Below, one piece after another: positions 1 to 35,180 of a DNA stretch of 35,180 nucleotides. The stretch is from positions 1 to 35,180 of IMG/VR virus record IMGVR_UViG_3300030397_000237. The stretch is one strand, 5' to 3'. Below the pieces are notes generated by a model. The model did not search any database, had not been told where the DNA came from, and worked only from the letters and a program-made list of their open reading frames with translations. A program made the position numbers and the translations under genes. Numbering within the stretch: the stretch's first letter is position 1; each line of letters begins with the position of its first letter. The stretch is from a virus (lineage: Duplodnaviria; Caudoviricetes).

Positions 1-123
1 TGCTTGTGCCTGTTATTGATTTAATCAACCAAGATCCAGAGATTGGCAGTTTATGTAATAGTAACGCTCACTATAGAACAAGGGATAAGATAAGCAAAGA
101 GAGGTGTATGAAGTTATTTGGCA
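1..123. repeat. Terminal direct repeat, copy 1 (circular-assembly overlap)
   Basis: 1-123 is identical to 35058-35180; a reading frame runs uninterrupted across the junction. Confidence 0.97.
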
Positions 124-212
124 GGCCCTATTTTACTTATCATCCTTTTATAACAGAGAGGTTATTTGGAACCTATTGCGGAATGAAAAACCTAAAACTA
201 AAGCACCTTTGA
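1..212 (+). CDS. C-terminal part of the junction-spanning DUF4422-like glycosyltransferase (starts at 34598)
   Basis: ORF 6..212 is in frame with the ORF from 34598 once the genome is circularised; contains PFITERLF, like the conserved (G/P)FLxERL tail of DUF4422 proteins. Confidence 0.7.
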   Translation, partial: LVPVIDLINQDPEIGSLCNSNAHYRTRDKISKERCMKLFGRPYFTYHPFITERLFGTYCGMKNLKLKHL

Positions 213-940
213 AATTTCTAATTATAAGTACGGGTTTTAACTGTAAGGATTACGTTCATAAGAATTACACTTCTGTAATAAATCAAACCTATGATAATTG
301 GGAGCATATTATAATTAATGATGCCAGTAAAGATGGAACAGCTTCTAGGTTAAACTGGATGGCTGATGATCCTAGGGTTAAAGTTATCCATAACAGCAAT
401 AATATGGGAGCTGCTTATAATAGATGGAAAGCCGTACAAGAATCTACTATAGGCCCAGAAGATGTTGTTTGTTTATTGGGTTTAGATGATCATTTGTTTC
501 CAAATGCTTTAGAGATAGTAAAACAAGAGTATGATAACGGTAAGTGGATGACGTATGGTAATTGGGTAAATCAACATGGTATAAAATGTAGAACAGATCT
601 TTATTTCCCTGAGAATGTTCATAAGAAAAGAAACTATAGAAAAGTAAAGTATAGAAGTACTGCGTTGAATACCTTTAAAAGAAAACTGTTTGATGCGATC
701 CCAGAAGAAGATTTTAAATTAAATGGCGAGTGGATAGATTCTACTACTGAAAGTGAGTTGATGTTTTCTTGTTTGGAGATGTGTGGAAAGGATCGGATAG
801 GAGTGATAGAAGAACCTATTTATTATTATAACGAATCACTATCTAACGGAACCCTAAGAAGGCTGGGGGTAGATTATAAGTATAATATATATTATAAAAT
901 AACGGACCGAGATAAAAAACCTTTATACGAGAATTTATGA
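209..940 (+). CDS. Family 2 glycosyltransferase (GT-A fold); probable start TTG at 209
   Basis: KFLIISTGFN...SVINQTYDNWEHIIINDASKDG...NMGAAYNR...LLGLDDHL matches a GT2 N-terminus; TTG 209 overlaps the upstream TGA (TTGA coupling), more plausible than a start at 104. Confidence 0.88.
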   Translation: MKFLIISTGFNCKDYVHKNYTSVINQTYDNWEHIIINDASKDGTASRLNWMADDPRVKVIHNSNNMGAAYNRWKAVQESTIGPEDVVCLLGLDDHLFPNALEIVKQEYDNGKWMTYGNWVNQHGIKCRTDLYFPENVHKKRNYRKVKYRSTALNTFKRKLFDAIPEEDFKLNGEWIDSTTESELMFSCLEMCGKDRIGVIEEPIYYYNESLSNGTLRRLGVDYKYNIYYKITDRDKKPLYENL

Positions 941-1653
941 ATGTATCAGTAGTAATGAACAGCGTTGGAGAACGTGAAGATTGGTTTCATGAAGCTGTTA
1001 GTGATGTGTTAGGGCAATATAAGGTAGATGTACACCTAATACTTTGTACTATTGAGGGAGATAACTGTTTAAAATGGATCAAAAAGTATGAAGGTGATAT
1101 AGAAACCTTAGTTATAAAAAAGAAGGATCACCCAGGGAAAGGGCCGAATGGGTCATTTTATCAGTTGAACAAAGCGGTTCAGTTAATAAAGAACGATTGG
1201 TTCATATTTGCCTCTAGTAATTGCAGGTTAGTTGGCCATAAATACCACACCGAGATAAGTAAGTGTTTAAAAGAAGGAAAGAAAGTATGCTACTCGGATA
1301 TGTTTATAACAGACGAAGATCTTAATATAAAAAGGAGAACATATTTCGGGCCTTACAGTATTAAGAAGCATTTGTCTAGCAATTTTATTCCAGATCAATC
1401 TATGGCTAGTTCGGAGCTTATCAAAAAATATTTGCCATTTAGAACGTTATGGTTTAATTGTGGGTATTGGGATATGTGGCTAAGGATTTACCGAGAAGAG
1501 GGAAATGTGTTTACTTACAACGATCAGCCTGTAAGGTGGTATAGACGGGATGATGACAGTATGAGCGTAAAAAGAAGTAAAAATCCTAAAGAGCATGAAG
1601 AGTATTTACGGCAACAACAACTCTTTTTAAAAGAACATAGGCAATGGTTGTAA
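937..1653 (+). CDS. GT2-like glycosyltransferase (divergent DxD region)
   Basis: MNVSVVM...EAVSDVLGQ...QLNKAVQLIKNDWFIFASSN...VCYSD...YWDMWLRI...YRR follows the GT2 pattern; the DxD position reads SSN. Confidence 0.75.
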   Translation: MNVSVVMNSVGEREDWFHEAVSDVLGQYKVDVHLILCTIEGDNCLKWIKKYEGDIETLVIKKKDHPGKGPNGSFYQLNKAVQLIKNDWFIFASSNCRLVGHKYHTEISKCLKEGKKVCYSDMFITDEDLNIKRRTYFGPYSIKKHLSSNFIPDQSMASSELIKKYLPFRTLWFNCGYWDMWLRIYREEGNVFTYNDQPVRWYRRDDDSMSVKRSKNPKEHEEYLRQQQLFLKEHRQWL

Positions 1654-2552
1654 CCAGTATCTGTAGTGATGATTATGCTAATTTCATGTATGATAACGCT
1701 AATGCTTTAAGGAGTGTTGGCTTAGAGGTACACGATCTAAAAATTAACCCTCACCAGTTCGGATACGAAAACCAGTCTAAAGTTACCTCCCTTAACGAGA
1801 TGAGGCACTGGGTAAAAAAAAGCGATGTACTTCAGATATTTCATTCCGATGCTTACCTGTTTCAGCTTACCCAGAACCTATGTAAGAAGATTGTAGTTCA
1901 CCACACTGGTACTCCTTATAGAATGGCATACAAACATATGAATAGGGTGTTTAATGTAAAATGTAAAAAGAGCATTCTTGCTTTGGGGGAGTTTGAGAGG
2001 CTAGGATCTATAAGGCCAGAATATGTTGTTGGATCAATAGACATTGACAAGTATAAGCCAAAATACATTCCTAAAAGCAGAAAAGTAAAGTTTGGGCATT
2101 ACCCTTCTAATCCACAAGTAAAGGGAACTGGAGTTATTAATAGAGCTATCGGAAAGGTAGGGGTTGAGTATTTGCATAGCGTGGAGAAAGTGAATTATAA
2201 GGATCAGCTAAAAAGAATGAGTAAGTGTGATGTTTATATTGAGCTGTTTGCTCCTAAGCAAGATGGTAGACCGTACGGAAGCTGGGGTATTACTGCTTTA
2301 GAAGCTGCGGCCTTGGGGAAGGTGGTTATTACCAATCACACCAGTAAAGCTTATTATGAGAAATTTTACCCTAAGAGCGAACTTGAAGTAGTTAGTACAC
2401 CTAATGAGCTAGAGGCGAAAATTCGCCAATATAACCAAATGAGTATTGGAGAGATAAGGGCAAAGCAAGAAAAAACACGAAAATGGATAGAAGATAACCA
2501 CTCTTATGTTCCTACGGGTAATAGGTTAAAAAATATATTGTATGGATTATAA
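1644..2552 (+). CDS. GT-B (GT4-like) glycosyltransferase
   Basis: HYPSNPQVKGT...CDVYIE...WGITALEAAALGKVVIT is the typical GT-B C-terminal motif. Confidence 0.82.
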   Translation: MVVTSICSDDYANFMYDNANALRSVGLEVHDLKINPHQFGYENQSKVTSLNEMRHWVKKSDVLQIFHSDAYLFQLTQNLCKKIVVHHTGTPYRMAYKHMNRVFNVKCKKSILALGEFERLGSIRPEYVVGSIDIDKYKPKYIPKSRKVKFGHYPSNPQVKGTGVINRAIGKVGVEYLHSVEKVNYKDQLKRMSKCDVYIELFAPKQDGRPYGSWGITALEAAALGKVVITNHTSKAYYEKFYPKSELEVVSTPNELEAKIRQYNQMSIGEIRAKQEKTRKWIEDNHSYVPTGNRLKNILYGL

Positions 2553-3108
2553 AGAACGGCTAACCAACTGGAACGCTACAGATTTTTATAAGTTAGAAAT
2601 GGATTTTATGATAAAAATCATAAATCCTAAAAGAGGAGAGAGGTTGTTAGATTATGGTTGTGGTACAGGTTACATGATGGGCCATATAAACCATACTTAC
2701 CCTTGTGAGGTGTACGGGTATGATGCGAATAACTATTTAGATCCTAGATGGGTAAATGGAGAGATTGAATTTAGGTTAAGAGATGAGTACTATTTTCAGT
2801 TCCACAAGGTTTATTTTATGCACTCTATAGCTCATGTAGAAAATATTCATTCTAAGCTAGAGATACTGAAAGAAGATCTTCTAGAAGAGGGAGGTGAAGT
2901 GTATGTGATGACGCCTAATAAAAGTTGGCTGGAGTATAAGAACGAAGATAAAGATTACAAATCAGATGATACAGTAATAGAGCATTTCGATGTAAATACT
3001 TTAAGTAAGCTGTTTTTGGATGTAGGTTATAAGGTAGATTATGTAGGGCAATACGGATCGATTATTAAGAATCAGTGTGAGCGTGTTTTTATAAAAGCTA
3101 TCAAATGA
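2542..3108 (+). CDS. Class I SAM-dependent methyltransferase
   Basis: LLDYGCGTG motif I, VYGYD, HSIAHV...GGEVYVMTPN. Confidence 0.88.
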   Translation: MDYKERLTNWNATDFYKLEMDFMIKIINPKRGERLLDYGCGTGYMMGHINHTYPCEVYGYDANNYLDPRWVNGEIEFRLRDEYYFQFHKVYFMHSIAHVENIHSKLEILKEDLLEEGGEVYVMTPNKSWLEYKNEDKDYKSDDTVIEHFDVNTLSKLFLDVGYKVDYVGQYGSIIKNQCERVFIKAIK

Positions 3109-3851
3109 AACTAGTAGGTATTTGGACCATATTCGATAACGAAGAGCTTTTAGAGGGTAGTATAAACCAGATTAAAGATCACCTCGACAAGGTGGTGGTT
3201 ATTTATCAGAAGGTAAGTAATTTCGGTGAAGAGAGAGATATAACGTTATTCCTTAAAGATGTTTTGTATAGAACAGGTGGAGAACTTATTGAGTATGTGC
3301 CTAATTTGAAAGGTGATTCACATTACAACCAACAAAGCAAATTAAAGCAAGCATTAAAATACGTTCAAGATTATTCACATTATATTTATTTAGCCGCTGA
3401 TGAGTATTACGATACAGAACAATTCTTGGTTAATAAGATTAAGATCAGTTACGGAGGTTATGATAGTAGTGCGTGTCGGATGTATACTTATTTTAAAACT
3501 CCTGAGTATCGGCTAAAGCCTATAGAGAACTATTATGTTCCTTTTATAAGTTCTGTTCCTAAAAATCCAGTTTTTAACCAGAAAAGGTATCCTGTAAAGG
3601 TAGATCCTTCAAGATGTATTGTTCCTTGTAAGAGGTTTTATAAGTTCGAAGAGGAGGAGTTGATGATGCACCACTATAGTTGGGTACGTAGAGATCTAAA
3701 AAGAAAGCTAAAAAACCACTCTTTGAGCGTAAGGTATAATATAGAAAAGATCGAAAATGAGGTAAAATCATGGCAATTTGGTCAAAAATTACCCTTTTTT
3801 AACGGTTTTGAAGCCGAAAAGTGCGAAAACGAATTTCATGTTTCAATTTAA
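3105..3851 (+). CDS. Putative GT-A fold glycosyltransferase
   Basis: MKLVGIWTIFDNEELLEGSI..I..HLDKVVV, YIYLAADEYY (DxD-like), MHHYSWVR; lies within the GT cluster. Confidence 0.65.
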   Translation: MKLVGIWTIFDNEELLEGSINQIKDHLDKVVVIYQKVSNFGEERDITLFLKDVLYRTGGELIEYVPNLKGDSHYNQQSKLKQALKYVQDYSHYIYLAADEYYDTEQFLVNKIKISYGGYDSSACRMYTYFKTPEYRLKPIENYYVPFISSVPKNPVFNQKRYPVKVDPSRCIVPCKRFYKFEEEELMMHHYSWVRRDLKRKLKNHSLSVRYNIEKIENEVKSWQFGQKLPFFNGFEAEKCENEFHVSI

Positions 3852-3885
3852 TATACAGTAAACCTTCTTTTAATACCTAATTTGA
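3839..3885 (+). promoter_or_regulatory. Putative late promoter of the portal operon
   Basis: TGTTTCAATTTAATATACA (3839-3857), 20-bp spacer, TAATTTGA (3878-3885), ATG at 3889; 18/19 identical to the site at 31623. Confidence 0.65.
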
Positions 3886-3888
3886 GGT

Positions 3889-5181
3889 ATGAAGAAGAGG
3901 AGAAAGCTATCTGGTAATGAACCGTCCATAATGTTTTTTGATTTAGGAAAAGATGTAAATACTTCTCCTATCATAAGCGAAAGGATAGCAAAACAAAAGC
4001 CTTACGTATTCTTTGGTAAGGATAACTTATTCCCACAAGATTTAATAGCCCTTTCAGATAACTCTACGTTACATTCAGCTTTGTTAGAAACCAGTTCTAA
4101 GTGGATAGCAGGAGATGGATTGGTAATAGAGGCTGACAGTGATAGGGAAAGAAAAAAAGCCCAAGATGTGCTTAATGATCTTTTCGAAGATGAAAGGTAT
4201 TTATGGAAAATAGCCAAGGATGTAGCTTTGTTTGGAGGTTATTATTTGAATGTGTTATGGAATAACGGGGGCCAGATAGAGCAGTTAAAGCATGTAGATT
4301 TCTCTACTATCAGGGTTAGCAAGATGGATGTTCAGACTAAAGAGATCCCAAGCTATTGGTTTAGCTCTGATTGGAAAGTAGCTACACATAAAAGGCAGTA
4401 TACGGGGCAAGATGTTATCTATGAACCAGAGGAGATAGCCGCTTTTGATCCTAAAACCATAAGAGATCATTTAAGTAGAGAGCATGGCCAATTACTACAG
4501 ATAAAAGATTACAAACCTGGTAAGTTGTTTTATGCGGAACCTATGTATTTGGGGGCTTTATCGTATATAGACATAAGCGGCAAGGTAGGTGATTTACACC
4601 AGGCTAACCTTAAGAACGGGTTTGTTCCTAACTATCACATGCACCTTTTTGAAGATTTGAGTGATCCAGAAAAAAGAAGAAGGGTAGAGCAAGGTATTAA
4701 TGAGAAGTTCGCAGGCAGCCATAACGCTGGTAAGATAGTTGTTACTTACTCTTCAGATGCTGATATAAGGCCAATGTTAGAGCCGTTACAGGCTAACAAC
4801 GTTCACGAAATGTATACTTTGTTGAACGAAAAGGTAAACGCAGAGATTATAATGGCACATAGGATACCTCCTTATTTAGCGAATATCAATATCAATAATG
4901 GATTCTCAGATAACGGAAACGCTATGAGAGTTTCTACTGAGTTATATCAAAATACCGTGGTACTTCCTTATCAAAGAATGATAACAAATGTATTAGATAA
5001 GTTATTAAGGATAAACGGAGTTGAAGTAAAAACAACTATAGCAGGATTGAACCCTATGAGCTTATTAGGAGATGTAGAGTTGATTAAAGAAACGGTATTT
5101 AAAAACGAGTATAGAGTAACTCTAGGATTAGAAGAAGATGAGAGTTTAGACGGTATGTTAATTAGTGAAACACCAATGTAG
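3889..5181 (+). CDS. Portal protein
   Basis: 430 aa; FGKDNLFPQ.L..L...S.LH, YAEP.Y.GA, NLKNGF.P, F.GS.NAGK, I..AHRIP, T.V.PYQ pattern of Bacteroidota-phage portals. Confidence 0.88.
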   Translation: MKKRRKLSGNEPSIMFFDLGKDVNTSPIISERIAKQKPYVFFGKDNLFPQDLIALSDNSTLHSALLETSSKWIAGDGLVIEADSDRERKKAQDVLNDLFEDERYLWKIAKDVALFGGYYLNVLWNNGGQIEQLKHVDFSTIRVSKMDVQTKEIPSYWFSSDWKVATHKRQYTGQDVIYEPEEIAAFDPKTIRDHLSREHGQLLQIKDYKPGKLFYAEPMYLGALSYIDISGKVGDLHQANLKNGFVPNYHMHLFEDLSDPEKRRRVEQGINEKFAGSHNAGKIVVTYSSDADIRPMLEPLQANNVHEMYTLLNEKVNAEIIMAHRIPPYLANININNGFSDNGNAMRVSTELYQNTVVLPYQRMITNVLDKLLRINGVEVKTTIAGLNPMSLLGDVELIKETVFKNEYRVTLGLEEDESLDGMLISETPM

Positions 5182-5183
5182 GT

Positions 5184-6608
5184 ATGGCATTAGATTTAGG
5201 TGTATTAATAGGATTAGGAATAAAAGATGAGAAGGCGAAAATTTCGGCTACTGATACTACTACTGACTATTTAGAAGAGAAAATAGTAGCGGGTAGTAAT
5301 ATTACTATTAATGTTTTGAACTCGGGAGGTGACGAGCAGTTAGAGATAGTAGCAGCGGCTGGAGGCACGCCTTCTATAGGAGGAACGATCACAAGTGGAA
5401 CAGATAATGCTGTACTTTTTGTTAATCCAGCGGCAACGTTTGATGAAGATCCTACCAATTTTAGTTATGAGAAAACAGGTGGGATTTTAAGATTAGGAGC
5501 TAACGCCACAATAGGTGGAGATAGATTAGAAATAACGGGATCAGCTAGTACGATAGCAACATTGGCTATTAAAGTAGATAATTCTTCTGGTAATGATTTG
5601 TTTCAGCTTTATGATAGTGGTGATTTCGAGATAGGAAGAGGAGCTACAATAGGTGGTAATGCGAATTCTTTGGCGTTGGGTGTAAGTGCTAATGCAAGTG
5701 CTGGTAACTGTATCGCAATAGGGATAAATTCAGATTCATCATCGGGAGCGAGTTGTACAGCGATAGGTAACGGAGCAACAACAAGTGGTAGCTCTTCTAC
5801 AGCGATAGGTGTAAGTGCTTCTTCAGGAGGTAATAATGTAGCGATAGGCAACAGCGCCACGGCTGGTCAAACTAGTGATGTAGCGATAGGTGATTCGTCA
5901 GATACTTCTGGTTCTGGATCGGGTTTTGCGGTAGCGATAGGATTTCAGGCAACGGTAAATGGAACCAGCGGGGTTGCTATAGGAAGAAATACGGTAGCAG
6001 ACGAAACGGATAGTTCAGCTATAGGATTAAGATCAGAAGCTTACGGAAACGGAGATACTTCGATTGGTTCTTATGCAGGTAATCGAAGCAACACTACTCA
6101 ACCAGCGGCAAGTGCTTATAATGTTTGTTTAGGTAGTGATGTTTGGTTAAGTGCAGCGAATTTAAATCAAGCAATAGCTATAGGATCTAGTGTAAGTGCA
6201 GGAGCAGATCATGCTTTTGTAATAGGATCAGGAACACTTTCGGGAAATGCGATAGATAACGATGAAAGCAATACACTTTTGTTGGGTTGGAATTCTACAA
6301 GCCCTTCTTTTCGGTGGACTAAGAATTCTAATTTCGTTTTAAGAAGCGATTCAGCAATCACCGCAACTACACATTACGATACAACAGGAACTAATGTAAT
6401 AACGATTCATAACGGAACAGAAACGAGTGGATCTATTACGGATGCTATTCAAATTTATGCTAAAGATGCAACAGCTGGAGGGGCTAATAGCACTCTTTCT
6501 CTTTATTGCGAACAAGCAGTGGAGGCGATAGGAACATTTACTCCTAGCCATAAATTGGCTGTATGGATAAATGGAACCGAATACCATATACAACTCGATG
6601 CTGTTTAA
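5184..6608 (+). CDS. Fibre / receptor-binding protein with YadA-head-like (xAIG) repeats
   Basis: About 12 repeats of ~14 aa with an (A/S)(I/L)G core; Gly/Ser/Thr/Ala-rich. Confidence 0.72.
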   Translation: MALDLGVLIGLGIKDEKAKISATDTTTDYLEEKIVAGSNITINVLNSGGDEQLEIVAAAGGTPSIGGTITSGTDNAVLFVNPAATFDEDPTNFSYEKTGGILRLGANATIGGDRLEITGSASTIATLAIKVDNSSGNDLFQLYDSGDFEIGRGATIGGNANSLALGVSANASAGNCIAIGINSDSSSGASCTAIGNGATTSGSSSTAIGVSASSGGNNVAIGNSATAGQTSDVAIGDSSDTSGSGSGFAVAIGFQATVNGTSGVAIGRNTVADETDSSAIGLRSEAYGNGDTSIGSYAGNRSNTTQPAASAYNVCLGSDVWLSAANLNQAIAIGSSVSAGADHAFVIGSGTLSGNAIDNDESNTLLLGWNSTSPSFRWTKNSNFVLRSDSAITATTHYDTTGTNVITIHNGTETSGSITDAIQIYAKDATAGGANSTLSLYCEQAVEAIGTFTPSHKLAVWINGTEYHIQLDAV

Positions 6609-6617
6609 ACTAAAATT

Positions 6618-6938
6618 ATGGGATTTAAGATAACAAAGGATTTAGAAGATAAAGCTGGTTACACGAGTAACGAAGTTTACGTTAATATTGGTAATAAATT
6701 TCTTTATATTAAGGATAAAGAGAAGATAACGATATACCCGTGTGTTTGGAAAAGCAAAACAGATAGGGATAACGGTAAAGATCAGATATTCGTGGGGGGG
6801 ATTAATAATTCTTATCAGTTTGATATGACTACAGAGCATTTAGAGCAGTATTATGCTTATGACGCTATTTATGCCGCCTTAAAGGCGCAAGTAAAAGCAG
6901 ATTTAGAACTAGCAGACAACGAAGTAGTAGACGTATGA
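6618..6938 (+). CDS. Hypothetical protein, possible fibre chaperone
   Basis: 106-aa ORF directly after the fibre gene; A-rich leader. Confidence 0.5.
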   Translation: MGFKITKDLEDKAGYTSNEVYVNIGNKFLYIKDKEKITIYPCVWKSKTDRDNGKDQIFVGGINNSYQFDMTTEHLEQYYAYDAIYAALKAQVKADLELADNEVVDV

Positions 6939-7081
6939 CACCAAAAGAAGCTATTAGTATACTAGAGAACTTAAGAAGCCAAGTACAGGCAACTGGCGAG
7001 GCTCATGATAAAATAAAGCAAGCAATAGACATATTTAAATCTCTTGTAGATGGCAGACAGCAGAACAAAGTTGATAAGTGA
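6935..7081 (+). CDS. Small hypothetical protein (48 aa, MTPKEAISILENLRSQ...), not in the ORF track
   Basis: ATGA overlap with the upstream stop; fills the gap to the next gene. Confidence 0.6.
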   Translation: MTPKEAISILENLRSQVQATGEAHDKIKQAIDIFKSLVDGRQQNKVDK

Positions 7082-7622
7082 GCAGGAAGTTAAAGATTTT
7101 ACTAATATATCTAACAATGTAGATATAAGAGTGTTTGGTCATAACATTTTAGACGCTCAGAACATTTATATTAAGAGTGCTATAGGTGAATGTTTTGATG
7201 ATTTAATCACTCAGACGGCAAACAGTACTTTAACGGCTGCGAATACTACTTTACTAGACGGAAACGGAACCGATTATGACGGTATCAAAGTGGCATTGGC
7301 TTGGTGGGTAGTTTATATGAGCTATCCTGATTTCCATTCTAGGATTACTCCTACAGGTGTACAGGTTAAGAGTGGTGAAGAGTTTACTTCGGTAGATTCT
7401 AGCATGCTGCAACAAAGAATGAATTTAGCTAAGAATAAGGCAGAGTATTATACAGATCAAGTTATTTGTTTTATAAAAGATAATATCAGTGATTACCCAT
7501 GTTATAATGACAGCGATTGCTGTACTACGAAAGTTAGAAACGGTTATGGAACGAGCGGAATTGTTCTTGATGAGCCAGTTGATGACAATGATATAATATT
7601 AACAAAAGATGATTTAATATAA
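7050..7622 (+). CDS. Head-tail adaptor-like structural protein
   Basis: LISEQEVKDFTNISNNVD...I.DAQ..YI...IG pattern typical of Bacteroidota-phage connector (DUF6712-like) proteins; position after the portal. Confidence 0.65.
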   Translation: MADSRTKLISEQEVKDFTNISNNVDIRVFGHNILDAQNIYIKSAIGECFDDLITQTANSTLTAANTTLLDGNGTDYDGIKVALAWWVVYMSYPDFHSRITPTGVQVKSGEEFTSVDSSMLQQRMNLAKNKAEYYTDQVICFIKDNISDYPCYNDSDCCTTKVRNGYGTSGIVLDEPVDDNDIILTKDDLI

Positions 7623-7623
7623 A

Positions 7624-8202
7624 ATGGCTGCAACGATAACACAAGAGGGAGGTTCCCTTAAAGTAGATAAAGGCACGCAAGTAGATTACTACCCATTAGA
7701 TGATATTTCTATGGAAGTAGATACCAACGCAGGGAAGTTGATCTTGCTTAGAAACCAGAATGCTGTAGATTCTTTTTTATATGCTGATATTACTTCACCA
7801 GCGGGTGCTACTATAGAAGATAAGGCCGATGCTATTGCTGCATTCTTAAGTACTGGAGGAGGCGGTGGTGGAGATGCTACTGCGGCTAACCAGACTACTA
7901 TGATTGGACATTTAGATGCTATCGAGAAAGGAACAGTAGGATCTGTAAACTCAGTAACTAGTGTTGCTGGATCAGCTAGTAGTGTTCAATTGTTGGCGAG
8001 TAATACAGATAGAACAGAGGTTATTATAAATAATGATTCTAGTGCTACTCTTTATGTGAAGTTAGGAACTACGGCTTCTACCACGAGTTATACTTATAAG
8101 TTATTACAAGATGATGTAGCGATTGTTTCTTCTTATACTGGAAGGATAGATGGTATTTGGGGTAGCGCAACGGGTAATGCACGAATAACAGAAATAGACT
8201 AA
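7624..8202 (+). CDS. Virion structural protein (two domains, Gly linker)
   Basis: GGGGGG linker, DATAANQ motif, C-terminal beta-rich domain (LLASNTDR...IINNDS...LYV.LG). Confidence 0.55.
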   Translation: MAATITQEGGSLKVDKGTQVDYYPLDDISMEVDTNAGKLILLRNQNAVDSFLYADITSPAGATIEDKADAIAAFLSTGGGGGGDATAANQTTMIGHLDAIEKGTVGSVNSVTSVAGSASSVQLLASNTDRTEVIINNDSSATLYVKLGTTASTTSYTYKLLQDDVAIVSSYTGRIDGIWGSATGNARITEID

Positions 8203-8227
8203 GCTCTAAAGAGCGCAAACTAAAGTT

Positions 8228-8935
8228 ATGAGCACAGTAATAAGAGCAAGTAAATTTCCTAAAGAATTTATTAAAGATCTACAGCTAGAATTTAATAGTA
8301 CTAGTACGGTTGATATTTTAGCTGGTTCATGTCGAGATGAAGATGATACTCATGATATTGTTTCTGATTCAACTATTAATGTTGATATTACCTCAAGTGG
8401 AGCAGGAGGTTTAGATACAGGAAGTGAAGCTTCGAACACACACTATTTTGTTTGGATCATTAAAAACACCGATAGTGGAGTAATAGACGGTATTTTGTCA
8501 ACTAGTTCTTCTTCACCTACTATGCCTTCTGGCTTTAACGTAAGAAGGTTGTTAGGATCTGTAAGGAATAACGTAGGAAGTAATTTCTTTGATTTTAAAA
8601 TGTTTGGTGCAGGCAGTAATAGGTTTGTAGAGTATATGGAGAATTCAGGAACTACAATGAGGGCGTTAAGTGCAGGAACGGCAGGAACCAAAACTAATGT
8701 TGATTTAAGCTCTTTTGTGCCTAGTATTTCTGAGGAAGTTTATTTACAAGGAACCAATACAGCAACAGGGGTGTGTCAGTTAAGGCCAGATACTTATAGT
8801 ATAAACGCTGTAGCGGCTGTTAGTGGAGGTAGTTCTATATTTAGAATGTTTGCTCCTGGCCAGATCGTGGAGTACAGTGTTATAGGAGGCGGTTCTTTAA
8901 ATTTGGATTGTTTAGGATTTTATTTGAACTTATGA
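8228..8935 (+). CDS. Tail-fibre-related structural protein
   Basis: AG.CRD, GAGGLDTGSEASNTHY.V, S.S...PTMPSG...RR.LGS motifs typical of phage fibre domains. Confidence 0.6.
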   Translation: MSTVIRASKFPKEFIKDLQLEFNSTSTVDILAGSCRDEDDTHDIVSDSTINVDITSSGAGGLDTGSEASNTHYFVWIIKNTDSGVIDGILSTSSSSPTMPSGFNVRRLLGSVRNNVGSNFFDFKMFGAGSNRFVEYMENSGTTMRALSAGTAGTKTNVDLSSFVPSISEEVYLQGTNTATGVCQLRPDTYSINAVAAVSGGSSIFRMFAPGQIVEYSVIGGGSLNLDCLGFYLNL

Positions 8936-9120
8936 AAATTGTTTACAATAGTATTACAAAGGTAATTCGGTCCGCTGGATACGTAGATCTAGAATTGGAA
9001 GATGTTTATAACGATGCTACAGAAACGTGTGTAGTATGGGATGGAGTTTTAAACCCAGGTATAGAATTTACGGTATGGTATTGGGATGAAGTAAACGAAG
9101 AGCCAACAGAAGCATTATAA
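8932..9120 (+). CDS. Small hypothetical protein, possible fibre assembly factor; probable start ATG 8932
   Basis: ATGA overlap with the upstream stop; acidic, WYWD near the C-terminus. Confidence 0.5.
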   Translation: MKIVYNSITKVIRSAGYVDLELEDVYNDATETCVVWDGVLNPGIEFTVWYWDEVNEEPTEAL

Positions 9121-9452
9121 TGCAAAGAATAGTTAGAAATAGCGCAAACACACTTATATTTTATGTTCAGCCGAGCATAAGCAATCCAGAGTATTTAGTT
9201 ATTTGCACTTCTAGGAGTGATGGTACAACGGTTACTACTCACTGTTTAGATCAGAATAGCGAAGATTGTAACTGGATAGAACTAAGCATAACAGATATGG
9301 GGGGAGGGATAAAAACCTCTGTTTATAATCAGATAAACATAGAGCCTCCTGTATTTTGGGATATTAGCATTTACGAACAAGCGTCTGGCAGTTTAAATAC
9401 CGATCCTGATGCAGCTACATTATTGGTAACGGAATATTTAGAAGTTGAGTGA
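9120..9452 (+). CDS. Hypothetical structural protein
   Basis: 110 aa, translationally coupled; IYEQ.S..LNTDP motif. Confidence 0.5.
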   Translation: MQRIVRNSANTLIFYVQPSISNPEYLVICTSRSDGTTVTTHCLDQNSEDCNWIELSITDMGGGIKTSVYNQINIEPPVFWDISIYEQASGSLNTDPDAATLLVTEYLEVE

Positions 9453-9738
9453 GCTACCCCTTATTGAAATACTTGGAAGCTTTATTACTGTACTACTTAC
9501 AATTACTGTAGTACTTATAAAAACAGCTATTAACAGGTATGTGTCTGAGCATGAAAAGATGATCAATAAGATAGATGAGCTTAAAACTGAAATACACGAA
9601 CTAATCACCAAGAACAATTTACTAGAATCAAATATGGCTTCTTCTTTGGACCACATAGCAAGGATCAACGAAAAAGTAACTAAGAATACAGAAAGGTTAA
9701 TTGTAGTAGAACAACTATCTGGTATATGGCGAAAGTAG
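9445..9738 (+). CDS. Single-TM plus coiled-coil protein (holin-like)
   Basis: Hydrophobic residues ~6-25 followed by a heptad-rich helix; two genes upstream of the endolysin. Confidence 0.55.
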   Translation: MSELPLIEILGSFITVLLTITVVLIKTAINRYVSEHEKMINKIDELKTEIHELITKNNLLESNMASSLDHIARINEKVTKNTERLIVVEQLSGIWRK

Positions 9739-10037
9739 GTATTGTAGATGATAATTATGAGAACTGTGAGTTCTTAAAGATACTCTTTCCAGATAGTGTA
9801 ACGAATGATGGATCAAGTTATATTGGTAATTGTGAATATTATATTGTAGATTATTTATTGGTAGGTAAAACGGGATTAGATTACTGTAAAGAGTATGAAA
9901 TACCATTTAATAAGGTTATTATAATGACAGCGTTAAGAGATTACCAAATATCGGTAGATGTAATCAGAAAAGGATGCTTAGCTTATGTAGAAAAAGGATT
10001 TACTATAGATGAATTTAAGAAGATAATCAATGTATAA
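9726..10037 (+). CDS. Stand-alone response-regulator receiver (CheY-like) protein
   Basis: IVDD (D8,D9), YYIVD (D42), G.TGLD, VIIMTA (T68), G..AYVEK (Y87,K90), in correct REC order. Confidence 0.85.
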   Translation: MAKVGIVDDNYENCEFLKILFPDSVTNDGSSYIGNCEYYIVDYLLVGKTGLDYCKEYEIPFNKVIIMTALRDYQISVDVIRKGCLAYVEKGFTIDEFKKIINV

Positions 10038-10464
10038 GTTCGGAGAAAGAAGTTTAAATAATCTAGAAAGTTGCCACGAAGATCTTCAGTTAATAGCTAA
10101 TGAGGCTCTTAAGGTTTCTCAGGTAGATTTTGGCATTAGCGAAGGGCATAGGAGCCTTCAAAGGCAATTAGAGTTGTTTAACGCTGGTAAGAGTAAGATA
10201 GACGGGGTAACTAAAAAAGGTAAACATAATTACAATCCTTCTTTGGCGTTTGATTTTTATGCGTATGTGCCAGGTAAGAAAGAATTAGCTTTTGATGTAA
10301 CGCATTTAATGTACATAGTAGGAGTGATCACAGCGGTAGGAGAGAGATTATACCAAGAGGGCAAAATAAGCCATAAGGTGAGAAGCGGTGCGAACTGGGA
10401 TGGTGACGGAGAGTTAAAATACGATCAGAGCTTTTTCGATGCACCTCACATTCAGATAGTTTGA
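10030..10464 (+). CDS. Endolysin, M15-family (L-Ala-D-Glu-type) peptidase
   Basis: S..NL..CHEDLQ, EGHRS..RQ..L...GKSK, KHN..PSLAFD, GANWD, DAPHIQ (Zn ligands H, D, H). Confidence 0.9.
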   Translation: MYKFGERSLNNLESCHEDLQLIANEALKVSQVDFGISEGHRSLQRQLELFNAGKSKIDGVTKKGKHNYNPSLAFDFYAYVPGKKELAFDVTHLMYIVGVITAVGERLYQEGKISHKVRSGANWDGDGELKYDQSFFDAPHIQIV

Positions 10465-10727
10465 AACCAAAACCCAAAAATATGAGTTTTTTAAATTTAA
10501 TTCCCGTTTTAAGTAGTGCTGTACAGGGCTTGCAAGATGCTTTACCTGTAGTAGGAACTATAAAGCAAAACATACAAGATTTAAGTGGAGGAAAAGGAAA
10601 AGTAAATTACGTACGATTGGTAACTAATATATTGAGTTATGCGGTACAGATTTATATTATTTATTTAATCGCTAAAGGAAGCTTAGAAGCCGAAACTGGG
10701 CAAGAGCTTCTTGACGAGGTTAAGTGA
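10461..10727 (+). CDS. Small membrane protein, second holin candidate
   Basis: Follows the endolysin by TTGA overlap; C-terminal hydrophobic segment LVTNILSYAVQIYIIYLIA. Confidence 0.5.
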   Translation: MKPKPKNMSFLNLIPVLSSAVQGLQDALPVVGTIKQNIQDLSGGKGKVNYVRLVTNILSYAVQIYIIYLIAKGSLEAETGQELLDEVK

Positions 10728-11079
10728 AGGAATCCAAGAGATCCTTTTCGGCCTGGATCAACTCTTCCATTCTACGAGAGTAATATTCGTTAAAAGATAC
10801 TTCTTGATTAGTCTGTTCATAGCGCCTGTAGAGAACGTTCCGCAGGCGTTTTGATTTAGATAACTTTTTATCTTCTATCTCTACACTATCTAGCTCTTCT
10901 ACCTCTCTAGCGTATATATCTTGCCCTGCTCTAAAGTAAAGCACTCCGAAGCTATCCATTAGCTTGTCTATGTTTAGTATTTGCTCAGAAGGTATTTCTT
11001 GTGTCACAAAAGAGATCGAAACGCTTTTATCTTTTCGTCTACGGTAAGAAGTAAGGTATGCTAAGTTTAGAATTTTCAC
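10720..11079 (-). CDS. Hypothetical phage protein
   Basis: 119-aa ORF converging on the lysis genes; SKRLRNVLY...FNEYY...ME motif. Confidence 0.6.
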   Translation of the reverse strand: MKILNLAYLTSYRRRKDKSVSISFVTQEIPSEQILNIDKLMDSFGVLYFRAGQDIYAREVEELDSVEIEDKKLSKSKRLRNVLYRRYEQTNQEVSFNEYYSRRMEELIQAEKDLLDSFT

Positions 11080-11094
11080 GAATTTTCACGAATT

Positions 11095-11124
11095 AAAAAG
11101 AGGGAATCCACCACAGTTCCCTCT
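11095..11124 (-). terminator. Intrinsic terminator-like hairpin on the minus strand
   Basis: AGAGGGAA/TTCCCTCT 8-bp stem preceded by an A-run on + (U-tract on -). Confidence 0.55.
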
Positions 11125-11186
11125 AAACTTCTAAAGTTTTATCCCTTAAAGGGTTCTATTTAGAATTGATCAATTGAATATAAAAT

Positions 11187-11216
11187 AAAAAAGAGAGAAC
11201 AACAATGGCCCTCTCT
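11187..11216 (-). terminator. Second, weaker minus-strand terminator-like hairpin
   Basis: AGAGAG/CTCTCT stem preceded by A6 on +. Confidence 0.35.
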
Positions 11217-11345
11217 CTGCTTATGGATAATTGCTCTCGCAATCATAGGAACCTAAAGATACAAAAAATAAACTTGTATAGGTGTGTAAAAAAGTGTAGT
11301 TTTGGGTAAACTACAAAATACCTGTTAATCACAAACAAATTAATT

Positions 11346-11747
11346 ATGAAAAAACTGAGTTTAATTTTACTAGTAGGAATTATGTTATCACTTTCATCTT
11401 GTTGGGATTTTAGAAGAGAGCAACACATGAAAGATGCGGAAGCCAATGGTAAGGCAACATTGCTTGAGGCTGAAAGCTCGAAAAAAGCTCTCATTGAACA
11501 GGCAAAAGCTGAAAATGAGGCTGCAACACTTCAAGCTGAGGCGAGGGTGAAAATAGCTAAAGCAGAAGCAGAAGCAGAGATTGAAAGAGCAAAGGGTGTA
11601 GCAGAAGCAAATAGAATCATTGGTGAATCAATGAAAGGAAATAGAGAGTACTTGGAGTACTTAAAAATTAATGCCATTAGAACTGGAAAGGGAGATAAAA
11701 TCTATATTCCAACAGAGGCAACATTACCAATAACAGAGGCTAAATGA
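11346..11747 (+). CDS. Lipoprotein with an SPFH/band-7-like C-terminal coiled coil
   Basis: Signal peptide II MKKLSLILLVGIMLSLSS-C; AEA-rich coil, ERAKGVAEANRII..S....YL.YL, IYIPTE. Confidence 0.7.
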   Translation: MKKLSLILLVGIMLSLSSCWDFRREQHMKDAEANGKATLLEAESSKKALIEQAKAENEAATLQAEARVKIAKAEAEAEIERAKGVAEANRIIGESMKGNREYLEYLKINAIRTGKGDKIYIPTEATLPITEAK

Positions 11748-11845
11748 AATACACATTAATTCTTTTAATCGGAATACCCGTTTTGATAGCACTATATTTC
11801 TTCGTTGGTGTTGCAATTAGAGATTACTTTAAGAATAAGAAGTAG
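11744..11845 (+). CDS. 33-aa single-TM peptide (MKYTLILLIGIPVLIALYFFVGVAIRDYFKNKK), not in the ORF track
   Basis: ATGA overlap with the lipoprotein stop; hydrophobic core, basic tail. Confidence 0.6.
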   Translation: MKYTLILLIGIPVLIALYFFVGVAIRDYFKNKK

Positions 11846-11865
11846 AATTTTGGAAAAATAAAGAA

Positions 11866-11992
11866 AACGTATTGTAATGTGAAAAGTTGCTTAATTAAAG
11901 AGAACTAACCTAAGCAATTTTTTATATTACTTGTTATGTACTGGCGCATCTAACCACAAAGATTGCGTACAGATATTGCGCTTGTACATAAC
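11866..11992. repeat. Two adjacent long inverted repeats
   Basis: 20-bp stem 11874-11893/11911-11930 (three G-T pairs) flanked by AAC and GTT; then GTTATGTAC (11933-41)...GTACATAAC (11984-92) with inner GCGCA/TGCGC. Confidence 0.8.
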
Positions 11993-12053
11993 GTGTTATA
12001 AACGTAACTAAAGAGTAAACAGCTACTGATTTATAAATAATTATATTTACACA

Positions 12054-12302
12054 ATGGAATTTAAGTACGGGTTCACATACAACGGTACTAGATTTGGATG
12101 GAAAAACAAGAAACTTTACAGATTACCATTCGAAGCTAATAATAGAAGTTACGGATTAAAAGAGATTAAACCGCTATTGACAGGAACAACTATTTGTTAT
12201 AATATTAGAAAAAATAGATTTACTATTAACGCTTTGGAGAGAATGACCGAAGAGGTAGATTGGAAAGTTAAAGTTATAAAATCAGAAGATTGCCCGTTCT
12301 AA
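12054..12302 (+). CDS. Hypothetical protein
   Basis: 82-aa basic ORF (GWKNKKLYRLP), ends DCPF; preceded by a TATATTTA -7-like box. Confidence 0.6.
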   Translation: MEFKYGFTYNGTRFGWKNKKLYRLPFEANNRSYGLKEIKPLLTGTTICYNIRKNRFTINALERMTEEVDWKVKVIKSEDCPF

Positions 12303-12694
12303 AAAAGAAAACCATACCAAAACTTAAGAAAGATTTAGACGCTATCTTTTCTAAGTACATCCGATTAAAATACTCCAAAAACGGAATAACTCATTGTTAC
12401 ACTTGTGGCCGCCCTCATGAGTGGAAATGGATACAAAATGGCCATTATGTTTCTAGGCGATACACTGCAACTCGTTGGGATGAAGGCAATTGCAAGCCAC
12501 AATGTATCTCGTGCAATCTATACAACGAAGGCATGAAAAACGTTTTTGCTATAAATTTAGTACGAGAATATGGGGTAGAACATTTAGAGAAGCTAGAGAT
12601 TAAAAAGAATAACAAATCTAAAATGGATCGTTTTGCTTACGAAACACTTATTAACGATTATAAGGAAAAAGTATCAAAACTCACTAGTGTTTAG
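12290..12694 (+). CDS. ninG: NinG/Rap-family endonuclease
   Basis: LD.IFSKYIRL, CYTCG, GHYVSR, RWDE.NC..QC.SCN. Confidence 0.85.
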   Translation: MPVLKKKTIPKLKKDLDAIFSKYIRLKYSKNGITHCYTCGRPHEWKWIQNGHYVSRRYTATRWDEGNCKPQCISCNLYNEGMKNVFAINLVREYGVEHLEKLEIKKNNKSKMDRFAYETLINDYKEKVSKLTSV

Positions 12695-13147
12695 CCTTTC
12701 TAGATCATAAATCTCTTTTTCGGTTAAATCCCATAAATTCTTAAAAGAGCTATAATGAAAATACACGTATTGATCCTCAAATAAAGGGTAGTTTCTTTTA
12801 TTTCCGTTATACGTTACCTCTATAGGGTTTTTTAGTTCAGAAAGAAAGTTTCCATAAATTTTACCTAGTTTTTCGTCTACCATGTAAACGTAGAAAGGCG
12901 TGTTTTTAGATAAAATCAGGTACTTTTCGTAATCATTTCTATCAAAACCAGTATCAGGGTACAGATCTCGTATTCTTTTGCATTTTACATCACACATTAC
13001 AAGGAATTCTTTTACTAAGATAAAATCACACACATGAGATCGATCCATAGCGGGTATGTAGTAGTTGTAGTATGGTTTTATGCGGTTAAGAACTATTTGT
13101 TCTGCTAAAGTTCCTTTTTCGGTGGTTAAAAAATCACTGAAAGCCAT
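12674..13147 (-). CDS. PD-(D/E)xK-superfamily nuclease-like protein
   Basis: KG..AE..V, CDF, MCDVKCK motif order. Confidence 0.55.
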   Translation of the reverse strand: MAFSDFLTTEKGTLAEQIVLNRIKPYYNYYIPAMDRSHVCDFILVKEFLVMCDVKCKRIRDLYPDTGFDRNDYEKYLILSKNTPFYVYMVDEKLGKIYGNFLSELKNPIEVTYNGNKRNYPLFEDQYVYFHYSSFKNLWDLTEKEIYDLERLNTSEF

Positions 13148-13325
13148 GTACCCAAGTTTTAAAAGTTTTTAAATCTCCTGTAGAATTACACCCAAAACAT
13201 TCATATACATTTCGGGTTTTACTAATTACAAACCCTTTATGACAACATCTAGGGCATGTTCCTATCCATCCAGTGTCTATGGGTTGTAATTCGGTGTAGC
13301 GCTCAACTGTTTTATTTAGCTTCAT
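13134..13325 (-). CDS. Stand-alone primase-type (CHC2-like) zinc-binding domain
   Basis: VERYTELQP...W.GTCPRC...F......YECFGC..TGD matches the DnaG N-terminal zinc ribbon; only 63 aa. Confidence 0.65.
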   Translation of the reverse strand: MKLNKTVERYTELQPIDTGWIGTCPRCCHKGFVISKTRNVYECFGCNSTGDLKTFKTWVHGFQ

Positions 13326-14034
13326 CTTTTATGTAGCGTTTTATTTTTAATGTTTCTCTTATAACATTTTTCATTTCAGGTGTAAATGTGGAAGGATTTA
13401 ATCCTCTATTTTTGATTATCTCATTTATATAACATTCGTGCAAATTATGCCTCCTTCTTTTTAAATCTACAACACAACTTTTTTTATACCTTTCCATTAC
13501 TTTGTTGTTACTATTTCTGCTATGTTTAACTTTTTCATATTTACACTTATAGCAAGTGTTAGAGTATCTATCTAAAGTTCTATTTCCCCATCTTTCTTTG
13601 GTAAAAGAATAGTTAGAAATATCTTTAATGTTACCACAGTTAGAACATCTTTTTTCGACAATTTTATTTCTTTTATAGAAACACATTGGTTGATATTTAT
13701 TATTTCCAATTGTATATATTTTCCAATATAAATTGTTTAGGTTATTGTTGAATAGATCACCATCAATGTTATCAAGAACGTATGTGTGAAAAATATCTGG
13801 TGGTTTCAAACGGAAATATTTAATCATTAATGAATGAACAGGTATCGATCTTCTTGTATGTAGAAAAGCTATAGATACGTATGCCTTTCTTTTGTAATCA
13901 CATCGATCAGTAACTTTAATCAATTTATCATGGTATCTTTTTCCAGATTTATAATAACGGTAATGTGATACCACATTACCATCTTCTCTTATAGAGTACC
14001 TTTTGTCGGTTTTTTCAATAAAATACTTTTTCAT
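13312..14034 (-). CDS. NUMOD4/HNH-like protein with degenerate HNH and a C-terminal CxxC-CxxC finger
   Basis: YSIREDGNV.S, VHSLM...F, DNIDGD..NN.LNNL.W; KRCSNCG...CYKC. Confidence 0.6.
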   Translation of the reverse strand: MKKYFIEKTDKRYSIREDGNVVSHYRYYKSGKRYHDKLIKVTDRCDYKRKAYVSIAFLHTRRSIPVHSLMIKYFRLKPPDIFHTYVLDNIDGDLFNNNLNNLYWKIYTIGNNKYQPMCFYKRNKIVEKRCSNCGNIKDISNYSFTKERWGNRTLDRYSNTCYKCKYEKVKHSRNSNNKVMERYKKSCVVDLKRRRHNLHECYINEIIKNRGLNPSTFTPEMKNVIRETLKIKRYIKDEAK

Positions 14035-14231
14035 TTTTTAGGAGTTTTTAGAAATTCTATCTCTGTTTTCTTACTTAAAAATTTGTTGTAGTCAGCTTCT
14101 ACGCTACAACTTTTTAAAATAGAATTAGTTAGTGCTACCATAGATTTAGCAGAAGCAGTATTTATTTTTCTATTTTTTAAATCATCAAATACTTTTACTA
14201 ATTCATCTCTTAATTCAGTCGTGTTTTTCAT
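14031..14231 (-). CDS. Hypothetical protein
   Basis: 66-aa helical ORF coupled to the next gene; AT-rich leader. Confidence 0.6.
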   Translation of the reverse strand: MKNTTELRDELVKVFDDLKNRKINTASAKSMVALTNSILKSCSVEADYNKFLSKKTEIEFLKTPKK

Positions 14232-14347
14232 AATTGTAAAGTTTAATTTATTATTTATTATTTATTATAATGCGTTTTAACGAACGATCTTTTTTAAAAT
14301 GATACAATATACCAGAGAGTGGGAGAAGTGCTCTAATTTAGCCCTCC

Positions 14348-14713
14348 CTACATGTTTAAAATAGATTTTTTAATTATAGTTGGATTAGGATATTGATCAA
14401 ATTCTAATTCGAATCCATAAAAGTGATCATTTCGTTGGTCCATGATGTATTTTACATGATCTACGAATTTATATTTGCTTTCAGGTTTACAAATGTTTTT
14501 GATCTCAACTTTTCCCAAAGGCATTTCATAGAAATATTTTAAGATTTTGTCATTATACTGAATGTCGTTCATGATAATAGATTGTAGGTTTTTAATTGAT
14601 TGTTTACTAGCGTTTATGTGATCCTTCCAATATTTAAACTTATAAGAAGAAATTAGTTTAATGTTTTGGTATTCTGCTTTTATGCAATATTTTATTTTAG
14701 AATGGTGTTTCAT
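14348..14713 (-). CDS. Hypothetical protein (true start may be internal)
   Basis: ORF directly downstream of the helicase. Confidence 0.5.
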   Translation of the reverse strand: MKHHSKIKYCIKAEYQNIKLISSYKFKYWKDHINASKQSIKNLQSIIMNDIQYNDKILKYFYEMPLGKVEIKNICKPESKYKFVDHVKYIMDQRNDHFYGFELEFDQYPNPTIIKKSILNM

Positions 14714-15959
14714 CTATGTTTGAGAATTTAGTTAAGAACTTATTGAATTGTAATGGTATTGTTGTGATTCCTACGTTTCTCCCTTTTGCGATCATTAAAT
14801 CGGCTTTGCCTTGTGTGCTTTCGCCATTTTCATAAATCATTATTCCGTAATGCTCTGGCCTATAAAGCAACATTACAATATCAGCGGCTTCTTCTATTTG
14901 GCCTGAATCTCTTAGATCTGACAACATTGGCATGTTACCATCTCTTTTGTTTTTTGATCTGTTTAACTGAGATAAACATACAATGCAAATATCCAGCTCC
15001 TTCGCGGTGTTTTTTAACCTACGTGCTATCGTTCCTACCTCCTGTTCCCTGCTTAATCCCTTTTCGCCTCTTACTAGTTGTAAATAATCAATAAAAACAA
15101 CTTTTATATCGTGTTGTAATTTCATTCTATGTATCGAAGATGTAATGTGTGAGAGGTTTGTGGAGTTGCATTCATCTACAAATATTTTCCTTTCTTTAAG
15201 CTTCTTAGAAGCATCTTCAATGATAATTTTATCAGATCCAGATAGCCGTTTTTGCTGTATGTTCTTAGAATTTATCGAGGATAGTATGCTTGTTAGCCTT
15301 GTGGTTAATTGAAAGGAACTCATTTCCATGGAATAAAATACACAAGGAACTTCAATAGATAGGTTGAGTAAAAAGTTTATGGCTAAGGATGTTTTGCCTT
15401 GAGAAGTATCGCCTGCAATAATTACTAAATCACTCTTTTGTAACCCTCCTGTGAATTTATCAAAATCCGTGAACCCTGTTTTGTAACCTACCTGATCTTT
15501 TGAAGAGATTATATCTAACATCTCTTTTACTATCTGTTCAGCATTTAAAACCGAATCTTTATTTGAGGCATTTAGAGCCGATATAACGGCATTTAATTTT
15601 TCACTAGCTTCTTGCCACCTAGAATTATTTTCAATGCAGGAGATCGCATTAAAAGCGGCTTCTTTGAGAGATTTAGATTTGTAGTGGTCACTAATAACTG
15701 AAATGCTTTCATAAATTGAAATATCATAGTCAATAGATCGTTCGATGTCTGATAGTATTTTGTAGTTTGTGTCATTACCACTACAGAGCGACATAACAGA
15801 AATGTTTTTAGCATGCTTTTCTTCGATATTAGCGTAATAGCCTTTGAAGGGTTCGGTAAACATTTCTTTATCTAGGTGCTTAGACACCTCGAAGTAGTTG
15901 TTGTTGTCATGAAGGATTTGAGCGATAATTTGCTTTTGGCTTAATTCATAGATACTCAT
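14697..15959 (-). CDS. dnaB: Replicative DnaB-family helicase
   Basis: TGF..FDK.TGGLQ..DL.IIAG...QGKT, SMEMS, IDYLQL, LSQLNR, SDLRDSGQIEEAAD, AKGRN. Confidence 0.95.
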   Translation of the reverse strand: MSIYELSQKQIIAQILHDNNNYFEVSKHLDKEMFTEPFKGYYANIEEKHAKNISVMSLCSGNDTNYKILSDIERSIDYDISIYESISVISDHYKSKSLKEAAFNAISCIENNSRWQEASEKLNAVISALNASNKDSVLNAEQIVKEMLDIISSKDQVGYKTGFTDFDKFTGGLQKSDLVIIAGDTSQGKTSLAINFLLNLSIEVPCVFYSMEMSSFQLTTRLTSILSSINSKNIQQKRLSGSDKIIIEDASKKLKERKIFVDECNSTNLSHITSSIHRMKLQHDIKVVFIDYLQLVRGEKGLSREQEVGTIARRLKNTAKELDICIVCLSQLNRSKNKRDGNMPMLSDLRDSGQIEEAADIVMLLYRPEHYGIMIYENGESTQGKADLMIAKGRNVGITTIPLQFNKFLTKFSNIDETPF

Positions 15960-16677
15960 TGTAGTTGGGTTTTTTAGCTTGTATGAACTTTTGATTATTA
16001 TCTGTATTGGAATTACGTTGCCAACGCTTAAGCCTTCTGTTTATATCCCACGTTTTCTCTTTTTCGTACCTAAGCTTACCTCTTTTGTCTGGTTCGGTCC
16101 AATAATCACAGAACTCTTCGATCATTTGTTTTGGGAAATCTAAATTGAATGCCTCGGCTCTAAATTCTTTTTCTTTTTGCGCGGAACCTTTTTCTTTTTC
16201 TTTTTTAGATTCTAAGGTGCAATTACGTATGTCGTCATTACGTATAAACTTTTCTTTTAAACTATTATTAGTATTTAGTATAGTTAGTTCTTTAGTATAA
16301 TCAGTATTTAGTAGTCGGCCCTTTTCGGAAATGCCTTTTTCGGAAATGCCTTTATCGGCATTCCCATTTTGGGCATTCGGTGTATCATAGACTACATGGT
16401 TGAAACCTTTAAAATGCCCTTGTTCATTTCTCATTTCTACGCTTAAAACATAACCAACTTCTTGAAGTTCCTTAAATCCAGATCTAATAGATTTTTCTCC
16501 ATCCTTAAAATGGTTAGGTAATTCTGATAAGTAAACTACCCAATTAAGAGGTTTGGATAGTAGATAGCATAAAATACCTTTTGCTTTGGCAGATAGATTC
16601 GTATCATTTAAGATACTATTAGGTATTACAGTGTATTTGTCTGTGCTTTTAGATCGTATTATTTGCCCTGTATTCAT
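15946..16677 (-). CDS. Replication initiator (lambda O-like organisation, N-terminal winged HTH)
   Basis: YTVIPN.IL.D.NLS.KAKG.L.YLLS.P.NW, ...ELQE.GY; internal iterons; C-terminal F.DYW.E...TWD..RRL..W; adjacent to dnaB. Confidence 0.85.
   Translation of the reverse strand: MNTGQIIRSKSTDKYTVIPNSILNDTNLSAKAKGILCYLLSKPLNWVVYLSELPNHFKDGEKSIRSGFKELQEVGYVLSVEMRNEQGHFKGFNHVVYDTPNAQNGNADKGISEKGISEKGRLLNTDYTKELTILNTNNSLKEKFIRNDDIRNCTLESKKEKEKGSAQKEKEFRAEAFNLDFPKQMIEEFCDYWTEPDKRGKLRYEKEKTWDINRRLKRWQRNSNTDNNQKFIQAKKPNYNEYL
16321..16380. repeat. Four 15-bp iterons, probable replication origin
   Basis: CTTTTCGGAAATGCC, TTTTTCGGAAATGCC, TTTATCGGCATTCCC, ATTTTGGGCATTCGG in tandem, next to an AT-rich tract (~16250-16310). 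Confidence 0.75.
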
Positions 16678-16877
16678 ATTAAGTTTTTTGATTTAGCATT
16701 ACTAATAATCCTCTTACATTCATTTATATTTATTTCGAAAAAATGAGCTAGATATTCAGGTTTAGCTCCTTTATGCCAAGATTTATACTCAGTTATTACT
16801 AATTTTTCAATCCAAGATAAATCTTTTGCTAGCCAAACTTCCATTGGAATAAATACACCTTCAAATTTCCTGACCAT
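16674..16877 (-). CDS. Small HTH-like protein resembling an initiator N-terminus
   Basis: RKFEGVFIP.EVWL..DLS..EK, YLA.FF.I...C..IIS...K.LI. Confidence 0.6.
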   Translation of the reverse strand: MVRKFEGVFIPMEVWLAKDLSWIEKLVITEYKSWHKGAKPEYLAHFFEININECKRIISNAKSKNLI

Positions 16878-16894
16878 AAATAATAGTTTAAAAT

Positions 16895-16978
16895 GCAGAG
16901 GCTCTGTGTGTCAGCACAATGGAAAGTGAGCCCCTGCTATTTATGAATACAATATCGTTTTTGATTTTATGCTGACAC
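16895..16978 (-). promoter_or_regulatory. Structured 5' leader of the replication operon
   Basis: Stem 16895-16904/16928-16937 whose loop (GTGTCAGCA 16908-16) is complementary to 16970-78 at the transcript 5' end. Confidence 0.6.
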
Positions 16979-16980
16979 TA

Positions 16981-17011
16981 CAAAGTTAATAAATATGTAA
17001 CAAAAACCAAA
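16981..17011 (-). promoter_or_regulatory. Bacteroidota housekeeping promoter, leftward
   Basis: Minus strand: TTTG (17011-17008), 19 bp, TAACTTTG (16988-16981). Confidence 0.8.
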
Positions 17012-17055
17012 CAAATACGTAGAATATAAAAAAGATTAAAAAAAACATATAAAAG

Positions 17056-17087
17056 TTTGTATAATTCAAAATAACGTATTACATTTG
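17056..17087 (+). promoter_or_regulatory. Bacteroidota housekeeping promoter, rightward
   Basis: TTTG (17056-59), 20 bp, TACATTTG (17080-87). Confidence 0.82.
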
Positions 17088-17091
17088 ATAC

Positions 17092-17376
17092 ATGCTTATG
17101 GAAACAATTACAAAAAACACAGCGAAAAAGCTTATCGAAGAATCTAACGGTAAGATCTTTACAGTAACCTTTATTAAGAAGGATGGCTCATTAAGAGAAA
17201 TGAACTGTAGATTAGGAGTTAAACAGCATAGAAAAGGCGGAGAATTAGCGTACGATCCTAAAAAATATAATCTAATAGTGGTTTTTGATCTACAAAAGAT
17301 GAATTACCGAATGATAAACGCTTTAACAATAAAACAACTTAATATTAACTCTCAAAAATTTACTGTAAATGGATAA
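17092..17376 (+). CDS. WYL-like/SH3-fold phage protein
   Basis: IFTVTFIKKDGSLREM...VFDL....YR pattern. Confidence 0.6.
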   Translation: MLMETITKNTAKKLIEESNGKIFTVTFIKKDGSLREMNCRLGVKQHRKGGELAYDPKKYNLIVVFDLQKMNYRMINALTIKQLNINSQKFTVNG

Positions 17377-17587
17377 TCACATGCTATTTAACGAAAAAGG
17401 CCAGCGAGATTACGATGGTTCTGTAGAAGAGCCACATAGAGAATTAATTTTATGCGAAAACTGTTGGATGGATGTAGAAACAGAAGATTATAATTATCAG
17501 ACAGAATGTTGTCAAGAGTGTTACGATAAAGATTATTACGATCCAATTACAGCAAAGAAAATTTTAGCAGAAAGGTTACAAAAATGA
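17369..17587 (+). CDS. Hypothetical CxxC...CxxC protein
   Basis: CENC, CQEC; overlaps its neighbours. Confidence 0.55.
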   Translation: MDNHMLFNEKGQRDYDGSVEEPHRELILCENCWMDVETEDYNYQTECCQECYDKDYYDPITAKKILAERLQK

Positions 17588-17754
17588 AAACAGGATTAGA
17601 AAAACTACAAACCTACATAGAGTGTGCTATAGAGGTGTACTCTAAGGCATCAGAAAACGAAGTAAGTAATTATTATAAATCCAAGGTAGAGGTACTTGAA
17701 AATGTACTAGAAGCCGCTAAAATGATCAAAAACAATGAACCAATTGGAAACTAG
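17584..17754 (+). CDS. Hypothetical protein (56 aa, MKTGLEKLQTYIE...), not in the ORF track
   Basis: ATGA overlap; fills the gap between genes. Confidence 0.55.
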   Translation: MKTGLEKLQTYIECAIEVYSKASENEVSNYYKSKVEVLENVLEAAKMIKNNEPIGN

Positions 17755-17920
17755 AAAACTAAACAAACAACAGTGGGTATTAAGTGTTGTAGATTCATGT
17801 AGAACAATACAACAACTAGCAACCGCAAAGAATCTAATAGAGTTATACTCTAAAGATCATGGAAGAGATTTGCAAATAACACAATTATTTAACCTTAAAA
17901 GAAGAAAATTCAATGGCTAA
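17735..17920 (+). CDS. Hypothetical protein
   Basis: 61 aa, V.SV.DSC.T..QL motif; operon-like spacing. Confidence 0.55.
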   Translation: MNQLETRKLNKQQWVLSVVDSCRTIQQLATAKNLIELYSKDHGRDLQITQLFNLKRRKFNG

Positions 17921-18242
17921 AGATACCACAATAACCAGATCAGTAGCTTTAAAAGCATCTGTAGATTTATTTTCACGAAGAACTTCATATTCGTCAGAAG
18001 ATATTTTAAAAATGTCTGAAAAGTTTAATGAATGGCTATGTAAAGCAGAAGAGCCACAAAAAGAAAACAAGCAGTTCAAAGAAGATAATAGGGATTGGCT
18101 AACAGAACAGCAAAAGAATCAAATGATGGACCAGATAAAAAAAGGGAATGTAGAAGATGTGAAAGAGGCGATGAAGAAATACAGAATGAAAAAGATTTAT
18201 AGAGAAGAACTAACTAAGGCTATGCAGCCTGTAATATTTTAA
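17913..18242 (+). CDS. Hypothetical protein
   Basis: 109 aa; two short helical segments. Confidence 0.6.
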   Translation: MAKDTTITRSVALKASVDLFSRRTSYSSEDILKMSEKFNEWLCKAEEPQKENKQFKEDNRDWLTEQQKNQMMDQIKKGNVEDVKEAMKKYRMKKIYREELTKAMQPVIF

Positions 18243-18245
18243 ATC

Positions 18246-18392
18246 ATGGAATACGTAATCATAGGAATAGCAATACTAGGTTTTATTTTTCTTTTTCTTG
18301 CACTAAGGGAGTTTAATTGCTGGTATTGGAAAATCAACGAAAGAATAGAAATACTTAAAGAGATTAGAGATGGATTACAAAAAAATAAGTAA
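18246..18392 (+). CDS. 48-aa single-TM protein (...LREFNCWYWKINE...), not in the ORF track
   Basis: ATG 3 nt after the upstream stop; N-terminal TM helix. Confidence 0.65.
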   Translation: MEYVIIGIAILGFIFLFLALREFNCWYWKINERIEILKEIRDGLQKNK

Positions 18393-18555
18393 CGTAACAG
18401 TTGGGGGAATAGATTATAGCGACTATCCTGATTTTTGTGATGCATACATAGAGAGTGCAGACTATAACGGTGTTGCAATGGACGAAGAGCAGCTAGATAA
18501 GCTTAATGAAGATAAGTATTTCGTTCACGATTGTTTATTAGAGTTTATATCATAA
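18370..18555 (+). CDS. Acidic hypothetical phage protein
   Basis: GID..DYPDFCDAYI.SA motif; followed by a terminator. Confidence 0.65.
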   Translation: MDYKKISNVTVGGIDYSDYPDFCDAYIESADYNGVAMDEEQLDKLNEDKYFVHDCLLEFIS

Positions 18556-18578
18556 GTTGTTTCATTGTTTTAGTTGGG

Positions 18579-18603
18579 GGTGGCCCTACGGGGCTGCCTT
18601 TTT
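18579..18603 (+). terminator. Intrinsic terminator
   Basis: GGTGGCCC-TACG-GGGCTGCC-TTTTT. Confidence 0.85.
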
Positions 18604-18614
18604 AAAAAGTAATT

Positions 18615-18938
18615 ATGGAAAATAAAATTACAAAAGAAGATTACCTAAAGGCACTTGATATTGTAGAATCTTACCACAAGCAATTAAATAAAAAAATTAA
18701 GAAAATAAGGTTTAATAAGATATCAGATTTACAAGAAAATGATTTTGTAAAGTGTATAAGCGTAAACTGGAATACTCAAAAATGTTTAACAGAAGGTAAA
18801 GAATATGAAATAAAAAGGTTTTGTAATGATAAATACTATTTTTTCATTAAGGATGATAATGGTAAGGAAAAAAGATATGTAGCAGATGGGGGTAATGGGG
18901 GTAAAACATTTAAACCAGTTAATCCAAATTACGCCTAA
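18615..18938 (+). CDS. Hypothetical protein (SH3-like C-terminus)
   Basis: VKCI...LTEGKEYEI...IKDDNG. Confidence 0.55.
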   Translation: MENKITKEDYLKALDIVESYHKQLNKKIKKIRFNKISDLQENDFVKCISVNWNTQKCLTEGKEYEIKRFCNDKYYFFIKDDNGKEKRYVADGGNGGKTFKPVNPNYA

Positions 18939-18943
18939 AGATT

Positions 18944-19147
18944 ATGGAAATACTAACAGTTAAGCTAACAAAAAGGTTATACGATCAGTTGTTTACTAAG
19001 GATACTCCTAAAGAGTACGAAATAGTAAAGGTAACCGAAAGCCCATACTGGGAAGATCCTAGATGGAGGGCGCAACAAAAAGTAGCAACAAAAGCATGGG
19101 ATAGGCTTAAAGAGATAGAATTTAAAATAAAACATGATATTAAATGA
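18944..19147 (+). CDS. Hypothetical protein
   Basis: 67-aa ORF in a tightly packed operon. Confidence 0.55.
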   Translation: MEILTVKLTKRLYDQLFTKDTPKEYEIVKVTESPYWEDPRWRAQQKVATKAWDRLKEIEFKIKHDIK

Positions 19148-19338
19148 CCAGATTTAGAAAATATGTAGACGATAGAGGCATTAGGATAGCTCACATAGCA
19201 AGAAAAACTAATGTCACACCAACTACAGTACAAAAGTGGTTGAAAGATCCAGAACGTATTAGGTTACGGTACGCAAAAGAACTTTGTTTCATATTAAACA
19301 TAACACTTGATGAATTGATAGAAATATGCCTTGATTAG
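19144..19338 (+). CDS. XRE/Cro-like HTH regulator
   Basis: GIRIAHIARKTNVTPTTVQKW...ELC.ILNITLDELI. Confidence 0.8.
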   Translation: MTRFRKYVDDRGIRIAHIARKTNVTPTTVQKWLKDPERIRLRYAKELCFILNITLDELIEICLD

Positions 19339-19522
19339 ATACTTAGAATTTTACAGAGAACGATTAATAGATTTTGTACTCAACCATCCTCTTAACCCAA
19401 AAGAGAGAACCAAAATAGCCATAGAGATACTGAATATAGAACTAACAATCATTCAAACCCAAAATGATGAATACCAAAAAATACAAGGAATCAATAAAAC
19501 GTATTCTTACTATCAACCCTGA
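19331..19522 (+). CDS. Hypothetical protein
   Basis: TTG start overlapping the upstream gene end. Confidence 0.4.
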   Translation: MIRYLEFYRERLIDFVLNHPLNPKERTKIAIEILNIELTIIQTQNDEYQKIQGINKTYSYYQP

Positions 19523-19793
19523 AGCAAGAGATAGCGATTCGTACCTTCTAGGGCTGGTATGGCATAAAGAGCTTAAAGAAAAAGGTGTAGATCCTAAGAA
19601 AATAAGCTCGTTCGAGTTCTTAAAAATGTTAAAACAAAAAATAATCACCACACCAGAATCTATTACTAGATCCAGAAGGAAAATACAAGAATCTTACCCT
19701 GGATTAAGAGGTGATAGGTATTACGCTAGAATAAAGTATCAAGATGATGTAAAGCACCAAATTCAAACGTTTAGCGATGGAAGTGACTATTAA
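19464..19793 (+). CDS. Conserved hypothetical phage protein
   Basis: P.ARDSD..L...VW, PESITRSRRKIQE..P.LRG. Confidence 0.65.
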   Translation: MMNTKKYKESIKRILTINPEARDSDSYLLGLVWHKELKEKGVDPKKISSFEFLKMLKQKIITTPESITRSRRKIQESYPGLRGDRYYARIKYQDDVKHQIQTFSDGSDY

Positions 19794-19856
19794 AGATAAA
19801 AATGGTAACTTGATTAAAGGAGAACTTACAAAAGCCTCCTTTGAATATGTGTTATC

Positions 19857-20072
19857 ATGTATGAAGAAATTAAAGAATTTATCGACCAAACAACAATCGA
19901 TAGAATATCCGAGCTTAACAGCTATTACGGAGAAAAGTTTTTAAATCTATACGAAGAAAAGGCAGAAGATAAGATAGGTAGCTTCACAGATGAATGCATA
20001 GACGCTGAAAGAGAATGCTACCTGATCTGCCAAATGATAAAAGATTGGCACAAAGAAATATTCAATGACTGA
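19857..20072 (+). CDS. Hypothetical protein
   Basis: 71-aa acidic ORF. Confidence 0.5.
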   Translation: MYEEIKEFIDQTTIDRISELNSYYGEKFLNLYEEKAEDKIGSFTDECIDAERECYLICQMIKDWHKEIFND

Positions 20073-20514
20073 AAACCTGTTAAAGATAAAATCTGAAGTA
20101 GTAGATCTAGTAGAACACATAGAAACTAAAGGTAGGCTGGTAGATAAAAACAAAGTAAAAAGAGCTTACGAGATCTATAATCATATTTATCACCTAAATC
20201 ACCAAAGGTATAACGTACCAAAAAGATCATACCTAGAGTACGGAAAAAGATCTTGCTCCTCCTGTACCAAAACAGTAGTAGCAAATTTAAGAGGCTTTGC
20301 AGGATACCCTAAAAGGTATTTTGTAACTCGTAAAGAGTACCAAGAAAGAGCAGCTATCTGTAAAGGGTGTAAGTATTATAAACCCCTAACTGGAACATGT
20401 GGAACCTTTGGAATGCCCAGAAAAAATAAAGAAGGTAAAACATGTGGATGTATTATTAAGATAAAAGCATACCTAGAAGATCAATCATGTCCACTAAATA
20501 AACCAAAATGGTAA
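20065..20514 (+). CDS. Cys-rich (metal-binding) hypothetical protein, DUF6171-like C-terminus
   Basis: CSSC; ER.AIC.GC...TC...CGC....KA......CP..KW. Confidence 0.6.
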   Translation: MTENLLKIKSEVVDLVEHIETKGRLVDKNKVKRAYEIYNHIYHLNHQRYNVPKRSYLEYGKRSCSSCTKTVVANLRGFAGYPKRYFVTRKEYQERAAICKGCKYYKPLTGTCGTFGMPRKNKEGKTCGCIIKIKAYLEDQSCPLNKPKW

Positions 20515-20804
20515 ACCTAAGCTACAACGAAACAGAAAACACATGGTGTATATCACCAGAGCTACATGAAGGATTTAAACACGTAGCAAAGATAGACGAA
20601 GAAATGGCAATAGATTTCTTTGAAACACAACCAGAAGCTAATTCATACATAAATGCAATGAAAGTATTTAATAGATTTGCAGTAGGAAGGCTAGATTACG
20701 AAATAATAGTAGAACATTCCCAAAACTTAGGAGGGTTCGGATACATTACAGGAATGAACCATAGCCTAGAGTTTAAATTCCACTGGGAATACTCACTGAA
20801 CTAA
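20508..20804 (+). CDS. Hypothetical protein
   Basis: 98-aa ORF ending the early operon. Confidence 0.55.
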   Translation: MVNLSYNETENTWCISPELHEGFKHVAKIDEEMAIDFFETQPEANSYINAMKVFNRFAVGRLDYEIIVEHSQNLGGFGYITGMNHSLEFKFHWEYSLN

Positions 20805-20830
20805 TAATTACTAGGTTTGTATTAAGGAAG

Positions 20831-20867
20831 GGGTTACCACGCCAGGGAGCAAGGTAGCCCTTTTTTT
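20831..20867 (+). terminator. Intrinsic terminator
   Basis: GGGTTACC-(14 nt)-GGTAGCCC-T7. Confidence 0.75.
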
Positions 20868-21176
20868 ATGTATAAATAATTCTTTTGGAAATTTTGGAAA
20901 ATCTTTGCCAAAACGGAAATGCTTATCAAACGTAGCTTACGTAAATCTTACCTAAAATAATCTTATGGGGTTATAGGGGGGTACAGTCAACCCCATTGTA
21001 ACCCTACAAAACTGGATCAGTTTAACTCTGCACATAGGGATTTTAAATTAACCCTATTTTTTTGGGGAGTGTTAGGGGTATACTAGGGGTATGCTTTTGC
21101 AATAAAAATGCAATCGGTTCAAAAGTTACTTTTTTTAGTTACCTAAGTGAACCAAAAAACTCAAGTATTTTACAGG

Positions 21177-21223
21177 TATTTCAAAAAAAGAAACAATTAT
21201 CCTACCCAAATTAACTACATTAA
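21177..21223 (+). promoter_or_regulatory. Putative late promoter of the packaging operon
   Basis: TATTTC-N7-GAAACA (21177-95), 20-bp spacer, TACATTAA (21216-23), ATG 21227. Confidence 0.55.
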
Positions 21224-21226
21224 TGT

Positions 21227-21430
21227 ATGTACTTCTCTGAATACATAAGATCTAGAAGGAACGAAGATAGCACTATAGGGTTCTTTTGTATGCAATGCGA
21301 TAAAGATCAGAAATTCCCCTATAACGCTAACTATGCCCTAGTGATTAGGTATCTGGCATCTATTGATATTCCAGAAAAGTATTTCGATCTTTTAGAACTT
21401 ATTTATAACCAATACCAAAGATACATTTGA
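21227..21430 (+). CDS. YozE SAM-like small protein
   Basis: F.EYI......DS.IG.F......D.KFP.......IRYL pattern. Confidence 0.5.
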   Translation: MYFSEYIRSRRNEDSTIGFFCMQCDKDQKFPYNANYALVIRYLASIDIPEKYFDLLELIYNQYQRYI

Positions 21431-21759
21431 GGCCAACAAAATATACAGAAGATATTCCTGAAAGAGTGTTAGAGTATATGTATCAGGGGCTTAGCATAGA
21501 AGAGATAGCTTACGAACTGAAAATAAGCAAACAAACTTTCTATACTTGGTGCGAGAAATACCCAGAATTACTGGACGCCAAAAAAAGAGGAACCGATTTT
21601 GCGCAAGGATGGTGGATGAAACAGGCAAGGTTAAATCTTAAGGATAAAGATTTCAACGCTACCCTATTCTACATGAATATGAAGAACAGATTTGGTTGGG
21701 CCGATAAGCAAGAACATAAAGTATCAGGAGATAAAGATAACCCACTATACAAGATTTAG
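21427..21759 (+). CDS. Terminase small subunit
   Basis: RPTKY, HTH (GLSIEEIAYELKISKQTFYTW..KYPE), MKNRFGWADK; upstream of TerL. Confidence 0.85.
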   Translation: MRPTKYTEDIPERVLEYMYQGLSIEEIAYELKISKQTFYTWCEKYPELLDAKKRGTDFAQGWWMKQARLNLKDKDFNATLFYMNMKNRFGWADKQEHKVSGDKDNPLYKI

Positions 21760-21792
21760 ATTTTTTATTTATTATACTTTACACGGGCAAGG

Positions 21793-21818
21793 GCGTGGCA
21801 GAAATGCTACGCTTTTTT
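21793..21818 (+). terminator. Intrinsic terminator between TerS and TerL
   Basis: GCGTGGCA-GAAA-TGCTACGC-T6. Confidence 0.75.
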
Positions 21819-21867
21819 ACCTTTCAGAGCCTATTCTTTTTTAAAATCCTTTTATTTAGATTAGAAC

Positions 21868-23052
21868 GTGCCTTACGTTCGCCCAGAGTTATACCCAAAA
21901 CAAAAAGCATTTGTAGATGATACCTCTAGATTTACCTTCGTAGAGGCAGGAACAAAAGCAGGGAAAACAATAGCTATGGTAATATGGCTATACGAACAAG
22001 CATTCCTCTCCAAAGGAGAAAACGAAATTAGATACTGGCTAGCACCCTACTACTCTACAGCAAAGATTGCCTTTAGGAGAATGTGGCAGTTTATACCACA
22101 ACAACACAAACCCTTCTTTAAAGCAAACGAATCAGAACTATCAATAACAGCAAACTGGAACTCCAATAAGGTTTATTTTAAATCAGCGGAAAAGCCAGAC
22201 GCTCTATACGGAGAAGATGTACACGATGTAGTAGTAGACGAAGCCTCACGTATGAGAGAGGAAAGCTGGCATGCAGTGCGATCAACACTAACAGCTACCC
22301 AAGGAAGAGCGAAGGTAATAGGTAACGTTAAAGGAAAAAAGAACTGGTTTTTTAGATTGGCACAACAAGCCAAACAAGAAGGAAAAGGATACTACAGGTT
22401 GACAAGTGCTGACAACCCTTTTATTCCAGCCGAAGAAATAGAGGAAGCTAGAAAGAACCTACCAGAGAATATATTCAATGAACTTTACCTTTCTATTCCT
22501 AATGAAGATGGATCAAACCCGTTCGGTGATAAATACATTAAAGATTGTATCGGGTTCTCGGATAAGCCAGTGATATGCTACGGAATAGATTTGGCAAAGA
22601 GCTTTGACTACACGGTTATAATTGGGCTAGATAGTGAGGGAACAGTAGCATACTTTGAAAGGTTCCAAAAAGATTGGAGCCAAACCAAACAAGAGATCAT
22701 CAAAACGATTGGTAAGTTACCAACTAGTATGGATTCTACAGGCGTTGGTGATCCTATCACAGAAGAGATTCAAAGGCACAACAGAAAGGTAACAGCATTT
22801 AAGTTTACCTCTACAAGCAAGCAGCAAATAATGGAAGGATTAGCTAACGCTATACAAAGCCAAGAGATTCGATTTCCAGATAACATAATAAAGGATGAAT
22901 TATTGAATTTTGAGTTCGTCTATACACGCACAGGAGTAAAGTATTCGGCTCCTGAAGGATTACATGATGATTGTGTATGTGCTCTTGCGTTGGCATGGAG
23001 TAAATACAAAGAAGTAAAACGTAAAGGGGCTAGCTGGGTTAATGATTTGTAA
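21868..23052 (+). CDS. Terminase large subunit
   Basis: Walker A AGTKAGKT, Walker B VVVDEA, nuclease GIDLA...D, DSTGVG, HDDCV.ALALA. Confidence 0.95.
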   Translation: MPYVRPELYPKQKAFVDDTSRFTFVEAGTKAGKTIAMVIWLYEQAFLSKGENEIRYWLAPYYSTAKIAFRRMWQFIPQQHKPFFKANESELSITANWNSNKVYFKSAEKPDALYGEDVHDVVVDEASRMREESWHAVRSTLTATQGRAKVIGNVKGKKNWFFRLAQQAKQEGKGYYRLTSADNPFIPAEEIEEARKNLPENIFNELYLSIPNEDGSNPFGDKYIKDCIGFSDKPVICYGIDLAKSFDYTVIIGLDSEGTVAYFERFQKDWSQTKQEIIKTIGKLPTSMDSTGVGDPITEEIQRHNRKVTAFKFTSTSKQQIMEGLANAIQSQEIRFPDNIIKDELLNFEFVYTRTGVKYSAPEGLHDDCVCALALAWSKYKEVKRKGASWVNDL

Positions 23053-23147
23053 TGGGTTGAATAACCCAAAATAACCCAATTTGCACCCAATTGAGTATCA
23101 AATACTTAGTCTACTTGCTACACGCGGTGGATAAAACATAAAAAACT

Positions 23148-23768
23148 ATGATAACAGGAGAATTTGTACAAAAAACAAGAAAGAAGGATAAGATTGTTAT
23201 TCCCTTTCAGATACCTGAGAAATGGGAAGAGATAACCATTGAAATGTACATAAAGGTGTTTCAAAATAATAAGCAGATAAACGATTTAGAGTTTCTACAT
23301 TACATATCAGATATAAGCTTAGAAACACTTAGAAGGTGTGATAAAAAGCAAGTTCTTTACATCTTGTATCAGATACGTGAAATCTTCACTCCAGAGGCTC
23401 TAGAGGAAGAGGCAAAAGAGGCTATTTCAAGCTTTGAATTTGAAGGAAAAACATACGTACTGCCTAAGCACTTAGGAGAAGAAACGATCGGTGAGTATTA
23501 CGATTTACTAGAGATAGAAAAGAGGATAGAAAACGGTGGTCACGAATACTTCCCTTTAATGATGGCAATGTTGTTTAGAGAGGAAGGTGTAGAGTATGAT
23601 TTCAAGGAATGTCAAGAGAGGGCGAAGCACTTTGAGAAGTTACCGATAACGTATGCTTTTAAAGCGCGCAATTTTTTTTTGCTTGCGTTGAAGATCTCAG
23701 AGGTGCAGAAAAGTATAAGTGCCTATATGACGAAGATAGTGAACCAGAAGAGTACCAAGCAGGATTAA
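23148..23768 (+). CDS. Tail-assembly-chaperone-like protein (short form)
   Basis: IPEKWEEITI..Y, TIGEY.DL, MA.L.R; T9 slippery run near the 3' end. Confidence 0.65.
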   Translation: MITGEFVQKTRKKDKIVIPFQIPEKWEEITIEMYIKVFQNNKQINDLEFLHYISDISLETLRRCDKKQVLYILYQIREIFTPEALEEEAKEAISSFEFEGKTYVLPKHLGEETIGEYYDLLEIEKRIENGGHEYFPLMMAMLFREEGVEYDFKECQERAKHFEKLPITYAFKARNFFLLALKISEVQKSISAYMTKIVNQKSTKQD

Positions 23769-23974
23769 ACCACTTAAGCGAGAAATGGGGGCCTTTGTTA
23801 ACGGTGGTGAGGTTGAGTGAAGAGAAAGGAGTGCTAGAGGGAATGTACGGCCCTAAAGAGAGGGTAACAGATTATAAAGTACATGAGGTGTTTACGTATC
23901 TGGCATTACAAAAAGATAAAGCAAGGTATTTAACAAAGCTTCAAGATATAAAACTCAAAAAGGCGAAACGTTGA
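23672..23974 (+). CDS. -1 frameshift extension giving a ~275-aa fusion
   Basis: The -1 frame is open from the T9 run (23672-80) to TGA 23972-74, which overlaps the next TTG start; no good independent start. Confidence 0.75.
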   Translation, partial: FFFACVEDLRGAEKYKCLYDEDSEPEEYQAGLNHLSEKWGPLLTVVRLSEEKGVLEGMYGPKERVTDYKVHEVFTYLALQKDKARYLTKLQDIKLKKAKR

Positions 23975-24516
23975 AATTAAAAACACTACATAAAATATTT
24001 GGTAACGAAACGGGGGGTGAGCTTCAAGGGATTGTTATTAGGCATAAAGCAGGGATTAGGTTCTTTACAGGATTAGAGAAGGATTTCGATCCTGCCAATA
24101 CAGAAAACTACCCAGCATTTGCAATTAACCCCGTATCAGCAAATACCAATATCAATGCCGATCAAAGTGGTGAGGTGATTCAGACATGGAGCCTACAGGC
24201 TGAGTTAGTGGATTTACTACCTACAGATAGAACACCAAATGATTACAACGATCTCCTTTATAGGTTAAAGAATATTTTGGATGAAATGTTATTCGAGTTT
24301 GTACTCACATTCGGAATAGAAAACAATGCAGGTAGTGGAGTAACATACGATAACATAACAGAGAACCTATGTTTTCATTTAAGTGGAGATATAAGTTTCA
24401 CCCCTGTCATAGATGACGGAGAAAATAACTTAACTGGATGGGTAGCGAATTTCACCATTGAGGAAAGTATACTTGTAAATGATATTGTTTGTTGTTTAGA
24501 CGATGTTTTTAATTGA
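23971..24516 (+). CDS. Tail terminator-like structural protein
   Basis: YP.F.I.P, D.L...K.IL, TP......LTGW...F.I pattern; position. Confidence 0.5.
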   Translation: MKLKTLHKIFGNETGGELQGIVIRHKAGIRFFTGLEKDFDPANTENYPAFAINPVSANTNINADQSGEVIQTWSLQAELVDLLPTDRTPNDYNDLLYRLKNILDEMLFEFVLTFGIENNAGSGVTYDNITENLCFHLSGDISFTPVIDDGENNLTGWVANFTIEESILVNDIVCCLDDVFN

Positions 24517-24956
24517 TGTTTACAAACACCCAAAGAGAAGTAAATAGATCAGGTACGAGGTTAGTAAATCGTATCATTCAAGGCTTAAACGCAAAAGGAA
24601 AGAATGCCAGCGGAAAGTTAGCACGTTCAACCAAGTTTAAGTTTAGATCTATCCCTTCTTTGATAACATTCGAAATAAAAGCACAAGATTACTGGAAGTA
24701 TGTAGATCAAGGTAGGAAGCCAGGCAAGATGCCTCCTGAAGCTCCGATCTTAAAATGGATCAGCCAAAAAGGATTAGGTAATCAAGATGATAAAGGGTTA
24801 GCGTTTTTGATAAGAAGAAAAATAGCAAGAGAAGGGATCAAACCTACTTTTCTTTTTACTAATTCTATCAAGTTATGGAAAAGAGATGATCTACCTAGGA
24901 TAAGAGAAGCTTTAACAAAAGATGTAACAAAAGAAACTAGAAAAAATATAGAATAA
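24513..24956 (+). CDS. Neck/tail completion protein
   Basis: NASGKLARS, DYWKYVDQGRKPGKMPP, AFLI.RKIAREGIKP. Confidence 0.65.
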   Translation: MMFTNTQREVNRSGTRLVNRIIQGLNAKGKNASGKLARSTKFKFRSIPSLITFEIKAQDYWKYVDQGRKPGKMPPEAPILKWISQKGLGNQDDKGLAFLIRRKIAREGIKPTFLFTNSIKLWKRDDLPRIREALTKDVTKETRKNIE

Positions 24957-25390
24957 TGGCAGTAGCAGATTTAACATTAACGTATACAGCGGCCATCACA
25001 TTAGATGGTACGGCATACGATTTATCAGCAACAAAAGTAGTAAGTAATGTATCGAACGTTGTAAGGAGGAGAATGACAGTTCCTACAGCAAGTACAGTTA
25101 ACGTTTTAGAGATTGCAGCAACGGTAAGTTCAGGAACATTAACGGATATTGATTTCGTAGCGATAGTAAATCAAGATTCAACAAACTTTGTAACGATTGG
25201 ATTGGTAGATACTGGAGCGGATACGGCTTACATTAAATTAAAAGCTGGTGAGATTTTCACTTTATGGTCTACAGATCTAGAAGCTTTAACAGGTGGTGCA
25301 GGTTTTGTAGGATTTAACAACATAGATACAATAACAGCTAACTTCGATACCGCTGATGGTGATATTGAATTCTTAGCAGGAGAAATATAA
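24956..25390 (+). CDS. Virion structural protein
   Basis: Beta-rich 144 aa, N.DSTNFV, KLKAGE. Confidence 0.5.
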   Translation: MAVADLTLTYTAAITLDGTAYDLSATKVVSNVSNVVRRRMTVPTASTVNVLEIAATVSSGTLTDIDFVAIVNQDSTNFVTIGLVDTGADTAYIKLKAGEIFTLWSTDLEALTGGAGFVGFNNIDTITANFDTADGDIEFLAGEI

Positions 25391-25394
25391 AAAT

Positions 25395-26888
25395 ATGGGC
25401 TTAACAGTAGTATCACGGCCAGACGATCAATCTTCTGCTTATCTACCAGAACAGTATGTTATTACTTCTGATAGATCACCAAATAGCAGAACAGATGAGT
25501 TTAATCTGGCATGTAATATTTCACAGCCTACCTCTACCTTGATAACTTTGTTTCCCCAGCTTACTGGAACAGAAACATTGCTTAATATAACAGGTGTTAG
25601 CGTAGGCCAGGTTCCTCTTAGTACGGGCCAGTATGTTAAAATTACAAATACTACTGGTGGGCTTTACGAAGGAGTGTTTCAGGTTAGTGACACCCTTTAC
25701 AACGGGGTGTTACATGTGTTAGATACTCCTTTCTTAGGAACAGAAACGGGAACGTGTGAGATATTTTACAAAGATTTCAGTGTAGTAGCTGATTTATTTA
25801 TTGATGGTTCCTTTGCGGTGAGGTTAAGAACACAGCACGATGTTAACGATCAGTTCGTGTTCGATGTGTCTAGGCATGTACAGACATTTGTTGGTAGTGA
25901 TGTAGAATCTACAGCAACTATTACTAGGCAATCAGCCGATGATACCTCGGTGATATTTCACCTAGAGATAAGCGAGGAGTACCGAGATATAAACAACGAT
26001 AATCAGATCACCAAGCAAACGCAAACAACTCCAGAAGTTCAGTTTATTGATGATGTAGGAAACTCCAAAAGAGGGTTTAATACAGTAATTCAATACATGG
26101 ATTACCGAGATGAGCAGTTCTTGAGTTCTGATTACGACATGAGTGATTTTGTTTCACCCTATGGAGATACTACAAGATTTCTTACGAATGCTAATCGTTT
26201 TAATATTCCTATTGGTAGTGATGATCATTATTTCCTTACTTTTTACGATGCTATAAGTGCTGAACATTATCTGATGGTAGATACTTTTGATAGTTCAGGA
26301 ACACTAATTGCTTCTAACCAGTTTGAAACATACGCTGCTTTCGGGGTTGCTGATTCGTACAACTTCCCCGCTGGAACAGCTAATGTTGCTTCTGTTATAA
26401 CAGCCGCTACTGAGGAGTACGATGTATACCTAGAGAATAATTTAGGCCAACAGCAATCAGAGAAGATACGGTTTAAAATAGACAGAAACTGTTACGGTAC
26501 AGAGCAAAGGTTCGAGTGGCTAAACGAAAAAGGAGGGTTAGATCTTTATACGTTTAAGGGAAGAAAAGATAGAAAAGTAGAGATGGAAAGAAAAACCTTT
26601 AAGAGGTTGTTAGATTTCCCACGGGTGATACCAGAAAGAACGTTAACTACTAGCCAAGATACAGCTGTTGATATTTATACTGCTAATAGTGGTATGGTAA
26701 GTAAGAGTATCGCAGAGTGGCTAGAGGAACTCCTTATTTCTCCAGAGGTTTACATACATATTGGAAAAGATAGATTTCCTGTACATATTTTAACAAACTC
26801 AGCGGATATTAATAACAGTTTTGATAATCTGTTTAATATAAGCTTTGAATATAGATTTGCTTTTGAAAAAGTGATCCAAAGAAACTAA
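25395..26888 (+). CDS. Tail tip/baseplate protein
   Basis: C-terminal WLNEKGG.D.YTF...SG......WLEELL.SPEVY motif typical of Bacteroidota siphoviruses. Confidence 0.65.
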   Translation: MGLTVVSRPDDQSSAYLPEQYVITSDRSPNSRTDEFNLACNISQPTSTLITLFPQLTGTETLLNITGVSVGQVPLSTGQYVKITNTTGGLYEGVFQVSDTLYNGVLHVLDTPFLGTETGTCEIFYKDFSVVADLFIDGSFAVRLRTQHDVNDQFVFDVSRHVQTFVGSDVESTATITRQSADDTSVIFHLEISEEYRDINNDNQITKQTQTTPEVQFIDDVGNSKRGFNTVIQYMDYRDEQFLSSDYDMSDFVSPYGDTTRFLTNANRFNIPIGSDDHYFLTFYDAISAEHYLMVDTFDSSGTLIASNQFETYAAFGVADSYNFPAGTANVASVITAATEEYDVYLENNLGQQQSEKIRFKIDRNCYGTEQRFEWLNEKGGLDLYTFKGRKDRKVEMERKTFKRLLDFPRVIPERTLTTSQDTAVDIYTANSGMVSKSIAEWLEELLISPEVYIHIGKDRFPVHILTNSADINNSFDNLFNISFEYRFAFEKVIQRN

Positions 26889-26889
26889 T

Positions 26890-29136
26890 ATGCCAAGCGT
26901 AAGTACTGCTCCTTTAAATATATTTAACCTGGATTTATTTGATCCAGATGATATAATTATTCCTTTAAACTACTCTATAGCGGATTTTAGGAACTTAGAT
27001 TCTAGGAATGGTACTTATTCCAAAACGATAAGTATCCCTTCCACTAAGAAGAACGATACGGAATTACAGTATTCCTTTGATATAACAGCCGAAGGGTACT
27101 ATGATAGAAACAAACGGTGCGATGCTATCCTAGAAAGGGATGGCATTCGTTTATTAGAGGGTAGTGTACAGCTTAAAGAGGTGGTGATGTTAGATGGAAA
27201 AATCGATCACTACGAGATAGTTCTTTATGCTGATAATTCAGATTGGATTTATCTATTAGAGGGGAAGAGTATAAAAGATCTAGAACTTGGATCTCATGTT
27301 TATGATTACGATGATATAATAGATTCATGGGGTGCAGTAAAAACTACCAGTGTACATAATGGAGATGACGATTTCTACACTTATTATTTGGTAGATTTTG
27401 GAGCATTTGAAACCTTCACTGAAAGCAGTAATGTAAAGGTTGAGAATATGATTCCTTCGATATTCGTTAAGCAGATAATAACAAAAATATTCAAGGATAT
27501 AGGGTACTTTGTAGAGAGCAACTTCTTTAAGAGGCCAGAGATACGAGATTTGAATTTATTAAACCCTAAAGGCTTTGTTTTATCTTCTGAAGAGGTAAAT
27601 AGAAGAAGTTTTAAAGTAGGATCAACAGTTGCAGTAAATACAATAATTTCCCAAACGGGGCAAACAAATCCAGTTCCTTTATTCCCTTCTTTGAATGTTC
27701 CATTAGATAATGAAAATTTCGCTGATGGGTTCTTTGATAACGGAACAGCTACAAACGGAAATTATGATAATACTTTATATCAGTTTATTCCAGATAATGC
27801 AGGTAAGTATAATCTGAAGATGAACTTAGATTTCACTGTTGATATTTATGCAGGTGGGGTAGATTTTTTAATGACTAGTGGTTCTTTACCTGAATTAGAG
27901 CTTAATATTCTTAACAACTCTGTTCCTATACATACAGAAACAATAATACTTGGTAGCGGGGTATTGGATGGATCTACTTTTATAAACAGGTTTACAGATA
28001 GAATAATAATAACGGTAGATGAAGAGTTTACATTGGCGAATGCTGATGTGGTAGAGTTGAGGTTAACATTAGATGGTAACTCTGGAAATTATACTTCTCC
28101 TGTTTCAACTCCTGTTATTACAGACTGGACCGTTAAATTATTAGGCCCAGATACTTATTATGAGAATAACCCTTTAAGTGAAATAGTACAGGGATCTACA
28201 GTAGAGCATAATGTTATACTTCCTGATTGGAGCCAAAAGGATTTTATAAAGTGGATATTACAAACGTTTAACCTTTATATAGAAACCAATAATAGAACCA
28301 AAACAGTAACTATAGAGCCTAAGATAGAATACTTAAAAGATATTCAAGAGGCTGAAGATTTCAGTTCTAAAGTTGATATAAGCTTAGAGGAACGGATAGT
28401 TCAGATAGAAGATGATTTGAGCAGGAATTTAACCTTTACTTATACAAAGGATGAAAACGATGATCTAGCAACCCAATATGAGTTTGATAACGATGTAAGG
28501 TTTGGAGATAAAGAGGTTACCCTAGAAAACGAGTTTTTATCTGGGGATAAGAGTGTCGCTGATGTTCCTTGGGCTGCTACGATCATGGGATTGGCATTCA
28601 GAAAAAATACAAAATACCAATTTTACATTCCAAGGTTGATAGATAATTCGGCTGTAGCTGATGCCGTAGACGCAGGAGAAGAGCCACAGAGTTTTGATTT
28701 TGAGCCTAGATTATTGATTTATGATAGGGCTGAAGATGTGTTGGCTTCGTGGACATTTGAGAGCAACCCTCAAGATACAATCCCTTTCGCCTATTTTGTT
28801 AAGCAGGCTTCTGGCGAGTTTGACATAAGTTTAAATTTTGAAAGTGAGAAAAATATAAATACTTCACTTCAATTGGATGATACTGGCTTAGTAGAAAGGT
28901 ATTATCAAAGTACTATAGATCAAATCAACTTTGGAAGGCTTTATATTGGGTATTTGAGATTATCTGAGATCGATATATTAAACTTAGATTTTAGCACACC
29001 TAAGTTATTAAAGATAAATGGTAATAAAACTTACTTTGATTTAAACAAGGTAATAGATTACATGGCGGGCAAGAATGAAAGCACTGAGGTAGAGTTAGTA
29101 CAAAGGGTTTATGGTCAAGGTAACACCGATAACTAA
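26890..29136 (+). CDS. Tail hub/tip protein
   Basis: LDLF...IPLNYSIAD...YSKTISIP.T.KN; LPD.SQKDFIK.I...FNL; C-terminal LNKV.DY......VEL. Confidence 0.7.
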   Translation: MPSVSTAPLNIFNLDLFDPDDIIIPLNYSIADFRNLDSRNGTYSKTISIPSTKKNDTELQYSFDITAEGYYDRNKRCDAILERDGIRLLEGSVQLKEVVMLDGKIDHYEIVLYADNSDWIYLLEGKSIKDLELGSHVYDYDDIIDSWGAVKTTSVHNGDDDFYTYYLVDFGAFETFTESSNVKVENMIPSIFVKQIITKIFKDIGYFVESNFFKRPEIRDLNLLNPKGFVLSSEEVNRRSFKVGSTVAVNTIISQTGQTNPVPLFPSLNVPLDNENFADGFFDNGTATNGNYDNTLYQFIPDNAGKYNLKMNLDFTVDIYAGGVDFLMTSGSLPELELNILNNSVPIHTETIILGSGVLDGSTFINRFTDRIIITVDEEFTLANADVVELRLTLDGNSGNYTSPVSTPVITDWTVKLLGPDTYYENNPLSEIVQGSTVEHNVILPDWSQKDFIKWILQTFNLYIETNNRTKTVTIEPKIEYLKDIQEAEDFSSKVDISLEERIVQIEDDLSRNLTFTYTKDENDDLATQYEFDNDVRFGDKEVTLENEFLSGDKSVADVPWAATIMGLAFRKNTKYQFYIPRLIDNSAVADAVDAGEEPQSFDFEPRLLIYDRAEDVLASWTFESNPQDTIPFAYFVKQASGEFDISLNFESEKNINTSLQLDDTGLVERYYQSTIDQINFGRLYIGYLRLSEIDILNLDFSTPKLLKINGNKTYFDLNKVIDYMAGKNESTEVELVQRVYGQGNTDN

Positions 29137-29141
29137 AGATT

Positions 29142-31343
29142 ATGGCAGAAGAAATAGTATTTGGGATAAATATTCAAACAGGAAAAGCGATCAGTTCTTT
29201 TGGTGAGCTTAAAAAGCAAACTAAGGAATTAAGGAAGGAGCTAGATGGTACTAAGATCGGAACCCAAAGATTTGATCAGTTAAGAGGAAGTATAGCCCAA
29301 AATCAAACCAAGATAAGAGATTTCAATCGGGAACTAAGGAATGGTAAGAGTTTAGGCCAAACATTTGGAGATAGTTTAAAGAAAAGTTTTTTACAAGTAG
29401 GTGCGGTAATAGCTGGAGCTTTTGCGGTAGATAAACTGGTTACGTTTGGGAAAGAAGCCTTGGATTTAGCCTTAAAGGCAGAAGGTATAGAGAGAGCTTT
29501 TGATAGATTAAACAACCCTAATCTACTTGATGGCTTAAGAGAGGCAACAAAGGGAACAGTAAGTGATTTAGAGTTAATGCAAGCAGCGGTAAAAGCTGAA
29601 AACTTTAATATCCCTTTAGATAATTTAGCTTCATTATTAGAGTTTGCAGGAAGAAAAGCTCGTGACACAGGCCAGGATGTTGATTTTTTAGTAGAATCAT
29701 TAATTACTGGTATCGGTCGTAAATCATTACCAATTCTAGATAACCTTCAGCTAGATATTACAGAAATACGAGAAGAAACAAAAAAACTAGGAGGTGATTT
29801 CCAAGGTGCTGTAGGTAATATTGTTAATAGGCAACTCGCAGAAATGGGGGAGAATGTCGAAACAACCGCTGATAAGATAGATAGGTTGTCTGCTATGACA
29901 GAAAATCTAAAACTAACAGTAGGTGAGTTGATTGTAGAAGGGATAGATTTTTGGATAGAGAGGTTTGATGCATGGAGTGAAGCTATAGACACTGTAATAA
30001 TGAACTTCGAAAATATGGAGGAGTTACAGGTTCGTGCTTTGGATATGGAGTTAAAGAAATTAGATAGCACCATAAAAGATTTTGATAGCAACGACCAGTT
30101 CGAGGATAAGTTAGATAGTATAACGTCTAGGATAAAAGCAGTCACTCAAGAAATAAATAAAGGAGAAGGAGATGTCGACGCATTAAGAGAACAGCAAGAA
30201 AAATTATTCGAGATACTAGATCTTGTAAATACAGAATATGAGAAGTTTAAATCAAACCAAGATAAATCATCTGGCTCTACTAGAGTGTTAAAAACAACAC
30301 TTAATGGTTTAAACTCGGAATTAGAATTATTAAAAAAGCAATTAAAAGATATTGATGTAAACTCTGATCAATTTGTAGCAACACAGCAAAGAATATCTGC
30401 TGTACAAAAAGAGATAGAAGATGCTACAGAAAATAGAATTAAGAAAGAGGAAAGAAATGAGGAACTCCAGTTAGAAAAAATAAAATCTATTGATGTCGAG
30501 AAAGTAGAATCTAACCAGAAAGCTAATGATGAAATACTTAATGCTGATGAACAGCTAGCAAGGAATCAGGAAAAGAGAAGGGAATTAGATAGGCAAAAAA
30601 GAATTGAACAAGAGCAAGCATTTATTGATGCATCATTAGAGATAGCTCAGATAGGATCAGATGCGGCATTTGAGATATTAAATACGAATTTAGATAGAAG
30701 AACGCAAAGGCAAATAGAAAGCCTTGAGATGATGCTAGAACAGGGAACAATATCTCAAGAGCAATTCGATCAAAGATCACAAGCTATAGAGGAAGATGCT
30801 TTTCAAAGAGGAAAAAGGTTGGCTTCTATAGAAGTGATTATAGAAGGAGCCTTAGCTATTGCAAGAACAATCAGGCAGCTAGGAGGTGTGGGAGCGATAA
30901 CCCCTCCTGGAGCAGCATTATTAGCAACAACAGCAGCGGCAACAGCGGCTCAGTTAGCAGTAATACAATCACAAAGTTTTGCATTAGGGGGCAAAATAGA
31001 AGAGTTCGCAGACGGTGGCATGGTACATGGGCCTTCACATGCACAAGGAGGAGTAAAATTTGCTACTGGAGGTAGAGTAGTAGAACTAGAAGGAGGGGAA
31101 GCTGTAATCAATAAAAGAAGTACAGCAATGTTTGGTCCACAACTATCAGCTATGAATGTAGCAGGAGGGGGTAAAGCGTTCTTTCAGAATGGAGGTATTA
31201 CCCCTCAGATAACAGGAGGAAGCGATATATCAGGTATTGTTTCAGCAATAAGTAGGTTACAAGTAAATGCACAGGTAAGCGTTGAGGAAATAAGAAGGGT
31301 GCAGAACAAAGTTACAGCCATTGAAACCCAATCACGCCTATGA
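29142..31343 (+). CDS. Tape measure protein
   Basis: 733 aa coiled coil, LREAT.GTVSD.ELM, GIGR.S..ILDNL, Ala-rich hydrophobic segment, FADGG.V.GPSHAQGG. Confidence 0.88.
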   Translation: MAEEIVFGINIQTGKAISSFGELKKQTKELRKELDGTKIGTQRFDQLRGSIAQNQTKIRDFNRELRNGKSLGQTFGDSLKKSFLQVGAVIAGAFAVDKLVTFGKEALDLALKAEGIERAFDRLNNPNLLDGLREATKGTVSDLELMQAAVKAENFNIPLDNLASLLEFAGRKARDTGQDVDFLVESLITGIGRKSLPILDNLQLDITEIREETKKLGGDFQGAVGNIVNRQLAEMGENVETTADKIDRLSAMTENLKLTVGELIVEGIDFWIERFDAWSEAIDTVIMNFENMEELQVRALDMELKKLDSTIKDFDSNDQFEDKLDSITSRIKAVTQEINKGEGDVDALREQQEKLFEILDLVNTEYEKFKSNQDKSSGSTRVLKTTLNGLNSELELLKKQLKDIDVNSDQFVATQQRISAVQKEIEDATENRIKKEERNEELQLEKIKSIDVEKVESNQKANDEILNADEQLARNQEKRRELDRQKRIEQEQAFIDASLEIAQIGSDAAFEILNTNLDRRTQRQIESLEMMLEQGTISQEQFDQRSQAIEEDAFQRGKRLASIEVIIEGALAIARTIRQLGGVGAITPPGAALLATTAAATAAQLAVIQSQSFALGGKIEEFADGGMVHGPSHAQGGVKFATGGRVVELEGGEAVINKRSTAMFGPQLSAMNVAGGGKAFFQNGGITPQITGGSDISGIVSAISRLQVNAQVSVEEIRRVQNKVTAIETQSRL

Positions 31344-31585
31344 GAAAAATAAAAAGTATCATCAAAAACCAGCTAGGTGATAAAGCAAAGATCGATGACG
31401 TGCTAGATCACGTTTTCGATAACAGGCTTGTCACTGGATCATCCGCAACAGCATATCAGGTAAAGCATGAATACAAAAAAAGAAAGAGAGCTAATCCTGA
31501 AAAATCTATGAGATCTATACTCATGGATATAAGTGCTGATTTTAACATTTCTTACGTATCAGCTTATCGTTATTTAAATCTATAA
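31340..31585 (+). CDS. Small C-terminal-HTH protein, candidate late-gene activator
   Basis: SILMDISADFNISYVSAYRYL is HTH-like; sits just before a late promoter. Confidence 0.55.
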   Translation: MRKIKSIIKNQLGDKAKIDDVLDHVFDNRLVTGSSATAYQVKHEYKKRKRANPEKSMRSILMDISADFNISYVSAYRYLNL

Positions 31586-31601
31586 AAGGAAGGTGGTGTA
31601 T

Positions 31602-31621
31602 AGGGGCTTAACGGCCCCTTT
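31602..31621 (+). terminator. Intrinsic terminator-like hairpin
   Basis: AGGGGCT-TAAC-GGCCCCT then TTGTGTTT. Confidence 0.65.
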
Positions 31622-31622
31622 G

Positions 31623-31669
31623 TGTTTCATTTTAATATACATAAATGATTCTTAGGCTTGCTACATTAG
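31623..31669 (+). promoter_or_regulatory. Putative late promoter of the head operon
   Basis: TGTTTCATTTTAATATACA (31623-41), 20-bp spacer, TACATTAG (31662-69), ATG 31674. Confidence 0.65.
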
Positions 31670-31673
31670 TAAC

Positions 31674-32744
31674 ATGAGCGAGTTAAGAAAATTCAAAGTA
31701 GGTACTTCTTTCAGCCGTGTAGATAAAGAAAACGGCATCCTTAGAGGAGTAAATATCATTACAGGAAATAGAGAGGCATCGGGCCACGAAATGTACGTTG
31801 ACGAAACAACGGTAGAACAGGTGGTGGCTATGGGAATGCAAACAGGTAATGTAGGGTTAAAGGCAAGGTTCGATCACCCTAATGCTTGTAGTGGATCTAT
31901 GGGAACTGTAATAGGTAGGTTCAAGAATTTCAGAAAAGAAGGTATACAGGCAAAAGCTGATCTACACTTATTGGAATCAGCTGCTAAAAGCCCAAACGGA
32001 AATTATAGAGATTATATTCTTTCGCTGGCAGAAGAAGCTCCAGATTCATTTGCTACATCTATAGTGTTTAGAGCCGATGAAAGTTTCATTCCTGAAGAGA
32101 GTGAATTTAAAGAAGTAGATCCACAGGATCCTTTCTTTTTGCCACATGTAAGAATAGCCAGTTTAACACATTGCGATGTAGTAGATGAAGGAGCAGCAAA
32201 TGATTCTTTCTTTTCCCCTGTATTTGGCAGGCCAAACTACTGGAAAGAGCAAGTAGAGTTTTTTGTTAACGAGAACCCAGAAATATTAGAAAACATATTA
32301 GATACATATTTCAACAGTAAAAAAATGGAAAAGGAAATAGAAACATTTGAAGATGCTGCCAAAGAAAACGAAGAGGTTATTCTTTCAGAGCAGGAATCAG
32401 ATCTAGTGGCTTTACAAAAAGAAGTTTCTGGATTAACAGAACTTACAGAAGAGCTTACTAAGCAAAACGAAGAGCTTTCAGCAAAAGAAAAAGCTTTCAA
32501 CGAGCTTACAGAAGAGCATAACAAACTTCAAGAGCAGTTTACAGAGTTAGAAAGTTTAAAGTTAGATCTAGAGAGTAAAATCAAAGAATTATCTGAGATA
32601 CAAATCGGAGAGCCTTTAAAAGAAGGATCTAGTAAATCTGTAGAAGAGGTAAAGCAAGAGAAAAAGCAGCTCAGTAAAGAAGAGAAAAGGCAAGAAAAGC
32701 TTTCTCAAATTATGGAGTGGAGAAACGAACAAATTAACAAATAA
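31674..32744 (+). CDS. Prohead protease fused to a coiled-coil scaffold
   Basis: EA.GH...D, KARFDHP, G..IGRF.NF, ADLHL, FATSIVF, CDVVDEGAAN; acidic coiled-coil C-terminus; precedes the capsid gene. Confidence 0.8.
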   Translation: MSELRKFKVGTSFSRVDKENGILRGVNIITGNREASGHEMYVDETTVEQVVAMGMQTGNVGLKARFDHPNACSGSMGTVIGRFKNFRKEGIQAKADLHLLESAAKSPNGNYRDYILSLAEEAPDSFATSIVFRADESFIPEESEFKEVDPQDPFFLPHVRIASLTHCDVVDEGAANDSFFSPVFGRPNYWKEQVEFFVNENPEILENILDTYFNSKKMEKEIETFEDAAKENEEVILSEQESDLVALQKEVSGLTELTEELTKQNEELSAKEKAFNELTEEHNKLQEQFTELESLKLDLESKIKELSEIQIGEPLKEGSSKSVEEVKQEKKQLSKEEKRQEKLSQIMEWRNEQINK

Positions 32745-32755
32745 AAAAATAAGTT

Positions 32756-33706
32756 ATGGCATTTGATTTATCAGCACTTAGTGCTTGGACAGATGAGAGA
32801 GCTGATGAGTTCTTTTCAAAATCTGTATTAGCCGCTAAAACTCCTTCTTTGATGAGAGTTTTGACTGGCTTGAAAGGGGCAACAGCGATCCCTAATTTAG
32901 AAGGTGATAGTGATATTTTTAGATCAGGAAGCTCATGTGGCTTTACGGCTGTAGGTGATGTAGCTATCGATCAAAGAACTATCAACCCTCAATCAGTAAA
33001 AGTAAATATTGAGCTTTGCTTGAGAGATCTTGAAGCTTTCTTTACTAGACAACTACTTCCAGCGGGCCAAATGTATGAAGGATTAGGCCCAGTAGAAGCA
33101 GCTATCTTAGAAGAGGTAAGAAAAAGAATCCAAAGAACAGTAGAGATTGCAGTATGGCAGTCAGAAATTGGTGGTGCAGGAGCTACTTCATTAACAATCT
33201 TTGATGGATTGATCGAGATCATCCAAGATGAGATAGCAGCGGCTACTATCCCAGCGGGGCAACAACTTTCAGGAGCTGTTACTACAGGTAATATTATCGC
33301 TACTGTCGAGGCAATGAGAGATGCTCTTCCAGTTGATCAGTTTGACGAAGTTACTGAGGAATCTAAGTACATTATGTTGATGTCGCCACAAGCGAAACAA
33401 ACTTATGAAAGAGATTACAGAAGTACATTCACTGCTCTTCCTTACAACATGGAATTCAACAAATTGTTTGTTGATGGAACTAAGATTGAAATCATAGGAG
33501 TACCTGGATTATTCGCAGCGGCTCATTCAGATAAGATTTTATTAGTGAAGAGAGAAAGCCTTTGGTTAGGAGTAGATATCGAAGGTGAGCAATCTGATTT
33601 AATGGTTTACATGGATCAAGATAGAGAGAATGTAAGAATTAAATCAAGATTTATGATGGGAACACAAGTAAACTTCCCTGAAGAATTAGTAGTTAATAAC
33701 TTCTAA
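32756..33706 (+). CDS. Major capsid protein
   Basis: 316 aa; FD.SALSAW, CGF...G......R.I......N..LC..DL, E..VWQ, FDGL, LWLGVD; position. Confidence 0.88.
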   Translation: MAFDLSALSAWTDERADEFFSKSVLAAKTPSLMRVLTGLKGATAIPNLEGDSDIFRSGSSCGFTAVGDVAIDQRTINPQSVKVNIELCLRDLEAFFTRQLLPAGQMYEGLGPVEAAILEEVRKRIQRTVEIAVWQSEIGGAGATSLTIFDGLIEIIQDEIAAATIPAGQQLSGAVTTGNIIATVEAMRDALPVDQFDEVTEESKYIMLMSPQAKQTYERDYRSTFTALPYNMEFNKLFVDGTKIEIIGVPGLFAAAHSDKILLVKRESLWLGVDIEGEQSDLMVYMDQDRENVRIKSRFMMGTQVNFPEELVVNNF

Positions 33707-33717
33707 ATCAACTATTT

Positions 33718-34272
33718 ATGGCAGATTGTTTAATAACGACAGGATGGAGCTGTCCAGATTGTACGAGCAAGTTCAATATCCCAGGATTGGAGCGAAATGA
33801 ATTGCTTATTGCAAATAAAAGTGAAATTTCTGCATTTACCTCAGCTACAGAAGGCGAGGTAAGTGCTATTACTTTTGATACATACAAAGGTTTTTACCGA
33901 GTATGTGCGCATAAGGATACTGCATCATGGCAAGAAAATTTAGTTGTAGGTGCTAATTCGGGCAATCATTTTACACAAACCGTAACATTTAGAACTATAG
34001 ATCCTTCAACAGGTGTTAGAAATGCTATTGAAGATTTAGTAGATGTAGATGTAGTAGTGGCGGTAAAATCAAAAAGAGGTGATTGGTGGATACTCGGAGA
34101 AGATGCAGGATTACGCCTCACATCTAACGATAAAGATTCAGGAGCAGCAACAGGTGATGACCAAGGGGATCTTTTAACTTTTTCTGGTGTAGCACTAGGA
34201 AAGGCGAGAAAGTTCTTTATTACTGATGCAGCAACAACTGAAACCACTATAGATGGATATGTAGTAGGTTAA
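33718..34272 (+). CDS. Major tail (tube) protein
   Basis: C.IT.G...C, NG..F.QT.TF-like, W..LG...GL, SGAA.GD..G..LTFSG; follows the capsid, strong terminator after it. Confidence 0.7.
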   Translation: MADCLITTGWSCPDCTSKFNIPGLERNELLIANKSEISAFTSATEGEVSAITFDTYKGFYRVCAHKDTASWQENLVVGANSGNHFTQTVTFRTIDPSTGVRNAIEDLVDVDVVVAVKSKRGDWWILGEDAGLRLTSNDKDSGAATGDDQGDLLTFSGVALGKARKFFITDAATTETTIDGYVVG

Positions 34273-34295
34273 TAACGTGTTTTGTTCATTGTTTG

Positions 34296-34320
34296 GGAGG
34301 TTTCGGCCTCCTTTTTTTTT
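34296..34320 (+). terminator. Intrinsic terminator
   Basis: GGAGGT-TTCG-GCCTCC-T9. Confidence 0.88.
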
Positions 34321-34353
34321 GCTTAAAAGTTAATTACATTTAAAAGAAAAGCT

Positions 34354-34608
34354 ATGGAATTAAAAAACTTAGACGGCAACAAAGAACTTTATGATTCTCA
34401 ACTAAAGCCCAAGAGAAAAAGAAAGAAGAAAGAAGTTGTTGAAGAAGTACCAGTTGTACAAAAAGAAAAGCGTTACAGATTAAAAACATTAGCAACGGTG
34501 ATTTCTTTTAAAGGGTATAAAGTTACTTACGAAGATATTGAGAACAACCAAGAGTTAGCAGTTCAGCTAATAGATAACGGCTTTGGTGATTTTATAGATG
34601 AATATTAG
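34354..34608 (+). CDS. Hypothetical protein with a basic patch
   Basis: 84 aa, KPKRKRKKK; preceded by a TACATTTA -7-like box; overlaps the next start. Confidence 0.6.
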   Translation: MELKNLDGNKELYDSQLKPKRKRKKKEVVEEVPVVQKEKRYRLKTLATVISFKGYKVTYEDIENNQELAVQLIDNGFGDFIDEY

Positions 34609-35180
34609 AATAAGGCAGATTTATTATTCTCCAGTACAGTATGGAATGCTGGAAGAAGATTTTGAACCCTACTATAGCCCTGATTCAGATAAATTCTTAG
34701 AGAGTGGTGTAATAGCTAAGTTATATCAGCAAAAAGATCACCTAGGTAGTGATTACTATGGAGTGTTTAGCTGGAAGTTCAGGCAGAAGAACGCATATAC
34801 AGGAAGCATGATAAGGCATCTGGTTTCTCAGAACGAGGAGTTTGATGCTTTTTCTTTTTTTAAAAAAGAAGAAGAGAAGCTACAGAATAAAAATATGTGG
34901 ATACAAGGCGATAATTGGCATCCATTATTCACTGAGGTAGGTAAAAGGATCTTTGAAAAGCTAGGGATAGAAGATGTTACCAAGATAGAAACTCGGTGTG
35001 TGTATCAGAATGCTTGGATCGCGAAAAGGGAGGTGTTTGAAAGCTATTGTAAAGAGCTGCTTGTGCCTGTTATTGATTTAATCAACCAAGATCCAGAGAT
35101 TGGCAGTTTATGTAATAGTAACGCTCACTATAGAACAAGGGATAAGATAAGCAAAGAGAGGTGTATGAAGTTATTTGGCA
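34598..35180 (+). CDS. DUF4422-like glycosyltransferase, 223 aa when joined to 1..212; not in the ORF track
   Basis: MNIRIRQIYY...ES.VI..LY...DYYGVFSWKF...YQNAWIAKREVFESYC.ELL.P...PFITERLF resembles the DUF4422 (GT111-type) motif order. Confidence 0.68.
   Translation, partial: MNIRIRQIYYSPVQYGMLEEDFEPYYSPDSDKFLESGVIAKLYQQKDHLGSDYYGVFSWKFRQKNAYTGSMIRHLVSQNEEFDAFSFFKKEEEKLQNKNMWIQGDNWHPLFTEVGKRIFEKLGIEDVTKIETRCVYQNAWIAKREVFESYCKELLVPVIDLINQDPEIGSLCNSNAHYRTRDKISKERCMKLFG
35058..35180. repeat. Terminal direct repeat, copy 2
   Basis: Identical to 1-123. Confidence 0.97.

What the first reader, a model, noticed from the sequence alone, without database searches (positions are those of the whole stretch)
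9445..10727. Phosphorylatable CheY-like receiver protein embedded in the lysis cassette
Seen: a 103-aa stand-alone receiver domain (D8/D9, phosphoacceptor D42, T68, Y87, K90; beta2-alpha2 region shortened, KG in place of KP). It overlaps the upstream TM/coiled-coil gene by 13 nt and the M15 endolysin by 8 nt, and a second membrane protein follows. There is no output domain and no kinase in the genome. Known: single-domain receivers (CheY, DivK, Spo0F) act through protein contacts or as phosphate sinks, and are not a standard lysis-cassette component. Inference: it is expressed late with the lysis genes and may link lysis timing to a host kinase or acetyl-phosphate (a host-state-sensing antiholin), or drain a host two-component pathway such as envelope stress.
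Basis: partly seen in the sequence, partly recalled or inferred. Interest (0 to 1): 0.85.

Follow-up and report, generated by a model that had tools for sequence, protein, structure and literature searches.

The report
Phospho-receiver insert in phage lysis cassette
An uncultured aquatic phage carries a bacterial-type phosphorylation switch protein wedged between a membrane-anchored helical protein and its cell-wall-cutting enzyme, a pairing that recurs in unrelated phages and is sometimes fused into one gene, so the switch likely lets host phospho-signals tune when the infected cell bursts, though this is untested.

Summary
Observation confirmed. 9726-10037 encodes a 103-aa receiver with all five active-site residues (D8, D9, D42, T68, K90). 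Helix alpha2 is missing, and the complete 35-kb genome has no recognisable kinase. It lies between a one-helix membrane/coiled-coil gene (TM-CC) and a soluble M15C endolysin.

It has no close relatives, and 0 of 50 loci with a related endolysin carry a receiver, so it is an optional insert.

The arrangement recurs. 13 of 37 stand-alone viral receivers abut a TM-CC gene, against 0 of 40 longer regulators and 6 of 111 control ORFs. Four loci fuse the two. Cultured Alteromonas phages PB15 and R9Y show the same order, and their papers and records treat such genes as auxiliary or unannotated. The tight partner is TM-CC; named lysis genes are nearby in 5 of 16 such loci versus 0 of 21 others.

Best reading (0.45): a host-phosphorylated receiver acts on a membrane lysis-accessory protein to tune lysis. 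Binding, phosphorylation and phenotype are untested. This scan noted the arrangement before on other DNA; my literature searches found no description of it.

The parts
9445..9738 (+). 97-aa protein with one N-terminal membrane helix (about residues 8-25) and a predicted cytoplasmic coiled coil (TM-CC); candidate holin-like or lysis-accessory protein and likely partner of the receiver
   Evidence: Hydropathy 2.44 at residue 7; no K/R before the helix and K/R after it, so predicted N-out/C-in; Atlas look-alikes are unnamed phage clusters at 0.94, with a putative holin at 0.92 and releasin DUF2730 at 0.91 as leads only; weak Rz-like PHROG 739 hit E 0.0013
9726..10037 (+). 103-aa stand-alone receiver domain; D8/D9, D42 (codon 9849-9851), T68, A69, Y87, K90, F92; alpha2 missing
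10030..10464 (+). 144-aa M15C L-Ala-D-Glu endopeptidase endolysin, no N-terminal signal or anchor
   Evidence: PHROG 465 E 3e-30; PDB 8q2g, 23ri, 2mxz; 47.7% to the Tenacibaculum phage Gundel_1 endolysin; hydropathy
10482..10727 (+). 81-aa small membrane protein, holin candidate (the ORF can be extended to TTG 10461)
   Evidence: One hydrophobic stretch at about residues 46-64; look-alike proteins (20-27% identity) directly follow related endolysins in L274, L276 and L280; no family hit

Best explanation
The receiver and the upstream one-helix membrane/coiled-coil protein likely form a two-part switch: a host kinase or acetyl-phosphate would phosphorylate D42, and the receiver is predicted to bind the partner's cytoplasmic coil and shift the timing of lysis. 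Shown: the fold, the five active-site residues, translational overlap with both neighbours, absence of a phage kinase, and recurrence and occasional fusion of receiver and TM-CC genes in late and lysis regions of unrelated phages. Inferred: late co-expression, phosphorylation by a host donor, physical contact with TM-CC, TM-CC acting as holin or holin accessory, and an effect on lysis timing. The direction (delay or advance) cannot be read from sequence; I favour delay of holin triggering in one phospho-state.
For: (1) Active site intact: DD, D, T, K plus T+1 Ala, K-3 Tyr and D+8 Gly, despite only 23-30% identity to bacterial receivers. The parts lost or changed (alpha2, D+4 Pro) lie in regions that PMC12632262 says have no assigned critical role (passages). 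(2) Rule-based census of 160 IMG/VR loci: TM-CC neighbour for 13 of 37 stand-alone receivers, 0 of 40 longer regulators and 6 of 111 control ORFs, Fisher p 2e-5; 6 of 17 in the motif set not used to devise the rule, p 0.0013. (3) Fusions in both orders: L025 TM-CC-REC, L205 TM-REC, L054 REC-TM-CC before a lysozyme, L208 REC-CC-TM before holin, lysozyme and spanin. (4) PHROG lysis genes within about 2 kb: 5 of 16 receiver/TM-CC loci versus 0 of 21 other stand-alone-receiver loci, p 0.010. (5) Cultured phages: PB15 has XhlA-like CC-TM > REC > M15 peptidase > 3TM holin; R9Y has TM-CC > REC > GH108 lysozyme; R8W and H4/4 have holin > TM-CC > REC; V22 has a weakly hydrophobic CC > REC > Rz-like spanin. 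(6) Purifying selection on those receivers, dN/dS 0.16 and 0.10, against 0.10 for the R9Y lysozyme. (7) Single-helix membrane proteins with a cytoplasmic domain are proven lysis factors: N4 gp63 (PMC12642591), Mu gp25 (PMC9239132), LysF1b (PMC13056207).
Against: No orthologue of this receiver was found, so selection on this gene itself is untested; it sits on a long branch and scores below the Pfam cut-off. 0 of 50 loci with a related endolysin carry a receiver, although several keep TM-CC > endolysin > small membrane protein, so lysis works without it. 11 of 16 receiver/TM-CC loci have no named lysis gene within 2 kb. In phage V19 the pair stands as a separate two-gene unit and the receiver lacks the phospho-Asp. 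TM-CC partners are not demonstrably homologous to each other, and the TM-CC rule is a crude heuristic devised after seeing examples.
Confidence: 0.45

Rival explanations
1. Membrane-tethered phosphate sink: TM-CC holds the receiver near a host sensor kinase, and it drains an envelope-stress or motility pathway late in infection. It sits in the lysis operon for expression timing and does not touch the holin.
For: No output domain and no phage kinase. By established knowledge the kinase-docking face is alpha1 plus the beta5-alpha5 loop, which the model retains. The link to TM-CC (13 of 37) is tighter than to named lysis genes (5 of 16). Receivers of the module are scattered over the tree, as if taken repeatedly from hosts (15 label changes, weakly resolved).
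Against: A sink needs neither a fixed place beside lysis genes nor a coiled-coil partner. Here TM-CC is the ordinary pre-endolysin gene that relatives keep without a receiver. The V19 receiver has no Asp to accept phosphate.
Confidence: 0.22
2. Phosphorylation-independent accessory: the receiver fold serves only as a binding cap or chaperone for the TM-CC/holin coil, and the active-site residues are a relic of recent capture.
For: The V19 receiver lacks the Asp yet keeps its partner. The window protein has lost alpha2 and has Gly at K+1.
Against: All five catalytic residues plus T+1 Ala and K-3 Tyr survive in a protein that is otherwise under 30% identical to any receiver examined. 4 of 5 cultured Alteromonas lineages, found by tblastn without an Asp filter, keep the Asp.
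Confidence: 0.13
3. Passenger or decaying gene: a captured host receiver that landed in a permissive slot of the late operon and has no function here.
For: Singleton, lowest GC of the 17 genes measured (28.5%, genome 35.2%), long branch, and absent from 50 loci with related endolysins.
Against: Open frame with tight overlaps on both sides, selective retention of the active site, and the same order in unrelated phages whose receivers are under purifying selection.
Confidence: 0.12
4. The pair acts outside lysis, for example in superinfection exclusion or host-behaviour control from an internal promoter.
For: The V19 pair is transcribed against its neighbours. Several pairs follow tail genes with no named lysin nearby (L025, L225).
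Against: No promoter signal above chance in 8800-11400 (10 found, 9.4 expected; sigma-70 consensus only). The overlaps suggest one operon with the endolysin.
Confidence: 0.08

Closest known systems
Single-domain response regulators (CheY, DivK, Spo0F)
   Same: Receiver fold, five catalytic residues, no output domain
   Different: Lacks alpha2; phage-encoded with no cognate kinase; coupled to a membrane/coiled-coil gene and an endolysin
'CheY-like' / 'PhoB' genes of cultured Alteromonas phages V22, R8W, H4/4, R9Y, PB15, V19 (PMC7289586 and PMC8228385, passages read)
   Same: Stand-alone receiver directly behind a one-helix membrane/coiled-coil gene, in or beside lysis genes; PB15 has the same four-gene order with an M15 peptidase
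   Different: The two papers list them as auxiliary metabolic genes (signalling, phosphate regulation) without linking them to lysis. They are 15-24% identical to the window protein, and most carry a short helical tail that the window protein lacks.
Phage N4 gp63 pinholin / gp62 regulator (PMC12642591; abstract, passages and one results section read)
   Same: Single-helix holin with a cytoplasmic helical domain proposed to receive a lysis-delaying signal
   Different: The 'Receiver domain' there is only a name for a stretch of gp63, not a two-component receiver. gp63 is C-terminally anchored and works with a SAR endolysin; the window endolysin is soluble.
Mu releasin gp25 (DUF2730; PMC9239132), LysF1b (PMC13056207), Lcc6 (10.1101/2024.01.23.576932), PBSX XhlA (PMC5589764)
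   Same: Small membrane accessory proteins needed for efficient lysis; gp25 and LysF1b have one N-terminal helix with C-in topology like 9445-9738
   Different: No family hit for 9445-9738. Releasin acts on SAR endolysins, absent here. None was described with a receiver partner in the parts read.
T4 lysis inhibition, holin T and antiholin RI (as summarised in PMC12642591 passages, otherwise recalled)
   Same: Signal-dependent control of a single-helix holin
   Different: T4's signal and antiholin act in the periplasm and sense superinfection; here the candidate regulator is cytoplasmic and would read Asp phosphorylation

Membership tests
Canonical single-domain receiver | (beta-alpha)5 receiver fold | tested here: met
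   TM 0.85-0.87 and about 0.8 to PDB receivers; alpha2 absent in the model
Canonical single-domain receiver | Five active-site residues DD, D, T/S, K (definition from PMC12632262 passages) | tested here: met
   D8, D9, D42, T68, K90
Canonical single-domain receiver | Pfam PF00072 gathering score | tested here: not met
   22.9 bits against 30.2
Canonical single-domain receiver | No output domain | tested here: met
   103 aa, all covered by the fold; no close longer relative among representatives of all lengths
Canonical single-domain receiver | Is phosphorylated on the Asp | not testable with these tools
   Needs a Phos-tag or radiolabel assay
Phage-encoded two-component system | Cognate histidine kinase or Hpt in the genome | tested here: not met
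   No such Pfam hit in 58 ORFs; genome closed
Pseudo-receiver | Lacks at least one of the five residues | tested here: not met
   All five present
cRec (cyclic-phosphate processing receiver, PMC7824862 passages) | Linked to NAD+/cyclic-nucleotide processing genes | tested here: not met
   Neighbours are lysis genes; the cRec model matches at TM 0.55 against about 0.8 for canonical receivers
Antiholin | Binds a holin and delays lysis | not testable with these tools
   Needs lysis curves and a binding assay
Releasin DUF2730 (for 9445-9738) | N-terminal helix, N-out/C-in | tested here: met
   Predicted from hydropathy and charge
Releasin DUF2730 (for 9445-9738) | PF10805 match | tested here: not met
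   Not among 15 Pfam hits at E up to 1; Atlas look-alike 0.91 only
Releasin DUF2730 (for 9445-9738) | Acts on a SAR endolysin (Mu prototype) | tested here: not met
   Endolysin has no N-terminal hydrophobic anchor
i-spanin (for 9445-9738) | C-terminal coil in the periplasm, with an o-spanin lipoprotein gene | tested here: not met
   Charges predict C-in; no lipobox ORF of 25 aa or more on + in 9300-10900; PHROG 739 hit only E 0.0013
M15C L-Ala-D-Glu endolysin (for 10030-10464) | Sequence match to M15C peptidases | tested here: met

The most novel reading that the evidence does not exclude
Phages of several host phyla have repeatedly captured host receiver domains and wired them, as separate genes or fusions, to a one-helix holin-like protein, creating phosphorylation-gated lysis: the phage taps the host's own two-component or acetyl-phosphate signal to decide when to burst the cell. 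This would be a cytoplasmic, host-state-driven form of lysis control unlike T4 or N4 lysis inhibition, and the 'PhoB/CheY auxiliary genes' of cultured Alteromonas phages would be its testable members.
Probability: 0.38. Interest if true: 0.88.

Novelty: new variant of a known kind. Interest (0 to 1): 0.68.

Why it matters
Lysis time sets burst size, and the few known regulators of it sense superinfection. A receiver coupled to a holin-like protein would give phages a direct read-out of host physiology at the lysis step. The same module sits in culturable Alteromonas phages (R9Y1-3, PB15, R8W, H4/4, V22), so the question can be tested with one deletion and two point mutants. It would also mean that genes counted as 'PhoB-like auxiliary metabolic genes' in marine phages are misread.

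Tried and rejected
Complex prediction of the receiver with two copies of TM-CC residues 26-97 plus Mg: no answer, score 0.00 against a mark of 0.32; not counted for or against binding.

Orthologue searches found nothing close: only itself among 3 candidates; no IMG/VR locus; one chance hit in cultured phages; 61 representative hits, which apart from itself were multi-domain bacterial regulators or repeat proteins matching by chance. The portal protein found no IMG/VR relative.

A motif tailored to the window receiver gave 8 loci, of which 1 was a receiver (L025).

Four other receiver hits in phage records (Bhz63, vB_E427, Komp_PAO1_1, MW462191) showed no TM-CC or lysis context in their annotation.

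Programmed frameshift fusing TM-CC to the receiver as a general mechanism: rejected, since 14 junctions are in mixed frames (10 in -1, 4 in +1) with no shared slippery site.

i-spanin reading of 9445-9738: rejected. cRec and pseudo-receiver: rejected.

Promoter and terminator scan at chance level. No RNA holder listed for the stretch. The receiver tree was the quick version with 49 of 81 inner branches open; it does not establish the number of origins.

Full report
Setting. The window is a closed 35-kb phage genome (124-nt terminal repeat, 35% GC) from aquatic metagenome runs. Its portal is closest to Nonlabens phages P12024S/L (23.5%, E 9e-24) and its endolysin to Tenacibaculum phage Gundel_1 (47.7%), so a flavobacterial host is likely (inference). 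Portal, terminase, a DnaB-type replication module and NinG are recognisable; no integrase, histidine kinase or Hpt family was hit.

Four + strand genes follow the tail-like genes: 9445-9738, 9726-10037, 10030-10464 and 10482-10727, with 13-nt and 8-nt overlaps around the second. The 103-aa protein scores weakly against PF00072 (E 1e-4, below cut-off). The Atlas model matches receivers at TM 0.85-0.87, and an AlphaFold2 model (pLDDT 90, built on an alignment of canonical receivers) matches VicR, ArlR and CheY at about 0.8. D9, D42, T68, Y87 and K90 are invariant against six bacterial proteins. By the definitions in PMC12632262 (passages) it is a true receiver, not a pseudo-receiver: it keeps DD, D, T, K, a small T+1 (Ala), K-3 Tyr and D+8 Gly. 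It has lost alpha2 and the D+4 Pro, in regions that paper says have no assigned critical role; K+1 is Gly. Keeping the whole active site at under 30% overall identity argues against decay (inference). The endolysin is a soluble M15C peptidase, so by established knowledge it needs a hole-forming holin. The two membrane proteins are the candidates, and which one is the holin is not determined.

The gene is an optional insert. No orthologue was found. None of 50 loci with a related endolysin (12, 38; not deduplicated, many short) holds a receiver, using a profile that finds the window gene at E 1e-6. Several of them keep the rest of the cassette: L274 reads TM-CC > endolysin > 79-aa membrane protein resembling 10482-10727.

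The arrangement recurs in cultured phages. Earlier scan notes pointed to Alteromonas phages, which I checked. PB15 has an XhlA-like coil-helix protein, a receiver, an M15 peptidase and a 3TM holin, the window's order. R9Y1 and R9Y3 have TM-CC, receiver, GH108 lysozyme and a small protein. R8W and H4/4 have holin, TM-CC, receiver. V22 has a weakly hydrophobic coil protein, receiver and Rz-like spanin. V19 has TM-CC and receiver as a separate two-gene unit, and its receiver lacks the Asp. dN/dS of the receiver is 0.16 (R8W/H4) and 0.10 (R9Y3/R9Y1), against 0.10 for the R9Y lysozyme. Four other receiver hits that I opened in phage records lacked this context.

Census in IMG/VR. Two DNA motifs for the phospho-Asp loop each returned 120 loci (scans truncated), of which 80 each had full flanks. 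After dropping genes within 400 nt of a locus end and near-duplicates, 37 stand-alone and 40 longer receiver proteins remained. A directly adjacent same-strand gene of 70-230 aa with one terminal membrane helix and a heptad-like soluble part was found for 13 of 37, 0 of 40, and 6 of 111 soluble control ORFs (p 2e-5). The rule was devised after viewing the first set; in the second set it gave 6 of 17 (p 0.0013 against the control). Four loci fuse the parts, in both orders (L025, L205, L054, L208); L054 and L208 lie directly before lysozyme or holin-lysozyme-spanin genes. PHROG lysis-category genes, not counting the partner itself, lay within about 2 kb on the same strand in 5 of 16 receiver/TM-CC or fusion loci and 0 of 21 other stand-alone loci (p 0.010). 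The motifs require the Asp, so the census says nothing on Asp retention. Partners are not demonstrably homologous. Module receivers are scattered on a poorly resolved tree, with one 7-member group that includes the Alteromonas phages, consistent with repeated capture but not proof of it.

Mechanism. The fusions place the receiver on the same side of the membrane as the coil, and charges put the window protein's coil in the cytoplasm. One-helix membrane proteins with cytoplasmic domains are proven lysis factors: N4 gp63 is a pinholin whose cytoplasmic region carries rapid-lysis mutations (PMC12642591; abstract, passages, section 8); Mu gp25 releases SAR endolysins (PMC9239132; abstract and first part of the Discussion); LysF1b and Lcc6 are needed for efficient lysis (abstracts); XhlA is described as acting with XhlB (PMC5589764 passages). 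My best reading (0.45) is that a host donor phosphorylates D42 and the receiver, through the TM-CC coil, shifts holin triggering. Every step after the gene anatomy is inferred. Rivals are a tethered phosphate sink (0.22), a phosphorylation-independent cap (0.13), a passenger (0.12) and a non-lysis role (0.08).

Novelty. The genes are in print as 'CheY-like' or 'PhoB' auxiliary genes (PMC7289586, PMC8228385 passages); the passages seen from the R9Y paper do not mention the gene (PMC9430817). Searches for a receiver linked to lysis genes returned no description of the module. The library lacks most subscription papers, and I opened no supplements, whose annotation tables may mention it. This scan has noted the same kind of arrangement on other DNA; those notes are leads, and the counts above are my own. 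I class it as a new variant of a known kind (accessory control of lysis, with a two-component input), interest 0.68.

Noticed in passing
window 9730-9738: TM-CC ends in CGA AAG TAG; a one-base backward slip at A-AAG would run straight into the receiver frame and give a TM-CC-receiver fusion like L025. CGA AAG as a frameshift site is recalled, not from a call; the site is not shared by other pairs, so probably chance.
   Followed up: partly
window about 10400: Contig depth falls roughly 5- to 10-fold downstream of about 10400 in all three runs; may be amplification bias or a more abundant variant sharing only the upstream part.
   Followed up: no
window 104-3108: Cluster with a GT2 glycosyltransferase, a second glycosyltransferase-like gene and a methyltransferase just upstream of the portal; possibly virion or surface glycan modification.
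   Followed up: no
window 11346-11747: Lipoprotein-like coiled-coil protein (PHROG 11227 and 200; weak flotillin/HflC hits) downstream of the cassette; no spanin pair was recognised in this genome.
   Followed up: no
L272:1972-2989: Three tandem one-helix membrane/coiled-coil genes directly before an endolysin 69% identical to the window's.
   Followed up: no
L082:2215-2850: Receiver followed by a CHAT-domain protein with a C-terminal coil and membrane helix, behind a small membrane protein; a variant of the module with a caspase-like domain.
   Followed up: no
L020:2727-3450 (phage V19): TM-CC plus Asp-less receiver stand as a two-gene unit on the opposite strand, converging on a membrane protein and a DUF5675 gene.
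   Followed up: partly
L079:2284-2742 and L181:306-860: PHROG 3108 (unknown function) occupies the endolysin slot beside the receiver in two loci; a candidate unannotated lysin family.
   Followed up: no
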